Source of the DNA: Zygnema circumcarinatum SAG 698-1b
Taxonomy: Eukaryota > Plantae > Zygnematophyceae
Length of the DNA: 64,000 nt
NCBI GenBank assembly: GCA_037447605.1
Contig: CM074806.1
Location: 558,001 to 622,000 of the forward strand
Direction: 5' to 3'
Shown: positions 1 to 64,000 of the stretch, in pieces
How the letters are laid out: every line of letters begins with the position of its first letter
Position numbering within the stretch: the first letter of the stretch is position 1
Notes under the pieces: model-generated
Seen by the model: the letters and a program-made list of their open reading frames with translations, nothing else
What the model was told of the DNA's origin: nothing
Databases searched by the model: none
Translations under genes and position numbers: made by a program

Positions 1-1196
1 AGCGGCCGACGGCGTCGAGGCTCGAGGACTCCGCCCGCACGTCGTTGTCACGAATGGTAGAACCGGTACTTCGGAAAGAATGGCTCGCATACAAGTTAAA
101 ATTGATTGACCTTTTGCGGTGTACCAAATCTGAACTAGTGTTCTGCAAGAATGGCAATGCAAGGCGCGCCGATGGTGAGTGTGCCGCCGTCGGCACTTGC
201 GGTATCGCACGTGCGAATGGATTTTGCACGTGTGAGGGGATGTGGCGGCCAATGGGAGTGCTCGGGGTCCTGCGAGACCGGTACGACGCGGACAGCCGGG
301 AGAGGGGGCCGATCAACTGAACTCTGGCCACTGGGATCCATTTCCGTGGTGGACCCAGCACGTGGTGGACTCGGACCTGGACGCACGCAGCCTCACATGC
401 CCAATTTGGGGTTTGGGAAATCGTACACATTATACCGCTATGTGTTTTACAGAATCAGTATAAAATCTTGAGATTTAGATTTAATTTCAAGGCAAAACCG
501 TACTTAGTCTGAACTACTGTTCATGCTTGGCACATGTACCACCATTACAGTTTTCGAATCCTTCGGTCGCACAGGACAGGGACACCAATCATGGCCCGTT
601 GTCGCATGTGCCGAATATTCTCATACATGTCGAGCTGGAGGAATATCCTCCCTAAGCCCAACACGTCGCAGGAAACGTTTTTCGGCTCCTTACTAAACGG
701 CAGATCCGTACCGACTTGGTCCTCTGATTGACCACTCTTGAACTGCCACGTGCAGATACTTTACGGTAATGACGACAGAAAGCGGATAGAATTGTCGGTT
801 ATAAGTACGGTTAGTTGACTTTCAGGAAGTCAAGTCTCAGCTGTACCGGTTTTTCTCCGTACAGTTTTGGCAGCTAGTCCGGATTCCGGAACGGCATTGA
901 AGCGTGCGACATCAACGACCTGACTCTGGCTCGATCTCAAGCGCGGTCAACGGCTCCACATGTGACAAATCCGTTTCTCGTAATTGTGCCAACCGTACGT
1001 ATCCATGCCATGTTGTAATGTCAAAATTTCAAACTGTGATCATGAGCATAGAACAACACCGAGATGTTGAACTGAACCAACAAGCGTTGAACAGCGTTGA
1101 ACAGTGTACATGTCACATACGTCTTGTTCCATCTCTCTCATGGTCCGAACAACAACAACACATGCTCAACATTGTACACACTTGACAGCTATAAGA

Positions 1197-1378
1197 ACCC
1201 TATCAACCCTAAAACCCTAGAACCCTAAACCCTAGAAACCCTAAATCCCATGAAACCCTAAGACCCTAGAAACCCTAAGACCCTGAAACTCTAAAACCCT
1301 AAGACCCTGAAACTCTAAAACCCTAAACCCTAAAGCCCTAAACCCTAAAACCCAATACCCTAAAACCCTAAACCCTAC
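1197..1378. repeat. Degenerate plant telomere-like array (CCCTAAA variants) directly 3' of the ABCI11 stop codon
   Basis: Repeated aaaccct/aaccct units, many of them 9 nt; abuts the stop at 1375-1377. Confidence 0.9.
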
Positions 1379-2461
1379 AATGTCAATCCTAGTCTCTGCT
1401 TGGCCGCCGCCGCGCGCCCTTCGAAGGCCGCGAACTGCTCTTCCAAATTTGGGGGCGGCCATGGCCCTTCGCTCAGGCGGCCGCCCATTTCCATGTTCCA
1501 TGCGCGGTCGACCAACGGAGCCAGTTCCCTGCAACGCCGCCATGGAACGTCCGTTGGAGGCCCAAACAGGGGCCACACGGAGATTCATGTCAGTTTCCAG
1601 TTCAGTTTCAGTTCGATTTTGAAATTTGAATTGGCTTAAGAAATTTTCAAAGAAAAAAAATGAAGTTGGCGGTGGCTCGCACCGCAGGTCGTGGCTGACG
1701 ACGAGGATGGTTCGCTCCCTCTTCAAATTGGCCAACAACTGAACCACGTCGGCACGGGCCCGCCAGTCTGACAGACTCGCCAAAGGGAGGGAGAGAGAGG
1801 GAGAGAGGGCGAGAGAGAGAGGGGGGAGAGAGAGAGGGGGAGAGAGAGGGAAGAGGGGAGAGAGAGAGGGAGAGAAAAAGAGAGTGAGGGGGGGGGAGAG
1901 AGAGAAAGAGAGAGAGAGGGGGAGAGAGAGGGGGGGAGAGAGAGAGAAAGAGAGCGAGGGGGGAGAGAAAAAGAGAACGAGAGAGAGGGGGGAAGGATAA
2001 AAAAGTTGATTCAGTAAAGGTTGTTTCTTATTCTGCATGCCTCGCAATATACCTACAAGTTGTCGTTAATCTTCAAAAGACCAAAGGGAGAGCCAATATT
2101 TATCACCTAATCCGGCCAACGGCTCGTCCAAAAGAAGCAGTTGAGGCATGCGCACCTGCCCGCCCCCCCAAAAACCTTTTTCAAAAAAAGAAAAAAAAAA
2201 ATCCAAATATGATGAAGCTTTTTAACATTCATAAAACTCTCCAATGGATGCAACGCTAAACCCTAAACCCCAGACAACAGGTGTGCCCCGACCGACACCT
2301 AAACCCTAACCCTACACCCTACCACCTACGCCCTGAGCCCTGAACCCTGGGCAGACTCACAAGCTGAGTGGCAAGGGCAACCTTCCGCTGATTTCCGCCA
2401 CTCAGAGCCCTCGGATCACTCTCCAACTGCAGCTCCGTCAGGCCCACCTGATGGAGAGAGA

Positions 2462-2492
<31 letters not shown>

Positions 2493-2493
2493 G

Positions 2494-2533
<40 letters not shown>

Positions 2534-2609
2534 ACGAGAGAGAAAGAGAGAGAGCGAGAGAGAGAGAGAGAGAGAGGGGGAGAGAGAGCGAGAGAGAGAG
2601 AAGAGGGGG

Positions 2610-2655
<46 letters not shown>

Positions 2656-4300
2656 GGGGGACGAGAGAGTGAGAGAAGAAGGGTGGGGGATCTCCCGCAT
2701 GGTGAGTGATCCACAAGAATTCGATCAATAGCACATGTCAAAGAGTAGGACTACGGACTACAATGTATGCTTTCAGATAGTGCATTATGGAATTCCATGG
2801 AAGAATACATCAAGCTGAACGAGAGAGACCTGGATGGGAGAGAAAAAGGAGAGAGGAGGGGGAGAGAAAGGGAGAGATGGGAGCACAAGATGCAACAAAA
2901 TTAGGTTTTTCAACTGAACTACGGAACTTACCGCATATAGCGCGGAATGCAGACGCAGGGCCAACGCTTGGCGCAGAAAAACGTCTTGAGGGCGTTGGGG
3001 CCATCCAAAAGTCAACTCCTCCAACAGCGAACTGGCGAGGAAGTACCTGCACATGGAACGCTGGAATAGAAGAAATTAGTTTAACTGGGGAAGTATTTAC
3101 TGCACATGGAAATTGGAATAGGGAACAGATAACAGAGGAGGGTGTAGAACATGGAAAGAGATGAAATGGGGGAGGGTGGAGGAGGTGGGATTTTGGATAT
3201 TGGGGGGAGGGGAGGGCAGTGGAGACGAGGAAGATTGGGAGGGAGAGAGGGAGAGGGAGGGGAGAGAGTGAACGAGAGGGATGAAGGGAGAGAAAAGAGA
3301 AGAAGATTTGCAACGAGGACGAATGAGAGAGGGAGAACGAAATGAGGAAGATAGTGGAAGGAGAGGGAGAGAAAAGGGAGGGAGATGAGAGAGAGAGAGA
3401 GAGGGAGAGAGAGAGAGAGAGTCTCCATGTTTCTGTGACGCAACGGATTCCCTCTCACCTTTCGGGAAACTGGAAAAGTATTCCGGCCAAATCCGCCATC
3501 TCTGCCCGAGTTCGGGACTTTCGAGCGACGCCATTGGCTGATGGGCTGCCCACAAAAACTTCTCCTGAAGTTGGAGACGTCATTCCGGCCAAGATCTGCA
3601 CTCAAAAACGAAAATTCCAAAAAGACAAAGAAAAGAGGATAAAGAACTGAATGTGGGCGGCAGGGAAAGAAACGGAAAAAAAAACTAAAGCAATAATGCC
3701 ACGATGGAGGAGCAGCAGCCTACCCCTTTGAATGAAAATTAATTTAAAAAAATTGCGGGTTTTTACTTGAAGTGGATTTTCTTGAGCTTTGAAATTGAGT
3801 ACCTGAAGAAGCGTCGTTTTTCCACTGCCGCTACGGCCATAGATTAAGCCTAGACTGCCACGTGGCACCACCACACGCAAAGTTCAGAAACTGCCCCAAA
3901 AAACCCTAAAGACTCTGAAAGACCTAAACCAGAAGCACTCATTGCATGAAGAAATATAGACGGGCAGCATGGAAAAAAAATAAGGCGTCCAAAACATACA
4001 AAGAGGAGACTAGTAATAAGGAAAAGAAAGCGAATTCCTGAAAGGGATGATAAAAGTTGGACCTGTTTGCGGGCAGAGAGAGGTTAATTTTTTGAAGGAG
4101 AAAAGAATTGCTCCCGGATGGTCGGTAGCTTAAATCCCTTACCTGCATTCAACATCAAATAAATGACATATAGACATGTTTCTTAGTCTCAAAATAGAAT
4201 TTAAGAGAGAGTGAGAGAGGGTGAGAGGGGGGGAGGAGGAGAGGGGGAAGAGAGGAGAGAGGGAGAGAGAGAGGGTGGGAGAGGGCGAGAGGGGGAGAGA

Positions 4301-4340
<40 letters not shown>

Positions 4341-4929
4341 TTTCAACAAAGAAAAAAAATCATGACCCGCATTGATTGGGTCGAACGGAAACAAGAAACC
4401 ACAAATCGTTTAGTTTTTTTATGTTTTGGATGTTTATGTTTTTAGGGTCTTCAGAACGAATTTGTGCGGATTTATGTGTACGGTGTTAATTTAGGCCCTG
4501 TAATTTTTTTGGCATTTTCTCAGAGATTCCCACAATTTTTTTTTTTTCAAGAATTAGCAAATGAGAGGTATTCTTTTCAAAAGGTTTTACATTTCAGTAT
4601 GTTATTTTTCTTATTTTTCCCTCTTTTTCCTTTTTTCCTTTTCTTACCTCCAAAAACTCATTCGTCCTGCGCTGAGTTTCGATCCCCCCCACTCCATTTT
4701 CCGCATCACACGTGGTTCGTCTTGAAAGGCTGCGCCATTTCCGAAATCTACAAACCCTAAAACGCATAGAAACCCTAAAACGTGAAGACAACGTTAAGTC
4801 TTTGGTCCTTCTGAACTCCGTAAAGGGCAACGGAAACTGGGACACATGTAGAGGGACACGTGTTTGCTTCTGGAAACGTCCGGGAATGATAGTGGGAGAG
4901 AGATGGCAGATTGGATAGCTGGCAGCCAT
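1375..4929 (-). CDS. ABCI11: ABC transporter I family member 11 (NAP14-like), plastid ABC ATPase subunit; multi-exon
   Basis: GT-AG exons at about 4648-4929, 4063-4142, 3803-3854 (Walker A GRSGSGKTT), 3459-3595 (ILFQFPER), 2932-3046 (ELTFGWP), 2361-2447 (signature LSGGNQRKVALA), 2107-2155 (Walker B LLLLDEP), 1683-1767 (H-loop VSHDL), 1375-1528. The order and motifs match recalled Arabidopsis ABCI11. The start ATG at 4929 gives a transit-peptide-like N-terminus and is less certain. Confidence 0.93.
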
Positions 4930-5199
4930 GGTAGGGAGAGAGAGAGGGGGCGAGGGAAGAAGGGAGAGAGGGAGAGGGACAGAGAGAGACAGAGTCTGGA
5001 GAGGGAGGGAGAGGAGAGAGGAAGACGTGCTTGTGTGTGTGTAAGAGAGCGAGAGAGAGAGACAGAGAGAGAGGGGGGTTCGAAACAGGTGTAGACGCAG
5101 AAATGGGAGAGGTTCCGTGTCTTCCGTGTTTCCGTTGCGCACGACGCTAAACTGCGGCTCGCTGCTGTCCGGACCACGGCAGGGTTCAGGGTTACAGCG

Positions 5200-5440
5200 C
5201 GGGAGCGCGCGAGGGCGGAGGATTTAGGGTTTAGGGTATAGGGTTCAGGGTTTAGGGTTGAGGGTTTAGGGTTTAGGGCCTTTGAAGGAGCGGACGGGGC
5301 GTTGGCGACACCGGGAGGTTTCGGGGTTCAGGAGGGTTTAAGGGGTAGGGATTGAAAGTTTGGGGTTCAGGGCGAAGTTTTAGTCGGTTACGGTTGAAGG
5401 CCGAAGGCTTAAGAGCAAGGGCTTAGGGTTAGGGTTTAAG
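5200..5440. repeat. Telomere-like/telobox-rich tract (GGGTTTA on +) upstream of ABCI11 in the divergent ABCI11/DUF268 intergenic region
   Basis: Multiple tttaggg/ttcaggg/ttgaggg units. Confidence 0.75.
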
Positions 5441-5482
5441 GGCCATCAAGACATCTGGTTTTTCGTTCACTTTGAAGCTTCA

Positions 5483-5690
5483 GTGACTTCATTGACTTTC
5501 TTGACATCGCTGACTCTGTTGACTTCATATTTGCAAGGACTTCACTTTTTCTGCAATGGTATCATTGACTGCATTAACTTCATCGGCCTTATAGCCTTAA
5601 TCACTTCATTGACTGCAAGGACCGCGTTGACTCCGTTCACTCCATTGCCTTGACTTCCTTGACTTCCTTGACTTCCTTGACTCTGTTGAT
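5483..5690. promoter_or_regulatory. 9-bp-period minisatellite containing nine TTGACT (W-box core) copies in the divergent promoter region
   Basis: TTGACT at 5492, 5519, 5565, 5609, 5627, 5650, 5659, 5668, 5677. The repeat is seen directly; regulatory function is unproven. Confidence 0.5.
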
Positions 5691-5737
5691 TCCTGTGTGT
5701 TCCGTTTTTGCAACATAAGCTGCTTCGCTGTTTGCAG

Positions 5738-8539
5738 ATGAAATTTCGTCCCTTCAGCAACAAAGTTCAGTTGGCAGGCGGCGCCACTCTGCTCATCGTT
5801 GCTTTTTGGGCCTTCGCAGCCTTCAACGAGCTATTCCCAAACGGTGCGTTCTCCCAAAAAAAAAAAAAAAAATGACCTCCATAAAACCCTTCTCCTTTAT
5901 TTCTATATTTCCAAGAAAAACCAATCATTTGCATTATTTATTTATTGTTTATTTTTTAAATTCTGTTCAGCATCTTGCACCGACTCTCCGTTGAATAAGG
6001 CCTCCTCCTCCTCCCCCTCTTATCTGATTGAAAATTTTCCGATTCGGGGCCCTCTCTCATGGAGCGTTCTAAACGACGAACTCAAGCGAGAGTTTCTCCT
6101 TCAAGGCAAAATTTCGTTAGAAATAATGGAACTATTCAACATGGAACCGTTCCTTTCGGGCCAACCTTTCAGCTATTCCAAAACTCTCCGTAGAGAATGG
6201 ACTCTCGCCGGCATCAACGAGCTCGTCGAAACTGCTAAAAAAAGGGACATAAACCTAAAATTATGCGTCTACGGAAAAATCTGCAACCGTGATTTTTTCA
6301 ACGCCTTTGAAGTGTACCCCATTGAAGGAAAGGAGGTGATGGTTTTGGGGAGCCAGTCTCCATGGGCCGAGGCTCTATGTATTGCGTTTGGGGCAAAATC
6401 CGTTACAACCGTCGACTTCAACCCGCCATCGATCCTTGAGGGGCCGTCGCCCATCAAAATTATGAACGCGGAGGACCTCGGAAAGTTCGGGGAAACTTTC
6501 GACGTGATCGTTTCTTACTCGTCTCTGGAGCACGACGGACTCGGGAGGTACGGCGACCCCGTCCATCCGTACGGAGACATAGAACGGATGAAGAAGGTGA
6601 GTTCCAAACCCTAAAAACCCTAAACTCTAGACTCTAGACCCTAAACCCTAGACACTAAACCCTAGACTCTGGACCCTAAACCCTAGACACTAAACCCTAA
6701 ACCCTAGACACTAAACCCTAGACTCTCGACCCTAAACCCTAGACACTAAACCCTAAACCCTAGACACTACACCCTAGACTCTGGACCCTAAACCCTAGAC
6801 ACTAAACCCTAAACCCTAAAGCCTTAACCCAAAACTCTAGACCCTAAATCCTCGCCCCTAAACCTTAGACCCTAAACCCTAGACTCTCGACCCTAAACCC
6901 TTGACCCTAAACCCTAAACCCTAAACCTTAAACCTTTAACCCTAAACCCTAGACCCTAAATCCTCGCTCTTAAACCTTAAACCCTAAATCCTAGACTCTA
7001 GACTCTAAACCCTAGACCCTAAACCCTAAACCCTAAACCCTAAACCCTGAACCCTGAACCCTAGACCCTAAATTCGCCCTAAACCTTAGACCTTAAACCC
7101 TAGACTCTAGAGCCTAAATCCTAGACCCTAAACCCTAGACACTAAACCCTAAACCCTAAAGCCTTAACCCTAAACTCTAGACCCTAAATCCTCGCCCCTA
7201 AACCTTAGACCCTAAACCCTAAACCTTAAACCTCTAACCCTAAACCCTAGACCCTAAATCCTCGCTCCTAAACCTTAAACCCTAAACCCTAGACTCTAGA
7301 CCCTAAACCCTAGACCCTAAACCCTAAACCCTAGACTCTAGACCCTAAACCCTAGACCCTAAACCCTAAACCCTAAACCCTACACCCTAAACTCTAAACA
7401 CTGAACCCTAGACCCTAAATTCGCCCTAAACCTTAGACCTTAAACCCTAGACTCTAGAGCCTAAATCCTAGACCCTAAACCCTAGACACTAAACCCTAAA
7501 CCCTAAAGCCTTAACCCAAAACTCTAGACCCTAAATCCTCGCTCCTAAACCTTAAACCCTAAACCCTAGACTCTAGACCCTAAACCCTAGACCCTAAATT
7601 CGCCCTAAACCTTAGACCTTAAACCCTAGACTCTAGAGCCTAAATCCTAGACCCTAAATCCTAGACCCCTACACCCTAGACCCTAAACCCTAAATCCTAA
7701 ACCCTAGACCCTAAATCCTCCCCCTAAACCCTAGACCTTAAACCTTAAACCCTAAACCCTAGACCCTAAGTCCTAGCCCCTAAACCCTAGACCCTAAACC
7801 CTAGACTCTAGACCCTAAATCCTAGACCCTAAACCCTAGACCCTAAATCCTCGCTCCTAAACCTTAAACCCTAAACTCTAGACTCTAGACCCTAAACCCT
7901 AGACCCTAAACCCTAAACCCTAAACCCTAAACCCTAAACCCTAAACTCTAAACCCTGAACCCTAGACCCTAAACCCTAGACTCTAGACCCTAAATCCTAG
8001 ACCCTAAACCCTAGACCCTAAAGCCTAGACCCGAAACCCTAGACCCTAAACCCCCCTAAGATTTCTAAAACCCTAAATTCCCTCTTTTCTTGTGGGATGG
8101 GGGGGCGGTGGGGGGCTGATTTCCTTCGAATTATAGCTTTCGGTTAGAGTTTCTCTTACCACAAGTGTCTTTAAAAACCCTAACAACCAGGGTTTATCTG
8201 AATTCGTGTCTTTCAAATTAAGTCGAAAGATTTTGATTAAGATTAAGATTACCGCTTTGATGTATTGAAATTGAATATAGAATCCAAAAATCTGCAAATT
8301 CTGGTCGGCAGATCAAGCAGTTCCTGCGTCCCGGCGGCCTGTTCTTCCTCGCCGTTCCGATGGGCGCCGACGTCCTCACATGGAACGCCCACCGCGTCTA
8401 CGGCGAAATCCGTTTTCCGTTACTGATCGACGGCTGGAAGGTCGTGCAAACCATCGGCGATCTCGAATGGACTTTCCGCCAAAACGCGACGCACCATCAC
8501 TTGCAACCCATACATGTTCTCCAGGCAGAGACACAATGA
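5738..8539 (+). CDS. DUF268-family (SAM-methyltransferase-like) protein with N-terminal signal anchor; 3 exons
   Basis: Exons 5738-5843, 5971-6596, 8312-8539 join in frame with GT-AG sites. Motifs VMVLGSQSPWAEALCIAFGAKSVTTVDFN, SYSSLEHDGLGRYGDPVHPYGD and LRPGGLFFLAVPMGADVLTWNAHRVYG match the recalled DUF268 consensus (SSIEHxGLGRYGDP...LKPGGLLFLGxPxGxDxxxxNAHRIYG). The N-terminus is hydrophobic (GATLLIVAFWAFAAF). Confidence 0.88.
6606..8077. repeat. About 1.47-kb interstitial telomere-like array (CCCTAAA/CCCTAGA/CTCTAGA) filling intron 2 of the DUF268 gene, with a higher-order period of about 340 bp
   Basis: Continuous heptamer variants; the marker aaaccctaaagccttaaccc recurs at about 6811, 7151 and 7499. 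Confidence 0.95.
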
Positions 8540-8885
8540 CGTCAGCATAGCGCATTCATGGCATCTAGGTGGATACATGAAGAAGTCAGCATGCCGCATT
8601 CGTGGTGTCTAGTGGAGGTAGGATGGCGTCAGCATGTCGTATTCATGGCATCAACGTGGATACATGATGATGTCGGCATGCCGCATTCATGACACCTTGG
8701 TGATGTGATGACGTCAGCATGTCCCATTCGTGGTATCTAGGTGGAGGTATGATTACGTCCGCATTCATGACATCTAAACGGAGGTGTGGTGACGTCACCA
8801 TGTCGCATGCATGTCATGTGGATATATGATGATGTCACCACACTGCATTCATGGCATCCAGGGAGAGAAACGCTGACGTCAGCGT
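8536..8885. repeat. Degenerate tandem minisatellite (about 43-bp subunits, about 85-bp dimer) with TGACGTCA cores; the first copy supplies the DUF268 stop codon
   Basis: Exact TGACGTCA at 8537, 8709, 8790, 8874, a variant near 8623, and recurring gcattcatggcatct segments. Confidence 0.8.
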
Positions 8886-9971
8886 GTCGTAAACAGGATA
8901 GCGTGGTCACACGCAGCCATTTGCGGTGCCAACAAGTCGTCAGCATTTCGGGTTTTTTGAATAAAACAGTTTGACAATTTGGTTTTTCTAGAAAGGTCGG
9001 GTCGGGTTTTAGGGTTTAGGGTTTAGCGTGGGAGTATTCAAGCCTCGAGAACCTGTCGTTTGGTGGTCGAGGGTTCAGGGTTTGAAGGTTTTGGTGTTTA
9101 AGGAGGCGAAGTGATGATGTTATTTGTGCAAATGTTACTTGTCCCATCAAATCCTTTGAACCCAAAACCCTAAACCCTAAACCCCAAGTCTAACACAGCC
9201 AGAATTCTAAACACATGCTTTTGCTATACACCGCCGCATTCCATGCACGCCGATTCCGTGTCAGATCGGTCACAGAGCAGTCAACGCTCCTCCATGTTCC
9301 TTACAGTTAAACCCAGACAGTCACATACAGTACTGTATAGTTCAACTGTAACGTACTGTACGGATTGTATTCTCCGTGTCGCCGGTTTGTCCTGTGATAT
9401 ACGACGGGACGGGAACTGCAACTGCAACGGCCATGCAGAGCCGTTCCATGTGGCGGCAGCCGCCGCCCGTTCCGGTGGCAAACCGCCGCCGACGGACGGA
9501 CGGACGGACGGTTTCCATCGCACGAAGGTTTGGGCAACCGCAACCACAACCGCCGGAACCGCGCTGCCCTCCCTCCCTCCCTCCCCCCCTCCCTCCCTCC
9601 CTCCCTCCCTCTCCGCGGCCTCTCAACTCGCCTTCCCGTCTCTCTTCTCCCTCTCCCTCTCCAGCATTCCTCACTACCCTCTCGCCCCATCTCCTCCTCT
9701 GCATCCAACTCACTCTCTTCTTTGTCACTTCCTCGTTCTTTCCATCATTTGAGTCGTGTGACCTCCTCTGTATTTACCCGTCCTTTTCACTTTTTAAGTC
9801 TGAAGTTGCAGAATAACTCTAAATTGACCTATTCCCACTCTATTACCGTCCCTCCCACCCCCCCTTACGGCCCACTTCCCTCGCATTATTCCCTATTGCC
9901 CCTCCATTTTCTCAATGCCCAGATGTCCCAACCCCTCCCTAAAAACAAGATAATCTAAAACTCTACCCCAC

Positions 9972-12059
9972 ATGGCCCCCTTCACTACCCCCCACATTCT
10001 TCGCCTTGCTTGTCTCGGTCTCTTTGCTTCATTAACACTCCCCCAAAGTCAAGCAAGTTGTTCGCTCTCATACCCATCCCTGAATGATGCGATCTATGCC
10101 GAATGTGCCGTCCTCGCGGACAGTTCCACGCTTGCATGGACATGGAACGACACCTTACTTACATTAAACGGCGTCTACATGTCCGCCCCGTCCGTTGCCG
10201 GCGGCTGGATTGCATGGGGCTTCAACCACGACGGCAAGAGCGAGATGGTCAATTCGAGCGTTTTGGCGTGCTTTGCTGATGACAGGGGTCTAGTTTTAGG
10301 CCAATACTTCCTCGAAAAGCCTGATTTTGACGGTGTATATTTAGGTTCCGTTTTAAATGTAACTTCCGCTTCATGCGTTTCTGACAGCAGCACTATTCCA
10401 GAGACCCTCTACATACAGTTCAGTATAGTGTTAGGTTACACGACCAACCTCATTCAAGTTTACGGTAATGGAGAAGTCATGGATAAGAGGTTGGGCCCTC
10501 ACATGCCCAACGGAACTATAGCCGAAACCATGCTCCGGGAATTCAAAGCAGCACCTTATGTTCCCCCTCCAACATCACTTCCGTTCAGTCCTGCATCACC
10601 CCCTCCCTTACCGGCTTCACCTTTGAGCCCTCTCCCGCCACCACCTTCTCTGCATGTTGTGAGTACCTTCCTCTTCCTTCTACCTTTCTCTCTTCCCCAT
10701 AATAATATTGCCCTTCCTTTCCAAACCTACTACTTTTTTTTTCAAAAACCTTCAACCCTCGAAGATCTGCGTGATCTAAACCCTTGAAGACCCAAACATT
10801 GAAAATCTTAAAAGTATCGTACGCCCTATGTAATCATGTGCAGTCTTTCTGGTGCTTGCCTTCAGACATCTTGCCAATACATTCTAGCCTTCTTCTCCAC
10901 AATGGAGTACACGTTTTGCACAACTTTCAGCGACAAGTCTTATCTTGTGTGGAAATTTGAAAACAGCTCAAATATTTTCGATGGCCTGTTCGTGGCGACT
11001 CCGAGAAAACCCGGAGGATGGGTCGCTTGGGGTCTGAATCTTTTCGGTCGCTCCGAAATGGTGGGTTCAAGCGTTTTGGCCTGCTATAGGGGGCAAGAAG
11101 GGAGCCCCATTATCGATCAGTATTACTTGGAGGGCTACTCTCCCGAAAGCGTCTACCTCGATAAGAAAGGCCTCGACTTTACTTCTCAAATGTGTCAAAT
11201 TGATTCCTCCACAAACCTTGAAACTATCACTATGCAGTTCTCTATCGACTTTGGGGACGTGACCTCCTGGAAGAGTATTCATGCTAAAGGTGATACTGTG
11301 TTGGACTACGCCGCGAAGAAGCTCGGGCAGCACTGCAGCGATTGCTATATGGTCGATGGCGAGCTCAGAGACTTCGGAGTTGAGGGTCCCGCTAGCTCAA
11401 AACCGGCACACGCGAGCTTTAAATATGTACGTTCTTTTTGTTACATTGGGTGCCTGATAAACCCAAAACCTTAAATTTCTGGTTTCTGTAAATTATCCTC
11501 ATTCGAATTGATGCCGGGTTTTGACAAAAGTTATATGGGGTTTATTCTTGCTTGAATTACCCACAGGCGCATGGAGCTCTCAGCGCCATAGGATGGGGCA
11601 TCTTTATTCCTGTTGGAGGAATGATCGCGCGATATGGGAAGCCCTTCACGGAGGAAATGTGGTTCTATGTGCACGTCCCCTGTCAGTTTTTTGGATACGT
11701 AGTGGGAGCTATTGGGTTCGCTTTGGGACTCAAACTCTGGAGTTGGACAAAGAGGGGGCGCGACATTCACGCCATTTTGGGGATTGTTGTGTTCTGTCTC
11801 GGTACATTGCAGGCAAGTTGCAGATCTGGATGACGAGAGAATGTTGGGAGGAGGAGGGCGAGGCTGGGAGGGAGGGGGAGAAGGAGAGGGCACTGCATCT
11901 GGAACAGGGGAGGCAGGAAGGGAGATGGGAAGGGAGCCTGGGGAGAGAGAACGGTGAGAGGGAGAAGGCGAGGTATGGAGGAGGGAAGGGATGATAGGAA
12001 GGGGACTGGATCTGGGGTAGGGGCGGGAGACAGGGAAGAAGTAAGAGAGAGAGAGAGAG

Positions 12060-12147
<88 letters not shown>

Positions 12148-12695
12148 GTTGGATGAAACAACTGAGTGGCTCATCTGTATTGTTGGCCTGGCAGGGACTC
12201 GTGGTTTTCTTGAAGCCGGAGAAGGGCTCTCCGGCGCGCCTCGTCTGGACGCTCTACCACTCCCTCGCGGGCCACGCCACGATCGCCATCGGCGTCGCGA
12301 ACGTGCTCGTGGGGTTCCATGTGCTGGAGGTGACGTCACGCTCACTCGCACAGGGTTCGCTGGACTCGAAATTAAACATTTTTTTTTTTAATAAAATAAA
12401 ATAAAATTACAAAGGAAAGGAACGAAGTGTAGAACGGATGAAAAACCGAAACAGAAGAATGTTCTAAATTTTTTTTTTTTTTTGGGTTTCTTTGGGTGAT
12501 TTTTTTCCGCAGGGGTCCTCCGGTCCTTGGCGGAGCGCGTACATTGCGCTTTTGGCGACTCTGGGCGGCCTCGCCCTCATATTGGAGGCGGTCCTTTGGG
12601 TCCTTTTCTTTCTGAAGAGGGCAAAGAACCACGAGGAGCACACGCGGCTGAGGAAGCCCAATGACGTCATCATTCACTCATACAGTGACGCATGA
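9972..12695 (+). CDS. Cytochrome b561 and DOMON domain protein (CYBDOM) with signal peptide, two tandem AIR12-type DOMON domains and a Pro-rich linker
   Basis: Exons 9972-10658, 10866-11426, 11567-11812, 12195-12330, 12512-12695. Both DOMONs carry GW(I/V)AWGxN...SEMVxSS. The b561 part has AHGALSAIGWGIFIPVGGMIARY, WFYVHV, IHAILG and LYHSLAG. Intron 3 is GC-AG. Confidence 0.9.
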
Positions 12696-13267
12696 AGGAG
12701 GAGATGACTGGGCAATGCGGGGATTGGTTTTTAATGATGTATTATTTTTCATTGATTTTTAATTAATTTATTAATTATCTATAGATAATTAATAAATTAA
12801 TTAGTAATTATTTGTTTAGATTGATTGCTTTGGAAAGGTTGGGGTTATAGTTTTACTAGGGTCGATGAATTTTTAGAAATTTGAGATAGGGGAGATCGAT
12901 AAAAGGAGTAAGTTTGTAAACGAGAGATTCTTTTATATAATGTGAATTTATTTTTTATAGAGGATAGGCAATTTCAAAATGTGACCCTGCGCGCATTAAA
13001 TACCATTTCATTCCTCCAATTCACTTCATGGAACCCCAGTTTCAGTATTCAGTTTTCAGTTTCCAAGTCAGTTACCGAGAATATCACAGCCCATTTCCAT
13101 GCTGCAAATTTGGATTCAGATTCTTGTTTATAAGAGAAGGTTTTAAACCCGAACAAACCTTTCGGTTAACTGGTACAAAACCCATCCAAAGGCCAACAAC
13201 CATTGGTGGGCTGGTCCGCCAGTCGATTGTTCCAACCGTTGCATTGGCTCGATCGAACGGTCGAGAC

Positions 13268-13713
13268 TAGGGATGGCCCGCGTTATAAATTCCGAATATA
13301 TTATATAATTTACAACGGGTTTAAAATTAGTAATATATTACAAAGTAAAACACTTTATTACATATATTATACCCACTCGTTTTGAACAATATCCAACTCA
13401 GCTTGAAGCGGTAACTTCGTCACAGGTAACCGATACCTTTTGATAACTTTTGATTTGCTTTGCTTAGCTGGTCGTACGGTCGTACGGTCGTACCATACCA
13501 AAATTAGGTCGTTTTGGCGTTGGCGTTGCGAAATGCGTTCGTCTGGTTTTTTCTGTCTGCTCGTGCTCGGGCCGCATAATACCGTACAGTCGTACAACCA
13601 TACGACCGTACATGTTGTAAAGGCGTTGTAAATTAATATATATCAGCCGTTATCTAGTCGTCACAGTTGTATAATATAATATATATTATATAGTCGTAAC
13701 TAATCCATCCCTA
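13268..13713. mobile_element. hAT-family MITE (non-autonomous), copy 1
   Basis: TIRs TAGGGATGG/CCATCCCTA resemble Ac/Ds ends; perfect 8-bp TSD GTCGAGAC at 13260-13267 and 13714-13721; subterminal cgtacg repeats. Confidence 0.93.
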
Positions 13714-14244
13714 GTCGAGACTTGGCTGCACGTTGCCACGTCAGCATCTAGTCGGCCGGCAGACGGTTGTAGGCCGGCTACCGTACAATCTAGATGGACT
13801 CCGGGCGGGAGTTTTGTCGTGACTGTAGCGTTTCAATGCAAAAAGCGCATCACGGCCGGCCGACATTTCTATGGCAAGCTCTGATTGGTATGCTGACGTG
13901 GCACGTAGATCTAGTCTTTGCCACGTGCTCCTGACCTCTCTATGAAACAAACACAGTTCAACATTTGTTTCACTGCACAGAACTGTAACATTTGTTTCAT
14001 GTCACAACGTTACAGCTGTCATTGAAAACTGGATCGCATGTATTCTGAAGCATGTAGTCTTGAGACGAACAGCTTCTACCGCTGCTCCGTAAAACATGGC
14101 CTACACGGGGTCGCACATGGAATTGTTCTCTTGGCGGGAAGTGAGCAGCAAGGGCTACGCCACGTGTCGCGCCGTCATCGCCTCTCCCCTCCCTCCATCC
14201 CTCTCGCACTCCCTCCCTCCCTCCCTCCCTCCCTCCCTCCCGCC

Positions 14245-17200
14245 ATGGCTGCCGCTGCAATCTGCTCGCCATGGCGGACTCCCACTTCTTTCTCCCTCTC
14301 GTCCCCCTCCTCCTCCTCCTCCTCCGGCCATTCGACTCTCTCCATGGCTGCCAGGAGCGGCGGCTCCGGCGTCGCCTTGGCCATGGCGGCAGGAAGGAAG
14401 GGTTTAGGGTTTAGCAGTCACGGCGGAGTCTTAGGGTTTTCGTTTTCTCACAGCCCTATGATTAAGGTTTCAAAGGGATGGCGCCATGGCGGTGTCGGAG
14501 TGCAGGCCGTGGCGGGAGGAGGGAAGGGTCTGAGCGGCTCCGAGATGCGAGAGGCTGCAGAGCAGATGGTATTAAAGATTTTCATTTATTTTTGAGTGAA
14601 TGCATGTGAACATGGAGGCTGATTGTGCGCACCATTTAGGGTTAGGGTTGCTGTTAGAGAGCATGAAACAGAGACATGGGTTCTGAATCTATTTTTTTCC
14701 TCGTTCTATTATGCGTGCAGGTCAACTTTTTTGTGGAAAGTGGTATGGTGATCGGTTTGGGCAGTGGCCCCATCTCCGCGGAGGCAATTCGATACATCGG
14801 AGAGAGCCTCCGCGAAGGGAAGCTGCGCGATGTGAGAGGTGTGCCCATGTAGGTTCGCGCACACCCCAAAAGGTCCATGGAATGTGAACGGGCAGTCAAG
14901 CAATCCCAGTCCATTTCTCGGTCCCCTTCTTGCCCGAGAAAAACTTTGTCAAGCTTGTTGAAAATTGTTAGTACTGCTCATATTGTTAAAATGGTTGAAG
15001 TTGTTGAAGTTGTTACCATGCATGTGAGTAACCCTAAAAGCCCATTTGGCTTCTCTCTCTCTCTCTCTCGCTCTCTCTCTCATCCTTACGCCTTCTACAG
15101 GGCCAGCCTGGCAGGTCTTCTGTGAGTGCTTCGGAGGCAGCCAAAGTGGGCCTTCCTCTCTGCACTCTCGAGACAAACCCTAAAGTGAGGCCAAACCCTA
15201 ATTCAGCCAGACCCCATACATGTGAAGGCAATCCGTGACTTGTTTCTCTGATTATTCCGCCCTCTTCGCAGCTTTTGAAGCTGTTTGAGAAGCGAACGTA
15301 CTTCTCAAATTATGTTTATTTTCTTTAAGATGAAGGAACAATTCAGCAGACATGCAGGGTTGATGAATTGTAGGGTTTTGGAGGGCTTTGAAAGGGAGTT
15401 TATTGTATTATCTTTCATATTTTTATTTTTACTTTATGGGGTGGGTGATGCAGCTGAGCTTGGCCTTCACGGATGCGGATTTAGTGCAAGAAGGGACTCT
15501 GTACGGCGTGCTGGGGAGGAGGGGAGGGCTCGGCAGGGAGTCCATAGTGAAAGAGAAGGTGAGGGGAGAGAGAGGGAGAGAGGGGGAGAGAGAGAGGGAG
15601 CATTGGAACTAAATGTCCTGAATTTCCTGTTGTATCATTCTCTCTCTCGCACTCTCTGTCTCTTTCCCGTATCATCTCTCCGCTCTCTGTCTTTTTGTCC
15701 TCTTTATCGCCCCCTCTCTCCACTCTCTCGACACTCTATCAACGATTCCATCACTATTCATCTATTTTGCAGAGCGTCGCTGAGTCAGCAGAGCAATTTG
15801 TATTTTTGGTGGCGGAAGAGAATTTTGTGGAAAAATTGGATGGTTCGGTGCCCGTTGTCATTCGGCCAGTGAGTAAAAACTCTGTTGAATCTCTCTGATT
15901 TTTGTCAATTTTTCATTTTCCTCGTATACTGGATACTTGCAAATTTCATCCAGCGGTATTCGTCTCAAAGGAACAGAAGTTGATTATACGCTGGTGAAGT
16001 TGGGAGTCCATTTTCTTTTGGGATATTTTCATATATTTATTGGTTGCTCATATTTTTCCGGGACTTGGGCCGACAGGAAAGCTGGCTGGATGTAGCGGAA
16101 GAGATTGATGACTGCTTCTTAGGAGATGCAGAGGTTTGATCTCTCTCTATCTCTCTCTCCCTCTCCCCTCTCTCCCTCTCGCCCTCTCCCTTTTTCCCTG
16201 TCTCCCTCTCTCCTCTCTCCCTCTCGCCCTCTCCCTTTTTCCCTGACTCCCTCTCTCCCTCTCTCCCGTTCTCCCTCTCTCCCTCTCTCCTTCTCTCTCT
16301 TTCTCCCTCTCCCTCTCTCCCTCTCTCCCTCTCTCCCTCTCCCACTCTCCCTCCCTCCCTCTCTCCCTCTCTCCCTCTCTCCCTCTCTCCCTCNNNNNNN
16401 NNNCCCCCCCCCCCCCCCCCCCCCCCCTGATGAAGCGCCATTCTCATCTTACCCCTAAACCGCCTCTTGGTTTTAAAACTGAAAATCCCAATATTTTGGT
16501 CCCTAGAATTTCTCAAAGTCCCTTTGTTCCATTTCAGGTCTGGCGGAGGCCCTCTATTGGAACCGCGGGACCGCTCGGCGGCGACTTCCCATTGGTCACT
16601 GAGCACGGCCACTTTGTGCTTGACGTCATCTTCACCACTCCCATTGAGGACCCAGGTGCCTCCCTTTCCTGCTCAACCCTACAACCCTAAAACCCTGCAA
16701 TCCTAAAACCCCTACAACCCTAAAACCCTGAAACCCTAAACCTCAAAACCCTAAACCTAAAACTTTGCAGAAGTCTATCCCAGAGGAGTTAATATTCTAA
16801 GGCCAATGGTTCAGTTTTAGGGTTTTGATATGGCTGCGCGGGAGGGAGGGAGCAGGGGAGACGGCGGAGCTGCTGGAGGGCATTGCGGGCGTTGTGGAGC
16901 ACGGCCTCCTGCTGGACCGCGTGTGAGAGGACCGGGGGGACCCTTAAACTCTAAACCTTGACAACTGGCAACTCTAAAACCCTGCAACCCTTAAAATTAA
17001 ACAAACTTTAAAGATCAAGGAAAAGGAAAGGACCCTGACGACCCTTCAACCCTAATTCCTTAACTACTTTACAGAGTCCGAGACGCCGTAGCTTGCATGG
17101 TATCACTTGAAGTACTTATTGCTGACAAACCCTAAAGTCTATACTCTCAACTCTCAACCCTCAACCTTAAACCCTCCACCGTGAACCCTGAACCCTGAAC

Positions 17201-17557
17201 CCTGAACCCTGAACCCTGACCCCTGAACCCTAAACCCTGAACCCTGAACCCTAAACCCTGAACCCTGAACCCTGAATCCTGAACCCTGACCCCTGAACCC
17301 GAAACCCTGAACCCTGAACCCTGAACCCTGACCCCTGAACCCTGACCCCTAAACCCTGGACCCTGAACCCTGACCCCTGAACCCTGACCCCTGAACCCTG
17401 AACCCTGAACCCTGACCCCTGAACCCTGAACCCTGAACCCTGAACCCTTGTCCTTTTGAAATGGTGCAGGTATGCGGCCGCCGTCGGTGGGAAGGACGGA
17501 GTGAAGATAAGGACTTCCCTCTTCAGGCAGGCGTTCACCTCCAAGAATTCCTGGTGA
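14245..17557 (+). CDS. RPI4: Plastid ribose-5-phosphate isomerase 4-like (RpiA family, divergent multi-intron clade)
   Basis: Transit-peptide exon 1, then [92 protein letters not shown] and GVVEHGL, matching recalled Arabidopsis RPI4. The last exon (about 17470-17557) is inferred from splice phase. Confidence 0.88.
17127..17447. repeat. Telomere-variant array dominated by (GAACCCT)n in the last RPI4 intron
   Basis: Near-pure ctgaacc/ctgaccc units from about 17183 to 17447. Confidence 0.92.
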
Positions 17558-18125
17558 CTTTATCGAATGCATTTTTTTTTAGTTTCCTTTTTCATTTCTA
17601 GCCCACCAGCTCACTTGTCACATAAACGGTGTGAAAATAAAGAGTCCATGGGAGGATACAAGCGTCGTTCCATGAGCTATTGGGCGTCTACGTGACAGGC
17701 ATTCATCGCCAGCGCTTAGAGAAGGAAGTGGGGACAAAAATATGAAATCCCTTTCTTCCTGAATATATATTTTTCATTTCTAATTTGTCATTTTTGGCTT
17801 AAGAAAGTTACTTTTTCACTCAGTGTGAAGTTCTGTGTGTTCCTTTTGCTATGATGTTTAAACATGAGTGTCAAACACCAAGTGGTTGAGAAAAATCTTT
17901 TCCGTTTTGTACATATCTCCGTCATAGTTCCATGCTTTCAGTTGCGTGTCAGCGCATGCGTTTCTATGAGAATGATTTAGTTCAAAGGTGGCTCAAACCC
18001 TAAAATCCCAAATCCCCAGACAGCTGCGATAAACCTCATCACCTGTTTAACAATTTTTTCAACAGCATCCCCAAGAAAAAAATTGATGAAAAGGACATAA
18101 ATTTCATCAAACTATCTATGTACAC

Positions 18126-18606
18126 TGAACCCTAGACACTAAACCCCAGACCCCAAATCCCAGACCATAGAAAGCCCCGTGCGCTAAACCCTAGACCTTG
18201 GATCTTAGGCCCTGGACCTGAGACCCTAGACCCTAGACCCTAGACCCTAGACTCTAGACCCTAGACCCTAGACCCTAGACCCTAGACCCTAGACCCTAGA
18301 CCCTAGACCCTAGACACTAGACCCTAGACCCTAGATCCTAGACCCTAGATCCTAGATCCTAGACCCTAGATCCTAGACCCTAGACCCTAGACCCTACCCC
18401 AGACCTAAACCCTAAACCCTAGACCCTGGACCCTAAACCCTAGACCGTGGACCTTAGACCCTAGACCCAAGACCCTAGACCCTGGACCCTAGACCCAAGA
18501 CCCTAGACCCTGGACCCTAGACCCTGGACCTTAGACCCTGGACCCTAGACCCTGGACCTTAGACCCTAGACCCTAGACCCTTGACCCTAAAACCCTAAAC
18601 CCTAGC
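18126..18606. repeat. Telomere-variant array dominated by (AGACCCT)n between the convergent RPI4 and NF-YC13-like genes
   Basis: Near-pure tagaccc/tggaccc units; ends about 12 nt from the NF-YC13-like stop codon. Confidence 0.92.
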
Positions 18607-18617
18607 CCCTGGAGGCG

Positions 18618-19983
18618 TTACGTGTGCTTTGAGAAGAAGCCGGTGATGAGGCGCGACCTCGCGGGAGGCGAACTTTGAAACTTGTGCGCGCGCTTCCTTG
18701 GGGCGTCGTTCGATGGCAGACCTTCACATGCGCCTCCGTTCCGTTCTCCATCACTCAACGAATCTCCAACGCAATCCCTACACAAGGAAGGACCCATTTG
18801 GGGCGCATATGAAGTCAGTTCAGTTCAACGGAACTTGAAAACTGATTCATGGAACCCTTTTTTTTTTTTTAAATTAATTATGTAAGGGACTTCAACAATT
18901 GACCTGAAGCGCTTGTGCGCTCCAAAAGTTTGGAGGATGTCGGCCCGGCTCAGCCCTCGGCGCTTGCGGGATACTGATATTTGGTGGGCCGACTCCGCCA
19001 CGGAGGCAAGAAACAGTTCTGCGCAAACCCAAGGCCATGACGACGGTTTCCATCATACAATAAGTCAAATCAACATTTCTTTGATGGAAAGCAAAAGAAA
19101 ATTCAAATAATTTTCCGAATGTAGACAGAGGTTGAGGTGATGAACCTCCCCTTAATAAGCAAACATTAAATATACACACGCACATATATATATAAAGATA
19201 TACATAGATTTTCGTGGTTTATATATGCTCTCCCAGGTTCAACCCCCTACTTTCTCCTCCCCCGTCCTACCTTTCCCCTTTTTTTTTTTTGTTTTGTTTT
19301 TATAAAATTTCACCTGTGGCTACGCCGACAAGCTTCACCGCCTCAGCGGACACGTGGCGCACATCCGGGTCGACCCGCATGATCCGCTTCACCCGTCCAC
19401 TTTGAAACTGCCACGTGGCGCCCTCTGATTCGTTCTGCCCCTCGTCAAGTTGACCGGCAGGGACGTCAGAGTCAGCAACGGCCGCATTTTCTGCATCAAA
19501 TAAGGGAATCAGTGAGAACGATGAAAAATTTAACAATGCTGAGAGAAAAAAAATGATGAGGGAAAAAAGAAAGCAATGTTTCTTGCGTCTCCAGAAGAAT
19601 ATAACCCTAATTTCAAATTTCTAATCCATGAAGCCCCAAAACCCCAAGCCTCAGATAACCTAATTCTAAGAAATCTAATACCCAAACCCTCAGCCTAAAC
19701 ACAAAACCCTAGACCCTCAGCCTAAACCCTAAACCCTAATCCCCAACCCTACATCCCAAACCCTAATGCTAATCCTAAATCCTAATGCTAAACCCTAAAC
19801 TCTAAATCTTTAATTTCGAACCCTCATTTCTGAACCCTAAGCCTATCCTAAGTCCCAAGCCCTGTACCTCTCCTAAACCCTCAACCCTAACCCTAAATTT
19901 TCACCTTCCGAGGGCTCCCCATCGCCTGCTTCCTCTCCCTCCTCCGCTCTCGCCTCCGCCTCCGTCTCTTCCGCAGCGCTCAT
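18618..19983 (-). CDS. Histone-fold protein, NF-YC13 / DNA polymerase epsilon DPB3 (POLE4)-like; 4 exons
   Basis: Exons 19905-19983, 19314-19490, 18904-19018, 18618-18777 join in frame: QFQSGRVKRIMRVDPDVRHVSAEAVKLVGVATELFLASVAESA...SRLITGFFSKHT. This resembles recalled Arabidopsis NF-YC13 (FPIGRVKKIMKLD...TELFL...RRIDDFFSK). Confidence 0.82.
19630..19900. repeat. Degenerate telomere-like tract in intron 1 of the histone-fold gene
   Basis: aaaccct/aaccct variants begin a few nt after the minus-strand donor at 19904. Confidence 0.8.
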
Positions 19984-20574
19984 TAGATCTCAAAATTTCA
20001 GAGAGAGAGAGAGAGAAAGTAGAGGCTTCAGGATTACCAGGTCCTTTAATATCTGCCAAAAGCCTTTTTAACCCTTATTTTTAAATCCCAAATTTATGCT
20101 ACTTTTTTTAGCATACGTAAGAACCTCCTCAAACCCTAAAAAGGGCCCGGCCAAGTTTTGGGAGTGGGCGTCCGAATTCAAAATTTGGCGGGAAAAGTTC
20201 GCCGGGCAGCTGAAGTTCGGCAAGGAAAGTAAATAATTGCGTCTGTACGGACAGAGTTACTGTACGAAGCATGGAACCGCGTCGCACACGACGGCGAAAT
20301 TGGGCATGGAACCGCGCCAAAAGTTTGTTGAGTTTTTTGTTTTTTTGTTTTGAAGCCTATGCCCTTGGGTGGATGACGCGGGTGTTGTAGGGTTAAGGGT
20401 TTAAGGTTTAGGGGTTAGGGGCCTTTCAAAGTTAGGGCTTTGTACCGTAAAACCGAGCAGGTTGAGAAATTGAGAAACGAGTTTACTTAATTTCTCAATT
20501 CTCAATCTTATTGACGAGGGTTGAACCTTGAACACTCGAGGTTGAAACTTTTTCGATTTAAGAAAGCGACAAGT

Positions 20575-21341
20575 TTTCACAGTTCGGACCAGTGGATCGG
20601 CAACCATTGGACAACCATTGGATGGCAATGGTTGGACGTCTACTGGTTGGCAACCAGTCGACTGGTTGTTTCGGTCCGCAACCACTGGTTGGCAACCATT
20701 CGACTGGTTTGGAACCAGTGGATGCCACTGGTTGGCAACCAGTCGAATGGTTGTTTCGATCTGGCGGCACTGGTTGGCAACCAGTCGAATGGTTGTTTCG
20801 ATCTGGCGGCACTGGTTGGCAACCAGTCGAATGGTTATATCCATTAAATCAAATGGTTGGCAACCATTAAATCACTAGTTGTAGCGAACTGAACGCTACA
20901 GCTACCAAAATGCCGTCGGCGTTTCGGAAAAAACTATTACGGTTAGGCCGTACAGCATCTCCGTACAATCGTACGACTAGGCTGTACGAATCCGTACGCA
21001 TCTGTACGCATCAGGCTTGTTACACTAGTTGTCAACGGTTGGCAACCCACCAAAAAACACATACGACCCATTTTTGCAAAAAGGCATAATTTCAGAAATT
21101 CAATGGTTGCCAACCATTGGATCACTGGTTCCGAACCAGTCGAATGGTTGTTTCAGTCCTGCGCCACTGGTTGGCAACCAGTCGAATGGTTGTTTCGATC
21201 CGGCGGCACTGGTTGGCAACCAGTCGAATGGTTGTTTCGATCCGGCGGCACTGGTTGGCAACCAGTCGAATGGTTGTTTCGGTCCGCAACCACTGGTTGC
21301 CAACCAGTCGACTGGTTTGTCTAATGGTCCGATCTGTGCAA
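20575..21341. mobile_element. Foldback/MITE-like element with internal 42-bp tandem repeats, each carrying a 17-bp palindrome
   Basis: Imperfect terminal inverted repeat TTTCACAGTTCGGACCAGTGG versus the reverse complement of 21321-21341. Unit actggttggcaaccagtcgaatggttgtttcgatctggcggc occurs in two blocks (about 20640-20870 and 21100-21320). Related copy at 50915-51137. Confidence 0.65.
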
Positions 21342-21844
21342 GTTTTATAGGAAAACTTCAAAGACTCAATGTGATCGGTCGCACGTGTAGATTCCACTTT
21401 TTGCCACGTTGCATCCGTGCGATTCGAGGGATCCGGCTAACCCGGAACCCATTTTTTTCGTACGACTTTTCCCTTGATCAGATCAACGATTTCTGTACGG
21501 ACAACTGGGTCCACGCGCTTTTCGATCCGCTAAAATCTCATTGTCGATCGGTGGACCCAAGGAAAACTCAGATTAGAACAAGAACGATAATTAATTGTTC
21601 AATTCTCAATTGGTTCTCCACAAAAATTGTATTAAGAAATAAAATTAGGAATTCATTTCTTATTTCTCAAACTGAATCGTATTCACACATATAAGGTTTG
21701 TTTTTGAGAAATTGGTTTTGAAGGTTTGTTTTTTTGCGTTGCCGTAGGCAAAAAAGCTTTGTCATCGTTTTCATCCGTACGACGGGTTCGATTAGGTTGT
21801 CAAAGATGAATTTAATGAAAATGGGGTATAGTTGCCGCGAGTCT

Positions 21845-22275
21845 GACGTTGCCACGTCGCGCGTCCGGATTTGTTGTGCGTTTCGTTGGATCGAATGCGC
21901 AGAAAATGGGGTATATCGCGTACCCATTCAGTCATTGCCACGTGTCGTTTTCTACGTACGACAGCGTTCGGTTTGAATGTTTTACGGGACCTATTGTTGT
22001 AAATAGGGTATGTGTCGCAGCGTGTTTAAAGTGGCCACGTGGTGCATTCTTATTGGTTCAGCACTTTGTGTGGATCTAATGTACAGTAATTTGGGTATAT
22101 GGATAACCAGTCAGTTATTGCCACGTATCCCTTTTCTTTTTTTTTGGATCGTCGAACGGAATGAGGTATACCTCTTATCCAGTCAGAAATTGCCACGTGG
22201 GTGCTGTAGTGTGTTTTTGGATCGTTTGTAGGAAATGGGGTATGTCGCTTATCCAGTCAGGTGTTGCCACGTAGC
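21845..22275. repeat. Degenerate 72-97-bp tandem repeat, each unit with a GCCACGT (G-box/ABRE-like) core
   Basis: GCCACGT at 21851, 21937, 22034, 22120, 22192, 22266; most are preceded by a gggtat-like motif and cagtca. Confidence 0.7.
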
Positions 22276-22301
22276 CCTAAAATGGGAAAAAAACCAAAAA
22301 A

Positions 22302-22571
22302 AAACCACACACAAACTGCGAAGACAGAATGAGGCCTCATTCTGTCGTCGCAGTTTGTGTGTGGTTTAAAAAAAAAAACATAATCAATCTAAATATTACA
22401 ACATGAGGCCTCATGTTGTAATATTTACGCATGTAACAGTCAGTTATTGCCACACACAAACTGCGAAGACAGAATGAGGCCTCATTCTGTCGTCGAAGTT
22501 TGTGTGTGGTTTAAAAAAAAAAACATAATCAATCTAAATTTTACAACATGAGGACTCATATTGTATTAATT

Positions 22572-22572
<1 letters not shown>
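22302..22572. repeat. Duplicated cassette of two loop-less palindromes sharing the core ATGAGGCCTCAT
   Basis: 66-bp palindrome at 22302-22367 (1 mismatch) and perfect 38-bp palindrome at 22390-22427; both are repeated, more degenerate, at about 22450-22572. Confidence 0.9.
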
Positions 22573-22603
<31 letters not shown>

Positions 22604-23640
22604 NNNNNNNNNNTTTTTTTTTTTTTTTTTTTTTTTTTTTGTTTGTAAATGTCACACACGCAAATACAGAATACGCGAGAATTTAATGGTGCGGAGGACC
22701 AAGTCAAATTTCGCCGGGCCTTACCTGCACGCTCGCAAACGCAGCCGGCCGGATCGCGCCGCCTTCGCAAACGAAGGCAGGCCGTACGGCCGTCTGCGAG
22801 GCTCAAAGAGCGGCTAGGCGCCGAACTCATGTCCGTACCGTACCAACAGCACCAAACCGTACCAACGTACCGTTGGATGACGAACACGGCAATTTGCCAA
22901 CTGTAACTGTGACTGTAACTGAGCGACAAAGAGCACGACATTGAATATCGGCTTTGTCCTGATGTAAAAGCCGAATATCTCCGCTGTCGCCTAGCGGCCA
23001 TGCCGACATTTTCAACTAGCGACCTGTCGTTTGGCGCAAGCCACAAATTCCGCCGCCCGATGTGCCAGCAACGTGACAGCATGCAGTACGGAATGTTGGT
23101 CCACCAGAGATCAGATCAAATTCTGCTGCCTGACTGGGTGCAAAAAACGACGAAAACGGGCGCTACGGGATGAGTTGATTACCCACGATCCTCGAAACTA
23201 TGACGTCAAAAAAACCGTCTAGCCGCGGTAAAATCCTTCGGTCGTCCTGGAGGCGCCGCAAATCTCTCGCGGCGGATCACGCATCGCACGGTCGCGAAAT
23301 GGGGCCGGGTCCATCCAGAGGTCATCATCGCGCCACGTCGGATATCATATTTTTATTTCTTTGAGCTGAAGTAACCTGGGTTTTTCCTGATGGTGACGCG
23401 GCGCATTCTCATTTCCAGGAAATTCTATCATACCAGTCTCTGAATTCGGTATTTAGTGCTCGGAAAATATTTTGTCTTTTCGGCCGGCCATTCATTATTT
23501 TGCCTCTGAACGTACACCGCAAGCCTCACCGCAGCCAATCAGTGACCTCGCTTGATCTGTGACGTGGCATGACTCCCATTGACCATACATATTCCGTGCG
23601 TGAAGCAGTGGGCCTACCGGGCGGGCGGCCTTGTCCTGAT

Positions 23641-24035
23641 CAGGGATGGCCCGCGTTATAAAGTCCGATTACATTATATACTTTACAACGGGTTTAAAAG
23701 TAGTAATATAGTACAAAGTAAAACACTTTATTACATATATTATACCCACTCGTTTTGAACTATTAACGACCGTACGACCGTACTCATACGGTCGTACGGT
23801 CGTACCATATCAAAATTAGGTCGTTTTGGCGTTGGCGTTGCGAAATGCGTCCGTCTGGTTCACTCTGTCTGCTCGTGCCGACCGTACATCCGTACCGCAT
23901 AATACCGTGCGACCGTACGATCGTACGACTGTACATATTGTAAAGGCGTTGTAAAGTATTATATAACAGCCGTTATCTAGTCGTCACAGTTATATAATAT
24001 AATATATATTATATAGTCGTAATTAAGCCATCCCT
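23641..24035. mobile_element. hAT-family MITE, copy 2 (same family as 13268-13713)
   Basis: TIRs CAGGGATGG/CCATCCCTA; perfect 8-bp TSD GTCCTGAT at 23633-23640 and 24036-24043; internal sequence collinear with copy 1. Confidence 0.93.
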
Positions 24036-24622
24036 AGTCCTGATGCTCCTCGTGGCCCCCTGCCATAGGCCATGGTCCGCCGTCCCCTCCTCTCACGTCC
24101 GTACAGCGAGCGAGCTGGCTCAAGTTTCGTTGACCGACGCCGATTGGTCCACAGCGTGTAGCTTTCGCGTCCTCTTGCGATGTCGGTACCGTATGTAATA
24201 ACGTCGGTGGATCGAGATTCGAGACAGCCATCCGTACCAAGTACAGTTGCAGTTTCGGACGGTCTCGCATAAAATCAACGTCGAATCACCGCAAACCGCC
24301 AAATCTATTTGCCACGGGCGAAACGGTTGGTTCTGCGCATCGAGATTTATTTAGAAACTAGTCCTTTCAGATGTCGCATCCGATACCAAGTCATGAAAGG
24401 TACCGTTTGTACAGTACTAAATTCGATAAACCTTTCCTTGGGGGAATTTCAGTCACATCCAACTGTCCCAAGTCAACGTGCCCCTGCGTGTCCCTGCCCC
24501 AAGCCATGGCGGAGGGCGCCTTCCCATAGAGCAGGCCCCTCCCCTCCCCTCCCCGCCCTCTCCTCGCCTCTGGGCGCCCCCGCGTCCCGTCCCCTCCTGT
24601 CTCCGGCGGGCGCTTGGCCGCG

Positions 24623-25281
24623 ATGGCGCGCGCGCGGTCTCTTTCTCTCGCGGCGGCGCTCCTCCTCTTTGCCGCCGCCGCCGCCGCCCCGCGCGAAGCC
24701 GCCGCTCAGGCCATCGACCCGCGAGACATTGAGCTGCCGCGGCCCGCCCGCCCGCCCTCCATGGAAGAAGGGGAGAGGCGGCCTGCCCGCGGTGGGGCCT
24801 CTGTTTGTGCTTTTTGAAGCGGACCGCGGCCTCAATCCAATCCTGCACCTGCTTGCGCTTGGGCGCAGGGGACGCTTTTCTCGCTGTCAAAGCAGCTTTC
24901 AACAACGCACCACAGCTCTCCTCCTGGATAGCGAGCAACACTGACTGCAACAAATGGAGTGGGATCAAGGCGTGCGACGCAAGCAGGCGCGTTACTTTCC
25001 TGTGAGGCACACTTTGACAAAACACCACTTGTGATTTTAGAGGCTCTGCGGATTCTAAAGCTGCTGAACTGCAGGCCGAGGCTGCAGGGAAGATCTGCGG
25101 GAAGCAGCCTCCTCACAAAGCGGCTAAAAAAGGCCCTCCCGAGCAGTTATTCCACCGCCCGTGGCCATTTCTTCTTCTAACGCTCTCACTGCTAACCTGC
25201 CTTGTGCAGAGATTTAGGGTACTACGGCGTTGGAGGAAGCATATCACTTGCCATCGGTGACCTGACAAAGCTGACATCCTT
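24623..25281 (+). pseudogene. Truncated LRR receptor/extracellular LRR gene: signal peptide, LRRNT exon and one 72-nt LRR exon, followed by repeat insertions
   Basis: MARARSLSLAAALLLFAAAAAA...AQAIDPRD; exon from 24869 (DAFLAVKAAFNNAPQLSSWIASNTDCNKWSGIKAC); phase-2 72-nt exon 25210-25281 (DLGYYGVGGSISLAIGDLTKLTSL). No intact continuation found. Confidence 0.65.
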
Positions 25282-25689
25282 GTAAGGGGCTCTATCCAAT
25301 AAAGTTCCATATGAATGTGTTCCATGCATGTTTGCGATTACACAGTGGTAGGGAGGGCTCAGATGTTGGGACGTGCAAACTTAGTAGAAGCACTGAACCA
25401 CTAAGCGCCCTCGCTACCTGCAATGCATGTTCACGTTGCGGCTCGGCTGCACATGCGCACGCTCCAAGTTCAAGATGCCACGTCAGATTTACGTGGTGTA
25501 TTGAAGTTGGTCCACTCCATTCCTCGCATGCACTTGAGCATTCTTTCCAAGTGATTTTTGTATTTTGCTGGAAATATCGGCCAGACTGGTGAAGCCGTGA
25601 AGCCCTTATTCTTTATACCTGGCAGATACTTGCGTAATAATTCCCTAACTAGGTCTATCCCGGATTTTATCGGCAACCATGCGAAGCTA

Positions 25690-27430
25690 AAATCAATAGG
25701 CTGCGGATCAAGATCCTCGTGCATTGCCTTTTTATAGAAATGTCTTCAAACCTTAATTATGTGAAGTGATCTGAAACAAAAACTGATCAAACACATAAAC
25801 TGTCGAACATTGTGTTATGTTCAGTTGCGCGAGGGGCGATTTAGATTTCTAATTAGCGGAATTCGAAATCGGTTATCGCTTTTGATTGGAAATTGGTTAT
25901 TGTTTATAATTGGAAACCGCTTATTGCTAATGATTGGAAACCGATCATCGGGATTTCAATTTCAAGTCTTTTCAGGTTTTCTAAGTTTTTAATGTCCGTA
26001 CATGATACGGTAGCGAGGTTTCGTCAGTCTTCGACAGCTTGGTTTAGGCCGTACGCTATAGCGGATAGCGGGGTTTCCCGCGGGGTTTGTCGGCCTTCCC
26101 AGTCGGGCAGATTTCAAAAAGGATTAAAAACGGAAAATGCTTTTTTCACACCTTTTGGAATAGATACCCACCTTCCATCGGCAAATTTTATTTTTGCGAA
26201 ACAAGGAAAATGATAACTCGTCACCCTATTTTGAATATCCCGCCTATCTGAATTTTTTTTCATGCGTGCGATCAATCGCAGCTGTCAATTCCCTTGCAGA
26301 TCGCAACACGGCAGATCATTATTTAATCAACAACCAAGCTCAGTCACAGCGAATGGCACGTGCCCACGTATTCTGCCAAAGTTGTCTCAATAGTATGTCC
26401 GTTCAAATGTTGTACGGTCGCAACTTCAGGAACCCAAAATTTCGCATATTGAAAGCTTGGACCAATCAAAATATTCCACGTCAAAAATGTAACATGTGGC
26501 AGATGTTGATTGGCTGGGAGTTGACAACAAAACAAGATCTCGGGCCGAGGTATATGCGCTCTTGTACGTGCAATCCGGCTTTGACGGGACTCGTTGGCGC
26601 TTTCCATTCGCTGAGATCGAGCCCGGCTGCAAATCGAACGGTGATCTGCAGTGGTGCGATCTGCGAGGGGATCGACAACTACGATTGACACACACATGTG
26701 AAGGACGGACACCCGCNNNNNNNNNNGCTACATTTTTGACGTGGAATATTATGATTGGTCCAAGCTCTCAATGTGCGAAATTTTGGGTTCCTCAAGTTGC
26801 GACCGTACGACATTTGTACGGACATACTTTTGAGACGACTTTGGCGGGATACGTAGGCACGAGCCATTCGCTGTGACTGAGCCCGGCTGCAGATCAAATA
26901 GTGATCTGCCATGTTGCGATCTGCGAGGGAATTAACGGCTGCGATTGACTGCACGCGTGAAAAAAAAATCAAATAGGCGGGATATTCAAAATGGGGTGAC
27001 GGGTTATCATTTTCCTTGTTTCGCAAAAATAAAATCTGCCCTAAAAACCCTAAAAACGCTATCTGCTATACCGTATGGCCAAAACCCTGCTGTCGAATAC
27101 TGATGAAACCTCGCTACCGTATCATGTACGGACATTAAAAACTCAAAAAACTCGAAAAGGCCTGAAATTGAAATCCCAATAACCGGTTTCCAATCATTAG
27201 CGATAAGCGGTTTCCAATTATAAACAATAACCGGTTTCCAATCAAAAGCGATAACCGATTTCCAATTCCGCTAATCAGGAATCTAAATAGCCCCTCGCAC
27301 AACTGAATAGAACACAATATTCGACAGCTTATGTGTTTGATCAATTTCCGTTTCAGTTCACTTCACATAGTTAAGGTTCGAAGACATTTCTATAACAAGG
27401 CAACGCACAAGGATCTTGATCTGCAGCCTG
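25690..27430. repeat. About 1.75-kb imperfect inverted repeat (arms about 25690-26490 and 26727-27430)
   Basis: The arms read as reverse complements, as shown by near-identical ORF translations on opposite strands (25810-25992/27135-27344 and 26194+/26679-). An N gap lies near the centre. Confidence 0.85.
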
Positions 27431-27540
27431 TTGTTTTTGAGAAGCCAGAATTTTTTATGTCAGTTTTTTCTCAACCTGGTCGGTTTCACGGAATTGCTAA
27501 TTCACAAAGAAAAAAAAAAATGAGATCATTACAAAAACGA

Positions 27541-28489
27541 GGGTAGTGATATTTCCACCCCTTTTTTGGATCCAAACACCCCTTCCCAGCCGGGCAGATT
27601 TCAAAAAGGATTAAAAACGGAAAATGTGTTTTTCACTCCTTTTTGGAATCGGTACCCACCCTCCATCGGCAGATTTTATTTTTGCGAATCAAGCAAAATG
27701 TTAACCCGTCACCCCATTTTGAATATCCCGCCTACCTGAATTTATTTTCACTCGTGCGGTCAATCGCAGCCGTCGATTCCCTCGCAGATCGCAACACGGC
27801 AGATCACTATTTGATCTGCAGCCGGGCTGGGTCACAGCGAATGGCACGTGCCCACGTATCCCGCCAAAATCGCCTCAAAAGTTTATCCGTACAAATGTTG
27901 TACGGTCGTAACTTTGAGGAACCCAAAATTTCATACATTGAGAGCTTGGACCAATCAAAATTTTCCACGTCAAAAATGTAACACGTGGCAGATGTTGATT
28001 GGCTAGGTGCTAACAATGACGAGATCTCGGGCCGAGGTACGCGTGCACTCACTCGTGCGATCCGGCTTTGACAAGACTTGTGGGCGCTTTCCATTCGCTA
28101 AGATCGAGCCCGGCTGCAGGTCGAACGGTGACCTGCAATGATGCGATCTGCGAGGGAATCGACAACTGCGATTGACACACACGTGTGAAGGACGGACACC
28201 CGCGACCGATCTCGTGGTGGACAGATCTTCCACTTCGAGCGGATTCGGGCTGGCAGATATTTCTTTCCCTCAAAAAAAATTTTCAGGGAGGCGGGATACA
28301 GTATTCAAAATGTAGTGACGGGGTATCATTTTCCTTGGTTAGCAAAAATAAAATCAGCCGACGGAAAAAGGTAGGTATCGATTCCCAAAAGGTGTGAAAA
28401 AAGAATTTTCCGTTTTTAATCCCTTTTGAAATCTGCCCGGCTGGGAAGTGGTGTTTGGATCCAAAAAAGGGGTGGAAATATCACTACCC
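27541..28489. mobile_element. Non-autonomous DNA transposon with TIRs of about 200 bp (MULE-like)
   Basis: Starts GGGTAGTGATATTTCCACCCC and ends with its exact reverse complement; the TIR extends about 200 bp. No TSD recognised. The interior matches 26095-26716. Confidence 0.75.
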
Positions 28490-28971
28490 AGAAACAAACC
28501 TACAATATTTTTTCAATTTGAACACAGCATTATCGTCGGATTCCACAAGGAATTGCGGTTTCAGTTTAACGACTGTGAGCCGATCACATAAGCCTGAAAT
28601 CTCAAACCATGTTCTAAATAATAGTTTTTACTGAAACCGCCGTCAAACTGCGCTTGCATGGAACGCCGTCCTCCGCTTTGTAACCTCCGCCTACGTCTAA
28701 AGCCTAACCCTAATCCCTAAACCCTAAACCCTATTTTCTGATCCATTTCCAAAAACGGTTTGCTGCATAGAAGTGAGATGCCTCCGCCAAGCTTTTAACT
28801 TCCCACAATGCCCCATTCATGCCCCCATTTATGCCCCATTTATTTGAATATTCGATATTCCACCTCCTTCCTTCCTGTAGATTTACGCCTCTTTATTACA
28901 ACAAAAGTTCACCGCACTGCCCCTCCGCAGCTTACACCCTCCCCCTTTGCTGGAGACAAGACAATAGTACA

Positions 28972-29062
28972 TGTCAAAGTCATGAAAGTCAAGAAAGTCA
29001 ACCGAGTCAACCAAGTCAGCCCGGGTCAATGAAGTCAAGCGGGGTCAAGCTCGGTCAAGTCA
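28972..29062. repeat. 9-bp-period (A/G)GTCAA minisatellite immediately 3' of the NAT stop codon
   Basis: Seven TTGAC(C/T) copies on the minus strand; same type as 5483-5690. Confidence 0.7.
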
Positions 29063-32000
29063 TCATAGCCCGACCCACCCCCCCCGCGGCAGCAGCCGCC
29101 CGAGCCCCAGCGCGAGCTCGTAGTCCTTGACGACCGCCGGCGCGCTCCGCGCCGCGTTGCGGCCCGACCACACGTACGCGCCGCGCTCCGATTGGCGCCC
29201 GGGGACGGTCCCGTCCAGGAGGAACGCCACGAGGAACGTGACCACCATCTGCATGGACAGGACCGTGTTCGCGACCAGGTTCACCTGCACCGACAACAAC
29301 AGCAACAACAACAATGAATGACTCCTTTATGACCGAAAACATTAGCGTTTGGAATTTCCGACTCCCTCACCTCCCACCCCCCACCATCCCCTTCCCTCCC
29401 TCCCTCCCTCTCACCCTCTCTCCCTCCCTCCCCCCTCCCTCCCTCCCTCCCTCCCTCACCCCTTGGTTGCCGGTGTTGACGGGGCCGTGCCCCGCGGCTG
29501 TGGCGTAGGCCGCGAAGTAGCTCGGCACCGCGAGGCCGAGCAGCAGCGCGAGGCCCACTATGAAGAGGTTCCGCGAACTGCCCATCTCCGCGTACCGCAG
29601 CGCGGACAGCCCGAGGGCCGCCGCCAGGCCCAGGGCCGCGCACAGGAGCCCGCCGATCATGGGGGCCGGAATGGACGCCAGAAGGGCCCCCACATGACCT
29701 GCCATGGATGGCCGCACAGCGCGAGATTAGAGTCTTTAGGGGTTTTAGTGTTTTTAGGGTTTTTAGGGTTTTTAGGGTTTTAGGGTTTGTAGGGTTTGTA
29801 GGGTTTTTAGGGTTTTTAGGGTTTGTAGGGTTTTTAGGGTTTTTAGGGTTTGTAGGGTTTGTAGGGTTTTTAGGGTTTTTAGGGTTTGTAGGGTTTTTAG
29901 AGTTTGGGGACCACCTTCTACAAAAGCCCAAGCATTATCGTATTAGGTTTTAGGGTAGACCCTGTTTATATGCGGGTAAGGAGTTTGAAGACTCACCAAA
30001 TATAGAGAGGAAGATCATGAACACGGCTCCGCAGGCCACGATCATGCGGCTTCCTTTGCGAGAGGCTGCGATGAAGTGAATGTTTTCAGTGAGGGAGGTG
30101 GCCCCGGTTCCGAGTCCCCAAATGCCCGCCAAAGCGCTGCACAGGCCCTCCATTCCGAGTCCGCGGCTCACTACTCCAATGGGGGGAGGCCGCGTGGCGA
30201 CCAATGTGGCAGTTCCGTGATACGTTCCGATCTGCACAAGGAGAGGGAGCATGGAAAGTGAGCCAGTGAGTAATGCCTGCCTTGAGTAGAAATAAATATC
30301 TAGTCGTAGAGTGAGTGAGAAAATGTATGAGGTGAGGAGCCTACCGAGTCGAGCATGGAGATCAGTTGGCCCGTGAGCATGACGAGGATGCTCCTCACAT
30401 CGAATATCGGCTTCCCCCATTGGAATGGATATGGAGGTCGGATCCAAAGCACATCACTCAGGGCATGCGTGGTATCCGTTCTACAAGTCCGCATAGTGTA
30501 CACGTGCTTGGCGCACTTGTCGCTTATTGCGTCGGCAGGGCTGTCCATGTCGCACCCGTCGTAGTTGTACGCTCCTGCCTCCGTCAAAATGAACGCATAG
30601 AGCCACACAATGCCGAGCGCGAGGGGGATCTGCGCACAGCGCAAGGGGGCCATGCCATGTCAATGCAACGCTCGCATAGATAATCGCCACCGGCAGACGG
30701 GTGTTGGGAGGGGGAGGGGGCAGGGAGGGGTGGGCAAGGGGAAGGTGGGAGTGGGGAGTGGGAATGGGGGGAAGGTCAGGGGGAAAGGGGGAGGGGGAGG
30801 GGGCAGGGGGGAGGAAGAGGGGAAGGGGGGGGTGGGAAAGGGGAGTGGGGGAGGGGCAGGGGGAGGGGGAGGGGGAGGGGGAGGGGGAGGGGGAAAGGGG
30901 GAGTGGGCAGTGGGGGAGGGGGAGTGGGGATGGGGAGGGGGCAGGGGGAGGGAACAGGTGGGGGTGGGGAAGGGGAAGGTGGGAGTGGGGAGTGGGGACG
31001 GGGGAGGGGGAGCGGGAAAGGGGGGAGGGGGAGGGGGAAGGGAGAGGTGGGGAAGGGGAAGGGGGGAGTGGGGAGGGGGGGGGGGGAGGGGAGGGAGGGG
31101 GAAGGGGAAAAGGGGGACTGGGGAAGGGGGGAGGGGGAAAGGGGGGAGTGGGGAGTGGGGAGTGGGGAGTGGGGAGTGGGGAGTGGGGAGTGGGGAGGGG
31201 TGGAGTGGGGAAGGGGGGAGTGGGGATGGGGAGAGAAAGGGGAGGCGGAGCGGGGAGGAGGGAGTGGGGATGGGGAATGTGGGAGGGGGTCGACGGGATC
31301 GGCTATTCAACACGTAAAAGGGAGACAGATGCTGGAGCAATGCATGAATAGACTGCAGTCAGCAGTCAGTTGTGAGGGACAGAACGGGTGCAGAGAGGAA
31401 AAAGGAGGGGAGAAAAATTGAGGATTGGAGAAACAGACAGAAATGAGAGATAGAGAGAAAGGTGGAGGCAGAAAGATGGAAAGAGGTGGAAAAAGTAGTA
31501 GGAAAAGCGGGGAAGGAGTGCGAGGGAGATATGCCACAATTAAAGTGACGAGGGGAGGAGAGAAAACAAGATGGGGTGAGAGGGACGAGAGAGAGAGATA
31601 TGAGAGAGCGAGAGAGACAAAGACTCACTGCGTGGACTTGAAAGATCCAAGCGCCACCGACGAAAACTCGCCGTAAATGCTGCACATTCCCTCAAAACAA
31701 AGCCTCAGAACTTTTGAATAATGAAGAGAGAAAAAAGAAGAAAAGCGTTCAAGTTTGAACTTTTATTAATACTGCTGATTCTAGGTCTTCTCTTTCTCTC
31801 CTTTTTACTGACTTTGAAATGCATCTCTGCTCTTCTCTCTCGGAGACCTCTTTTCTCTTCGCCAAATGAAACTTTTCACTGTTTAACTATCACAGAAAAA
31901 GTATCTCACCAGAGCAAAAAACACCACCATGAGTAGTTGAGGAATACCGATTTCGACACATGTGCCCACCTGAAACACACAAATGGAAAAGTAATTATTA

Positions 32001-32399
32001 TTAAAAGGAGCATCTCCAAAACGGTGTTAATTTCCGTATATATAAAACACTGTGAAACCTTATGCATCGAAGCGGAGAATATGTCTCATAGATCGAAGGG
32101 TACTCACGAGAACAAAGGCCTTCGTATAGTATGCAAAACCCACAGCTGCGATGGTAGGAGCTATAACAACAGGAGAAAAGAATCTGCATGGAGAGAGAAA
32201 GAGGGTGAGAGAGAGCGAGAGGGACAGAACGGGAGAGAGTAAAAAGAAGTTCAGCAAAATAATACAATTTTCAAGGACCCCACCAACGTGCAAAGTAATA
32301 TCTTCATCAGAGTCCAGTGGCTTGATTCAAATGCAAATTTGAAACCTATCTTATTTACAAGTCTCTCTCTTCTCCACTTTCCCTTTCCTTCTTCGTTGA

Positions 32400-32430
<31 letters not shown>

Positions 32431-34106
32431 TCTCTACCTCTCCTTCTCTCTCTCTCTCCCACCCTTCCTTTTTCTTTTCTCACTCTATGAGCAGATTCGT
32501 GAAGCCCGAGTAGCCCGCCACCATTTGCACGAGTGCTGCGCAGATGACCGCTCCCATCAGGTCACGCATCGTCTCCTCAAACCGCTGCCCCTCTCACAGC
32601 TCAAGCTCACTGGTGAGGGAGGGAGGAGGGAGGGAGGGAGGGAGGGAGGGAGGAAAAAAGGGGGGTAGACTAGAGCAGGAAAGGCTGGAGAGAGAGCGAG
32701 AGACAGAAAGAGAAATAGCGAGAGGGAGGCGAGAGGGAGGTGGGGAAGAGAGGATGAAGAGAGAGAGAGTGGTCTCCTCTCCACTCACGTCTTTGTCGTT
32801 CCTTTGGATGTTGTAGGGCGCGTTTATGACCGCCATGGCCGGCACGAGAAAGGCGAAGGTGCTGCCCTGCGCGAGAGGGAGACGTGACCCGAAGAAGATG
32901 TGGAGGAGAGTGGCGATGCCGCTCACCATCATGGAGGTCGATATGAGGCGGGCCAGGTCCAGCTGCATTTGCATGCATGCATCTCGGATTGTAAGAAAAG
33001 GCAGTTCAAGAAGATATGTTTCATACATTTTGGGGGAAAAAAGGACGAGTATCGGGAAGTGCGCTTTCGGATATTCATTGTAGTCATTGTAGAGTACGTT
33101 TGGTTTTGAGTAAAAGTGATCGACTTAAGTAGGTTAGTTGGTCATTGAGGGAGGGAGGGAGGGAGAGAGGGGGAAGGGAGGGAGGGAGGGAGGGAGGGAG
33201 GGATGCGTTGATTATTGATTAGGCTGATGGTTAGTTCAACGGAAGAGTGAAGGGTTTTCAGGGCCTATGGGGCCTATATATGAATCAAAAATTTGGTCTT
33301 TAGCGTGCCTATTTTAAAAACTTGATTATTGAACTTGAAAGAAAAACCTCGCTGAAAGGAGGATTATGAAACTTACAGCATTTCCTCCCGCTGCGGGAAC
33401 AATCAAATGTGGAATCAAAATCATCGATCCTATCAGAGAGACCACGTGTTGGAGGGCGTAAAAGATAAGAAGACCTGCAAGCGGAGTGAAACAAAGTAAG
33501 ATTGTAAACCAAAAAAAATAACTAAATCAATGAAAAAAGTAAAACCCAAATGGCGCAGGAGAGCAGCCACTCTAGTTTATAATATTTTTTCCATTCCTTA
33601 ATCGGTAAAAACTTGAAAAAAAAAAAAAGGAAAAAAAACCTTACCAACAGTGGGAGTCTCCCTCAGATGGTAGAGCATTTCGTTGCCCTGCGAACTCTCC
33701 TCCAAGACAGGGTTCAGCTGGAACTTGCCCTGTTCCATGTCGTGAAAACCCGTTGGCGTCAACGGATTCTGTTCCGTGTACCCGTACGGATCCGTGTCCT
33801 GCAGCGGCCCGCTCCTCCTCCCGCTTTGTCCTGTTTCGGGGCCCAACTGTCCGCTACTTTGTCGCGAACTGGAAGCTCTCTCCATGAGAGGGAGAGAGTA
33901 GGGTCCCTCGGCCGTAGGGGTGGGAGGGAGAGGAGGGAGAGAGGAGGCAATGACACGTGGCGAAAGCTCTTTGGATCGTCCGGAACCATCTGCTTCCCCG
34001 TTGGCTGCCGAGATTCTGTCCAGGTTCGATGAATCGGCAGTGGGAGAGGGGCTCTGAGTGAAGGAATAGTGGAAGGGGAACTTCGTCTTGATGAAGGAAT
34101 TTTCAT
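29063..34106 (-). CDS. NAT12: Nucleobase-ascorbate transporter, NAT11/NAT12 clade; 5'-most exon(s) not located
   Basis: Exons encode [77 protein letters not shown], the NAT signature [34 protein letters not shown] and RGAYVWS...KDYEL. NAT11 versus NAT12 is not resolvable here. Confidence 0.9.
29735..29900. repeat. Telomere-variant array of 9-mers (TTTTTAGGG/TTTGTAGGG) in a NAT intron
   Basis: Alternating gggttttta and gggtttgta units. Confidence 0.9.
30710..31290. repeat. About 580-bp G-run-rich tract (GGGGA/GGGGAGT) in a NAT intron
   Basis: Dozens of G4-G6 runs separated by 1-3 nt. Confidence 0.85.
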
Positions 34107-36868
34107 CTGTTTTTGGGGGGGTTCCGGAGTTGGGGGAGGAGAGGGGAGGGAGAGGAGGGAGAGTGGCGGGAGAGAGAGGGTGAGAGGGAGGAGAGGGAGG
34201 GAGGACGACTTTGGGACTTCTCTTGGAGCCGCCGCTCTCTCCGGGAGAGAGAGGACTTGAGGTTGGGTTCGGCCGCTTTGCCCACGTACTGCCGCCCTGG
34301 AAAAGGAGAAATGGGAGAGGGAGAGGGAGAGGGAGTGGGAGAGGGAGAGGGAGAGGGAGAGGGAGAGGTAGAGGGAGAAATAGAGGGAAGACAGGAAGAA
34401 GTAGAGAGAGGGGGAGGGGAGAGAAGAGAAGGAAAGAGAGAAGAAAGAGGGAAAAGGTAATAGACAGGAAAGGAAAGAAGAGAGTGAGAAAGAGAGAGAG
34501 AGATAAAGGGTGGTTAACGGAGCAATCAATTTGGAAATCTGCGAAAGGCCACCGCTGCTGAAAGGGCCAAAAATGAAAATACTTTAGAAAAGAATGACAG
34601 TTTCAAGGCTGCCCCACCAAACTACGTGAGAGAATAAAACGCTCTACGAAAAATGAAAAAAAAAAAAATCCAACCCCTTTAAAGTGTAACGAAAAGAAAA
34701 AGGGGCCATGAAAGGGGCATTGCCCTAACTGTAACGGAACTGGCGTCACATAGAACCTCACAATGACTGATAAAAATGTGACCCCATTTCCAAAATTGAA
34801 ATACCTCAGGTAGGGCCCTTCCCTAAACCTTTAAAGAAAAACTAATTTAAAAAAAGATTATGTGTTATGTTTACCGCATTGGAGCCCATCGTCTCTGCTC
34901 CTCCGTTCATTAACGTCATTTTCTTTAATTTTCCGAAATTTTCGGACCAATCCTATTTACAATGCTGCCCCGGCGCCGGCCCAATAATGCCAAAAGTGAA
35001 GCTTGAGCGGGCGCGACTTTGGAACATCAAAAGGCGCTGAAACAAACCCTAAAACTTCCTTCCTCTCCACCTCTCCCTTCCCCCGTCACCCTCTCCCTCT
35101 CTCTCTCCCTCTCCCTCTCCCTCTCCCGCTCTCCCCCTTTCCTCTCCCTCTCCCTTTCCTCTCCCTCTCCGTCTCCGTCTCCCACTTCCGCCTTTCTCCC
35201 ACCTCTCTCTCCCACTCCCGCCCCCTCTTCGTCCTCTCCCAGCTCTCTCTCTCCCGTTCCCTCTCTCACCTCTCTCTCTCTCACCTCTCTCTCTCTCTCT
35301 CTCCCCCTCCCTCTTCCTAGTTCTCTCGCCCCTCTTCGTCTCCCTCTCCCTCTCTCCCTCCTACTCCCTCCTCGTTTGTCGTTTTCCCGTCCTTTTCCGA
35401 AGGGGCCGAGAGCCGTTCGCCGCCGTTGGAAGCCGTTGAGGAAAAATAAAGATTTTGAATCAAATTACTTTTCGTGTACGGAATCTTCTGCCCATCTTTC
35501 AGGCAACGGTCATATGGCACCAAAAAATATAATCAAATTTGTTTTTTTCTTCTGACTAACCGTCTTTGATTGGTTGAAAAGTTTTTCTCTAGACTGCCCG
35601 CACCCAAAAAATCATTTTGAATTGTTTCTTTTGAAATATTTCTTTCTTCGTAAAGGCGAAAAGTCTTTTTTTTTTTGAAGGACCAGTGAAGAAGTTTCTT
35701 TTTCACCGACATTTTCACCATTATGACCAGTCTCTGCCGCCCACGTCCCGCCAACTGGATAATCCTTCTCGCACCTGTCATTCTCGCACGCCATTGGCCA
35801 ATAAATTAAAAATTCTTTAAAAAATTACAAATACGTTTCCATTTTCTGTTTTTCCAATCCTGACGCCGACCCGATCGGCGGTCCGTACTTTCCACCGACA
35901 ATTGCCGGCTTTCGTCGTCAGCCGCCTGGAGTGCCACGTGGCGCCTGCTGACGCGCTCCGCACAACCCGCCTCAGATAGCGGTGACGCTGCCACTCGTCG
36001 GTCGCCAACCGGACCAAGCCGGACCAAGAATGAAAATAAAAAAGGGCAATTGCGGGCTGCCCGTGAAGTAAGAAATGTCGAAAAATTTGTCTATGGATGA
36101 AGCTGATTGGCTGCCTTTGGAAGGGATGACTGCCCGAAAGCAGAAAAAGAAGTCCTTTTTTTGGGGCAGGCTTCAGAAAATGTCGGTGGGTTTCTGCCGG
36201 CTTCTGAAATATCGGTCGTTCTAATGATTGTGCGCTGACATGCAATGACATGACATGGCCAATTGTCAACATTACCGAGTTCTACAGGTCGCAGGTTTGA
36301 CGCCTAACGGCGGCAAATTTAATTCTCGCTTTCTTGTAGTTTCACAAGCTTGGTTTGATCATTCTGGTTCCGGCGTCAGTTACAACATAGTACACGCACC
36401 TCCGCAAATTCACATAGAAACTGTCATCCCCGTCTCCACTGAACGGAGTACCAGCACTCATAGAATCCGTCACTACCTGAACATGGCTCCACTTTTAGGT
36501 TCAGAGCCATCAACCCTCTCAGCGACTTCGTAGGGTTTTAGGCTCCCTACGAAACCCTAAAATCGCGACATTTCAGAAGTACTTTCCGTAAACGTTAAAC
36601 CTTCCAAAATATTTCTGTGATTATTAATTAGCGCAACGAGATTTTCATAACTGGCACGCAGAGATCGTGGCCGCCTTATCTATGTAAAACTAACACGGAG
36701 CCTGTAGCCCGTTCATATTAACAGAACTAGACGGACATGGAAGTCCAATTTCAAAGTCTCCTTTTTTTCAAGACCTGACATTTAGACTCCCAATTTGTGA
36801 AATATTTCCTATCCTGGCCCCCTCCCCCTCCTCCCCACAGTTAATATTTTCAGATTCCATACCGTCCC

Positions 36869-39800
36869 TCAACTCTGGACCGTTTTTTCCGCTGCTGCCC
36901 GAACTTCCACCCCTGCCCCTTTCGTCCCAGCTGCCGCCGTCTGATTGGTTCCCGCGCCCTCCGCCGGTCTGTGATTGGCGCAGAAACAATTTCCCGCCCT
37001 GACCGAGGCCTCGGTGTCGGCGGAGCCGTCGGGCACTTGCACGCCGCAAATTTTGCAGAAGCTGTTTTTGGAGTGTACGGAAAAGTCGCCCTTGAGGTAG
37101 CGCTCGTACAGCGTCCCGCCCTTCATCGAGTCGTGGTCGTTGACCAGGTTCGGGAGGCCCTCCGCGGGGGAAAGGGGGGAGGGGGGGGCCGCGCTCGGGG
37201 GCTGGCCCTTCTTCTTCACAGTGGATGCCTGCGGGAGAGAGAGAGAGGGGGGGAGGGAGAGAGAGGGGGAGGGGAGGGGGGGGGAGGGAGAGAGGAGGGG
37301 GGGGAAGGGAGAGGGAGAGGGAGAAAGGGAGAGAGAGGGAGAAGTGAGAGGGGGGAGAGGAGGGGAGACAGAGAGAAGAGAGGGAGGGAGGGGGGAAGAG
37401 AGAGTGGGGGAGAGGGGGAGAGAGAGAGAGTGGGAGAGAGGGAAAGGGAGAGAGGAAGAGGGAGAAAGGTGAAGACCGAGAGAAAGAGGGAGAGGGAGAG
37501 AGAGAGGGGGGAGAGAAAGGCCGAGAGGGAGCGAGCGAGAGAGAGAGGGGAAAAGGAGGGAGGAGGGGCGTGAGAGAGAGGGGTGGAGGGCGAGGAGAGC
37601 GCGAGGTACAGGGACGTGAGGAGAGGGAAAAGGCCCCGGAAAAACCTAGCAACGACCCGAAACCCTAAAACCCCAAACCCTAAAATTCCAAGCCCTTAAA
37701 CCCTAAACCCTTAAATCCTAATCCCTCCGGCGGACCTTGAGTTTCTTCCAGAGGCTCTTCTTCTCCTTGAGCCGCGGCACGGGGCACGCGAGGTCATCGC
37801 TTTGAGAGGTCGCCGACGGGAGGAGGTCGACGACCACCACCGTGACATCGTCACGCAGCCCGCGGAGGCGAATGGACTCCTGCCACGTCAACACGCACAC
37901 ACGTGCGAGATGAGATGAGAGACTCCCATGTTTTTACTTCTCGTTTTTTTTTTTTTAAATAAATGTGATTTAGCTTATAGAGTGAGTTGATGTTAATGTG
38001 GGGACCACCTTACCTTTACGAGAACATCGGCGGCTTTTGTGCAAGGAAGCCCGCGAGAGACGGAAGCAACTTTGTTGGAATCGACGGCATCCCAAAGACC
38101 GTCGGAGGCTATGATGATGCGGCCACCTGACCGGGGCACCTGCCCGAAAAAAAAAAAAAAAAAAATGGGGGTGGGGGCGGGGGGGGGGGTGGAACACACA
38201 GATACATACAAATAAATCAGAAATTATGACATGAGGAGGCGAACAATGAACAGTTTTGGGCTGTAAATTAGGGGTCGTAGGGTTCAAGGCTTCTCGGTTT
38301 TGGGACAAGTGGACATTGGAAAGGGTTTGGGAGGTTTAGGGCTGAGGTGGCATCGTGCCTCAATCTGCCGCACGTGTGGGAGGGGAGTGATCTGCGGCCC
38401 ACAGTCGATGTCTCCAATGGACCGCGACACGCAAAGGCCCCCCGGCCAACTCCTCAGGGGGCCCACCTGGGGGGGGGGAGGGAGAGGGAGAGGGAGAGAG
38501 AGAGGGAGAGAGGTGAGCGAGGGAGAGAGAGAGTGGCAGGGAAACGAGAGAGCGAAGAAGAACGAAAAACGAGAGTGAGGGAGGCAGAATAGGGAGAGAG
38601 AAGGGTGGTGGAGGGGGGGTAGGGAGAGAGGTGGGGAGAGAGAGGAGAGGGACAGAGGGCGAGGGAGAGAAAGGGGGGAGAGAGAGAAGGGTGGCGAGCG
38701 AGTGAAGGGGGATGAAGGGAGGCAGAGTGAGGAATGGGAAAAGAGAGGGGAGGGGGGGGGGGGGGGGAAGGGAAGAATGGANNNNNNNNNNTGGAGAGGG
38801 AAAAGAGAGAGAGGGAGAGTGAGGAGAGATGGGGGACAGAGGAAGGAGAGAGGGGGGGTGGAAGAGAGAAGGGAGAGAGGGAGAGAGAAAAGGGAGAGGA
38901 GAGGGATGAAACAGAGTACAAAGAGAGATATTTCAGAGCTCCTTCCGAAATACTTGTTTCCTGCTGCTAGGTTGTTGGCAGTCCAAATGCAGAACTTGTC
39001 AAAAGAGTGCTCATAATGGTCTCAGATCTTTCAGGATACTTTCGTTTCAACTCGATAAACTCGGTTTCAATCCCAGAAAACTTGCTTTCAAGTTCACAAC
39101 TGTTTCACCAAATTGGGTCTGATAACTAAATAACATTCTATCTACCGATTTCAGTTCCCGTTTTTTTTCTATTTCCCGGGGGTGGGGTTTTTTTTTTTTT
39201 TTCCCTATTTTTTTTAGGAGTTCGGCCTCTCACCTCAACCCCCTGATACGTCTTCAAACGCGCGATCATTCCGCCCTCCTTCAGAACTCGCTCTCGTCTG
39301 CTCCGCCAATGAGGGGGCCCCAAACAAGCAAAAAAATAAGTGACAAAAAAACAAGAAAACATGAAATGACACAATATAACATAAAGTAATATATATATCG
39401 AAACAATTAGTTATCATCCGACCCAGATGGAAAACAAACAAAAACAAACCGCTGCTTATAAAGCATGCAACTCACTCACTCTTCCTTTGAATCTTCAAAG
39501 CGGTGGTCCACAGAGAGCTCCTGCACTCCCCCTCCCACCGTGTCCAACACAGCGCGGGAGTCTCCCACAGCCGCTACAGTCACAGTCCAACCGGCTACCA
39601 CCACCACTGTCACAGTCGTTCCGGAAGCTTCTCCCTCTGCGCCCCCGCGCTTTCAGAATTAGAAAACGTTCATAAATTGGTTTTTAGGATGTGCAATTTT
39701 TGAAGGATTGGGATTCAAAAGTTTTGGAGTGTGGGATTGGGCCCTCCCATTATTTCTCATTCACATAATTCCCCCGGCCTTCCCCCTCCCCCCTCCCGCT

Positions 39801-40906
39801 TAACCCATCCTCCCTCCCCCCGCTCCCGCCTCTTCCCCTCCCGCCTTCCCCCTCCCCACTCCCCCCTCCCACCTCCCACCTCTCCTCCCCCCTTCTGCCC
39901 CCCTCTCCCCTACCCCATCCTCTCCCCTAACGTTCCAGCCTCCCGCCTCTCCTCTCCCCCCATCCCCTCCCCCTCCCCCCCCCTCACCCTTACCTCCCCC
40001 TCGCCCTCCTCCTTCCGTCCCCCCCTCCCCATATCTCGCCCCCCCTTCTCCCTCCCCCCCCCTCCCTTCCCTNNNNNNNNNNCTCCCTCCCTCACTCTTG
40101 GCGAAGGCGGTGTTGCAGAGCAGGAAGCTCTCCGCCAGTGCCTGCGGGAGGCCCTGCAGCCACGCCGCGCGCCCCCCCGCGCCCTCGCCCCCCCCCGGCC
40201 CGCCCTCACTCAGCGCGGTGAGGGCGAGGGCCTGCGCGAGGGCGGGCCCGAGGGAGGCCTTCGCGTGCGCCGCCGCGGACCCGCCGTTGTGCCCGTCGAA
40301 GACCTGCCCGTTCCGTTCCGCGGAACAGAACGGAACACAACGGAACACAACGGAACACAACGGAAATCTGTTAGTTGATGAGATAAGGGTTCCATGGGGA
40401 TTGTTTTAAGGAAGGGCAAAGGTAGTACCACTGCAGAAGCTATTCCTGGACAAGTGTTTTTTTTTATGAAGCCGAACAGCAGCTGTTGGAAAATGATGCA
40501 TTGAGTGCTTTATTTGAAGGGCAAAAGGTGAGAGGAAAGGAAGAGAGCGAGAGCAGCGACCCATCCTCGGAATCTACGGCAGTAAGAAAGCGGCGATTCC
40601 TCAAACAGAAAATGCAGAACTTCCAAAAGATTAGGTCATTAAACCGTGCGATCGGAACCTCAAAAAAGAGAAAGAGAGAGAGAGGTAGGAGAGAGACTCA
40701 CACAGTACATCCCGAACTCCACGCCGCCACTCTCACATCTGGGTTCCACATGATAAAAATCCTCTCCCTTCTTCACTTGCACTGATGTAGACCACCTCAC
40801 TATGGGAGGAGGCTCGTCCCCTTCATTTGGCTCCATTATGCTTCCAATGAGGGAGGGGGCGCTGGCAGCATCAGCCGTCCGGCAGCGATACAAGGGGCCA
40901 GAAACC
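36869..40906 (-). CDS. Protein phosphatase 2C (PP2C5/12/15-like clade); start codon not fixed
   Basis: KKGEDF, VFDGHNG, VAAVGDSRAVL, VDHRFED, GPLRSWPGGLCVSRSIGD, RIIIASDGLWD, RGLRDDVTVVVVD and a C-terminal FCKICG...FCANH segment, split over GT-AG exons. The 5' boundary is approximate. Confidence 0.9.
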
Positions 40907-43900
40907 CTAATTTTTTTCAAATAAACCCTAAAAAAAACTCTACTGACAAGTGTCTGCTATACGTTTCTTGAACCAAAAGGAACCGAAGAAGTGTTCTAGA
41001 GAGATAATGACATTTTTTCGTCACCAAGATAAGGGAGATAAGGTCGAAACTTGACTTCCTCAGAAGAATTCAGTTCACTGAGTGCGAAAAGGCCCCTGCA
41101 AGTGCCTCGCCATGACCAGATATAATGAATGAGGCCTTCAATTTTTGAAACCATTGAGAACATAACAGAACATTGTCATAGTAGAGAGACACGTGTAAAT
41201 GATAGGAATGTAAAGACAGTACAGAGGTGGAACTTAACGTAAGGGCACACTATCTCGGTACATGATTACTATTCTAAAGTCAAGGGGTTGAGAGTCTGGC
41301 ATGAATCCTTTTGATATAGTCAACAGACGCATGAAGAAGTGAGAATAGGTAGAAGGTGACTGTACATTCGACCTTTAAAACTCCTTTGGTTCATCAAAGA
41401 GAGAAGAGGAGAAGGAGACGGAGAGAGAGAAGGGAGAGAGCGAGAGAAGAGTAGCAGCAAGGTCAAATGAACACAGTAATTCCGGGTATCGAAACCAAAA
41501 ACTTGCACATTCCTTTTAAAAAACGGAAAAAAAAAAAACTAAGTCAAAGGGAAACGTGGCCATCAAAAGTCACATAAAAAGAAAAGCATTCATATGAACC
41601 AGGGCAAGAGTTTAAAAACCGAAATACCTACAAACCAAGTTTACAAAAATGCTTATTCCAGCCCCCTCCACTTCCCCACTGTCTCCGTCCCACACTATCG
41701 CTCCTCTCTCTCACATTCTGTCCCACTTCCACGCTGTCTTTTTATCCCTCTCCTTCTCTCCCCCACTCGCTCCCCTCCCTCACCATCTCACTATCGGCCC
41801 ATCCACCCTCTCCGCCCCTCCCCCCCTCCCCCTCCCCCTTCCCCCCTCAGTCTCTCCCTCCCTCTCGTAATCTCCCACTTTCGCTCCACTATCTTTCCTT
41901 TCCCACGCCATTCCTCCCCCCCCCCCCTCTCTCTTTCAACCAACCCCCACTGGCATTCGCCTCCCTCCTCACCCTTCCTCCCCCCTATCCTTCATTACAT
42001 TTTAGCTCCCCTCCCCCTCCTCACTCTCTATTTCCGTCCCTTTTTCATCCTCTTCCCCATCCTCACTTCCACTCTTCCATTCTCGCTCTCCCACCCTCTG
42101 CCATACCCACAACTCCACCCGCTCCCGTCCCCCCTCTCTCGCGATCGCTCTTCTCCCTCTCCTCCCACTCCGCTTTCCTCTCCTTTCCTCCCCCCCTCCC
42201 CTCTCCTTCCCCCTCCCTTCTTTCCCTCCCCCTTCCTCCCATCACCCTCTTTCCCTCCCTCCCCATCCCTCCCTCCCCATCTCTACTTCCCCCCTCTACC
42301 TCCCTCCCTCCCTCGCACTCTCTCTCACACTGCGCGAGCAAGAGATTAACAGACTCAAAACCTAGAAATTACTTCTCCTAGCGTCTTCATCACTGCATGT
42401 GAACCAATCCATGTTTCTGCCACTGACAGTTCTATGACCCTCTTCAATTTCAAATCTGGCCCTCCTCACGTTTACCTTTGCGGGAAATGCGCCGAACTTT
42501 CACCAAAACAGTTGACTCGCCGACTAACCAGCGACATTGTAAGGCCAATCCTTCAAACTTTTTCAGGAGTTTGAGAGAATGTGGTTCAGATCAAGCAGGA
42601 TCTGGTTCAAGAAATTTATGCATGCACAGTTTTAAAGGGTGGAGACTGCGCAGCTCAAGCTTTGCAGATTGGCTCCCACGGGGCAGAAACACAGATATGG
42701 GGCGTTTCGCAGGCACATTATAAACCTTAAATCATCTAAAGAATGCAAAATAAAATGGTGAAAAATCTAAATCTCCGTCTAAATTTTTCAGTGTTTTTTG
42801 AGCTGAGGAAGGGGCTTGGCTTAGTGCTTGAGCTGATTTAACAGCGAGTTCCGCGGAACAGGGGGTTCTTAACGCGGACGTTCCGCCGAACGGCAGTCAA
42901 TAGGAGGCAGACAACAGAGTTGAACGGACGTAACTGAGAATGTCCGTACATGTTCGTACATGTTCGTACACATTCATACAGAAAAATCTGACCGTCCAAT
43001 TAACCGACGGTTTAAATAGCCCAAAGGTCACTTTTGTCAAATGGCAATTTTTCTTAAATTTTTTAAAATTTCTTTTTTTTTTAGGGTTCCCCGGTACGGC
43101 TAGACTTCTGAGCTCCCGAGGTAGCCAGTGGGAGGCAGCCACGCGGTGCCCCACGTGACAGTGGCAGAGGGCGGCAAAATAACCAAAAATGTACGGTCAT
43201 GTACAGACAGAGTCAAAGGCACCGACCATGCCCGCCAGCCGTACTGCCAGCGAGGTGGGACGAGTGCCTGACAGACTGCCACGTGATGAACTGTGACTGG
43301 TGGACAAAAAGTCGGCAGTGCAGTTTGGAGGTTTCGAATTAATGGGGGCTTTCCATCACACGGGCGAAACTGCTGCAGGGGCACGCCTCCAGGGCCGTAC
43401 GCTCTGCGACAAAATAGGGGGTACGGTACAGAAAATTGACCGGATACCATGTGGCGCGAGCGGGTTAGTTGGTTCAGAAATGAGTGAATCTGCGTAATCC
43501 TACATTATGACGTCACTTATACATCAGCAGTGCCGACAATCTAATTCGCACCCGAAAAGGGGCTAAAAATGTATTTATAGTTTTCTACATAGAAAATTTT
43601 CTATTGCCACGTGGCGGCCATCGAGAACGGGATTCGACCTGCTGTCACGTGGGAAATTGTTATATGACGACAGGTGGCAGCTCCCAGCCAGTTTCAAACA
43701 GCCGCGTGTGCGGACGGCTCGCAGGTTTTATTTTTAGAGGAAAAAAAAAAACAATACATAGAAAGTCAAAACCTAGCTGGGTTTGTAACTTGAGAAAAAG
43801 AAACTGGAAACCTTCTTTTAATTTTTTTGGAAACTCGGAAATGCGCTCGTATCGTACATTTACCAAAAATCAAGAGATTTCTTTCAAGAGTCACGTGGCA

Positions 43901-44331
43901 GCACGCCTGCGCCTGATTGGACAGACCAAGTCAAATCGATCAAGACAAGTCACGTGATCACATAAAAAGACAAAAATCATTTGGACGGAATTGCCAGCGC
44001 GTCCTGACTTTCCCGTACGGTCCAAAAGCGTCCAAATGTGGACGGCGCTCCGTTTATCCACTGCGACCTCTGATTGGCTGCCACGCTGGACACCAGGCAA
44101 CTAATGAAAGACGAGATGGTCTGCCTCGTGGACTACAAATAACCAATCACATTCGAGCATTGGCGCCACGTGGTAGAAGGGGATGCCGCGACTCGCCGCA
44201 GTTTCGCGGCTATCTACAGGTGCGAGTTTGTCGCTACTTGAGGCCCCGTTCCACGCTGTTCGCTGTAGTTCTGAATTCCGTCGTCGAATCTCAAAAGTTA
44301 TTTGTACCGCCTAACCCTGGGCAGGAAAATA

Positions 44332-45020
44332 GGAGAATGCTACTGCAACCCCCTATTTTGGCTTTCGCACCCCCCTTTTTTAAAATTTTGCCTGCCCATT
44401 TGGTTTATCCACCTCCCCCTACATTGGATATTTCAGCCCCTTTTTTTGGACATTCCATCCCCCTGTTTTGAATATTTCGGGAGAATCTATGTCCCGGCCC
44501 TCCCCTCCTCTTTTTTTGGACATTCCACCCCCCCGTTTTCTCCTTTTCACTATTGACTTCCAACATTGTGCGAAACAAAAGAAAAGGGGATTTGCATTGA
44601 TCTCAAGATGATGAGGCCCTTCAAATGAACATGGACGAAGTCAACATGGGGAACCACAAGAAACTGGTCGCAAATGAACTAATCACAAAATAAAAAAACT
44701 AGGAGCGAAAAACTAAACTAAACTAAGCTTAAGAGCAAAAACGCAGTCATACTCAATTGGTAGCATTTCTATGGACATTGCAAACCGAGAAGAGGAGAGA
44801 AGAGGGGAGGGCAAGGGAGGGGAGGGGAGGGGAGGGGAGTTGACGGGAGGGGCGGGAAAAAGATTCCCTCCCGAAATATTCAAAACAAGGGCGTGGAATG
44901 TCCAAAAAAAATGGGGTGAAATTAATATCCAAAACAGGGTGGGATAACCAAAATGGGCAGGCAAAATTTTCAAAAAGGGGGATGCGAAAGCCAAAATAGG
45001 GGGGTGCGGTAACACTCTCC
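44332..45020. mobile_element. MULE-like non-autonomous element with imperfect TIRs of about 170 bp and an 8-bp TSD
   Basis: 44332-44500 is the reverse complement of 44845-45020; GGAAAATA flanks both ends (44324-44331, 45021-45028). Confidence 0.75.
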
Positions 45021-45204
45021 GGAAAATATTGTACTATCATAGTGATCTGTCCGGTACCGTTTGGCCAACGGGTCGAAACTGCCATGTAACGTACTTATCG
45101 TACGAGTACGGATACGATACATATGCACAGTTAAGCGTAGCAAGATGAGAACTGTTTTACGGAACAGCGTGAACGAAAATCTCATAGAGCGTGACACAGC
45201 TCTT

Positions 45205-45660
45205 GACCCTAATCCCTAACCCTAACGCTAACCCTAAACCCTACCGCTAATCTTTACCTTCACAGTAACCCTAACCCTAAACCCTACCGCTAATTTTTAC
45301 CTTCACAGGAACCCTAACCCTAAGCAGTAGCCTTAATCCCAACCCAAACCCAAACCCTAATTGAAAACCCAACCCTAATCCTAACCCTAACCCAAACCCG
45401 AACCCTAACCCTAAACCGTACCGCTAATCTTTACCTTCACAGTAACCCTAACCCTAAGCAGCAGCCTTAATCCCAACCCAAACCCAAACCCTAATTGTAA
45501 ACCCAACCCTAATTCTAACCCTAACCCTCAAACTAGTCTTTCCCGCAGCCCCAACCCTAATCCTCGCCCTCGTTTTGCAGCTACCCCACCTCTAGTCCAA
45601 ACCCTAACACTGATTCTGAACCCCAACTCTTAAACTCTACCTGAACACTAACCCTAATTT
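45205..45660. repeat. Telomere-like tract rich in the hexamer CCCTAA, with internal block duplications, upstream of ATG12
   Basis: aaccctaaccctaa units; the block taccgctaatctttaccttcacagtaaccctaaccctaa recurs three times. Confidence 0.8.
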
Positions 45661-45852
45661 CTTTCCTAACCTTGCCGGAGTAGGCTGCTTGCCTCCTTAG
45701 GGCGGAGAAAAGCACGAGCTGGACCTTAGAAATTCCCAAAACCCTAGAGTTCTATGAGTTCCCTGAAAGCCTTCGACGCCCTTGAAGCCCCCTGAACTCT
45801 TCGCCCCTCCCTCCCTCCCTCCCGTCGCTGCAAGGGCGAGCGGCAGGCGGCC

Positions 45853-47091
45853 ATGGCGGCGAGCGAAGGAGGCGGCGCCCCGACTGCTCGCAAAGGTCCC
45901 CCTCCCCCGTATGTCGCTTCGCTTGGCTGTGCTGGGATCTCGCCATCTCTCGCTCTCTCGCTCTCTCGCTCTCTTTCTCTCTTTCCTCCTCCCTCCCACC
46001 TTCCCTCCCTCCCTCCGTCCTTTCCCCCCTCTTGCACCCCCCCTCCCTCCCTCTCTCTCCCTCACTATCTCTCACTCCCCACTCCCACTCTCCCCTCCCT
46101 CCCCCCTTGCCCTTTAGCCATTTCTCCACCTCCCTCCCTTGCCCACTCTGTTTTTTGCCCCCACCTCTCGTTCTCTCCATTCCTGTCTCCCTCTCCCTCC
46201 CTGCCTCCCTAACTCCCTCCCGTCCTCCCTCCCTCCCTCCCTCAGTGGAGCCCACACCTGACAGCGAGTGGGGAGGGAGGGAGGGAGAGGCTGTGGCTTG
46301 CAGTGGTGGTGTTGTTCCGAGCAACAGGCGATGCCCCGATCTTGAAGCAGACCAAGTACAAGGTGGCCGGCTGTCTGCCACTGTTTGACTTTCGGGCTTT
46401 CAGGAAACTATTATTTAAGTTTTTTAGGGTTAGAACTCGTTCTTCCGTTACTCTGTTATTCTTTCCTTCATCTCAGCATGATGGGGCATCGGCTTGTAAT
46501 TATTGAAGTCTTTTCATTTTTTCGTCTTTCTTTTTCCCTTCGTTTCTTTTTCTTTCTGTTTCTGAACTTTCAATTCTACCGTTTAAGTCTAACAAACTGT
46601 AATTGTTTTTTGCTCTGCTCAGATCGGAGCAGTGGAAAAATTCAGCAAAGTGGTGGAGTTCCTGAAAAAGCAGTTGCATCGTGATATTGTGGTCTGTCTC
46701 TCTCTCTCTCGCTCTCTCTCTCTCTCCCCCTCCTTGCATTTTCTCTCTCCCCCTCCCCCCCTTCGCAGTTTCTCTCTCTCCCCCCCATATCTCCCTTCTT
46801 GGGCGGCACAGTTTGTAACATAGTCGCTGTGTAGCCCTTTTTGGATTTTTGCAGTTTTTGTACATCAACAGCGCTTTCGCTCCCAACTTGGACGAGAGCG
46901 TCGCCGATCTTTTTGATGTGAGTTCTATGCTGCAGTTATCAGTTGTTAGTGTTCAATTTCGGCTGAAAATTTTCCAGAATCCTAATATCCCTGAAAGTGG
47001 CTGACTGCTTGCTGCCCTCTTCCATTTGCAGAATTACGGAAGTGATGGCCGCCTCGTTGTTAATTACGCTCTCTCTCATGCATGGGGATAG
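45853..47091 (+). CDS. ATG12: Ubiquitin-like autophagy protein ATG12; 5 exons
   Basis: MAASEGGGAPTARK / VVVLFRATGDAPILKQTKYK / IGAVEKFSKVVEFLKKQLHRDIV / FLYINSAFAPNLDESVADLFD / NYGSDGRLVVNYALSHAWG*, ending in the conserved C-terminal WG. Confidence 0.96.
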
Positions 47092-48597
47092 CCAGCCTCG
47101 GCTCTCTCTCCTCTCCCCCTCTCTCTCGCTCTCCCTCTCTCCCTCTCTCTCTCTCCCTCTCTCCCCCTCTCACTCTCTGCCGCCCCGTTCTCTCCCTCGC
47201 GTCCTCCTCCCTCCTGCCCCCCCGTCTTCCCTTTTGAGGCATTTTTTAGCCTATTGGGGCATATCTCTAGTGGGCCTTTGGACAAGCCACCTCCAAGCTC
47301 CCACCCCCCCCCCTTTTTTTTTTTTCACATCGAGCTTTGTTTGTTGTGTTCCGTTGTACAATTTTCGAAATTTTGCTTCGATCGATCTGTTATAAATGTA
47401 CTCTACGCATAGAACATAGAACGCATAGACCCTCAGTTACGATATCTGTAACAAATTTCAAGTATATTGTCGCCTTTCTTGTCGATGTCGCTGAATTTAC
47501 ATCCCATGTACGGTATATACATATTTTGAGCGGGTATACCAGCCAAAAACACTAAAAAACCCTTCAAAAGACCCTAACATCCTGATTCCTGATTCGTCGA
47601 CAGTTCCAGCATTGAGGCGCTCCAACTGTCGAAGGGCGCAGGGCCGTCAAATGGGGGGACTCAGTTCTAAGCAAAAGAACCCAGCGAGCGGAATCGAACT
47701 CGGTATTCTCACCAAATGAAGATCAGAGTGGTGGACAGTACGGATTCTGATTTCAGATCTGTAATGCGAAAGCGGAGAATGGGTCCCCCTCACATAGTGG
47801 TGGGTCTCTCTCAAGGTCCAAACATAAACATAAACAAAAACATAACTATGCATAAACATCAACACGAACACAAAAAGAAAGAGATCAAACATGAACGCAT
47901 AAAATAAGCTCTCACAAACGTACGAATTGATCCAAATCCCATCGACAATCTGCCACGTGTCGATTTCCTGGCTCTCGGGCTGTCAGCCCCCGTGGCAAGC
48001 AACCATTGGCCGCTAGATTCCCCTATTGATGCCGACACGAAAGGTCGGTCAATCGCAGCCGTCAGATTCTCAAAGCGCTTCGACAACCGTCGATCTGGGA
48101 AGAACGCTGAACGGACCGGCGGAACATGGAAAGGAAGGAGGCCGTCAGAGGCTAAAACGGAGACCGATTAGGGAAGGCTTCGACGGCGGGCGGAAAGTAG
48201 GGAGCAAGAGCCGGCGACGCGTGACATCGCGTGACGGCAGCTGAAGGAAGAGCTGCACGTTTCTGTTACAAAATTTAGGGTTTGAATTTTTTCCTCTTAA
48301 CTGTAAAACTTGATATGCAAGCATGGAAGCAAAAGGCATGCACTCATGCAGTTGATTCCTGGATGTAATTTCTAATAATTTAGTGTTTTTTCGGGGCTGG
48401 GAGGGGGGGGGGTCTCGTATGTCTTTTACTGGAGAAGTCTTACGTTAATTTGGCTTAAGAGTAACGGTTTATGAATTCCTCCTCCCTCCCAACACGAAAA
48501 AAAAATGAGAATACACTGATTCAGAAGATGCAGAGAGAGAATCTATTGCTTTTCCTGCAGTAATACTCTTAGAAGCTTTTGCAGTGGTCGCCGGTCA

Positions 48598-50885
48598 ATG
48601 GAACGATCTCCCTTTGAAATGGATCGTGGGAGCAACGGCTTCGGAGGGGCTTCCATGAACTACCCCATTTCCGTTGCGGGCAACGGAGTCCATCCAGCTG
48701 TGTTGGCGCTCCTCCGTTTTCTACAGTTCGCGTTCTGCCTCGTTTCGCTCAGGTATCCGACAAATTTAACTGATTTTTCAACAAATAATTTGGGATTTCG
48801 GTATCCATGCAGAGTAAACAGGACCTGTATTAGGTTTTGAAGAATTTTCTGAGATCTTCGGAATTTAGATTTGATGTTTGGGGCTTTTTTGAAGATTTTC
48901 GATCAGGCATTTTTGGCAGTTTCTCTCCCCTCTTCCATTTTGCTTTTTCTCTCTCCCTCACTCTCTATCTCTTTACCTCTCTCCCTCAATCCCCCTCAAT
49001 CATTCACTCTCTCTCCCCCCTTCACTCTCCCCCCTCTCTCTCGCTTTCTCTCTCTCCCTCTCCCTTTCTCTCTTCCTCTCTCTCTCAACCCCCTCTCCCT
49101 ATTTCTCTCTCTCCCTCTGTTTCTCCCCCACTCTCTCTTTCTCCCTCGCTCCCCTATCTCTCTCTCCCTCCCCCTCTCCTTCACTCTCTCTCTCCCTCCC
49201 CTCTCACTCTCTCACCCCCCTCTCTCTCTTTATCACTCGCTCTCCCTCCCCTCCTCTCCCTTTCTCTGTCTGTCTCAACCCTGCTCTCTCTTTCTCTCTC
49301 CCTCTCACCCTCCTCTCCCTTTGTCACTCTCTATCTCACTCCCCCCCTCTATCTCCCCCCCTAACTCTCCCTCTCACCCCCCTCCCCCTCTCTCTTCCTC
49401 CCTCTCTTTCTCCCCCTCTCTCTCCCCCTCCACTCTCTCTCTTTCTCTCTCTCTCTCTTCCCCCTCTCTTTCTCTCTCTCTTTCTCCCTCTCGCTCTCTT
49501 CCTCGCAATCTCTCACACCCCCTCTCTCTTTCTCTCTCTCTCTCCCTTCCCCTCTCGCTTTCTCTCTCTCCCCTCTCTTTCTCTCACTCTCCATCTCCCT
49601 CTCTCTCTCGTTCTCTCCCCCCCACTCTCTCTCTTTCTCCCCCCTCTCCCTTTCTCTCTATCTCTCCCCCTCGCTCTCTTTCTCGCAATCTCTCACCCCC
49701 CCTCCCCCTCTATCTCTCGCTCTCTCTCACTCTCCCCCTCTCTGCCACCCCCTCCCTCCCTCCCCTTTGACCGCTTTTTCTCATTTGGTTTTCGGGCAGT
49801 CTCATGGCGTCCGCCTCTTCCGCCGACGCAGCCTTTTCGACCTTTTATTCGTTTTCGTTCGTCCTCGGAATGGCCATCGTGACGGCCCTTTACGCGCTCG
49901 GCCAATTTGTCGCATGCGTCGTACGGATGCTCCGCTGGTGGCAGGGGGGGGAGGCCAAACTGGTCACGGTCCAAGTCATATGCGACTATGTCCGTACTTC
50001 TCATAAATCTAAAGCTCCTATTTTCTTGGAAGGAAATCACAGATTGTCCAGATTGGCTGTTAAGGTTGTAGAATGTAACGGAACTGCGACTGAACTGGAA
50101 CTGAACTGAAGATTGGAACACATTTCCGGTACATGGAAAGGGTCGACGTGTATACCGGAAGAATGAAGCTGGAATCAATCATTAACAAAAGTCGACAGTA
50201 ATGTTAGTCGTAGGATGATAGAAAAGAAATGAATTTAGCATGGTTACTACGATTTCAGACTAAGCATGCTTTTCACTTCTCTCAATTTCTCTACCCTCCC
50301 CCCTTTCCCCCACCCTCCCCTCTCCCATCCTCTGTTTTTTCCTTCTTCTGCAGATCATAGGGCTGCTTCTTTTTGGGGCCGCTTGTGCGGGCGCTGCGGA
50401 GTCGTCGCAGATTCGATCCGAAAACTTCGACATCTGTTCAAGCGAGGGGGGCAACCGGTTCGTAAAGGGACGAAAAACAAATGAAAATTAAAGGGGACAC
50501 GGGCGGGAGAGGGCGTAGAGAATGAGTGTGGATAAGGAGTGATAGCTGGTTAGATTACGAGAGTGTGTGTGTGTAAGAGAGAGCGAGAGAAAGAGAGAGA
50601 GAGGGGGGGAGCGGGGGAGGGGGTGTGGGAGAGGGCGAGTGGGAACAGAAGCAGTTTCATACGTCGTACTTCCCATTATTGTTCCCTGATTATCTGAACT
50701 GCTTCTTTTGTTTTTCATTTTTTTCAGAGGGCGCTTTTGCGCGTTGAGTGGGGGGTCGGTGGCGATGGCGTTCTTCGCTGTGTTTCTGCTAATCGCGACG
50801 TTTTGGTAAATTTCAATTCCTCTGAACCTGGTCCAGTTTGGTTGCCAGATCCACTGCGTACACGTCAGCAACGGTCTTACAATAA
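48598..50885 (+). CDS. CASP-like (MARVEL-related) four-TM protein; 5 exons
   Basis: LLRFLQFAFCLVSLSLMA, FSFVLGMAIVTALYALGQ, CDYIIGLLLFGAACAGAA and ICS...RFCALSGGSVAMAFFA follow the CASPL pattern; exon phases join in frame. Confidence 0.8.
48920..49770. repeat. Long CT/GA low-complexity intron tract, representative of many in the window (e.g. 1790-1995, 2455-2680, 11830-12145, 16140-16430, 37230-37610, 38470-38900, 41690-42330, 55490-55800)
   Basis: Pure pyrimidine/purine strand asymmetry; source of the SLSL/RERE ORFs. Confidence 0.95.
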
Positions 50886-50914
50886 CCTTTTCTCGACTTT
50901 ATCAACTTGGAATA

Positions 50915-51137
50915 TTTCACAGGTCGGACCATTGGATTAACCACTCCAATGGTTGCCAAGCATTGGACAACTATTGGATCCAACGGTTGCCAACCATTCG
51001 AATGATTCGGAACCATTGGGTCCAATGGTTGGTCCGATCCAATGGTTGCCAACCATTTGAATGGTTCCGAACCATTGGACGTCCAACCATCCAATGGTTG
51101 CCCAATGGTTGGCGATCCAATAGTCCGACCTGTGGAA
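50915..51137. mobile_element. Short foldback element, same family as 20575-21341
   Basis: 22-bp inverted termini (20/22 match) TTTCACAGGTCGGACCATTGGA; interior made of aatggtt/aaccatt palindromic units. Confidence 0.7.
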
Positions 51138-51785
51138 TGTTTGTAAAGTTCAATGACCGCACCATTTCTGAATGTCTAGCTTTTGGCTTTTTTTTTTTCG
51201 AGTTTCAAAAAACAAAAAACTTCTAACTTTTCGAGTTCGCTTCGTTGGTTTTTGGTTTTCGCAGGACCAATATTGTTTCTTGGCTTCGGCGATATTGATG
51301 CGAATTTGGAGCTGAACTTTCAGACCCATAAAGTCAGTCGTAACCACAAAGGCTGGCTCTCATAATAAGTAAAAATGGTGCGAGAAGTATAAGGACCAAA
51401 AACATCAGAATCTGATGCTAACTGCCATACCATCCTGTCGGCCATAACTGAGCTTGTAAGCTGTTTTTTTTTTTTTTTTCCACTTCTCTCCGAACCAAGC
51501 TTCTTGGACCTCATTTGATTGTTTTTTCGAGTACAAGATGGGTTTTTTTTTACATCAGCTTCTCTTTTTCACATGTACCGTTTGTTTTCAAAACACAGAA
51601 ACGAAAATCCCTGCAGGGTGTTTCTGTAATCAGAAACATAGAAATTCCAATCCGTGCGACAGATTTAAAACATTTAAACAGATTTTTTCCCATATAGAAG
51701 CGTGCAGCAAGCAAACCGTTCCATTACATTATTTTTAATGGAATCAACCTCTGCATGGAAACCCTACTTCTTGAGCTCTCGAAAT

Positions 51786-53946
51786 TTATTTTCCCACAAC
51801 AAAGTTCGAATTTTCCACCCCGTCCCTTGTACCCAGATCCTCCATATCTTCTGACATTTTCAGTTGGCACAGTTCCGTTCCGGCGCACATAGAACACTCC
51901 TCCACCTCCCCCATCACTCGACTCACGCAATATTGAATTCGATCTTCCAATACACGCTGGCCCAGAAAATAAGAAAAAAACAAACCGAGGAGGCGGGCGG
52001 GAAAGAAGAAAAATGGGTGTGAGGGCTCTATAATTTTTAGCATTTTCAGGGTTAAAGAGTTTCTAGGGTTCAGGGCTTTTCGGGGTTTTAAGAGTAGAGG
52101 GAGGGAGGAGGGGCCCCACCGCCACTAGTGAATGGACTCCGATCGGAGCCGCCACAAGGTACTCGATTCCGGGACACTGCTGGGCCGCGGCTGCGACCAG
52201 GGCAGGGATGTCCTGCCACGTGGCGCCCTCACATTCGCTGTTACACTCTCTCCCACTCTCTCTCTTCTCTCACTCTTCTCTCTCTCTCGCTCCCTCCCTC
52301 TCCCCCTCTCCACTTTCCCCCTCCCACCCTTGCCCCATTCCCTCCTCCCCCTCTTTCCCCCCTTCCCCGCTTCCCCCCTTTCCCCCTTCCCTCCCTTCCC
52401 CTCTTCCCCACTCCCCCCTAAATCCCCTTCCCCCTCCCTCGTCCTTCTCTTCCCTCTTTCTCCCCCCTCACTCTCCTTCCCCCCTTCCCCCTCCCTCTCC
52501 CCACCTCTCTCTTTCTCTCTTTCTCTCTTTCTCTCTTTCTCTCTTTCTCTCTTTCTCCCTCTCCCTCTCACTCTCTCAAAACACACACACCATTTCTGGT
52601 CGTTCTAGTACAATAAAAGAGTCCTTTTGAATGAACACAAAACTAGCAGTCACGGGAGAGTTTCTTTGCTTTTCAAGCAGCGAATTTCCGAAGCCTTCCT
52701 ACCTTGGCCCAGTGCCGGCCCGGCGACAGAAAGTACGGACTCACGATGACGGATTTTGCGCCCCTTTGAACGCAACGGAGGAAGGCCTCCGCTATGGTGG
52801 GCTCGGCCAGCTCCTGAGGGGGGAAGAAATTTCTTTGGTAAATTATCTCAAATTTTTATTCAATCATGATGTTGGGTTTCAATTTTCGAAAAAGGTTTTT
52901 AATGAATATGTACACTGGAAACAAGAGCTTATAATTTAAAAAAAAAAGGGACAGAAGTTACCATGTGGGCGAGCTCGACCAGAGTACGACCCGTCTCAGC
53001 TTTGTAAACCTCCACAAAAAAGTCTGAAAATTCGAAATGAAGAGGAAGAAGGAAACATGATGCAATAAATTTAATTAAAAAAAAAATTCTCGAGATTTTA
53101 AGGTACTCACATTCACGAGTTCTGGAGTTTTTAATCACACCTTTTGGGTAATTAGATTAAATTAAGATTAAATTAAGTTAAATTAGATTGAATTAAGGGT
53201 ATCCTTAGTATCATCCATTCTTGTCAAAGGAGTCTTGGGACCAACCCCGTAATTATTTTGGATAACTTAGATCCTAACAATTTAAAGTCATTTAAAGTTT
53301 CAGTTTCAGTTTCTCTTGTGAAGCTCTCGCAAATGTTCCCTGTAGAAACGTTTCCCTTGTCCAATTTCTATGTTGCCCCGGAACTGAAAATTTGCTGGGG
53401 AGCTGCTTTAAAAACCTTTTAAAGTTCAAGAAAAAAGGGGTTTTGTTGGGATGCGAGATTTTTCAATAATTTAGGGTTTGCAGCACCCTTACGGAGCAAG
53501 TCATTCGACTCCTTCCGCCGCGACCCGTGGTCGACGATCACCACTCCCACCGGCTCCGCCAGTCTCCCTCTCCCTCTTCTCTCTCCTCTCCCTCTCGCTG
53601 CTTTCCCTCCCTCCCCCCCATCTCTCGCTCCATCTGTCCCATTCCCACCCTCCCTCCGCCCCTCTTCCGCACTCTCTTCCCCCTCCCCTCCTTCCCTCTC
53701 TCCCACCACCTCCCCCTGAACAGCGCCGCATGTGAGCATCCTGCGAGAGCTTCTCTCAAACCCTAAATCCACACATGGAACCCCGTTAGGGTTTCTGTTG
53801 ACGCCGTACACTTCGATATTGCAGAGACCGCCCAAGCCACGTGTCGGTATGGAAAGTACGGACACCTTCTGGTGTTGCCACGTGGAACCAGCAGGAGAGA
53901 CCTTGACGATCCGGTGGACACGTGGCGCGCCTAGAAGCGTGGTCAT
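51786..53946 (-). CDS. SIRB: Sirohydrochlorin ferrochelatase (CbiX/SirB family), plastid
   Basis: VIVDHGSRRKESN, ELAHMELAEP, SPYFLSPGRHW, DIPAL, APIGVH and the C-terminal Cys cluster CSMCAGTELC; transit-peptide-like N-terminus from the ATG at 53946. Confidence 0.94.
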
Positions 53947-56167
53947 TGCTGGCAGCGACACGTGGCGATGTGCAGAGGGGCGACGAACACCCAAAGGCAG
54001 AAGCAATCTTGGGCCACGATTTGGGAAAAATATGATTTGGCAGAATTTTTCGGATCCAATACGATTGGAATCTTTCAGATACGATACCATTTGAATATTT
54101 GAGATCCGATACGATTCGATATTACCACATTTTCGTATCCTGGATTTCGCCAGACCTGACCGAACGAATCAGAGGGGGGTCGCAAGATACGCATTGTTGT
54201 ACGAAGATAATAAGACAAACGAAGGAGGGCTGCTGGAAGCACGTTTGCGGATCTCAACTCGTACGGTCGTTTACGAGTCTGCGACTTCAAACCACCAAGA
54301 GCTTGCAAGGTTTGTAGTGTGCTGTTGTTGTACCATAATTGGTTATGTGGGGGATGGGTTCTAGGATATTTAGAGTTGTAGGGTTTTAGGGTTCGAGGGT
54401 TTGGTGATGGCGATGGCGTGGTATAGACCTTCGTTTGATCACAACGATGGGAGGAGCTCGGCGGCATAGTTAGATAGTTTCAAGTTTGGATGGTGTGCAC
54501 GTCAAGTTTAGTTCTTTAACAATCCTTTTGTTTAACACGCGCTTGACAAGTCATGCTGCGACTGCGACATGCTCTAGCGCCAACACTCAGCTTGCATCCC
54601 ACAACCGTCCGATGTATTCACCCGTTGTGAGGGGCAGTTGCTGTTGTTTTAACCTGGAGCTTTAAGGCTGCAATGCTTTCATAGACTATTCAACGACTCT
54701 GGGCCTAGCACATGTGAAGCTCCCATGATACCTACACAGAGAGATTCATGCAGGGGTCATTGTGATCATCATTGCCTCATTGTTATCCAAAACCATCACA
54801 AGTGCACGGTTTGTTCAACATCTCCGACTCATGCATCTCGCAACTCACTAACAACAGCGCCTAGACACATTGCCAAAGGAACTCATGGCCCTAAATATGT
54901 GTTCTACTGTTCTCCCCACAACCCCTGCACCCATACTTCCCTCCATTACCCACATTTCCCACCACCAAGGCCCCATTGTCAGGGTTTTTTAGGGTTTCTA
55001 TGACGCCGGCTTTCCCATCAAGAGGCTTATCCGTGCAGGCGTCCGGTCACTTTAGTGACAGAGAAAGGAACTTTATCCATCCCACGTTCAACAGCCAAAA
55101 CCTGCCTTGTACCCGTTTTACCCGCCAAGGATCCCAAATCGTACGGCGTGCACCAAAGTAGATCCGAACCGCCGCCCAAATGCCGGCCAGCCGCGAACCG
55201 CTATACGGAAACTGACAAATCCGTACCTGAACAGTCAAACCGCAAATCTGTAACCCTATTTGTCAGAAAGCGGAAATAGAGGACCCGACTTAACTGCCAC
55301 TGCTCGCGGGTCGGTCCGGCGGAGCCGTCGAACGTCGGATTAACTGAAATAACGGTCGATAGCGGTTTATACGGATGTCGGTTGGAGGCGCTGCAGGTTC
55401 GGCAGCCAATGGGGTATCGCCACGTGTGTACAGTTGTGGGTGGTTTGGAACGACCTCCCCCTTCCGGCCGACCTGCCGGCGACCGCTGGAGGGGGGGGGG
55501 GAGGGGTAGGGGGAGGGGGAGAGGGAGGGAGAGGGAGGGAGAGGGAGAGGGAGAGGGAGAGGGAGGGAGAGGGAGGGAGAGGGAGAGGGAGAGGGAGAGG
55601 GAGAGGGAGAGGGAGGCAGAGGGAGGGAGCGGGAGGCAGAGTGAGGCAGAGGACGAGGGGGTTGAGCGAGAGAGGAAAAGAGGGAGATAGGAGGTAAGCG
55701 AGAGAAGAAGACAGAGAGGAAGAGAGAGAGTAGCGGGAGGAAAGGAGGAAGGGGACGATAGAGAGGGAAAGAAAAGGAGCGAGTGTCTGCTAAGGTGGCA
55801 GAGTGGAAGGAAAGGAGAGAGGAAGAAGAAGAGAGTAGAAACGCATCTTCTCCGTGAGACACGTGTCAGGACACGTGGCAAGACATATGTCACACCTGGG
55901 CTAGATGGGGCGGATGCGACGTAAGAAGGACAGCTGGCAGGCCATCAGATGACGGAAGCCATTTCTATAGTAGTTATGAAGATTAATTTAAGCAGGTTTT
56001 AGCTGGTTCGTTTGTAGATAACAAGTGGCAGCAGACGATTGAAGGAAATATAGGAGAGGTGTAACTTAAAGCTTTCGTAGGTTCACTTTGGGGGTTCAAA
56101 AAGCTTCAGGATCAGGGTTTCGATTTCTGGGAGGCGGAATTTTAGGGTTGGGATTGGGAGAGGAAGC

Positions 56168-59100
56168 ATGGAAGGGCTCACAATGCGGATGGAGGAACGG
56201 AGGAGGCGCAGTAGCGGAATCAGAACGAGCGGCATCACTGCATTTTTCCAGATTTCTTTGGCGATTTTTTGTCTCTGGAGCCTCTTCACTTCGGTGTCCG
56301 GACAGACCGAGGTTGAGGATGGTGAGTCGCACATGTTTAGGCATTCGTTAATTATATCTTTTGATACTCGAAACCAGTGAGAGGCAGTGTTTTCGAATGG
56401 GGTCTTCCTTTGCTTAAAAACCCTAAAAAAAAAACGTTGCACATTCATACACTGCCGTTGTTATCATGGGTCATTGATTCGTTTCCATGTGTTCCGTCCC
56501 GTTGTCTTCTGTTGCGTTTGCAGTCCTCTCACTCATAGAACTGAAGCGAGTCCTCGGTTATCCGCTGGCGCTTAACAACTGGGAAGGGGACCCCTGCCTT
56601 GACAATTGGACCGGAATCAAATGCAAAGAACTTTCTCGGAACGATAAGTTCTTGGGCTACACTGTCACCGTCTTGTAAGAACCCAAAACTTTGAACCCTT
56701 GCAACACAAAAAAAGAGGCTCTCAAACATGTACACCCTGAATCTCTTTAAGAAGAATTTTGAGCCGTCGAAATGCTTGAATACGGCTGCTAAATTCCGTT
56801 GCTGAACCTGAGGGGCTGAACACTCCGAGCTTCGAACGATGCCCCTTTGTTATATTTTTCTTAGTAACTGCCAGAAAAGGTTCAATCTTTTTTCAAAGTA
56901 GTTGAAAGATAAAGCGACCGTTACTGCCGCATAAGGATGAATGAAACTTTCCGTTATCGATAACAGAACTGTGGTAGCACGTGGGAATGACCTGTGCTTC
57001 TGAAGTGACTTTGTTTTGAAGTAAATTTTTTTTTTTTTTGGTTTTCCGCTGGGAGGCAGATGGCTGCCCGATCTAGGACTGGAAGGTCCACTTCCGGATA
57101 GAATAATGACGATGGAAAATCTAGAGTGGTTGTAAGTTCCTCTCTCTCTTTCGCTCGCACTGTCTCCTCCCTCTACCCTTCTTGCTCTCTTTCTTGCATC
57201 TTCCTCCTCCTCTTCCTCTTCCCCTACTTCCCCACGCTCTCCCTTCCTGAACTCCCTCCTCTTTCTTCCCTTCTCTTGCCTCTTCCTCCTCGCACTCCCT
57301 CCCCTCCCTTCCCAGAAAATGAAATCTAGGAATCCACTAGTCAGCTAAAGTAGCAGTACGCTTCCCCACCAGAACGAATGTTTTCACAAAAAGAAACTAA
57401 TCTCATATTTGGTCTCCCCCCACAGCGCCATGAAGAACAACAGCCTCTCTGGGCCTCTCCCGCCGTCTCTTGGGTCGACTCCACATCTCCTCTATGTGTA
57501 AGCTGCAACTGTTATCCGTTGAAACTTTATTATGTTTTCCGTTTTCAGCTTTCAATTCTGAGTCCCCATGGTTGGTTTATCACTAGGAAAGATCTCTTCC
57601 TCTGTTACTGAATGGACATTTTTTTTTTCTTTCCTTACTCCATTCACCCGTGCTGATAAACAAGGGGCGGCTCCGTAATTGCTCTCTGCAGAGACCTTTC
57701 TAGCAACCATTTCAGTGGAGAAATTTCCCTCAAAACAGTGGCGCCTCTTGAGTCTCTGTATGACAATCTCCTCCTCGCCCAGTTCTCCCTCTCTCTCTGT
57801 TACTCACCCCCCACCTTTCTCTCCTTCTCGGATAGTTTCTTTGTGATCCGCTCACTTTTTCTGCTTTCCCTTCTGATGGGAAAGTGCGCGTTCGTATTCG
57901 CAGGATTTTGGCGGATAACGAGTTGACAGGACCAGTCCCCGGCTGTCAGCTGGCTGAGCTCAAGACTCTCAAGAATTTGTAAGATTCTTCGCTCTCGTCC
58001 TCTCTCTCCCTCTCTCTCTCACTCCCATTTTTCTCTCTGCTTGCTCCGCGCCCTCGCGCTTCTCTCATCGCCTCTCCCTCTCTCTCTCTCTCTGCAGGAG
58101 ATTGGGCAGAAATCAGCTCAACGGTACGATTCCGGAGCAACTTGGGAACCTCAGCTGTCTTGAGACATTGTACGACTCCCGTTCCCTCCCTGCAGGTTAA
58201 TTTCTCAAGGGTTTTCTTGCTTTATCTTAAGCCGATTTATTTTCTTATCCTGTAATTATACATCATCGATTTCTTTGTGATGACCGCACCATTTCTTTTT
58301 CCTACGCAGGTGCATCAGTGACAACCTGCTAACCGGATCTGTCCCACCTTCACTGGCGGAACTTCCGAAACTTAGAAAGATTACACTCCAAAACAATCTT
58401 CTCAGCGGGGCCGTCTCTGCAAAGTTTTTAGACATAGATGCCAAGTGCGTACAAACACCAAAGCCTGCAGATTCAGTTTTGAAAGCTTTTCAAGAGACAG
58501 ATCTTCACCTAGACCTTACTCTGTTGGACTGGACTCTGCGTGTTCAGGTTTTACGGAAACGAGGATCTGTGTCAGATGGATGCGTCAGGAGACTGTTCGC
58601 CGTTTCCGGAAATTCAAGGCAGTGACAAGTTGAAAGAAACAAGAGTTGCTACGAGCATCAATGGAGAAATTAACAACGTGGATCTGAGTGCGAATTCAAA
58701 ATGTGTACTGGGAGATACGCGAATTTGCCATTGCCAAGATGGGCAGCAAGGGAGCGAAACTTGCGATGAAAAGGAAGCGTGGGCGGAATGTTCATGCGAA
58801 ACTTGTAAGTTCTAAACAAGAAAAGAGGGCAGGAATGGATTCATGAGAACTAACAGAGCATGAGCATGTCTTCAAACTGTGAAAGCCCTCAATTGGAGGA
58901 GACCTTAACTGCTTTATCTTCGCTGACAAGTGCAGATATCATTCCGAGTGGAAGGGGTTCCCAAGAGCTCCCCTGGTGGAGCATCATTCTCATCGCTTCA
59001 GGCGGTATGCTGACGGGGCTTTTCTACATCCTCATCTGCTTCTGCATTTATCGCCAGTTTAAGCCGCACGGAGGGTACAAACGCAACGCGTAAGTTTTCG

Positions 59101-60776
59101 AACATTGTTCCGAACTCCCTTGAACTCCTAAAGACACTCAAAACATGAACAAGCGTGAGTCCCAAAAGTCTATAGCTTGCTAGAGTATGCGAGAATGATA
59201 CAGCATTTTGGCTTACTTTGTCACTGTAACATGTCAATGCAGAGTCGCGGATGCTCCCTCCCCCGGCTCACAAAGCCCAAGCCGTCAATATGAGGGGGAT
59301 TATGCTCCCTCCGCCATGAAGGGAGGGGAGGCAGCAGTTGCGGAGCGCAAGCCGACAGCCATGGCCTTAGCGAGAAGCTGGGGGCGCTCTATCACCATGC
59401 GTTTCTCTCGTGAGTGCAACAAAGCACGTTGTAATGCCTGTTTGTCGTCTTGGAATTTTCGAGGGTGTCTAAAGATTTGAGCGCTGTTGGGTATTTTAGG
59501 CAAATTCGATGTCATCGCAAATGTTCAAACATGCGCAGAATGGGATGAACAGCCTTGTATTCTTTAAGACCCTAAAACATATGTACGTCATATCGGATGC
59601 AGAACAAGATGTGGCCCCCGAGGCGTATCCGACGGCTGAGGTGGTCAGTGTGGCTGTGATGCCATCGTGGCCGTCCACTCCGCGATCTCACATGATCTCA
59701 CGTCTCTCATTCGACCAAATTCGATTGGCAACAAATAACTTCGACACGGACAACATCCTTGGAACCGACGGCATTGCTCGTGTTTACAAGTACTATTTCC
59801 TACAAACTCTCAAATCCTCTCTTTTGTTTTAGTGCTTGAACTTCTCAGACCATGGACTGCCTTAGGCACATTATCCATTGTTGGATGACTCTGAAATCTT
59901 GCAGGCCTCAACTCCCCCTGTCATCTCCCCCCCCCCTCCCCCTTCTTTTGTCCCTTTCAGGGCTGTGCTTCCTGATCGGAGAATAGCTGTCGTGAAAGAG
60001 CTTGAATTTCTGGGAAGCGGACGGAATTCGTCAGAGAAGTTTTCGGAGGACATGGCTTTGTTTCAACATTTGGAGCATCGGAATTTGGTCCGAATGATCG
60101 GATATTGTGCGGAAGAAGATAGCCGATTGGTTGTGTTAGAGTACATCCCCAACGGAAGCTTGGATCAACATCTCCATGGTGGGTTGTTGTTGTCGGCAAA
60201 CGTGCATCATGCACAAAATTGTCTGTCACTACGCTCTTCGTCAGAAATATTCAACTGAATAGCTCAACAACTTCAACTGTCGATTGGGTGTTCTATGCAG
60301 ACATCGACATGGGACCATGCCTGGATTGGGACGTCCGTATGCACATACTTCTCGGAGTTGCGAAAGGTCTTGACTTCTTACATGACTTGGATCCTCCGGT
60401 ATGTTTGATACAACCTTTCTGGAACACGTAACTCCAAATTCTAAATCTGCATCAAGAAAACCACGAAAGCATGTGATCATAAGCTGTCATCTTTGTCAAT
60501 TGCATCTTCCTGATTCTCTGTTTTCTTGCGGCTAAGCAGCTTGTCCACAAGGAACTCCGTGCAACCAATGTACTTCTCGACAACAGCTTCGACGTAAAAT
60601 TGAGCGACTACGCGCTGACGCATTTGGCCGGACAGCCTGCGGCTCCACCAACGCTCTCTGCGACGGTTAATGTGGTAAGTAAATTACTGCATTCTACATT
60701 CTGCACTGTATTGCATCGTATTCCGCAGCTTTTTGCACCTTTGATTGAGTTGAATCTATTCATTACTAACAGCGTC

Positions 60777-60816
<40 letters not shown>

Positions 60817-62032
60817 CCTCTCGCTCCTTCCATATATTCTCCCTCCATTTTATTGGTCTGAACTTTATTTGTTTTCAGGAAGTGGCGGCAGGAATCGCTG
60901 CCCCAGAGTTAGCGTGGGCGCAAGAGTTCACAATAGAGATGGACGTCTACGCCTTCGGAGTGCTCATCCTGGAAGTCATCACAGGGCGGAGACCCCTCGA
61001 CACCAAGCGACCGGCCAACGAGCAAGCGCTCGTCCGATGGGTACTGCCTTTATCCAATATCCTCAAAACCCTAAAGCTTCCAAAACCTCCAAAAAAACCC
61101 TAAAGTCAAATCGACGTAGCCTCATCCAGTTGTCTTCCTCCTACCCTTCCCTGTTCCATGCAGGCGCGGCCCCGTTTAACGGAACGGAACCGTGTGGAGG
61201 CCATGGTGGACTGGCGACTGGACGGCGTATACAGCAGCCCTGCACTGTACCAGGCGGCCCTATTGGCGTGGCAGTGCCTTCAGAAGGAGCCCGAATCTCG
61301 GCCCACCATGGCGCAGGCAGTAGAGGTGTTAGAGAAGCTGCAGAGCCTCCCTATAGACGCCATGGCCATGGCGGCCATGGGGGCGCAGCAGCAGCTGCAG
61401 ATGCCAGAGCCGCGCTTGCACGAGTTCCTCGGAGTGGACATGCCGGAGGATTCGCAAGGTCGCGGACATGGCGGAGTGGGAGGAGGAGGAGGAGGGGGAG
61501 GAGGGATAGGAATGGAGAGTCCCGGACAATGGGTGAGCTAATAACTGAGCGGGGTGATTGGGTTTGAATGTGGAGATCCTTTCGAAGTCTTTGAAGTTTG
61601 TGGCATTTCTAGAATCCCTTAAGTTTCAAGGTTTACATTAACAGCCATATTGCCGTCAATTATTTCAAATTTTCATTATCTTTTTTTCACTTCACATGCT
61701 GAAGTACTAGCTGGGGTTTAAGTAAGAATTTGAGCTCCTGTTTGAGCAAAGCGTCGTTTCTGCGTGTGTTGCAGTCCCCGGCGGTGCAGATTGCCATTCC
61801 TGTGGAGGAGGACGAGGAGGAGGAGGAGCCGATGGCGGCGCAAGTCGCGGGTTCGAGCCTCGCTGGCGGCGCCATGGCGGGCGCGGACGGCGGCGCGCCC
61901 GAGTGGATGTTCCGCCGCTCGCAGACGATGGAGCGCGGGGCCGCCGGCGAGCGCCAGTACGAGCGCACGCTCTCGGCGCCGCTGAGCCCGCGAGAGATCG
62001 ACTTCCCGCCGCGCCGCTCGCTGCGGAAGTAG
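56168..62032 (+). CDS. LRR receptor-like kinase, STRUBBELIG/SRF (LRR-V)-like, probable pseudokinase
   Basis: Signal peptide, LRRNT (NNWEGDPCLDNWTGIKC), about 6 LRRs mostly in phase-2 exons, a Cys-rich juxtamembrane module, TM (WWSIILIASGG...ICFCIY), and a kinase domain with AVVK, HKELRATN, SDYAL and GRRPLDTKRPANEQALVRWARP. The terminal exon is about 61775-62032. Confidence 0.88.
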
Positions 62033-63042
62033 CCGACATTTCAGGATGACCCGATACGATACGGCACGGCACGATATGATATTTTCTCAAAGGACGATAC
62101 GGTATCATACGATGCGATCGAGTGCAGAATGGTGCTCGGCGTTTGACGATATTGTCGAAGGTGCTCTATAAGGGGAGTTTGAGACGAAGGAAAGTTCGGT
62201 TATCGGGGTAATAGATGAATGAGGAGGGGGAGGTTTGGGGGAACGTGTAAAGGATGAGGGAGAGATTGCGAACACGTGTAGAGAGGGTATCGAGTAGGTT
62301 CATTTCATGGCCTCCCTTTTGTCTCTCTCTCTTTCCCACTGTCTCCCTTCCTGTCTCTCTCTTCTCTCCCTTCTCTGCTTGGGAGGTTCCAGGTTTAATC
62401 TTTGTAGGAATTTGTCCTTTTCAGGTTGCTTTTAGGCCGTTGGAATAAGTAACCATTCAAATGGTTCGAGACAGGCCGCAGCCTCTCCATGTTGCCAAAG
62501 ACTGTAAAAAGGAGAACGCCGGTGACATGTTTTCATCCACCTATTTCCATGATAGGCCCTGTCAAACTTCTGAACTGGTGCTGTACAATATAGAATTTTG
62601 CCGGCCAACGTAATGACCGCAGAGCACTCAATCGTGCTTTGCCAAGAAAAAATGTCGACAACTTTTTATCATTTTGTTTGTCTTTACGGGTGCGTTTCTA
62701 AGCGGACAAAGAAATAATCATGATCTCACGCATGCGATGCCATCAAGTGTACATGTTCAATATCATTATGGGGAACCACGAGGACTGCTCACCAAGGACC
62801 TAAGGGCAAAAGAAAAAAGCTCGTTCTCCGTTCTGCTGATTAGGATCGACTTCTCGGTCTCATATAACACGTGGAAGATCTAACGGTCAAGATTGCCATC
62901 CCGGACAATTCGGCTCCTCTCAGCCGTCGATCGGCGATGCCTCCGCCGCATCGAATCCGCAAGTGCAGACCGCCCCGCGAGTGGCTCCGCCCTGAACGGT
63001 CCTACGAAGCGTAGGATCGTACGGACGACCGTTAGCTGCATC

Positions 63043-63789
63043 TTACGCGCGCTCCGATTCGCGGAATTTGTGTTCCGTACAGTGGTCCTGATGGCAATTG
63101 CCGTACAGTAGTTCTGACGGCGGTTGCCGTACAGTGGTCCTTTCGGCTGTTACCGTACAGTGGTCCTGAGTCCTGACGGCAGTTTTCGTACAGTGGTCCT
63201 GACGGCAGTTGCTGACAAATGGCGGCACGTGGCATTTGCCACGATGCCTTCCCTGCTGGACCGTCGCTAGTCGACCGGGCAGGACCGAAAAATTTGAGGG
63301 CGCGATGCTTCCGTTATTGCCGTCAATGTCATTGTCAACGTAGAGGTACTCTTTCGAGAACGCATGTGGGCTCATAATGTTGTGCGCGACGCGACTGAAG
63401 CAATGGCGTAAGAGGCAAACTTCCTTGTGCAACTCGAGCCGAGTGACATTGTGTCCCCTCGACTGACTGTTCGTGGCGAGCGCGGAGTTCACACTGAGTT
63501 GGCCCTCCCTCATGGACGGTGCTAAGCGCATTTTTGGGGATGTTGTGTTGACCGATCCGACACGTCTCGATTTATTGTCGCGTGCAGAGCACCATGAAGG
63601 CATGGCTGCTCGCGATGGGGCCCTTCGCAAGGAGCGCGCATATGCCCACCGGAAACGGCCGACGAGTTTGTTCCTATGGCTATTGAGGTTTTTGGTTGCC
63701 TCGACACCCGTTTGCATACCTTCCTTCGCTAGTGCGCTCATCGCATTAGTGACCTTCGCTGCAAATGCTGCGTTGTTGCGCTTAGGCAT
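63043..63789 (-). other. Intronless 248-aa ORF of unknown nature inside repeat-derived DNA, possibly a decayed transposon gene
   Basis: No recognisable domain. An in-frame TAG separates it from an upstream ATG segment (MDKISIGNHEG...) that is repeated elsewhere in the window. Confidence 0.25.
63075..63215. repeat. Five tandem copies of a 26-bp unit (ccgtacagtggtcctgacggcagttg)
   Basis: Read directly; resembles transposon subterminal repeats. Confidence 0.8.
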
Positions 63790-64000
63790 AGTTTTTTGCT
63801 CCTAGCTTTTTTCTTTTGTGTTGAGGTCCTTAGCGATCTGTCCCTCGTGGTTCCCAATGCTGATTTTGTCCATGTACGTTGGATGGCCTAGCCATTGTGA
63901 GATCAATGCCACTTCCTTTCTTTTTGTATGGAAATAGGAGATGTGGCATTGATTAAAAAGAAAATAAGTGGCATTGATCTCACTGATCTCTTTTGTGAGA

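Follow-up and report, generated by a model that had tools for sequence, protein, structure and literature searches.

A membrane-anchored DUF268 gene of the alga Zygnema circumcarinatum as a candidate glycan methyltransferase of the secretory pathway

The locus and its predicted protein

The window analysed here is a stretch of 64,000 nucleotides of DNA from Zygnema circumcarinatum, and all positions below refer to it. The gene of interest occupies positions 5738-8539 of the forward strand, where reading of the sequence gives an intact gene with three exons and GT..AG introns. Gene model and splicing are predicted from the sequence, and the exons were searched singly (5738-5842, 5973-6596 and 8312-8536, forward strand). 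The features of the locus are as follows.

5738..5843, forward strand: exon 1, with the ATG at 5738, a basic cytosolic tail and a signal anchor (both predicted); ends in phase 1, donor ACG/GTGCGT
5771..5824, forward strand: hydrophobic span of 18 residues (aa 12-29), in exon 1
5844..5970, forward strand: intron 1, 127 nt, GT..AG, 26% GC, phase 1, directly behind the anchor
5971..6596, forward strand: exon 2, acceptor TGTTCAG/, donor AAG/GTGAGT; Ser/Pro-rich stem, N-terminal subdomain and first half of the predicted methyltransferase domain
6036-6062, forward strand: conserved N-terminal subdomain FPIRGPLSW, in exon 2
6336..6374, forward strand: motif I equivalent, i.e., strand beta-1 and the G-S-x-x-P-W loop; predicted SAM-binding loop
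6402..6422, forward strand: strand beta-2 ending in the invariant V-D-F (from model secondary structure and conservation)
6498..6578, forward strand: strand beta-4 and the signature block S-S-L-E-H-D-G-L-G-R-Y-G-D-P..P.G-D; likely active site
6597..8311, forward strand: intron 2, 1715 nt, GT..AG, phase 0
6606-8053, within intron 2: degenerate CCCTAAA telomere-like array
8312..8539, forward strand: exon 3, acceptor GGCAG/; second half of the predicted methyltransferase domain (PGG..VP.G.D, WNAHRVYG), stop TGA at 8537-8539
8483-8491, forward strand: single N-x-T sequon, in exon 3

The telomere-like array was found in a tandem-repeat scan (TRF) of intron 2, run up to position 7000 and again from 7060. 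A local tblastn of the 64,000-nt window, with 7005-7055 masked, gave no second DUF268 copy. Exon 2 is present whole in six sequencing runs of one organism, which come from three studies. The open frame, the canonical splice sites, the continuity of the Pfam match across exons and the intron positions common to relatives all agree with the intact, spliced three-exon ORF that had been proposed in an earlier, sequence-only reading of this DNA. Judged from its sequence, the locus represents a genuine and intact gene in the nuclear genome of a zygnematophyte alga, with a predicted protein of about 320 residues.

The same reading had noted a type-II-like N-terminal anchor, and exon 1 indeed encodes an 18-residue span that looks like one, flanked by basic residues on its N side (K2, R4 and K9) and by acidic residues on its C side. 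It is already known that positive charges mark the cytosolic flank of a membrane span (the positive-inside rule), and because of these flank charges a type II topology (N-in, C-out) is predicted. The layout of the protein, i.e., a short basic tail, a single N-terminal anchor, a Ser/Pro-rich stem and the DUF268 domain, is as in Golgi type II glycan-modifying enzymes, and the same tail, anchor and stem are present in members of its clade and in the model of P0001, the closest full-length homologue. The domain of the Zygnema protein would accordingly face the lumen, and the protein would reside in the Golgi.

Anchoring separates the groups of the family. Homologues of the same clade have an N-terminal span with a Kyte-Doolittle mean of at least 1.7, and the long members that group with the Zygnema gene (about 300-360 aa) are anchored, including the Closterium genes and the genes of two eukaryote-type contigs (L080 and L081). 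Most of the bacterial proteins, at about 240-260 aa, begin directly at the conserved subdomain, with no anchor, members from Chlamydiae have signal-peptide-like starts, and viral members have no anchor.

Family membership and predicted fold

Against PF03269 (DUF268), exon 2 scored 57.9 bits (E 1.5e-15, profile positions 2-95) and exon 3 scored 52.8 bits (E 5.7e-14, profile positions 96-145), both above the gathering score of 25 bits (Pfam), and the membership proposed beforehand is thereby borne out. Since one profile runs gapless and with no overlap over two exons that are split by a 1.7-kb intron, a chance match is excluded; the junction of exons 2 and 3 (..RMKK / IKQFL..) likewise aligns to full-length homologues with no gap or insertion. 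For the DUF579 and QUA2-type families, no exon gave a Pfam match at E values up to 1. The Zygnema gene is a further member of a known but uncharacterised family, and the literature searched reports no activity for any member of PF03269.

Within the signature block, nine columns are invariant across 98 homologues, and the Zygnema gene keeps all nine. If the anchored clade is taken alone, 28 columns are invariant and 21 near-invariant; of these the gene keeps 27 (the exception being Leu changed to Met) and all 21, respectively. With so many residues kept, a frame open through three exons with canonical splice sites, and an exon GC3 of 0.60-0.73 versus a GC of 0.26 in the AT-rich intron 1, it is very unlikely that the gene is an unexpressed or decaying copy that is intact in looks only, even though none of the six runs that contain exon 2 is on record as RNA and telomere-like repeats have spread over 1.45 kb of intron 2, as one might expect of a pseudogene.

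The fold was modelled on P0001, which is 50% identical to the Zygnema protein, with the 98-sequence alignment. The AlphaFold model (pLDDT 86.7, pTM 0.81) consists of an N-terminal helix, a disordered stem of low confidence, the small conserved N-terminal subdomain and a Rossmann-type methyltransferase domain with the seven-stranded Rossmann-like alpha/beta arrangement of class I. Its top Foldseek matches are SAM methyltransferases throughout (probability 1.0 for many of them), and in VIA-align the model superposes on NRMT2 with Z 13.4 and rmsd 3.9 over 178 residues, with NNMT and ToxA close behind. The SAM-methyltransferase-like fold that had been named for the family is thus supported by prediction on a close homologue; a sequence search for solved structures gave no useful relative (one match at E 0.98). 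In class I methyltransferases, an Asp at the end of strand beta-2 binds the ribose of SAM, and in the model the G-S-x-x-P-W loop and two Asp residues, the invariant one after beta-2 and another on beta-4, would sit at the class I SAM-binding places.

The enzymes matched in structure are N-methyltransferases for protein N termini, nicotinamide and toxoflavin, with no sugar O-methyltransferases among them. For a predicted model this is a generic class I match, which is silent on the substrate. That the best matches are protein N-terminal and small-molecule N-methyltransferases would nevertheless suit a luminal SAM methyltransferase that acts on something other than sugar hydroxyls, i.e., on uronic acid carboxyls (a pectin-type ester), a secretory protein, a lipid or a small metabolite, and this has to be weighed against the genomic context of the family below.

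Relatives, shared introns and origin

Zygnematophytes are green algae closely related to land plants. The "plant genome" of the sequence-only reading needs to be corrected, as the host is such an alga and no plant in the narrow sense; the nearest named relatives are from Closterium. Among the best 120 matches, these make up about 30 protein clusters from nine strains, with 38-43% identity over exon 2, while the matches of higher identity (50-53%) are Logan proteins. The 323-aa ORF of P0001 runs without interruption on a transcript-like contig of 1.5 kb, and P0003 (53% identical) is encoded on an AT-rich genomic contig (L002), where the gene has the three-exon layout seen in Zygnema: behind an anchor exon, the first intron (phase 1) comes right after the anchor, and the second (phase 0) directly follows ..RMKK. 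In Closterium, the P0011 gene (L009) is interrupted at both Zygnema positions and at one extra site. Since both intron positions are common to L002 and the Closterium gene, the introns were in place before these lineages diverged, which makes the gene old in the group.

Two trees each unite the anchored members in a single clade, with SH-aLRT values of 82 and 84, which do not amount to strong support. The Zygnema gene is sister to P0001 and then to P0002. The Closterium proteins (e.g., P0011 and P0040) have the N-terminal anchor, the signature residues and the two intron positions as in Zygnema, but they form a separate and much expanded branch of the clade. Lotharella P0129 and the eukprot protein P0149 were placed outside the anchored clade where they were included, and the MMETSP protein P0068 was basal in the clade in the first tree and outside of it in the second. 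Two transcripts of Leptophrys vorax nest within the Closterium clade; because this amoeba eats such algae, contamination by prey is likely. The membrane-anchored clade, Closterium included, is new to the literature searched.

Two origins had been offered for the gene, loss from angiosperms or lateral acquisition, and it is the recent form of the latter that the shared introns speak against. It is true that the family is mainly bacterial and viral, that its occurrence in eukaryotes is patchy and that P0018, which groups with the anchored proteins, is encoded on a giant-virus-like contig, as would be expected if the gene were a recent bacterial or viral acquisition or a contaminant. Nevertheless, two spliceosomal introns at positions common to Closterium and L002, a signal anchor of the eukaryotic type, a clade with Closterium genes, genes of two eukaryote-type contigs and many further members (SH-aLRT 82-84), the distance of the sampled giant-virus forms and, as regards contamination, the recovery of exon 2 in runs from three studies make such an explanation highly improbable. 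An ancient transfer from bacteria is possible, given the patchy eukaryotic spread and the trees. We also considered a giant-virus origin of the algal clade and rejected it, as the sampled GVMAG forms have no anchors and lie in distant clades.

In regard to land plants, neither of two homologue searches (with a word-based candidate step) placed an embryophyte protein in its best 120 matches, where about 30 Closterium proteins were listed, and DUF268 is not mentioned in land-plant papers in the literature searched. From these searches the family looks absent from angiosperms and land plants, in agreement with the earlier remark that it is not a standard angiosperm family. Nematode members were also missing from the best 120 matches, and they are therefore more distant from the Zygnema protein than the bacterial ones.

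Glycan context and candidate function

Six prokaryotic or metagenomic neighbourhoods, picked by the size or name of the contig and not by outcome, were inspected around DUF268 relatives.

L003 (Syntrophobacteraceae): a GT41 gene and GT4 genes, of which one encodes a protein that also matches FkbM (Methyltransf_21) weakly
L005: a 20-kb run with GT1, GT2, GT11, aminotransferases, epimerases, UDP-glucose dehydrogenase and an adjacent FkbM gene
L007 (chlamydia-like): DUF268 followed directly by GT10, with GT11, two GT92 and more methyltransferases close by
L082 (Pirellulales): an epimerase, an FkbM gene and two GT2 genes
L084 (Parachlamydiales): two GT11, three Gly_transf_sug and one GT2 gene
L083 (Fibromonadaceae): no glycan-related gene

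Glycosyltransferase genes thus lie at most three genes from DUF268 in five of the six neighbourhoods (all except L083), with GT11 present in three. GT10, GT11 and GT92 are families of fucosyl- and galactosyltransferases (CAZy), and such neighbours in bacteria weakly hint at fucose- or galactose-type acceptors. FkbM methyltransferases (PF05050, Methyltransf_21), an unrelated Pfam family, co-occur with DUF268 in four of the six neighbourhoods.

Viral contigs contributed 70 loci with DUF268 relatives, of which giant-virus MAGs account for at least 14, and the DUF268 protein of L005 recurs unchanged on a contig classed as viral. A GT25 domain is fused to DUF268 on a 369-kb viral contig (L030) and FkbM to DUF268 on another (L064), while four viral proteins of about 650 aa (L060, L061, L063 and L073) have an unrecognised N-terminal domain followed by DUF268. 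Because FkbM and DUF268 co-occur in bacterial clusters and in one fusion, the pattern suggests that they may act together, on different positions or sugars rather than redundantly.

Around the Zygnema gene itself we looked for a glycan gene cluster and discarded the idea, as thirty long ORFs of the window gave only a weak DOMON/DUF568 match and a kinase fragment. The downstream gene at 9972-11474 (forward strand) has a signal peptide and two DOMON/DUF568-like repeats. The earlier proposal of a glycan O-methyltransferase gains comparative support, from the neighbourhoods and fusions of relatives, and none from the genes beside the Zygnema copy.

The DUF268 proteins of C. elegans, a family of 11, are mostly secreted or anchored (PMC3534327), and their genes are clustered with glycosyltransferase genes (PMC7614267). 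Caenorhabditis members such as K04A8.1 match the same PF03269, have 310-380 aa and mostly begin with a signal peptide or anchor (PMC3534327, PMC7614267). In Spirogyra, a Yariv-precipitable glycoprotein contains 2-O-MeRha, 3-O-MeRha, 3-O-MeGal and 4-O-MeGlcA (PMC7612518), and of these sugars only GlcA is methylated by a known enzyme family, DUF579 (PMC12209756). Golgi SAM transporters are known in plants (10.1101/2021.07.06.451061). Since there are methylated sugars in Spirogyra with no known enzyme, and since SAM transporters exist in the Golgi, a luminal sugar methyltransferase is plausible. More generally, the enzymes that methylate neutral sugars are stated to be unknown in algae, bryophytes and nematodes (PMC12209756, PMC7773692, PMC7614267).

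Two kinds of plant enzymes resemble the predicted layout of the Zygnema protein, namely DUF579 enzymes (GXMT and AGM1/2, which make 4-O-methyl-GlcA) and the putative pectin methyltransferases of the QUA2/DUF248 type, in which a tail, an anchor and a stem precede a luminal SAM methyltransferase domain that needs import of SAM into the Golgi (10.1101/2021.07.06.451061, PMC12209756), although both belong to other sequence families than DUF268. In the chlorovirus PBCV-1, domain 3 of A064R methylates O-2 of glycan-bound rhamnose and A061L then methylates O-3; both are class I SAM methyltransferases, and in A064R the domain is fused to glycosyltransferase domains (PMC9614988). In the literature searched, these are the sole assayed non-bacterial enzymes that methylate neutral glycan sugars as ethers. 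In architecture, A064R resembles the GT25 and DUF268 fusion of L030, whereas A064R and A061L are soluble viral proteins, unlike the anchored Zygnema protein.

We therefore regard a luminal, SAM-dependent glycan methyltransferase of the secretory pathway as the best reading of the gene, and as a modestly probable one. The product would be a single-pass type II protein with a short cytosolic tail, the 18-residue anchor, a stem and a luminal class I DUF268 domain. It would most likely reside in the Golgi or elsewhere in the secretory pathway, where SAM imported into the lumen would serve as methyl donor, and it would put methyl groups on sugar hydroxyls of glycans in transit, which may be polysaccharides of a wall, mucilage or AGP-like type or the glycans of proteins. 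The use of SAM, a glycan as substrate, and ether rather than ester chemistry are what we infer here from the fold and the comparative context.

The other substrates named above, to which L083 with its context devoid of glycan genes could be added as a supporting case, are the main alternative but an unlikely one, because five of the six prokaryotic contexts and two fusions tie DUF268 to glycosyltransferases or sugar-nucleotide enzymes, and a uronic-acid ester would itself still be a glycan target. Within the preferred reading of a glycan methyltransferase, the particular target suggested earlier, 3-O-methyl-rhamnose, is disfavoured. Mosses, hornworts and ferns contain much of this sugar (PMC12209756), and the land plants rich in it gave no DUF268 relative among the best 120 matches, so that, by parsimony, 3-O-MeRha is probably made by another family.

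Taken more widely, DUF268 could be the missing family of eukaryotic Golgi enzymes that place methyl ethers on neutral sugars, with the anchored members acting on zygnematophyte walls, mucilage or glycoproteins, the nematode members on fucose or mannose, and the bacterial and giant-virus members on surface glycans. We hold this broader claim to be tentative, with the balance tipping slightly against it. The walls of charophytes, bryophytes and ferns, like the glycans of nematodes and molluscs, bear O-methylated neutral sugars as a taxonomic hallmark, and innate-immune lectins of fungi and animals recognise methylated glycans.

What is newly brought together here is the occurrence of glycosyltransferase genes near DUF268 in five of six prokaryotic relatives and the viral fusions of DUF268 with GT25 and FkbM. 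Together with the Zygnema gene, this evidence makes an anonymous Pfam family a concrete, clonable candidate for a methylation enzyme, for which Closterium, with its many paralogues, and C. elegans could serve as test systems. If the glycan prediction should fail, DUF268 would still be a candidate methyltransferase of the secretory pathway. If both the function and the absence from land plants are true, the gene would stand for a glycan decoration that was retained in zygnematophytes and was not carried onto land.

Algal-clade proteins on a virus-like contig and filed under an amoeba

One membrane-anchored DUF268 protein of the algal clade (the N-terminally anchored members that group with the window gene and Closterium proteins), P0018, is encoded on a 34 kb Logan contig from SRR9290673. 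P0018 lies there among densely packed intronless ORFs that are without Pfam matches, together with a KilA-N protein, an arrangement resembling that of a giant virus or an inserted viral segment. Two other homologues, the transcripts P0027 and P0048 (EukProt), are filed under the vampyrellid amoeba Leptophrys vorax, yet they are nested within the DUF268 clade of Closterium and probably entered the amoeba's transcriptome from its prey.

Viral fusion proteins and chlamydia-like clusters

DUF268 fusion proteins are encoded on viral contigs:

L030:7167-8786, GT25+DUF268
L064:7158-8600, FkbM+DUF268
L060:6831-8804, protein of about 650 aa
L063:6885-8828, protein of about 650 aa
L073:6630-8531, protein of about 650 aa

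The proteins of about 650 aa are encoded in giant-virus MAGs and have an N-terminal domain of 370-480 residues that matched no Pfam family.

The DUF268 genes of chlamydia-like bacteria carry a signal peptide and are clustered with glycosyltransferase genes of GT10, GT11 and GT92, families that are better known from animals:

L007:8391-15345, glyco-gene cluster with DUF268
L084:8001-16774 (Parachlamydiales), glyco-gene cluster with DUF268

This set resembles the glyco-gene clusters of C. elegans.

Repeats and neighbours of the Zygnema gene

Telomere-type arrays lie inside and upstream of the window's DUF268 gene:

1196-1377, shorter array, upstream
5212-5279, shorter array, upstream
6606-8053, degenerate CCCTAAA array, inside intron 2

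In the repeat scan, the intronic array (about 1.45 kb) showed 76% matches with 7005-7055 excluded. One upstream array, about 460 nt 5' of the start codon, has the opposite orientation (AGGGTTT).

About four copies of CCTTGACTT are present at 5648-5694, 45-90 nt 5' of the start codon, and this unit contains TTGACT, the W-box core of WRKY factors. At the stop codon begins a 44-bp tandem repeat (about 5.3 copies, 8536-8764), with similar units continuing to about 8900; each 44-bp unit holds the ACGT-core palindrome TGACGTCA, a bZIP/CRE-like site. A short N run marks an assembly gap near 16.3 kb, within low-complexity sequence (about 16150-16400).

Other coding features of the window are:

9972-11474, + strand, next gene downstream, signal peptide and two DOMON/DUF568-like repeats
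60600-61103, + strand, protein-kinase domain fragment near the window's end (Pfam E 2e-5)

The two DOMON/DUF568-like (AIR12-type) repeats are similar to each other, with a weak Pfam match (E 0.004).
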